In this document: positions 1 through 32,914 of the stretch, piece after piece
How the letters are laid out: each line of letters begins with the position of its first letter
Position numbering within the stretch: the first letter of the stretch is position 1
Origin: Jimgerdemannia flammicorona
Taxonomy: Eukaryota
DNA length: 32,914 nt
Reading direction: 5' to 3'
Assembly: GCA_003990765.1 (NCBI GenBank)
Contig: RBNJ01000329.1
Coordinates: 1-32,914 of the forward strand
Notes under the pieces: model-generated
The model's database searches: none
What the model saw: the letters and a program-made list of their open reading frames with translations, nothing else
Told to the model about the DNA's origin: nothing
Made by a program: the position numbers and the translations under genes

Positions 1-126
1 GACACGGGGTTATTGGTGTTTTATCACGAAGATTGACATCACGTGAGCGTAGCGTAGTTGACATTATGCAATACGTAGTATAGTTACGCCTCCCTAGCGT
101 AGATCGACATTACGGCAAAAACATTG

Positions 127-1249
127 ACGTGCTATACTGAGCCTCAATTCTCGGTCCATTTAGTAAATTGAATTAGATGGAGGTATGGAGCGAGTAGAGA
201 TCACTGTTAGATCGAGCGAAAATCCCTTGATGAAATATTTTCAACCTACGTCGAGACGTCGAGACATTGAGATCCTAAAGTGTTAGGGCAGAATTCGTAA
301 GGCGGAAATGTTTAAATAAATTTTTTTTGGTTGTATACCAATCGAATTCGGTCATTCCGGCAGCACCCGTTGGAACTCCGTCAAAGTTCTTATTCGTTTG
401 TAACTTTCTCAAACGGTGAAAACCTTTGAAACCGTGACGTTTGAGCAACAAACCATGTTTCGTACGACTGTGGCTAGCCCTTTACCGCTATTACATTTTG
501 GAAATGCTTGCCAAATATCATAATGCGCTCCGATAGCCAATGCTTCAGATCTATGAAGGACAGAAAACCAGTAATAAATGCTAGTTTTCGAGTACTCGGT
601 GGAAAAGAGCGAATCGTATTGTCCCAAAGAGAAGTCAATTTCCCGAGGATTTGATGCGGTCGACTCAAAAAGATCTATTATGGGCGCCAGCTAGAGATTC
701 GCTTGGAGGTCTTTGGTGTTCGCATCGAGGGCCGGAAGTTTGAGTTCTAGTTTTGATGTTCACTTTGTGGTCTCGGGTTTTTTAATTACTCTTGATGGCC
801 CAAATGAAAAACTGTGTGTATTTCTGGCCTTTTTTTGGCAAAAGATAGCACATTAAAATACATGGAAGCAAGCTGAATGGTGGTATCCGGTTAGAGACTT
901 TTCTGACTGTGACTGCATTCCGAAGGAAATCCTGTCAAAAAAAGAATTGGCTTTCTATGAGCTTTGATTTATTTTTTGACTGGTATTTCCTAGGAACCCC
1001 TTTTAAAGACTGGAAAAAGGATGCTGTGCGAAGCAAATGGTATTCCATGGGCCCTTGTTTGAGTTTTGTAAACCTATTTGTCCTGCAAACAGCAGCTTTT
1101 TAATTTTCTTGAAAAAGGAGATATGAATAGCGATCATAAATTTGGATAACTGCCGGGTTCCGTCGGGTTTTCTCGATGCCTCGCTTTTCGCTCAATTTTT
1201 TATGTGAAAAAAATATTTTACACAAAAAAGAGAGAGAGAATACAGTAGT
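127..1249 (+). other. rDNA upstream region / 5' external transcribed spacer, copy 1
   Basis: Colinear with 31153-32322 (starts acgtgcta..gcctcaattctcggtccat in both) and directly precedes an 18S 5' end. Many substitutions and indels between the copies; CpGs retained. Confidence 0.85.
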
Positions 1250-1359
1250 TACCTGGTTGATCCCGCCAGTAGTCATATGCTTGTCTCAAAGATTAAGCCA
1301 TGCATGTCTAAGTATAAACAACTTTATACTGTGAAACTGCGAATGGCTCATTAAATCAG
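1250..1359 (+). pseudogene. Truncated 18S rRNA gene (first 110 nt only)
   Basis: tacctggttgatcccgccagtagtcatatgcttgtctcaaag...cattaaatcag; identical to 32323-32432 except T>C at 1264. Homology stops abruptly after 1359. Confidence 0.95.
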
Positions 1360-1416
1360 GTAATACCGGACGCGATAGTGCAAAATTTGGGGCGCACCCG
1401 TTGAATCTATCATTCC

Positions 1417-1590
1417 GAGTAGTGACCCACCCTCAACATTTGTTCTCCCATCCTCAACAAAATGTTAAGGGTGGGTCACTAGCTCAGTCTTCGATTTATG
1501 AGGCTTTCTATATATCTAGCAATTACGAACAGATTGGAGATTAACCAAATTTCCACCCTCAACATTTTCCGGGTGGTTTGTTGAGGGTGG
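1417..1590. repeat. Two inverted-repeat hairpins built from a CCACCCTCAACA motif
   Basis: gagtagtgacccaccctcaacatttgtt (1417-1444) pairs with aacaaaatgttaagggtgggtcactagctc (1456-1485). ccaccctcaaca (1553-1564) pairs with tgttgagggtgg (1579-1590). A further partial copy lies near 1716-1726. Confidence 0.85.
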
Positions 1591-2099
1591 GACACAGGCT
1601 CAGGCTTTTTTGATTAGTCCGGAGCTGTCACCTGGCCAGCATTATTCCTTCCGATATCATATATATCTAGCAAAATATAGCTCTGTAACTATGTGGAGAG
1701 ATAATTAATGCACAATTGAGGGTGGGCTAAAATCATGGTGACGCGTGAACACAAGTGGTCTCTTAACCATGGATTTACGCCCAAGATGCAAGGTTCTTTT
1801 GCATAAATAAATGTTGTGTTCAGTGACATTAGTTTGTTGGATGTAATGACTTTCCAATCGAGTGAGAAAACAGTATGATACCGGTTTGGCTGGGGTGGTT
1901 GAATGGTGGTCTTAGGGATTTTTGGAGGGTGAATGGGGAAGAAGAATACAAAGGCGCAAACGTAACATTCAAACGACACCAGCAGGAAAATTGGAATCAA
2001 GTTTTGATTGACGACACTTGATCACGTATACAACACAATCTTTATTCGTTACTTGGCAAAGCTACGCAACAACGATGTCACTCACCACCGGAAGCCAGT

Positions 2100-3199
2100 T
2101 CATGAAACGGTACGAAAAATGTATGTACACGTTCCACCTACATAGTTATACGTATGATATGACCTTTGGTCGAACGCCTTATATTCCCAATTGCCATTGC
2201 TAAAAACGGGTGTCACCATATACAAAATCTCAGGGTCCACCGCCCCGATCTCCACGATTCCTTTCATTATCAAGGAATAGTGGACTTCGTCGGCGTCATT
2301 GATGACCTGAAGCGCCCGACTAGTCAGAGAAACGCTGCGCATCCCTTGAATGGTCAAAGATAGAAAGATATGATGCGAAGTAACATACCTCGCGAAAAGC
2401 AGACGATCGGCGATGTCGTAGATAAAGGCGGCGATGTAGTAGATAAGGTTCATGATGTCGTAGATAAGCTCGACGATCTGGTAAAGAATGCCGTCTGGGT
2501 AAATATCCTCTGGCCGACTACGATATAAGTTGGCTGCGGCTTCTTCAGAGATATTGTAGACTGATTGACGAACATAGAATAACTTAGTACTATCTGGCAA
2601 AATTTGAATACTTGGCGACACAAACGATCTGCTCACCTTTGGCTATCAAACGGTTGTGTTTCACCACGGGATCGTCGTCGCTTCCCGGAATGTGGCGAAC
2701 TATAGGAAATTTGAGCGCAGCGGCTTCTTCGGAGATATTATAGACTAATTGAAGAACATAGAATAACTTAGCACTATCTGGTGAAATTTGAATACGTGGC
2801 GACAAACGACCTGCTCACATTTGGCGAAATAGCGATTGATTTTATCTTCGTCGCTTCCCGGAATGTAGGGACCTAAGAAAAGAGGGCATTTAGCACTAGG
2901 CTTTGCTACTCCTACGATAGAAAAGGAAAAAAAAGCTAACAGCATACAAGTAGCAGGCGGCTTAGCGGTGGGTTCTTCCAAGCGCCTACTTGGTATGTCG
3001 TTCAGGTCGTCCAGGTTGCCGTTCAGGTCGCCGTTCTGACCTAAAGAAAAGAGGGCATTTAGCCCTAGGCTTTGCTACTCTTAGGATAGAGAAGGAATAA
3101 TAAGGCCGACGGCATACAAATGGCGGGAGGCTTGACGGCGGACTTTCCCAAGAGGCTTGGAGAGTTGTTCAAGCTGTTGTTCTGGCTGTGGTTCGACAT
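2100..3199 (-). CDS. Intron-containing hypothetical protein, ~247 aa, 6 exons (3199-3118, 3040-2948, 2872-2819, 2744-2637, 2560-2389, 2334-2100)
   Basis: Introns of 77, 75, 74, 76 and 54 nt with GTATG/GTGAG donors, CTAA/TGAC-type branch sites and YAG acceptors. Splicing gives one open frame MSNHSQNN...KPPAICQNG...KPPATCPYIPGSD...FYNISEEAAA...VYNISEEAAA...IFRTVS*. The 54-nt intron is in frame and may be retained. Confidence 0.8.
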
Positions 3200-3289
3200 T
3201 GTGGAGAATTATATAGAAGAGGCATATACCACGTCGAATGTTTATAATGACTGTGCGTTTATGAAAAATTATATAGCTGACTGACCTTT

Positions 3290-4474
3290 AATGTGGCTTG
3301 TACACGTGACCCTCAACATCATCTCTTGGATATGTTATTCGGGTCTACATCACTGATCTTGACATATAAAAGCATGCTTAGAAAATAATAATAATAATAA
3401 TATAAAAGCATGCTCTACTCAAATCAATTAAACAATCAGTCCTTTTACAGTAATTCTGCAACACAATATATCTAATATATATCTACAATACTATATTACA
3501 GCTGCTAACAATAGAAGATATAAATATTTGTTTAGGATTATAAAGTAAAATATATTTTCTTGAATAACCAAATTCTCAGTCAGTCTATTGCAGAATAATT
3601 TTCTATTAATAAATATGTTATAGGGTGGCTAATTAAAGAATATATGTATCTATTAATATTAAATAAGACAGTAATATCTATATTATTTAAATTATCTAAT
3701 AGGATGTCAGTTGTTGATAATTGGTTAGGTTCTGTATCTCTCAACATATACTGATCATTAATCAAAGACCAATATGTGAGAGAATTATAAGTTTCATTAA
3801 AGATAGGATATAATATAGAAGAATGTGATTATATTAAGATTGAAGATGAAATCTCATCTATATGCAAATAATCTGAAGACTGAATTGCAAATATTAATAG
3901 AGATAAAGGTGGTAATATTATACAGATCAGTAGTATTAGAGACTGAAGTCTCATGCACATGTTGCTGCTCTTACAAGATATCAGTTAGCTTTTTAGTAAT
4001 AATATAATTCTTTTCTTCCTCAACTATAAAAGTGGAATTATAGATAAAGATATAAGAGAAGAGATAATATTTGATCATCATTATTTTTTCTATATAAATG
4101 GATACCTAATGTATAATACTACAAAGTTCAAATATATAATTGCTAACTGATTGCAAAAATATTAACTATTAAAAAACTATTTTATAAAGCAAAAATTCAA
4201 AATATAATAAGCCAATTAGATCTCATTAGCAGATAGTATTTTAAGCTAACCAAATTTCAGAAATCTAGAGATTGCTTTCTATATAATTTATACTTTTTAC
4301 ATCTTAATAATGTGGCTTATATATATGACCCTTGATAATATTTTATAGTTATATCATTTGGATCTATCTTATTGATCTTGACAAATAAAAACACATTCTA
4401 CTTAAATCAATAAATATAAATTTTCATTAACAAATATTTTATTTAATAAATATGATTTTAGTATTTATATAAAT
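3290..4474. repeat. AT-rich dispersed repeat family (host sequence of the TE nest)
   Basis: Block ~3290-3430 recurs at ~4308-4415 and ~12088-12195. Block ~3610-4055 recurs at ~11055-11340 and ~12250-12640. Block ~4110-4280 matches the ~300-bp tandem unit. Confidence 0.8.
3364..3414 (+). mobile_element. 21-bp (TAA)n-tail micro-insertion with 15-bp target-site duplication
   Basis: atataaaagcatgct at 3364-3378 and 3400-3414 flanks tagaaaataataataataata; absent from the paralogous blocks at ~4380 and ~12160. Confidence 0.55.
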
Positions 4475-4907
4475 TGTAACATAGCAGATACTTAATCTTG
4501 GAAGTATGTCGAATTTCTGTATCTTGAAAACTTGATCTTCTTTGAGTCTACAGAGTCCTTAGAATATAGGGGTGGGTGAGTTCAAAGTATATCTGCCTGC
4601 AGGCTTACTAGTTCCTTTGCTTTTTCTTTACTTTGAACTATTTTGATCTGAGGTTTATTCACTCTAAGATACTAGATTATTTATACAAGTTTGTTAGCTA
4701 TAAGGTGGCTGAGTTATGACTAAGTTATGAGTCACTTTTTGCAAGTGTTAATCCTTAACATCTGTTAAATCTTTATCTGTGAATTCTTGATATTTGTAAA
4801 ATAACTACTATTCATAAGGCTATACTATATTGAGAATTGGGTTTAGGTACTATGATCAAATGTCTAATTCTCCTGATTCTTGTTCCTAATTTGGATCAAC
4901 CATCACA
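4475..4907 (-). repeat. 3' LTR of element A
   Basis: tgtaac...catcaca; direct repeat of 10602-11054. Confidence 0.95.
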
Positions 4908-4948
4908 ACTTTCTCCTGAATAAGTGATTTGTCTCTAAAACATCCTAT

Positions 4949-5392
4949 TCACTTGAACTCCCAGGCTTCTATGATTTGTATCTTCTTGTACTATACAATT
5001 TGTGTCATTATATTCTTCCAATTGTACCTCTTGATGTATCTAAAATCTTCTGGAACTACTTCTCAGAAATGGGGTAAAGCAGCCTCATTATCTTTGAATA
5101 GCTTATTGACTCATTTAGCAATTGTAATCTGAGAGTGAGAGAGCTGGCACTCTTTGATCCAATCTTCTTTTCCCATTTCTGGTCATTAATTCAGTAGCTG
5201 TCCTAACTTGAAGTATTCTTGAAACTCTGTCCAATTCTGGTAGGTCTTGAAGTGTGAAATTCATGACAGATATATCTATACTATACTTTGGATTCTGTCA
5301 TAAGATTCCTCTATCATGGGTGGCTTGATAGTATACCATTATCTTTCTATGACTTGTTGTATAGTACTGGTGATCTTGAGAGCTGTGGTCAT
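4949..5392 (-). pseudogene. Third ORF (ORF3) of element A, ~147 codons, unknown function
   Basis: ATG at 5392 just after the pol stop; single frame with only stop-codon lesions: MTTALKIT...QEYFKLGQLL...ITIAK*VNKLFKDNEAALPHF*EVVPEDFRYI...EFK*. Confidence 0.7.
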
Positions 5393-5402
5393 ACTTCATT
5401 GA

Positions 5403-8400
5403 CTAGTTATAATACTTCTTGAGTTGGTTTCAGTGAGTAGTAATAGAGATGATTGTGTCTGAGAGTTTTCATAGCCAAAAGGTGATCTTTTTTATATCTT
5501 GCACCAGGTAAGGTCTCTCCTACTTAGGCTTCAGTTTTTATGACCATAAAGCTTCTACCATATTCTGATACACCAGGACTTTGTCTCCTATCTTGATAAT
5601 CTCTAGGGGCTTGTGAACTTTTTCCACATTATTCCATTGTAGTGTCTGTGCCTTGGTTATATAATCTTCAGCCTTTTTCCTGATTTAGTGTAGTCTCTGT
5701 ATCTCTCTATCTATACATTTCCATACAGTATCTCTATTAGATAATATGGTATCTTGAGAACCTTTTTCTCTGAACAGCATTTCTCAAGAGGTGAAATAGA
5801 TACTTTGTGATTGAATATCCTGGAGAGCAGATAATGCTATTGGCAGATAGTGATCCCAGTTTTCATAATTATCACAGATCTTAGCAATAACATTTTTGAG
5901 GGTCTTGTTGGTTCTTTCTGCCTGTCTATTTTCTTGGAGATGGTATGCTGTGGTCTGAATGTACTAGATCTTGTACTTCTTGTAGGGAACCTTAAAGAAC
6001 TGGTTCATGAATTCTGTTCCTCTATCTGTGGTTACTTGTGTTGGGGTCTTGAACTAGCAGATGATTTCTCTGTGAAAGAAATTAGTAATTGACTGTGCAT
6101 TGGCTTCCTTGAGGGTTCCTGCCTCTATCTATTTCATGAAAAGGTCTACAATAACAATAATATATCAGTTACCAGTCAAAGTCAAAGGTAGAGGACCAAT
6201 CACATCCTTGCAATGTAGGCAAATGGTACTGGTTCTATATGTGCTAATTGTGGGGCTTGGTTTCATTAGTCTTGTTTCTGCTTCTGACATTTGTTATAGG
6301 TCTTGACAAATCATCTGATATCTTCTTCCATTCCTGGCTATCATATTGTTCTTCTTGCTTTATCATATGTGTTTGTTCCTTCCAGATGGCCAAGTTTGTA
6401 TACTGATTTCATTACTTGGTCCTTCTTGTGTTCTGGTATAACTAGTAGTTTTCCTTTCTTCAATATTTCTCTATTGGTTTTGAATTGTTTCTATGTTCTG
6501 TTGATAATCATTTGTATCCATTCTTTCAGATGTTGGGACATCTTTTGCTGTCCCAGATAGGTGATCATTCTGTAGTAAAGCTCTTTATTTATGATTAGTT
6601 TGTTGGTTGGGGGTCCTTTGGGGTATCTATGAGAGGGTATCTGTATTTACAATGATTCTTCCTGGGCAGTGTACAATGGTTACATCATATGCTTGCAACT
6701 TCATGATCTATCTGGCATAGATTCCTTTGGGTTGTCCAGTGGTCAGTAGCTAGGTGAGGGCTGAGTGATCTGTCTAAATGGTGAAGTGTCTTCCAGTGAG
6801 GTAGTAGTGGAACTTTTCTATAGCCCAAATAACTGCTAGACATTCCAACTTATAGGATTCATATTCTTTTTCAGCTCCTTGGGTTCCTCAACTTAGGTAT
6901 ACAATGACATACTCCACTTTGTCTTTCTTTTGAGCTAGGACTACTCCTAGCCCTTAGGTGCTTGTATCTGTCTGCAGGATAAATTCTTGAGTCCAATTGG
7001 GTCTTCTGAGGATGAGTGCCTGGATCCGTCTGACCTTGAGTTCTTTGAATGCTTTCTATTGCCTGCTAGTCCATTGGAACTTGATATTCTTCTTATTGAG
7101 TTCATAGATTGGGTCTGCGATGTTAGAGAATTCTCTAATGAATCAGTAGTAATATGAGGCAAGTCCCATGAAGGCTTGGGCTTCAGTGACTGTGGTGGGC
7201 CTTGGGTATGCTGCTACTGCTTAAATCTTGAGGGGGTCTGTGTGTGTTCCATCTTAATTAATAATATGGCCAAGATAGATAATCTCAATTTCTGTAAATT
7301 TGCACTTCTTGGACTTGATGTAAAGGCCATGCTATCTCAACTTTTTCATCATCTACTGGATATACTGCAGATGTTCTTCAGCTATCTTACTGTAGATGAT
7401 AATATCATCCACATAAACCATTATCCATCTTCCCATGTCATAGTGGAAGATTTTATTCATCATTTGCTAAAAGCTTGCAGGGGCATTACACATTCCAAAT
7501 AACATTCACAGGTAGATATAGGTTCCATCTGGAGTGATGAAGGCTGATTTCTCACTTGCTATTTCTGTGAGTCCAATGTAGTGGAATCCTGAGTATAGAT
7601 CCAAGGTGCTGTAGTACTGTACTTCATCTCCCAGAGTTATAAGGATGTCATTGATAAGGGGCAGTAGTTGGCAATTCTTCTTAGTGACTACATTAAGCTT
7701 TCTATAATCAATACAGAGTCTTGGTGCAAATTCTCCAGACTTGCTTTCTTCTTTGGAGCTAGTACAACTAGTGAAGACCAGGGGCTGCTGGCTTCCTTGA
7801 TGATACTGGCTTCTTCTATCTGCTTGATTTCTTCTCTGAGCTATTCTTAGTAGGCTAGCAGGATATTCTTGAATTTATAGAGTATTTTCTTGAGTTCCAT
7901 CTTGAGTGAGAATTTATCTCCAATAGTATAGCTGTGCTTGTTCATAGTTTCCTCCTTCTTGTGCTGTAGCTCAGTGATCTTTATACTGGCAAATACTCCT
8001 CTTCCTGTAGATCTGAATCCTTTCCTTCCTCTTCCTGTTTCCTCCAACTTCTTGACTTCTATAATTCTTGGCTGAAGGACTGGGAAGATCAACATCTGTG
8101 CTAGTTAATCCTTCTTCTTAATTGGAAATGGAATTGTAGGGTTGTGGTTCCTAGCAATAAGTAGTATTTCTCCAATATAATCAGAATCAATGACTTCTCC
8201 TTCAATTGTGATTTTGCTCTTAGCAAGACTGCTTCTTGTCTTGAGGAATCCGACATGGCCTTTTGGAATGGTCATCTCCAGACCAGTTGTGAGTAGGGTG
8301 ATTGTCTGGGATTCTAGTATAGTTTCTTCCACTGTGGCAATATCCATTCCAGCTGCATTTTCTGACTTGTATTCTGACAAGACTGCATCAGGGTGAATCT

Positions 8401-10495
8401 TCCAAATCTTGATCTTGATTTCTTCTTCATCATCACTATCTTTGAGGAGAGCTGGTGGTTTGTCATCCTCTTCCTCTGCTTCTTCCATTCTCTTTTCTTC
8501 TCTTGCCTGTTTCTTGAGGGCTTTCTCTCTTCTTTGGTAGTGGATCTTCTTGATTTTGCCAGTGCACTGGTAACACTCATTGATATGCTCCATACAGTAC
8601 ATTCAGATCCCATGGGGACAGACTTCTTGTGGTGCATATTCTTCTATAATATTCTTGCACCAGTCTTCTTTGCTCATTCATCTAATCTTCTTCTTCTTTT
8701 TCTGGGTTGTCATTATATAGGCCTCCTCTTGCTCACTCTCTTCTTCCTCTATCTCAGGCAGGACTCCTTTATTGACATTGATCAGAATTCGTATCTTCTG
8801 TCCACAGTAGATGATCTGGATCTTCTGGGCATTTAGATCAATTATTGCCTTGGCTTTGTGAAGTCATTGATTGCCAATAAGGATATCATAGTTGGTTGCA
8901 TTAATCATGATTATATTTACTAGAATGGTTGCTCTTCCAAACTTGATGGAAATATCTCAGATCTTTCCCAGAGATGTGGCTCTTGTGCCATCTGCTGTGA
9001 CAAATACCAATTTAATTGCTTCTTCAACTTCCCAATCTAGGCAGTCTGCTGCTTTCTTGCTGAGAAGGCACCCTCCTGCTCCTGTATCAATAATAGCCTC
9101 AAACACTCTATATATCTTTGATTTGACAGGTTACATAGGCAGAGGTCTTGCAGTTGTCTTCACTTTCTTCTCCTGAGTCTTCTTGAACATTTTTGGCCTT
9201 GGTTATCTTCTAACCTTGCTCCTTAGTTATCTTAGCAAGTCCATATCTCATTTGCTGTCTGAATGTGGGTATTTCTGCCAACTGGCCAAAGGTGGCATTG
9301 ATCTTTTGTTGACTGAGATCCTTGAAGATATCATACTTGAAGGTCTTGGTTTTGTGAAGCTTTTTCTCCTTTTCTCCTTCACTAGCTGTAGTGGTTCCTC
9401 AAATAATATCTTGAACAGTCTGTTCTAACTCCATATCTTGATCTATTTCTTCACCTTGACTTTCTGTAGTAGTCTCCATTTGCTTTTCCACAGGGTTCTT
9501 CTTGGGTCTCCCTGGTGGTCTCTTATAGGGTTCTTTGTAGATATTCTTTTTGGTGGTCTGTACAGAATAGGCCTCCCATTCTTCTTCATCTGATTCTCTG
9601 ATTTCTTTAAAGGTGATGATGTTGACCTGTTTCTTATTTTGAGTTGCATTACTTGGCTGGGCCTTGCACTTGGTTTTGCTCATACATTTATATGAGTAGT
9701 GGCCTTCTTCTCTACAGGTATAGCAGATATCTCTCTTCTTGTCTGAGGTGGTGGTGAATTTCTGAATTGGTTGGCAGTTTCTTCCTTTAATTTCTTTTAC
9801 TATATCTCCTAGGTGAGCTGTTATTTTGGTGAACCTCTTGGCAAGTTCCTCCATGGGGTCACTATTTCTCTATTGCTTGGTAGCTCTTGGTTGAGGTGTG
9901 TTTTAATTGATTACTATAGTAGGGATTATGCTAGTTGCCTTGGGTGCTTCAATTCTGACTCTAGTGACTCTCTCTATTGTATGGTCTTATAGATGTCTGG
10001 CAATCTAGTATTGCTAAGCATAGGTGATCTTCTGTGCTAGATCAAGAACTATTAGTAATAAATGAATGGCCAGGGCTATCTCTTAGTGGATTCCTTTTAT
10101 GAAGATTACTTCAGCTACTTGATCTCTAATAGGGGTAGTATAATCTATAAAGATTATCTGATATTAGATTCTAGTGTAGAATGTGTTGAGATCCTCACTC
10201 ATTCCTTGGCATGTTGTGTTGAGCTGATCTTTTAGTGCCTGCTTGATCTCATCTGTGTAGTATGTGGCTCAGAGCCAGGTCTTCTGTGCTACTAGATAGC
10301 ATCATCATCATTTTCTATATGGGTTGCCACTGTGAATGCTGCTCTTGCTGATTCTTACAGACTAAATAGTATGAGAGTTACTTGCTGTCTTGCTGTCAGG
10401 CCCCTTATAGTAGTATATTGCTCAAAATCATCAATGAAGATAATAATTGATTTATCTGAAGTATAGCCATAGAATACTGGTGGTCTCATATTCAT
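5403..10495 (-). pseudogene. gag-pol of element A (many premature stops)
   Basis: Gag start MNMRPPVFYG; zinc knuckle CYTCREEGHYSYKC (~9683-9724); protease IIDTGAG (~9075-9095); RT YVDD (~7405-7416); RNase H; integrase DVIGPLP and TDRGTEF; C-terminal IKIGDKVLV domain. Confidence 0.93.
8003..8415 (-). pseudogene. dut: dUTPase domain of element A
   Basis: Trimeric dUTPase motifs AAGMDI, KTRSSLA, GEVIDSDYIGEI, LAQM, RGRKGFRSTG; one internal stop. Confidence 0.92.
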
Positions 10496-10601
10496 CTTGT
10501 CTGAATATCTTGCTTATATAGTTATTCAAGTGATGGTGGTTGTTTATTGTTTAGCTTGAAAGTGAGAGATGTCTTGAATCACTAGCCAATGAACACCAAG
10601 T

Positions 10602-11054
10602 TGTAATATAGCAGATGCTTAACCTTAGAAGTATGTCAGATTTCTATATCTTGAAAACTTGATCTTCTTTGACTCTGTAGAGTCCTCAGGATACAGGGGT
10701 GGGTGAGTTTGAAGTGTATCTATCTGCAGGCTTATTAGTTTCTTTGCTTTTTCTTTGCTTTGAACTATTTTGATCTGAGGTTTATTCACTCTAAGATACT
10801 GGGTTATTTATACAAGTTTGCTAGCTAAAAGGTGACTAAGTTATGACTAAGTTATGAGTCACTTTTCATAAGTATTAATCCTTGACATCTGTTAAATTTT
10901 TAACATCTATGAATTCTTGATATTTGTGAATTCTTGACATTTGTGAAATGACTGCTATTCATAAGACTATACTATATTGAGAATTGGGTTCAGGTACTAT
11001 GATCAAATGTCTAATTCCTCTGATTCTTGTTCCTAATTTGAATCAACTATCACA
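10602..11054 (-). repeat. 5' LTR of element A
   Basis: tgtaat...tatcaca; about 20 bp longer than the 3' LTR, from extra copies of a short internal repeat. Confidence 0.95.
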
Positions 11055-12640
11055 AAATATATCATAAGACAGCTAATTAAAGAATATATTTATCAATATT
11101 AAATAAGGTATTAATATCTATATTATTTAAATTATATGATAGAATATTTAGTAATTGGATAGATTCTATATCTTTTAAAATATACTAATTATCAGTTAAA
11201 GACCAATATGTAAGTGAATTATGTATGAGTTTTATCAAAGAAAGGATATGATATAGGAGAATGTGATGACATTAAGATTAAAGATGAAATCTCATCTATA
11301 TGTAAGTAATCTGAAGACTGAATTATCAATATTGATAGAGATGATTTGTAATTGCTAATACATTACAAAGAGATTAACTACTAAAAAGTCATTTTATTAG
11401 ACAAATATTCAAAATATAATAAGCTGATCAGATCTCATTGATAGATGGTATTTTGAGCTAATCAAATTTCAGCAAAGTGTCTTATATGTGAGAGTTTACA
11501 GAGTGTATAGAGTAAATGTATGGTGTGTGGATTGTAAAATAAATAAAAGTATAGTAAAAAGAAGTAATTAAAAATGTTAAGCAAAAACCAGAATACAAAA
11601 AGACTGGATGTGGGTTTGGGCTTTTCAAGGCCCACTATTCACATACATATGTGAAGGAGCCAACACCTATTTATTCCAAAAGAGATAGGTGAGAGAGATA
11701 TGTAAAAATTGATTGAAGATTTAAAAATATAATAGAAATGTCTGCTTAATGAAAAGTATGCTTGAAGGTAAGTAATGAGTGCTAAAGGAAGGAAGTGCAT
11801 TATGGCTGCTGGCATACTTAAAACTAGACTAAATTAGACTAAAACTGATATACTTAAAACTGGACTAAATTAGACTGAAAGAGAGACTAAGACTATAAGT
11901 GAAACTGAGCTAGGGTGAATTGCATAACTGTACTGCTGAAACAAATATTGCTATAGTGAATTGCAAGACTACATTACTTAAATGAATATCACATGGTTTG
12001 TGCCACTTTGCTGCAGTTTAAACTTCATTCATAACTCTATAAATCTAGAGATTACTTTCTATACAATATGTAGAAATTTAATCTTGATAATATGGCTTAT
12101 ATATATGACCCTTGACTATATTTTATAGTTATATTATTTGGATCTACCTTATGGATCTTGATAAATAAAAGCACATTCTACTCAAATCAATAAATATAAA
12201 ATATTTAATTTAATAAATATAATTTTAGTATTTATATAAATATATTCACCAATATCAAATAAAGTATTAATATCTATAATATTCAAATTATCTAGTAGAA
12301 TGTCTAATAATTGGATAGATTCTATATCTTTTAAAATATACTGATTATCAGTTAAAGAAGATCAATATGTGAGTGAATTATGGGTTTCATCAAAGAAAGA
12401 ATATGATATAGGAAAATGTGATGACATTAAGACTAAAGATGAAATCTCATCTATATGTACAAAATCAGAAGACTGAATTGTCAATATTGATAGCGATGAA
12501 GGTTGAGATACTATGTATATGAGGATCAGAATTAGAGACTGGTATTTTAAGCTCTAATGAGATATCAGTCAGCTCTTTGACAATGGGGTAGCCCCTCTCT
12601 TCCTCAATCATATAAAGAGAGATTGCAGATAAAGATATAC
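11055..12640. repeat. AT-rich dispersed repeat family, further copies
   Basis: Homologous to blocks within 3290-4474; interrupted by an insertion at ~11470-12040. Confidence 0.75.
11470..12040. mobile_element. ~570-bp non-coding insertion, possible MITE
   Basis: Splits host sequence tttcag|aaatctagag (contiguous at ~4255-4270). 10-bp inverted repeat cagcaaagtg (11470-11479) / cactttgctg (12004-12013). No clear TSD. Confidence 0.45.
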
Positions 12641-13412
12641 AAATTGTGTTAGATATATAACTATTAACACTATTATATATAAGGCAGTAATATAATTTAT
12701 TTAGAGAATCTTTTATTTTATTGATATAGTTAAGCTATAGCTATGAATTACAAGTATTATATTATACTATTATTCTACTTTCATCTCTAGATGAACAGAT
12801 ATATTTGATTACTAAATTTATATATCTAGATGATATTCAACCTATATGTAATATATGATAATTAATTACTATATTAATTTTGATAAAATATTAAAATTGA
12901 ATATTATTATAAAATATAAATATCTTACCATTAATATCTTTTCTTCTACTATATTTATCATCCTATTTTGTTTTTGAGTTTATTCTGTCATATTTTACTC
13001 TTTTAGTCACTCTAGTCTGTTTTATTGTATATGTTTTAGTTTCTTGCTTCTGGATCTTTCTCCTCTGTTTATTTTGTCTTTTAATAACTACTGTCATCAA
13101 ATCTTTATAATGTAGACTCTTAATAATCATAGTGTATTTTGCTGATCTGACCTATTTATCTTAGAAGAGCAGATACTCTAAATAGACCTATTTTATATTT
13201 TGCTATTGGTTATATTATGATAAAGGATATTTTCTATAGTAAAATAAAATAAAAATATTTCAGTAATTAGCATAAATTGGATTTCTAGCTAAATAGTATA
13301 ATTTTTCATTTTATTGATATAGTACTGGCTATATTAGCTAATGAGTTCTGTCTTTTCTGGCAGCAATCTCAAATTTGAGCCCTTTGATATTATGTAACAG
13401 ATATCTCTCTAT

Positions 13413-13717
13413 TATGATATATGTATGATATAAAATAGAAATAAGAATTAGAAGAATAAATATTTGATCATGATATCTGAATCTAATTTCAAATATAGTA
13501 TAGTATTTCAACAATATTAAAATTTTTCAACACTTTCAAAATAACTCATAACTTAGCCACCCATCTCATAGTATATAAATCTGTATAAATGACCCAATAT
13601 TTTAGAGTAAATAAAGCTCAGTACAGTCAGTTCAGTTCAAAGGTCTTCTTTATATACTCTTTCTTTCTTTATATAAAATCCATCTAACTCACCAAGTTCC
13701 ACATCCACTATATTACA
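13413..13717 (+). repeat. Degenerate 5' LTR related to family A (element C), followed by a PBS-like site and leader
   Basis: Aligns with the reverse complement of LTR A (actcataacttagccac, tgtataaat, agagtaaataaagctcag, ctatattaca). Next comes acttagtatctattggctggt, matching A's acttggtgttcattggctagt. Start approximate. Confidence 0.75.
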
Positions 13718-13997
13718 ACTTAGTATCTATTGGCTGGTAATTTAAGATGAATTTTCACTTTTAAGCTGAAAAATGAATAACTGCTATACAGACCATCATG
13801 TTGTATATAGTATTTGTCTGTACTATCTGCTGTTAATTAGTTGTTCTGATTGTCAGCCTCATTTCTATAAACCATTAGTATTGAATAATAGACATTCTAG
13901 AAGAATATATTATTGAGTTAATAGCTGGGTCACTCTTTAGTTTGAGAGATAATATTATAAAAATTAATTGCCAAAAACACTGAACAAACCATCATGC

Positions 13998-14365
13998 TGA
14001 ATAGATCACTGTATGGACCACTACTACTCAATTTTGAAGAAGATGAAGAGACCACTATATAGACCACTATGATCTGATTTTGAAGATGATGAATGGACTG
14101 CTATATGGACTACTGCCACTTGATTTTGAAGAAGATGAACAGACTGCTGTATGGACCACTGCTATCTGATTTTGAAGATGACAAATAGACTGCTGTACAG
14201 ACCACTGCTACTTAATTTTAAAGAAAATAAACATACCACTGTATGGATTACTGCTATCTGATTTTGAAGATGATGAATAGACTGCTGTATAGACCACTGA
14301 TACCTGATTTTGAAGAAGATGAATGAACCACTATATAGACCACTATTACCTGAATTTTGAAGATA
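13998..14365. repeat. Minisatellite, 8 x 46 bp
   Basis: Unit like tgaatagactgctgtatggaccactgctatctgattttgaagatga; flanked by a ~160-bp direct repeat (~13823-13980, ~14379-14535). Confidence 0.92.
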
Positions 14366-16058
14366 TTGTTTATTTATGCTATCTACTGTTAATTGGTTGT
14401 TCTGATTACTAGCCTCATTTCTGTAAATCATCAGTATTGAACAATAGATACTCTGGAAGAATATATTATTGAGTTAATAGCTAGATTGCTTTTTAGTTCA
14501 AGGGATAACATTATAAAAATTAATCACTGAAAATGCCAAATAATGACCATACAAAGAACTACTATAGAGAAAAGAAGATACAAACTATTGTCTGACTTTT
14601 GATGATATACAAACTACCATTACTTATTAAAGATACCATACAAAGCTATCATCTAACTCTTGATAATATATAAATAGACTGCTATGAAGAATAAAAGAAA
14701 TGAACCAATGCCTAAGTTAATTATTTGAAGAACACTACTCATTATACAACTGTTAAGCTTCAGATATCTAGAGATTGAATTTTATATAATTAAATATAAA
14801 TATTGTAGAGAAATTAAAAACTATTACTAGATTTAATATTATTAATATATATATATAAGTGAAATTAATATAATTATTTCTTTAGGTATCATATATATTT
14901 AGTAAAATATAGCTATTTAATATATGTACAATATTATAAAGCTCAAATATATTATTACTGACAGATTATAGAGAGATTAATTATTGAAAAGATATTTTAT
15001 AAAGCAAAATTTCAAAATATAATAAGCTGATCATAGATAGTATTTTACACTAACTAAATTTCAGAAATCTAAAAAGAAAATAAAAATTAATCACTAGATT
15101 TAATATAATTAATATATATGGAAGCAAAATTAATGTGCTCTGATCAATATTATTCCTTCAGATATTATATATTTAATAAAATATAGCTTTGTAATTATGT
15201 AGAGAAATATCTAATATATTTTACTACAGAGCTTAAAATATGTAATTACTGATAGATTATAGAGGAATTAACTATTAAAATAATATTTTATAAAGTAAAA
15301 TTTCAAAATATCATGAGCTGATCAGATCTTATTAGTAGATAGTATTTTACACTAATTAAATTTCAGTAATATATTTTAGAGAAAATTAAACCTTGTCACT
15401 AGAATAATTAATATATATATAAGTGAAATTAATATACTCTGAGCAATATTATTCCTTTAGATATAATATATATTTAGCAAAATATAACTTTGTAAATATG
15501 TAGAGAAAAATTTAATATATAATACTACAGAGCTTAAAATATATAATTGCTAATTGATTGTAGAGGAATTAACTATTAAAATAATATTTTATAAAGTAAA
15601 ATTTCAAGATATAATGAGCTGATAATATCTCATTGATAGAAAGTATTTCACACTAACCAAATTTCAGAAATCTCAAAATTATATTCTAGTAATATATTTT
15701 AGAGAAATTAAACCCTGTTACTAGAATAATTAATATGTATGAAAGTGAAATTAATATACTCTGACCAATATTATTCCTTCAGATATAATATATATTTAGC
15801 AAAATATAACTCTGTAAATATGTAGAGAAATATTTAATATATAATACTATAGAGCTTAAAATATATAATTACTAATAGATTATAAAGGAATTAATTATTG
15901 AAATAATATTTTATAAAGTAAAATTTCAAGATATAATGGACTGATCAGATCTCATTAGTAGATAGTATTTCACACTAACCAAATTTCAGAAATCTCGAGA
16001 TTATATTCTAGTAATATATTTTAAAGAAATTAAACCCTATTACTAAAATAATTAATAT

Positions 16059-17599
16059 TATCACATAGTGGTCACTGAGTCCTTCAAATATGTTAGATTC
16101 TCTTCAAGGTGTATCTCTTAGACTAACTCAAGTTTGTTATAAGCAAGTTCTTATTGGAGTACCTTCCCAAAGTCTTATAGTCCTCAAACTTCTTATCTTT
16201 AAACTGTCTAGTTATCTCTTTAGATTACTCATAAGAAATTGTATATAAGTGAACTTGACTGACATTATTTTGAAGAAAATAAGAGGAATATTTATATAAA
16301 ATATAATTCAATGGTTGCTAAGATATAAAGCTAAATATAAATTCCAATAATCAAATAAAATACTGGAATACAGAAAATTGCCAAGTTCTAGTATTGACAC
16401 AGATGGTTGCAGCACAGGTTCAGAATACTGGTATAATTTTGGTAATACAGGAAAAGGGTGCTGGAATAATTCTTAGTTATATATATAAGATCAGAATGCC
16501 AGTAGAGGAATAGATGTTATACAGGAAAAGAATGCCAGCATAATTCAGTATAACTAAGAGACTTAGAGTAGAATATTCAAGACCACGGATGCTTCATCCT
16601 CATCATCGCTGAAGGAGATGAGATCTGTGAATGTTTCATCACATGTTTTGTATATGTCGCACAGGATGACGTCATCGCTGATGATGTCATCACATTTGGC
16701 AGTGGGGCTCTTCAATCTATAAGATTCTCTTTCACAAAATAAGGGACAAATGTGGGGTCTTGGGGAGGTCTAACCTGGATACTTGGGCCTTGGAATATTG
16801 AGATCAATCCTTGCAGGAATTGATCTGGATTGTCCTGGAGAATGGGATACCAGAAGTCTTCTACTTCATCACTATTGAAGGTGATAGTGGACTGAGCTTC
16901 TGTAGCCACCCTGGCTACTAGTGCATTGATATGGCAGGCTGACAGATCTCTGAAGTCTGAGACTCTAATATACTCCAAGTTGAGGATTGACCATAGTATA
17001 TGCCTGAAGATCTGATGAATCTTCTTAGCTATCCTTATTTTATATATCTATGGAAGTGGTATCTTATAGCTCTTGAGGGCTGGCTTGAGGGAATTTCTGG
17101 CAGAGGAGGTTTTCTATTTCATATTCTTATTATATCTGGAGGCATTTAGTAGCAATGGTGATTTTTGTTTCTATCTCACAGTAGTAGAGGATATAATAAT
17201 AAGAGTCATTAGTATCCAGGTTGAGACTAGGAGTCCTTCTTATATGGATCCTCATGGCTCTTCTGATGTCTTGGAACATCCTTTCTTCAACTGAGGGGTC
17301 TTGGTAGTTCCTTGATCTTGAGGTTTGGTGAGCAGTAGGTATTTTATTTGTAGTAAATCTTTGAGCTATTTTGGTATTGGTGGATCTTATTGAGTTGCTG
17401 CTACTGCAGTTCCTTGATCCTTCTTTTATATTCCTCAAGATGCCTGTACTGTGGTCACAATGACTCATAGTTAGTCATTATTGCTCATCTTGTATTTTGG
17501 GTGAGTTATGCCATATGATCTTCTTATACTCCGATCTGGTAGCTTACAAGGAATTACTGTCTCTTGTGCTGATATCATCATTCTGAGGTCACTGTTACA
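16059..17599 (-). mobile_element. Element D: 1541-bp solo-LTR-like insertion containing an ORF
   Basis: On the minus strand starts TGTAAC and ends TGTGA(T)A (mutated CA). 4-bp TSD ATAT (16055-16058 / 17600-17603). The host tandem unit is restored on removal. Confidence 0.75.
16712..17468 (-). pseudogene. ORF3-like gene inside element D (stops, one frameshift near 17045)
   Basis: ...ERMFQDIRRAMRIH...QI**EYEIENLL...RIAKKIHQIFRHILWSILNLEYIRVSDFRDLS...ENLID*. Start codon uncertain (17468, or a mutated ATG at ~17342). Confidence 0.6.
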
Positions 17600-17862
17600 A
17601 TATGTATAAAAGTGAAATTAATATACTCTGACCAATCTTATTTTTAGATGTTATATATATTTAGTAAAATATAGCTCTATAATCATATAAAGAAATATTT
17701 AATATATAATACTATAGAGCTCAAAATATATAATTGTTAATAGATTGCAGAGGAATTAACTATTGAAATAATATTTTATAATAACCAAATTTTAGAAATC
17801 TAAAAATTAATATTGTAGAGAAATTAAAACCTATCACTAGATATAATATAATTAATATATAT

Positions 17863-19083
17863 TGTGATGAGCAACAGAATTGTACTACTGAAATCATAAA
17901 TTAGCCACATACTATATCTAGTGCACTAAGCAACAAAGACTACTTTACTGCACCAATCTGTATATTTAGCCAGAGATACCAGAAACAGTATGTTTACCTA
18001 TACCCTCCAGGTATACTATACCCTCAAGATACACTGTACCCTCAATATACACTGTACCCTTAAGTAATACTTGCCCTAGATAGTAATCTATAGTTAGCAA
18101 CATATAACTAGTAGCAACTACAACTGTATAAAATACCCCAGAGATAAGAGTGAATAAACCTCAGTCCAAATTGAATCTAAAGCAAAAGTCAAGTCTGCCT
18201 ACTATACTTCAAGAGGAACTCTACAGCTATTGCTAGGGGATTGTGAGCAAAGTATTCCTTTCTACTCTGGTCCACTTTCCAATATAAAGAAGAGTTTGTT
18301 ACCTTTTTGGTTTACTTACCAGATAAGCCTGAAGAATCTGAGTTTGCTATCAAGTTTAAGTAAAGGTCTTTGCTGCCATTTCTGAGTTATCTGTATTCCC
18401 AGAAAGCCCCCTATAAGAAACCTTGCCACAAGCCAGTCTTTTGATACAACTTTGCAGTGATTTATTCATGCAAATGAAGCCAGTCTTTTGATACAACTTT
18501 GCAGTGATTCATTCATACAAATGAAGTTAGTCTTTAATGTAACTTGCCAAGAATCTGTACTATCTGAGTTATTAGTTTTGTTTCCAGTAAGTCCAATTTA
18601 GAGAATCTGCTGCCAGTATCATTCCCAGTAAGCTGATTCAAAAGAATCTGCACTATCTGCTATTTCTAGAAGAACTGCTGAGTTATTATTCCCAGAAGTC
18701 CACCAATTTAGGAGAATCCATGCCAAATTGAGTCATCTGTCAAATTACCAGAACATCACACATAAGGAATCCACTATTCCACATGGAGATTGACACACTA
18801 TACAAGATTATCATGCAGAAATCATATAAGGAGAACTGCCAAATTGCCAGACCATCATATATAAGGAATACTCATACCATATATATAAATTACTGCTATA
18901 CTCAGAGAACTGTCCCAATTAGGAAATTGATATACAAATCACTTGCAGATATCCAGCTTTGACTATTATACCACTAAATACCAAGAATATTTTATTGCTT
19001 TTAACAAAGTAACTGGGGGCTCAAGCTAAACTACATCAATCCCCAACCTTATAATTTGCCTCCATTGAGCCAGGCATATTATA
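17863..19083 (+). repeat. 5' LTR of element B (3' end inferred; alternative end ~19006)
   Basis: Matches 26982-27820 up to ~18749. End placed before tgggggcttaactgagaa (19086-19103). Contains 18-bp and 47-bp internal tandem repeats. Confidence 0.75.
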
Positions 19084-21377
19084 TTTGGGGGCTTAACTGA
19101 GAAGATTTTAAATCAATATGACTTTTCAGCTCACAAGAACCCATAGTCAAACTAGATATATTTGATATAACACCAATCTCTATTACTACAGAAGAACCAG
19201 TCATCACTAGTATTTGGACAGGAAGAGAAGTAATAACTTCAAGACTTGCTAACTACACAGCATAAGAAGAATTTCAACCAGAACCAGAAGCCAGTACAGC
19301 CCAAAATCCCCAATCAGATCAATCAGACAATACAGGCAGTCCTGTTGGAAACCTTGCAGAACTTGCCCAAGAACTAGAAGATATCATTACATAAGTCTGA
19401 AATTATACAGCCAGATATCCTATAGCAGTTCCACCAATTTCACCCATAGAACCTTTACCACCAGCTCTTGTAGAATTGGAAGTAGCTCCTACAAGAATAT
19501 CTAGGCTCATTCCACTTTGTCTAAGGTCCAGAACACCATTCTCAAGATATCCAAGCACCCCCATCTCCAGTAATAGTTCAGAAAGTGAATCAGAGTCAGA
19601 ATCTGAATCAGAATCCAGACCAGAACCAGAATTAGAAGAAAGTGACAATGAAATGTCCACCTTATTGCCAATCTTTGCAGAATATCTGGAGGAAGATCCT
19701 AGAGAATTCCTTGATGGAATTGAAGGAATTGCAGTCCTGAGAAATCTCTCAGATGAAAGGAAAATCACCATCTATAAGGCCCAGCTCAGAGAACTAGTCA
19801 GAGGAATTTTCCACCAAACAGCAAATGATCCAAATTAGAACTGGCAGCAGAAATATAAGCAGCAGTATCTTTTTAGCTAGAATACATAGCCATGGTCCAC
19901 TGGCTTATCAAAAAATACATAGGAAATGAAACCCATCACAAGGCTCAAGAATCCATCATAGAGATGAAGATGAATCTTAGAGAATCACCCAGAGCCTTCT
20001 TTACAAGAATCCAGAAGAGAATGCATACTGCTGGATTTAATGCCACCAATCAAGACATCATAGGACCAATGACCTTCATGAATGAGATTCCCCCAAATAT
20101 TGCTCAGCATGTCTGTACTCTAGGCATCAGAAGGTCTGAAGAGTAAGTAGATACAGCCCAAGGATTCTTTGATGTCAGACAAGAAACTACCTGGAGTGAT
20201 CATGACAAGAAAGAAGATAAAGAAGACATCCTGGTCAAAGCCCTATAAGGACTCCTTCAAGGACAAGAGAGATCTGAAGAAAGAAGACCAGCTAAAGAAG
20301 GAAAGAAGGACAGGAATAAAATCCAAGACCTCAGTTCCAAGTTGGACCAATTGGTTGAATAGATCAAAAAACTCACCACATATGAAAATTAGAGTTATCA
20401 AGACAACTGAGGATATCCCCCACAAAGGAATCAAGGTTATTCATCTAGAGATAACAGGAGCTATCAGCAAGAAAAAAGAAGATACTCTGTTCAAGACCAA
20501 GCCCAAGTCCAATGCTTCTACTGTGGACAATTCAGATACTATACCACTAAATGTGACAATAAAAGAAGTAATCAAAGGGACTTAGAACCACCAAATCAAA
20601 GGAATGACACTCAGTACAAGAAGGCTGAAGCTCATCCTGTCGAAGATTTTAAAGAAGCAAGCAATAGTGAAGACTACAGTGACTTAGACTTGTACTCTAC
20701 TAAGGTTACCATCTGAAAGACAGTCTACCCAGCAGAGAAAAGGAAGAGACCTGTTAGAAGGCCATCCAGGAATATCAGCAGGAGAATTATCCAAGAAGAA
20801 GATGAAGAACATGAAGAGGAGCAAGTAGAAACACCTCTCCAGACTCCCTTACCTTTTGTCTCTGAGACAAATGAGTTGCCACCAGAGGATGAAGAAATGG
20901 AGCAAGAAGAATGGGAACCTACTGCCCCAAAGCCCAAGAAGAAGTACACCCCAAAGACTATACCCAGAGATATCTACAATGAAGCCTGGCAGAAGATCCA
21001 AGAAGCCAAGATGGAAGTCCCTCTCCTGCAGTTCCTGCAACTGATATCAGCTAGAGTTTGAAACAAATTACTGAGAACCACTAGGTCCAGCACTGGCTGA
21101 GTTCCAATCCCACAACAAGAGCCAGCTTCTATTCCTATTCAAGCTACAGAAAGATATGTCAGCACCTACTTACATGGAGATATTGGAGAACAAAAGGCAA
21201 AAATCCTTATAGATACAGAAGCAGCTATCTGTATTATTGCCAAATAGTTCCTGAATACCCTCCAATGGCCATTGATGGACCATCCAACCTCAGCATTATA
21301 GTAGCAGATGGAGCCTGAACTCAGCCCCTTGGAGAAGTATGAAACATCACTATCTCCCTGGGACACATTCAGTTCTC

Positions 21378-21687
21378 TTTTTTTTTTTTTTTTTTATAGT
21401 CTCTTGGGCTCCGTCTTTATTACCAGTCTATGATTAAGTATACAATATCACCACCCACTAACCGATCCCCATCGGGGGGCCCCACCCCACCTCTTCACAT
21501 ATAAAGACCACCCTCTCACCAACAACTCCAACCCTCCCACCACTCTGACCATAGATTTTCACCACCAAGTGGCGCCTCCGCCCCCCCTGCAGCCTCCAAC
21601 CAAGCCACCAGCCTGTCAAGGTATCCTCCATAAGGAACTGCCACCTTGCTAACTGACTCCCCAAGCTCTGTCGCTTCTCCTCCTCAA
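21378..21687 (-). mobile_element. 5'-truncated non-LTR (LINE-type) retro-insertion within the protease of B
   Basis: 16-17 bp TSD gacacattcagttctc(t) at 21362 and 21688; 18-nt poly(A) tail; AATAAA at 21416-21421 (minus); open 3' end of an ORF stopping at 21458; CpGs retained. Confidence 0.92.
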
Positions 21688-23139
21688 GACACATTCAGTT
21701 CTCTATCCCAAAGGCTGTTATTACTGAAGCTGTCATCTATGATATAATTCTTAGCACCAACTGGATGAAGAAAATGAATGCAGTTGTCAATATCAGATAA
21801 CAAGTACTCAAGTTTGACTACTGAGATAAGAAGTACAGAGTCAAGGTGACCAGCTATGAGCAATTAAAGAAGAAGAAGGTCACTATCTAGAAAGAATATG
21901 CTAGTAGCAAAGAGTCTACCACAGAGGAGAAAGAAGAATCTGAAGATGAAAATGATCCCAGACTCAATCCCAGGATCAACCTAGTGGATTACAGACCAGA
22001 AGACAATGTATGGGCCAAGAACACTGTCCCCATTACCATTAAAGCCATTACAGGAGAAATCAAAGGATGCCCCACCTGCCTCAAGAGACACAAGTGCTCC
22101 AAGCACTCCTCCAAGATCATTGGAACAAGGAATTTGTCTGGCACAGCCTGCCCAGAGTGCAGAAAGAAGAAGAAATACAGACATATTCCAGAAATACCTG
22201 CAGCTGAAGCTGCAGAAGTATAAGCAATTTGGGGTCAAGAAGTATCTGAGGAAGAAGAAGCTCCTGACCAAGAAGTTTCTGAACAAGAAGCACCCAAAGA
22301 AGAAGAAATCCCCAAACTCATTCCCTGGGATGACTCTCACTGGATACTACCTGAAGATGATGACTCTTGGAATATTGAAGAAGGATCCAGTATAATCTCC
22401 ATTATTCCAAAGAAAGAAATATACCAAGAAAAAGCTTTTTAGCTAGGAAGATATCCACACCAAATGATCTTCCACTCTCCCTGAGACTACTGCTATCAGT
22501 GCCATCTATTAGACCAATAAGAGAGACAGAGACCCCAGAGACCAGAACTCTCAAATACAGTTGCACAGTCAACTATCTTCCAAAAAGTTACCACTAAGTT
22601 GCAAAGTTGATTTAAAGGACAAGGTCTCTTTACCTGAATAGAAGTATACCTCTTATCCACTCTTTCTCCAACTTATGACCAAGATGAATACCAATTCCTA
22701 AGACAATAAGAAATCAACAACTGAGAACATCATTTCCAAGCAATGGAATATTGTAACCATAGAAGACACCCAGACTACTGAGACTGCAGACATCAGAAGA
22801 TTCACCTTAGTCATGATGTTGCAATTCACACCTTAAATAGAGGAGACAACAGAGGCCAGATCCGAAAAAGCCAGACCAAGAAGCCAGGAAGAAGGACTCT
22901 CAAGATCTATGATTTAGGAGAAGACATTCTAGCTCTTATTAGACATACAACCCACTAAGGAAGGGTAGAGAATGCCACCATCTTCATAGAAGCCATAGAC
23001 CCTATAGGAAGAAGAGGAATTAACTATCTCCAAGACCCCTCTACTGGAGCCAGATGGCCACACCTCAACCTCAGAGCCTAGAGGCTCTCTGCTAGTAGAG
23101 CCTCAGCCCAAGGACAGCTCAAACTCAGCAAGAATGTTG

Positions 23140-23550
23140 CCCAGTATGCCCTACTACATCCCAAGGCCAAACCCCTGACCAAAGCCCACCCAGAAGATGT
23201 AGGATATGATCTTCACAGTCTGGAGGATGAATCCATTAAGCCTGGAAAAATATTCATGATCAGAACCAGACTAGCCATACAATCACCCCAAGGAACTTAC
23301 ATTCAACTGACCTCAAGGTCTGGACTTGCCAGACAAGGAATAACCATAGAAGGAGGAACTATTGACCCAGGATATATATGTAGGTGAAATCAAGGTCATC
23401 CTATACAACAGTAGTACTGAATGGCACCAAATCATTAGAGGACAAAAGATTGCCCAAGCAGTCTTCATGAAGGTCAAGACCCCACAGTTACAAGAAGTTT
23501 CCAAACTAACTGAAGGAACAAGGTAAGCCAAAGGATTCAGAAGCTCAGAT
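23140..23550 (+). pseudogene. dut: dUTPase domain of element B
   Basis: DVGYDL, TSRSGLA, GGTIDPGY(frameshift)GEIKV, KIAQ, R*AKGFRSSD. Confidence 0.92.

Positions 23551-32914: not shown

Follow-up and report, generated by a model that had tools for sequence, protein, structure and literature searches.

A truncated rDNA head upstream of an 18S rRNA gene in Jimgerdemannia flammicorona, probably the relic of a second rDNA unit

Textbooks illustrate concerted evolution with ribosomal DNA (rDNA), and the fungal exception known to us is the arbuscular mycorrhizal group. A contig of Jimgerdemannia flammicorona, 32,914 bp in length and analysed complete (hereafter the window), carries two heads of rDNA units with different spacers; the left one breaks off inside its 18S rRNA gene, and the right end of the contig falls within the 18S of the second. 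The question raised by this locus is what the broken head represents: a remnant of a former unit, a product of the assembly, a duplicated fragment, the margin of an array, or a stub that is still transcribed.

Extent of the two rDNA heads

A MAFFT alignment of the stretches 100-1420 and 31120-32500, together with a blastn self-comparison of the window, yields one collinear, same-strand match between 127-1359 and 31153-32432, in agreement with the preliminary description, which had reported a second rDNA head in the same orientation. The left copy consists of 1.1 kb of upstream spacer and 5'ETS (127-1249, plus strand), a variant of the right upstream spacer and 5'ETS (31153-32322, plus strand), followed by nucleotides 1-110 of the 18S (1250-1359, plus strand). 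The right 18S rRNA gene occupies 32323-32914 on the plus strand (Rfam model positions 1-593) and runs off the contig end. In the blastn alignment the match extends over 127-1362 and 31153-32435, with 85.8% identity over 1312 columns, gaps included. The 18S homology of the left copy stops after ...AAATCAG, at the 1359/1360 breakpoint, and unrelated sequence follows; identity is 43% past 1359 and 41% ahead of 127, i.e. at chance level. The separation of 31 kb given previously is that of the two starts (about 31.03-31.07 kb), while the actual gap between the copies measures 29,793 nt (1360-31152).

Screening against Rfam at the gathering score returned a single rRNA match, the right 18S (32323-32914, 619.5 bits, E 8e-185), the 3' end of which is cut by the window. 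Relaxing the threshold to E<=1 added one signal only, a 23.6-bit trace on the left 18S stub. No 5.8S, 28S or remaining 18S was detected across 1360-31152 at either setting, as had been stated earlier for the 5.8S and 28S. Two structural explanations of the interruption were discarded: (i) an 18S split by an intron or by an rDNA-specific mobile element, since no 18S beyond nt 110 occurs before 32323, and (ii) a mobile element starting at 1360, since none of the 25 longest inverted pairs listed, out of 95, is a terminal inverted repeat that starts there. A second copy of 1360-1631 was not found in the window by blastn, and only 1632-1709 is repeated.

The left flank of the stub (1-126, plus strand), which begins at the contig start, is unrelated to the flank of the right unit. 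Homology between the two was ruled out, because local alignment of 1-126 with 30653-31152 gave a score of 22, the level of shuffled sequence (200 shuffles, mean 21.1, sd 3.3). The motif T[TC]GAC[AG]T is present in this region in four same-strand copies, at 33, 58, 104 and 124, the last of which overlaps the start of the shared region; the window contains 13 matches of it, 4 of them in the first 130 nt and 6 in the first 262 nt. The clustered copies may be spacer sub-repeats. Their position suggests, on the basis of 126 nt, that the left copy may extend upstream as native spacer, and that the left edge of the shared region would be the cut point of the right unit.

The left rDNA unit is incomplete only given a correct assembly of the contig, and the 1359/1360 junction rests on one short-read-era contig. 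If the contig had been mis-joined at this point, the left variant would head a complete second unit. Each contig end is close to or within rDNA (the left head starts 126 nt after position 1, and the contig stops within the right 18S at position 32914), and the last 95 nt ahead of the break are identical in both copies, so that an assembler could have switched paths there. A graph assembler, however, makes such a join only from reads or k-mers that themselves run from 18S into non-18S sequence, so that a truncated 18S end is probably present at some place in the genome. It also speaks against a mis-join that a change private to the left copy, at a conserved base, is situated 95 nt before the break, a span coverable by ordinary single reads, and that the annotated gene downstream sits on the same record. 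An assembly artefact is accordingly regarded as an unlikely origin of the stub.

Divergence of spacer and 18S sequence

Alignment of the left spacer/ETS (127-1249) with its right counterpart comprises 983 matching and 117 mismatching positions, together with 93 gap columns that form 21 separate events. The ungapped identity between the copies is 89.4%, which corresponds to a divergence of 10.6% plus indels, and the many substitutions and indels noticed at first inspection are thereby quantified. Four stretches of 10-12 nt found on the right have no counterpart in the left copy; with two copies and no outgroup, the substitutions and indels are unpolarised and these missing stretches are not callable as deletions. 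A search of metagenome contigs for relatives of the ETS, by an exact 24-mer from the best-conserved ETS block and an exact 24-mer across the ETS/18S boundary, gave 0 matches.

The 18S part is almost unchanged. Left 1250-1359 corresponds to right 32323-32432 and to Rfam SSU positions 1-110, and direct reading shows 109 of 110 nucleotides to be identical, which agrees with the single change reported before (the MAFFT count of 108 matches, 1 mismatch and 1 gap column results from gap placement at the junction). The sole difference, C1264 versus T32337, is found at 18S nt 15. This nucleotide belongs to the helix 1 loop, and the Rfam consensus prints it in upper case, the mark of a highly conserved position. 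A change at such a conserved loop base is expected in a copy free of selection.

The differences between the copies are balanced, with 58 transitions versus 60 transversions, and A or T on the left faces G or C on the right at 41 sites, the reverse being the case at 40 (binomial p=1.0). The two copies have 42 CpGs in common, 8 are left-only and 7 right-only. CpG o/e amounts to 1.07 in the left copy and 1.02 in the right copy, versus 0.28 for the whole window, and the CpGs of the stub are intact, as previously observed. A RIP-like or cytosine-hypermutation bias between the copies, checked as an excess of C-to-T/G-to-A changes and as AT enrichment, is absent. The C-to-T process that stripped the intervening block has left both copies untouched, and, judged from these patterns, neither looks like a mutated partner of the other.

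Mismatches in the spacer are distributed unevenly, from 1 to 23 per 100 nt (chi-square 66.9, 10 df, p=1.7e-10). The best-conserved parts are the first 100 nt (97/100 identical) and 527-926, where the copies are 94-99% alike; the least-conserved parts are 227-426 and 1027-1226, with 77-84%. The 43 mismatches in 194 aligned positions of 1027-1226 are plain substitutions, not slippage. A separate feature of the spacer is an 18-nt unit (CTTTC.CAAACGGTGAAAA-like), of which the right spacer (31399-31476) has more copies than the left one (396-437), i.e. a copy-number difference of a spacer sub-repeat.

It had been proposed that the spacers diverged while both were working units and that truncation came later. 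The stub has changed far less than the spacer average (1/109 versus 117/1100, Fisher p=2.5e-4; Poisson P=1e-4, or 0.02 if the stub lineage alone was free to change). So few 18S changes beside a strongly mosaic spacer indicate that most of the divergence is older than the loss of constraint on the 18S part, and to this extent the proposal gains support; under it, the break would be comparatively young. On the other hand, when the conserved spacer blocks (15/395) serve as the reference, the stub shows no significant deficit of changes (Poisson P=0.08; 0.39 if one lineage was free), and the mosaic, although expected from shared constraint, would also be yielded by patchy gene conversion. Compensatory changes were looked for by folding each ETS copy alone under three span limits and checking the predicted pairs on the other copy with 2000 permutations. 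Compensatory double changes in the ETS numbered 0-3 versus about 1.5 expected, none above chance, and hence give no positive sign of both spacers evolving as working pre-rRNA. Of the pairs predicted for the right ETS, as many are broken in the left copy as chance would give (P=0.18-0.49), and those predicted for the left ETS are kept in the right copy slightly above chance (P 0.01-0.05). In these fold predictions the asymmetry is no more than a hint, and it points to decay of the left copy. Divergence followed by truncation would be the most economical order of events, although the sequences do not force it.

The same figures bear on another origin, in which the head alone was copied by segmental duplication and never formed a working unit, its 18S and conserved blocks being kept by gene conversion and its variable blocks drifting or slipping. 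A mosaic of near-identical and very divergent blocks is the pattern of patchy conversion, the stub does not exceed the conserved blocks significantly in similarity (P=0.08-0.39), the ETS shows no compensatory changes above chance, and the divergent blocks include repeat-number changes, e.g. in the 18-nt unit of 31399-31476. This origin nevertheless demands that both ends be arbitrary, whereas the motif cluster of the left flank suggests that native spacer continues upstream; moreover, some highly divergent blocks (1027-1226, 43/194) are made up of plain substitutions and not of slippage. A duplication of the head by itself is consequently judged improbable.

Surroundings of the two heads

The contig falls into three sharp compartments, with CpG-normal islands on both sides of a 26.5-kb nearly CpG-free block. 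CpG o/e is 0.58-1.52 in 1-3500 and 0.50-1.33 in 30001-32914; in 3501-30000 there are 0-5 CpGs per 500 nt (o/e 0.00-0.23, about 31 CpGs in 26.5 kb), and TpG+CpA is raised. The block (3501-30000) is rich in retrotransposons: 8 of 21 ORFs tested match the Pfam families RVT_1, RT_RNaseH, Integrase_H2C2, zf-CCHC or dUTPase, and long inverted arms are located at 6298-8477 and 27822-30096. Comparison of the repeat at 1632-1716 with its copies at 15439-15523 and 15761-15845 shows G/C-to-A/T differences in the block copies, in 15 of 18 and 13 of 14 cases respectively, with 0 in the reverse direction, a pattern in keeping with directional cytosine hypermutation of the repeats within the block. Intact CpGs are common to all non-transposon DNA here; in the stub they indicate that this process did not act on it as on a repeat, and they are no proof of activity.

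Two further observations concern the block itself. A dUTPase domain is found in three retroelement remnants, 8108-8602 (minus strand), 23082-23384 (plus strand) and 27709-28191 (plus strand), with E values of 1e-10 to 1e-14, adjoining pieces of reverse transcriptase, RNase H and integrase; its presence in all three indicates that the element family encodes its own dUTPase. The AT-rich block also contains tandem arrays, namely 7 copies with a 46-nt period at 13954-14403 and about 3 copies of a unit of about 300 nt at 15082-16004, with a fourth at 17570.

The upstream edge of the right unit abuts a frameshifted protein-kinase pseudogene fragment (30814-31152, minus strand), which covers profile positions of about 42-166 out of 270 and is cut on its N-terminal side at the rDNA boundary. 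A 62-aa piece of it has 12 protein matches, of which 11 carry PF07714/PF00069, with up to 85% identity. The kinase profile built from 11 of the 12 (P0010 was left out) and run on all 1732 six-frame pieces of the window identified only four collinear pieces in three frames at 31200-30814, corresponding to positions 42-74, 72-93, 92-102 and 119-166. The first 41 profile positions are without counterpart, and the kinase similarity ends no more than about 15 nt away from the start of the rDNA. Sequence search of the PDB with the 62-aa piece gave weak matches (best E 0.038), 23 of 25 being kinases, and two other pieces had no matches there. Since the kinase homology is cut at the boundary, foreign DNA adjoins the right unit too, starting 1.17 kb ahead of the 18S, and the 5' edge of this unit likewise looks like a rearrangement junction.

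The gene at 2100-3199 was considered as the missing N-terminal half of this kinase or as its paralogue. The idea of a split kinase derived from resemblances by eye and weak tblastn matches (E 0.18 to 5), and was rejected as the profile finds nothing in 1-3400 at E<=10. Further downstream of the pseudogene, 30009-30742 on the minus strand has a leucine-rich-repeat look by eye, without confirmation from Pfam.

Broken units at the ends of rDNA arrays are known in other organisms, and the right unit could be the first of an ordinary tandem array, with the stub as a broken partial unit near the array edge. The right unit runs off the contig, and without the retrotransposon block the two CpG-normal islands would be only a few kb apart. 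Three points weigh against an array: (i) the 5' edge of the right unit lies 1.17 kb from its 18S, in the kinase pseudogene; (ii) a spacer difference of more than 10% is unusual next to a homogenised array; (iii) a preprint estimates about 2 rDNA copies for J. flammicorona by read depth, a Rhizophagus-like low number (10.1101/2020.05.14.095489). An ordinary array at the right end is possible, though we hold it to be rather doubtful.

On the downstream side of the break, a strong hairpin with 22-nt arms, 95% complementary, is located at 1420-1481. A second hairpin (about 1551-1595), recovered from the inverted-repeat list and the fold, contains the same CCACCCTCAAC motif and is followed by a T6 run at 1606-1611, the whole occupying 1551-1611. 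The predicted fold of 1340-1740 has an MFE of -125.9 kcal/mol (z -4.26), and 0 of 100 shuffles were as stable. A copy of the dispersed repeat family D4 follows at 1632-1716 on the plus strand, its other copies being situated at 14.8-17.7 kb in the AT-rich block. Further downstream, a multi-exon gene for a hypothetical protein (P0013; 2100-3199, minus strand) is convergent with the stub. It has short GT..AG introns, an annotated product of 139 aa, a stop at 2100 and no Pfam family, and it includes tandem exon-plus-intron duplications of about 80% identity (2533-2702 with 2717-2875, and 2870-2982 with 3038-3152). In the public 139-aa model the middle exons are left out. The sole relative found is a partial J. 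flammicorona protein with another locus-tag prefix and 57% identity. Among 13 short ORF pieces around both heads, Pfam found nothing beyond one stray match (E 0.21).

It had also been suggested that the stub might still be transcribed by Pol I into the downstream hairpins and antisense to this gene. The geometry required for antisense read-through is indeed present, the gene being on the minus strand, convergent and with its stop at 2100, and a stub transcript, if made and unterminated, would enter 2100-3199 antisense. In such a case a working Pol I promoter would produce a short RNA of ETS and 18S head, which could run into the hairpins and the antisense strand or soak up early processing factors. 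At its start, the shared region is identical at 97 of 100 positions, and the end of the ETS is also preserved; CpG o/e is about 1 in an island spared by a mutation process acting 2 kb away; the convergent gene lies 740 nt from the break. Against this stand the two stable hairpins and the T6 run between the stub and the gene, and the fact that intact CpGs are the default of all non-transposon DNA in the window. From the sequence, an active stub is judged very improbable.

A relic of a second unit and its comparison with known systems

We find it somewhat more probable than not that 127-1359 is a truncated relic, i.e. an orphon or pseudogene fragment, of another rDNA unit. This source unit would have borne a spacer variant of its own, and the relic would keep its upstream spacer, 5'ETS and 18S nt 1-110, with 18S nt 111 onward lost by rearrangement or deletion. 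The other end of the deletion would lie in hairpin-rich, repeat-related DNA, and the sequence after the break, hairpin-rich (z -4.26) and with a dispersed-repeat copy, is a plausible fragile site. The stub could then survive without need of function in a CpG-normal, apparently unsilenced island, and its 110 nt of 18S would presumably be unable to make a ribosome. The homology with its sharp ends, the pattern of divergence, the lack of other rDNA in the window and the compositional setting are direct observations; in this account we infer the order of events, the deletion mechanism and the inertness of the stub. The conservation of the first 100 nt (97/100) and the intact CpGs weigh against a relic and would also suit an active stub. 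The readings partly overlap, and both a nearby array edge and an active stub are compatible with a relic. A source unit with its own spacer variant implies that the rDNA units of J. flammicorona are not well homogenised.

Solitary rDNA fragments, known as orphons, have long been recognised as solitary members of tandem gene families that lie scattered over the genome, a concept reportedly described by Childs et al. in 1981. The left copy shows homology to part of an rDNA unit, and the rest of the unit is not adjacent to it. Like rDNA orphons, it is a partial piece away from a complete unit, cut inside the coding region and changed at a conserved base. In contrast to orphons, it keeps the whole upstream spacer/ETS with intact CpGs and lies 30 kb from a unit of the same orientation, and in its spacer it represents a variant of its own, not a degraded version of the neighbouring one. 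The left copy is most likely genomic debris of a known kind, and a truncated rDNA fragment alone is common debris. The new structural facts are the joining of non-rDNA 1.17 kb upstream of an 18S, a second spacer variant that is more than 10% different, and a unit broken inside its 18S. Their value is as evidence of fragmented, heterogeneous rDNA in Endogonales, outside a short-spacer array at least on the visible side. Heterogeneous units and dead heads carrying the universal 5' sequence of the 18S could also contribute to practical trouble. No publications on this locus were found in the literature on Jimgerdemannia rDNA or under the species name, and the preprint 10.1101/2020.05.14.095489 states that public J. 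flammicorona assemblies could not show rDNA structure.

The comparison with Rhizophagus irregularis made in the preliminary description is apt. In the sections on its rDNA, Maeda et al. 2018 (PMC6123716) describe ten or 11 complete units, none of them tandem and heterogeneous in sequence; they also point out that direct repeats are liable to be deleted through single-strand annealing, and describe neighbouring Rhizophagus units as inverted. Like Rhizophagus, as portrayed there, the present contig has an rDNA unit flanked by non-rDNA and within-genome differences between units, and a low copy number is reported for the species. Over the 31 kb upstream of the right unit there is no rRNA coding sequence beyond the stub, the 5' edge abuts the kinase pseudogene, and the downstream side is off the contig. 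The differences between units are seen in the spacer/ETS, the coding difference being 1/110 and in the dead copy. Unlike the complete and, where nearby, inverted units of that account, one of the copies here amounts to a stub of 1.2 kb, and both heads point the same way, as direct repeats. Rhizophagus belongs to Glomeromycotina, whereas J. flammicorona is placed in Endogonales. In the present contig, heterogeneity is shown for the spacer only. It is tentatively conceivable, at less than even chances, that J. flammicorona, a plant symbiont, has dropped a tandem homogenised array in favour of a few scattered, Rhizophagus-like units with different spacers, the stub being a left-over of their turnover. 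If so, this contig would offer the first structural view of scattered rDNA in Endogonales, and concerted rDNA evolution would have been lost either before the split of Glomeromycotina and Mucoromycotina or twice in plant-symbiotic lineages.

What the first reader, a model, noticed from the sequence alone, without database searches (positions are those of the whole stretch)
16059..17599. 1.5-kb solo-LTR-like element that carries the accessory gene inside the LTR
Seen: TG..(C>T)A ends, a 4-bp TSD like element A, no internal LTR pair and no gag/pol. On the minus strand the ORF3-like gene comes first, then a TATA-like motif (~16295) and a pyrimidine-rich tract. A few CpGs survive at ~16585-16680. 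Known analogy: MMTV sag and HIV nef lie in U3. Inference: in a third family ORF3 has moved into U3, so each solo LTR would deposit a copy of the gene.
Basis: partly seen in the sequence, partly recalled or inferred. Interest (0 to 1): 0.8.

Follow-up and report, generated by a model that had tools for sequence, protein, structure and literature searches.

The report
Solo LTR carrying an accessory gene
This 1.5-kb insert is most likely a lone terminal repeat of a fungal retrotransposon that encloses a whole, now broken, accessory gene, which related elements appear to keep outside the repeat.

Summary
Window 16059-17599 is a discrete 1,541-bp insertion in a ~300-bp AT-rich satellite, with a 4-bp duplication (ATAT). 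On the minus strand it reads TG...TA. It has no internal repeat pair and no gag/pol.

Contigs from soil-metagenome runs show the unit is highly repeated. Other copies end in CA, not TA. In three runs that end runs into a PBS-like sequence matching the one beside the LTR of gypsy-type element B in this window. So it is very probably a solo LTR.

On the minus strand it holds a decayed ~260-codon gene (17342-16563). The lesions are a lost start, four stops and two frameshifts. Intact relatives (up to 271-342 aa, identity down to ~30%) occur only in metagenomes. Differences between copies favour third codon positions.

In a metagenomic relative (L001) the gene ends 8 nt before a purine tract and an LTR-like start. 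The regions after integrase in elements A and B match the family profile weakly but above shuffles.

Not shown: LTR pairs flanking gag-pol, U3 rather than R placement, expression, or function. No domain or fold match was found. The host is probably an arbuscular mycorrhizal fungus.

The parts
16059..17599 (-). Solo LTR (1,541 bp) of a Ty3/gypsy-type family. On the minus strand it reads 5' TGTAACAG... to ...CTATGTGATA 3'.
   Evidence: It interrupts a satellite monomer exactly. Its termini resemble LTRs A, B and E. It is highly repeated in runs X1-X4, with cover confined to about 16061-17608. A PBS-like sequence follows the 3' end in other copies.
16055..16058 (.). Target-site duplication, left copy (ATAT)
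   Evidence: Alignment of the flanks to uninterrupted satellite monomers.
17600..17603 (.). Target-site duplication, right copy (ATAT). It could be AATAT from 17599.
17423..17430 (-). TATAAAAG box, about 80 nt upstream of the gene's ancestral start. This is the candidate promoter of the gene itself.
   Evidence: The same motif (TATAAAAGAACG) sits 80 nt upstream of the ATG in L001. The upstream alignment has z 2.2, and 17 of 500 shuffles reach it.
16563..17342 (-). Pseudogene of the accessory (ORF3-family) protein, about 260 codons. Lesions: start ATA, two adjacent stops at 17132-17127, a stop near 17064, a frameshift near 17045, TGA at 16714-16712 and a frameshift near 16700.
   Evidence: tblastn of P0009 gives 77%, 65% and 40% identity in three segments across two frames. 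Other copies read G where this copy lost its start (17340) and where it has the TGA stop (16712) (table 3).
16368..16562 (-). Variable spacer with short direct repeats (CTTTTCCTGTATWAC, TGGCATTCT)
   Evidence: Sequence. Summed depth is very low at >=80% likeness (bins 16368-16722). An indel-type loose end lies at 16350 in X1-X3.
16292..16298 (-). Second TATA-like motif (TATATAA), followed by a pyrimidine-rich tract. This is the candidate promoter of the genomic RNA.
   Evidence: It lies inside the conserved, high-depth block 16084-16367. The role is inferred.
16150..16155 (-). AATAAG, a possible poly(A) signal 143 nt after the second TATA and 96 nt before the LTR end
   Evidence: The role is inferred.
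14772..16058 (.). AT-rich satellite (about 300-322 bp monomers) that received the insertion. It continues at 17600-17859.
10574..10599 (-). PBS-like sequence of element B (TTGGTGTTCATTGGCTAGTGATTCAA). It differs at 3 of 26 positions from the sequence that follows the target LTR in other copies.
   Evidence: It is the only match in the window, and 0 of 100 shuffles give one.
5033..5257 (-). Decayed post-integrase ORF3 of element B. It is a weak match to the N-terminal half of the family profile, upstream of B's PPT (AGGAGAAAGT, about 4913-4922).
   Evidence: The score is 8.6 bits, and 0 of 1000 shuffles reach it.
26200..26978 (+). Decayed post-integrase ORF3 of element A. It is a weak match to the family profile, with an acidic tail that ends at the 3' LTR start (26979).
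   Evidence: The score is 8.2 bits, and 0 of 1000 shuffles reach it. The order of the two matched motifs is inverted relative to the profile.

Best explanation
The segment is a solo LTR in minus-strand orientation. It belongs to a Ty3/gypsy-type retrotransposon family of a fungus, probably an arbuscular mycorrhizal one. Integrase inserted the element into an AT-rich satellite with a 4-bp duplication. Recombination between its two LTRs later reduced it to one LTR.

This LTR encloses a complete accessory-gene cassette, in this order:
- about 170 nt of 5' end;
- TATAAAAG;
- an ORF of about 260-271 codons;
- a variable repeat spacer;
- a conserved block of about 300 nt with a second TATA-like motif, an AATAAG and the 3' att end.

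Sister lineages (elements A and B here, and metagenome contig L001) carry the homologous gene between integrase and the polypurine tract. The likeliest origin is therefore an upstream shift of the plus-strand priming site. Everything between the priming site and R becomes U3 by definition, so the shift would copy the gene into both LTRs and into every solo LTR.

The protein has a basic N-terminus, a helical core and a strongly acidic C-terminal tail. I take it to be a trans-acting regulator of the element, for example a transcriptional activator or an RNA-handling factor. This copy is dead.

Shown: a discrete insertion with a TSD; LTR-type ends; a PBS-like sequence next to the 3' end in other copies; a conserved coding gene inside the unit; the lesions in this copy.

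Inferred: the solo-LTR origin, the U3 placement, the PPT shift, and the promoter and poly(A) roles.

Guess: the protein's function.
For: Insertion and ends:
- The satellite is interrupted exactly, with an ATAT duplication. Element B also has a 4-bp TSD, ATTT.
- The termini TGTAACAG...CCACTATGTGA(C/T)A resemble those of B (TGTGATGG...CTGCTATRTTACA), E (...CCACTATATTACA) and A.

Other copies:
- 1179, 304, 53 and 21 contig pieces from X1-X4 lie on the unit. Cover is confined to about 16061-17608.
- In X1, X2 and X3 (two studies) the loose end before 16061 reads ..TTGAATCACCAGCCAATGGGCACCAAGTTG. On the minus strand this is LTR-CA + ACT + TGGTGCCCATTGGCTGGTGATTCAA. It differs at 3 of 26 positions from B's PBS region at 10574-10599.
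- At the other end, a depth-13.7 contig stops at 17592. Depth-2 contigs and two X4 loose ends diverge at 17603-17608 into different sequences.

A real gene:
- 13 relatives have E<=0.001, and 5 were found among 1.84 billion representatives. Identity goes down to about 29%, with intact ORFs of 271-342 aa.
- L001 has an intact 291-codon ORF.
- Of the 24 listed between-copy differences that fall in the ORF, 15 are at codon position 3 (binomial p 0.003; p 0.012 without the two lesions).

Internal position in relatives:
- In L001 the stop is followed by GGAGGGAGGA and then TGTAATAAGTATTATAGCAGA. B's LTR end, inverted, reads TGTAATATAGCAGATG.
- The post-integrase regions of A and B match the family HMM, and 6 control regions do not.

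No repeat of the unit's first 100 nt is found downstream of the ORF.
Against: - No full-length copy was seen, so no pair of these units flanks gag-pol and no PPT is seen upstream of a 3' copy.
- The junction evidence is asymmetric. A dominant PBS junction appears at the 3' end, but no dominant junction was listed at the 5' end. Only 24 loose-end rows were shown and 157 were not.
- Summed depths differ between the 3' block (about 300-2400 in X1) and the ORF block (about 130-1800), and are very low at 16368-16722. This would also fit two separate repeats, although depth is not a copy number.
- L001 can be read another way: its purine tract and LTR-like start could be relics inside an extended LTR.
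- No nucleotide similarity links the post-ORF part to L001's post-ORF part or to B's LTR (z -0.3 and 0.3).
- The homology to the ORF3 of A and B is weak (whole-window E 0.15 and 0.44), and A's motif order is inverted.
- TATA and poly(A) assignments in an AT-rich fungal sequence are weak evidence.
- Nothing supports any specific protein function.
Confidence: 0.55

Rival explanations
1. It is a solo LTR, but the gene lies in R/U5 and not in U3. TATAAAAG at 17430 would be the LTR's own promoter. The ORF would then be the first reading frame of the genomic RNA leader, repeated at both RNA ends if R is long.
For: TATAAAAG at 17430-17423 is the best TATA box in the unit. It is conserved in sequence and in distance to the ATG in L001. 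L001 also has a 33-nt motif upstream of this TATA that recurs in its LTR-like part (170-202 versus 1481-1513; 82%; E 3.6e-4). The two promoters may therefore be related.
Against: In L001 the same TATA-ORF unit sits upstream of a purine tract and an LTR-like start, so there it is not the LTR promoter. An R of more than 1 kb would put a poly(A) site far from the cap in the 5' LTR, which is awkward for making genomic RNA (established retroviral biology, recalled). A second TATA-like motif, an AATAAG and a 96-nt tail form a conventional U3-end/R/U5 layout in the conserved 3' block.
Confidence: 0.18
2. It is an internally deleted element and not an LTR. It would be a short stub of the 5' LTR joined by an illegitimate deletion to the region upstream of ORF3, then ORF3 and the true 3' LTR of about 300-500 bp.
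For: ORF3 normally lies just upstream of the 3' LTR in A, B and L001. The depth profile shows two blocks separated by a low-depth stretch. No full-length copy was seen.
Against: The first 100 nt of the unit are not repeated after the ORF, so a stub would have to be shorter than about 12 nt. No purine tract follows the stop codon. The ORF-side end at about 17599 is also an end in other copies, because contigs stop or diverge there. A one-off deletion product would not show that.
Confidence: 0.12
3. It is another kind of mobile or chimeric DNA, such as a small DNA transposon or a captured host gene, that only resembles an LTR.
For: The terminal inverted similarity is short and imperfect. A 4-bp AT-rich duplication is not unique to LTR elements. 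The protein has no known domain.
Against: A PBS-like sequence shared with element B follows the 3' end in three runs. The ends match those of neighbouring LTRs. No transposase is present. All 13 relatives come from metagenomes and none carries a functional name, so no named host gene was found.
Confidence: 0.05

Closest known systems
MMTV sag in the U3 of the LTR (betaretrovirus; recalled, not checked in a paper here)
   Same: A complete accessory ORF lies inside the LTR, in sense orientation. It is therefore duplicated at both ends of the provirus and kept by solo LTRs.
   Different: Here the host is a fungus and the element is Ty3/gypsy-like. The protein is unrelated. The gene has its own conserved TATA box. 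U3 placement is inferred, not mapped.
HIV/SIV nef and foamy-virus bel2/bet overlapping U3, with the foamy-virus internal promoter for tas/bet (recalled)
   Same: A 3' accessory gene next to or overlapping the PPT/U3 boundary. Foamy viruses also drive it from a separate internal promoter. A basic N-terminus with an acidic C-terminus is typical of viral transactivators.
   Different: Those genes only overlap U3, whereas here the whole gene and its promoter are inside the LTR. No sequence or fold similarity was found.
LTR retrotransposons with extra ORFs between pol and the 3' LTR. Examples are bdelloid rotifer elements (PMC5408684, listing and start of abstract seen) and the Cer1 CERV protein (PMC10309623, start of abstract seen).
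   Same: Lineage-specific accessory ORFs of unknown or regulatory function in Metaviridae-like elements. Elements A, B and L001 fit this layout.
   Different: In those the ORF is internal. In the target family it is inside the LTR. No homology was tested or found.
Fungal Ty3/gypsy elements carrying dUTPase (PMC2864245, passages read)
   Same: The neighbouring elements here encode zf-CCHC, dUTPase, RT and RNase H. That paper reports dUTPase at varying positions in basidiomycete and ascomycete elements, and 'add. ORF' features.
   Different: Those are Dikarya elements. No LTR-borne gene is described in the passages I read. The parent element of the target LTR was not seen.

Membership tests
LTR of an LTR retrotransposon (solo LTR) | Short target-site duplication flanking the unit | tested here: met
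   ATAT on both sides, with the satellite monomer otherwise continuous. Element B has a 4-bp TSD.
LTR of an LTR retrotransposon (solo LTR) | 5' TG ... CA 3' termini with short inverted similarity | tested here: met
   TG at 17599-17598. The window has TA at 16060-16059, and other copies have CA. The ends resemble those of LTRs A, B and E.
LTR of an LTR retrotransposon (solo LTR) | A primer-binding site directly downstream of the 3' end in full-length copies | tested here: met
   The loose end in X1, X2 and X3 gives CA + ACT + TGGTGCCCATTGG.. It differs at 3 of 26 positions from B's PBS region. The primer tRNA was not identified.
LTR of an LTR retrotransposon (solo LTR) | A polypurine tract directly upstream of the 5' end in 3' LTR copies | tested here: inconclusive
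   The listed loose ends beyond 17600 (X4 only) are not purine tracts. 157 loose-end rows were not shown.
LTR of an LTR retrotransposon (solo LTR) | Two copies in direct orientation flanking gag-pol | not testable with these tools
   No genome is held. There is no second copy in the window. The metagenome, viral and genome scans gave no longer contig.
Accessory gene inside U3 (sag-type arrangement) | The ORF lies between the LTR 5' end and the transcription start (U3/R border) | tested here: inconclusive
   The ORF is inside the unit and upstream of a second TATA-like motif and an AATAAG. No transcript data exist, because no RNA holder was listed.
The ORF3 protein family of these elements (unnamed, metagenome-only) | Significant sequence similarity across the protein | tested here: met
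   tblastn of P0009 against the window gives E 1e-79. The HMM gives 1.7e-55, 2.3e-28 and 4.1e-06 for the three segments.
The ORF3 protein family of these elements (unnamed, metagenome-only) | The same family as the post-integrase ORFs of elements A and B in the window | tested here: inconclusive
   B scores 8.6 bits and A 8.2 bits. In each case 0 of 1000 shuffles reach the score, and 6 controls score -0.2 or lower. The whole-window E-values are only 0.15 and 0.44.
Ty3/gypsy (Metaviridae) parent element | A pol gene with PR-RT-RH-IN order, belonging to the same element as this LTR | not testable with these tools
   Only the PBS-like junction and the LTR ends link it to element B, which has zf-CCHC, dUTPase and RT.

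The most novel reading that the evidence does not exclude
Each LTR of this family, solo LTRs included, is a self-contained gene: its own TATA promoter, an ORF of about 270 codons and the LTR's poly(A) signal. Gene dosage would then scale with LTR copy number and outlive the parent elements. The protein, with a basic head and an acidic tail, would be a trans-acting regulator serving the whole family, such as an activator of the LTR promoter or a counter to host silencing. That would make it a fungal Metaviridae counterpart of the regulatory genes of complex retroviruses.
Probability: 0.2. Interest if true: 0.8.

Novelty: new variant of a known kind. Interest (0 to 1): 0.58.

Why it matters
Genes inside LTRs are textbook for a few retroviruses (sag; nef partly). 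My literature searches found no LTR retrotransposon described with one. The passages I searched in two surveys of transposable elements in arbuscular mycorrhizal fungi did not mention one either.

If the reading is confirmed, four things follow.

- A simple shift of the plus-strand priming site can move an accessory gene into the repeat.
- The gene's copy number is doubled, and every solo LTR leaves a promoter-gene-terminator unit behind.
- A conserved, unannotated protein family is defined in a fungal retroelement lineage.
- Direct tests become possible: transcript mapping, and the ratio of solo to paired copies.

The copy in this window is itself a dead relic.

Tried and rejected
No genome is held for this window, so copies could not be counted or paired.

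Expression: no RNA holder was listed for the element, so nothing can be said about expression.

Searches for longer contigs:
- Metagenome contigs: 155 pattern matches, 1 confirmed, which is the 1,535-bp L001.
- Viral contigs: 40 matches, none confirmed. The PBS pattern gave 0.
- Genome contigs: 9 matches, none confirmed. The PBS pattern gave 0.

Function of the protein:
- Pfam gave nothing, apart from sub-threshold ATG5_HBR matches at E 0.03-0.13, which I treat as chance.
- The PDB sequence profile search gave 0 hits.
- The ESM Atlas gave no lead. Its own model has pLDDT 0.35.
- The AlphaFold2 model has mean pLDDT 53.8.
- Foldseek against the PDB gave nothing at E<=0.001.
- The search for longer, fused forms found none, which is weak evidence.

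Relic of an older LTR start after the ORF: the alignments of the window's post-ORF part to L001's post-ORF part and to B's LTR do not exceed shuffles.

L001 as a tandem repeat: rejected. Only a 33-nt motif recurs, not the whole overlap.

E's 1.7-kb LTR as a second gene-bearing LTR: no HMM signal on either strand.

There are no tRNA genes in the window, so the primer tRNA was not identified.

Earlier scan findings: nothing is on record.

Depth is a summed contig word depth. I did not use it as a copy number.

Full report
**Setting.** The window is a nest of decayed LTR retrotransposons and satellites in a CpG-poor, AT-rich eukaryotic genome (CpG o/e 0.28).
- Pfam on 44 long frames finds zf-CCHC, dUTPase (three times), RVT_1 and RT_RNaseH_2. 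These are Ty3/gypsy-type elements with a dUTPase.
- The right end (32323-32914) is the first 593 positions of a eukaryotic 18S rRNA.
- By my recollection the sequence is of fungal type. It contains an exact site for primer AML1. In the search listing, 38 papers hold that primer name together with that sequence, and the five listed are surveys of arbuscular mycorrhizal fungi.
- The element is found in soil-metagenome runs.
- A glomeromycotan host is therefore likely but not proven.

**The observation.**
- A ~300/322-bp satellite runs from 14772 to 16058 and resumes at 17599/17600.
- Aligned to uninterrupted monomers, the left flank ends ..AATTAATAT (16058) and the right flank restarts (A)ATATGTAT.
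- So 1,541 bp were inserted with a 4-bp duplication ATAT (5 bp if 17599 is flank).
- The minus strand reads TGTAACAGTGACC...CCACTATGTGATA.
- The element has no similarity to the rest of the window or to itself and no Pfam domain.
- Five of its six CpGs lie at 16586-16676. TATATAA and a pyrimidine tract lie at 16298-16272.

**Is it an LTR?** Its ends resemble the LTR ends of three other elements in the window. These are B (TGTGATGG...CTGCTATRTTACA, TSD ATTT, PPT AGGAGAAAGT), E (...CCACTATATTACA) and A.

I laid contigs of four soil-metagenome runs (two studies) at 80% likeness. This placed 1179, 304, 53 and 21 pieces on the element, and cover was confined to about 16061-17608.
- In X1, X2 and X3 the contigs run past 16061 into the same sequence. 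On the minus strand this reads LTR-CA, ACT, TGGTGCCCATTGGCTGGTGATTCAA.
- Other copies therefore end in CA. What follows differs at only 3 of 26 positions from the sequence next to B's 5' LTR (10574-10599). That site is the only such match in the window, and 0 of 100 shuffles give one.
- E has a more decayed version of the same sequence. This is the place and form of a primer-binding site.
- At the other end, a depth-13.7 contig stops at 17592. Low-depth contigs and two X4 loose ends diverge at 17603-17608 into different sequences, as expected at a repeat boundary.
- An X1 contig joins 16055 to 17606. I read it as an uninterrupted satellite monomer and not as proof of polymorphism.
- Window-versus-copy differences lean towards A and T in the window. 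In X1, A>G plus T>C total 112, against 64 for G>A plus C>T. This fits deamination decay of this copy.

**The gene.** The minus-strand frames 17474-17130, 17047-16712 and 16769-16563 are pieces of one gene.
- Relatives exist only in ENA/JGI metagenome proteins. There are 3, 5 of 1.84 billion representatives, and 13 with the profile. None carries a functional name or a Pfam domain.
- P0009 (271 aa) aligns over its whole length, at 65%, 77% and 40% identity in three segments.
- Lesions in the window copy: ATA at the start (17342-17340), two adjacent stops (17132-17127), a stop near 17064, a frameshift near 17045, TGA at 16714-16712 and a second frameshift.
- At the lost start (17340) and at the TGA stop (16712), most other copies read G on the coding strand.
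- The family reaches down to about 29% identity with intact ORFs (P0007 342 aa, P0011 325 aa).
- Of the 24 listed between-copy differences that fall in the ORF, 15 are at codon position 3, 6 at position 1 and 3 at position 2 (p 0.003). Only 40 of 313 differences were listed.
- This is a selected protein-coding gene, not a chance frame.
- TATAAAAG lies about 80 nt upstream of the start, at 17430. It is conserved in sequence and spacing in L001.

**Where relatives keep the gene.**
- L001 is a 1,535-bp metagenome contig, and its ORF is about 47% identical to P0009. It has an intact ORF (376-1251).
- The ORF's stop is followed by GGAGGGAGGA and then TGTAATAAGTATTATAGCAGA. That is a purine tract followed by a start like the inverted LTR end of B.
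- A family HMM run on six-frame translations of the window hits only the target significantly.
- The best other hit lies in B's post-integrase region, and A's post-integrase region ties for the next.
- Tested alone, these regions score 8.6 and 8.2 bits. In each case 0 of 1000 shuffles reach the score. Six control regions score -0.2 or lower: B antisense, B and A upstream regions, and E's LTR on both strands.
- B's alignment is gapless, with the family's motif spacing. A's two motifs are in inverted order.

**Mechanism.**
- Integrase needs both LTR ends, so the TSD-bounded unit began as a full element.
- A single LTR left by LTR-LTR recombination is the simplest product. It implies that both LTRs contained the gene.
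- Three related lineages keep the gene just upstream of the PPT. An upstream shift of plus-strand priming would therefore place the gene and its promoter in U3.
- The conserved 3' block (16084-16367) holds a TATA-like motif, an AATAAG 143 nt later and a 96-nt tail. This fits the end of U3, then R and U5, but it was not mapped.

**Rivals.**
- The gene lies in R behind the first TATA.
- The unit is a deletion derivative (5' stub + ORF3 + 3' LTR). The first 100 nt do not recur after the ORF, no purine tract follows the stop, and 17599 is an end in other copies too.
- The unit is a non-LTR mobile element, which the PBS-like junction argues against.

**The protein.**
- It has a basic head: net +7 in the first 50 residues of P0009.
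- AlphaFold2 predicts a helical core, with mean pLDDT of only 53.8.
- It has an acidic tail: net -17 in the last 70 residues. The tail carries acidic-aromatic motifs and a conserved (V/I/T)LNF near the end.
- No domain, solved relative or fold match was found.
- A regulatory role is a guess from this charge layout and from analogy with retroviral accessory genes.

**Literature.**
- Searches for ORFs in the LTRs of retrotransposons found none. One search listed extra-ORF elements in rotifers and Cer1. One search listed TE surveys of arbuscular mycorrhizal fungi.
- Passages of two such surveys, searched for 'solo', 'dUTPase', 'accessory', 'additional ORF' and 'Gypsy', mention only Gypsy in general terms.
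- dUTPase in fungal gypsy elements is known (PMC2864245, passages read).
- Supplements were not read.

**Verdict.** The solo-LTR-with-gene reading is the best supported, at about 0.55 for the U3 form and about 0.7-0.75 for a gene-bearing solo LTR of either form. Decisive genome-level evidence is missing.

Noticed in passing
window 32323-32914 and 127-1362: The window ends in the 5' 593 positions of an 18S rRNA gene with an exact AML1 primer site (32635-32658). Its upstream spacer and about the first 112 nt of 18S recur at 127-1362 (86% identity to 31153-32435). An rDNA 5' fragment is therefore duplicated 31 kb away, with nested retroelements in between.
   Followed up: partly
window 14772-16058, 17600-17859, 4092-4291, 11344-11475: An AT-rich satellite (about 19-27% GC) with monomers of about 300-322 bp. 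It is a repeated target of LTR insertions (the solo LTR, and the 5' side of element A). An uninterrupted monomer also occurs in run X1.
   Followed up: partly
window 13954-14403: A tandem array of about 9 copies of a 46-bp unit. It lies just downstream of the PBS-like sequence of element E (LTR end at 13717).
   Followed up: no
window 8108-8602 (-), 23082-23384 (+), 27709-28191 (+): Three dUTPase domains in Ty3/gypsy-type elements. In element B the order on the minus strand is zf-CCHC, then dUTPase, then RT.
   Followed up: partly
window 17860-27824: Element A has LTRs of about 890 bp (83% identical) but no matching duplication: ATAT on the left, AGAG on the right. Its 3' LTR abuts an inverted copy of element B's dUTPase-RT region (27822-30096 versus 8477-6298). 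This suggests recombination or nesting. The sequence after its 5' LTR does not begin with TGG.
   Followed up: no
window 4261-4474 / 11047-11342 versus 12041-12639: Element B (LTRs 4475-4912 and 10602-11055, TSD ATTT) appears to be inserted in a copy of the long E-type LTR. Its two flanks are contiguous in the other copy at 12041-12639.
   Followed up: no
window 10574-10599, 13718-13747; run contigs at 16061: The PBS-like sequence shared by three families (TGGTG[CT][CT]CATTGGCT[GA]G...) starts 3 nt after the LTR. I did not match it to a tRNA. The homology continues into the leader.
   Followed up: no
L001 170-202 and 1481-1513: In the metagenome relative, a 33-nt motif upstream of the accessory gene's TATA box recurs (82%) about 220 nt into the LTR-like part. 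It may be a shared regulatory element of the two promoters.
   Followed up: partly
window 26200-26978 (+): In element A's post-integrase region, the two motifs that match the ORF3 family (DQxLQxL..FQ and YxIGxxL..DIQN) are in the opposite order to the family. This could be a duplication, a permutation or chance.
   Followed up: no
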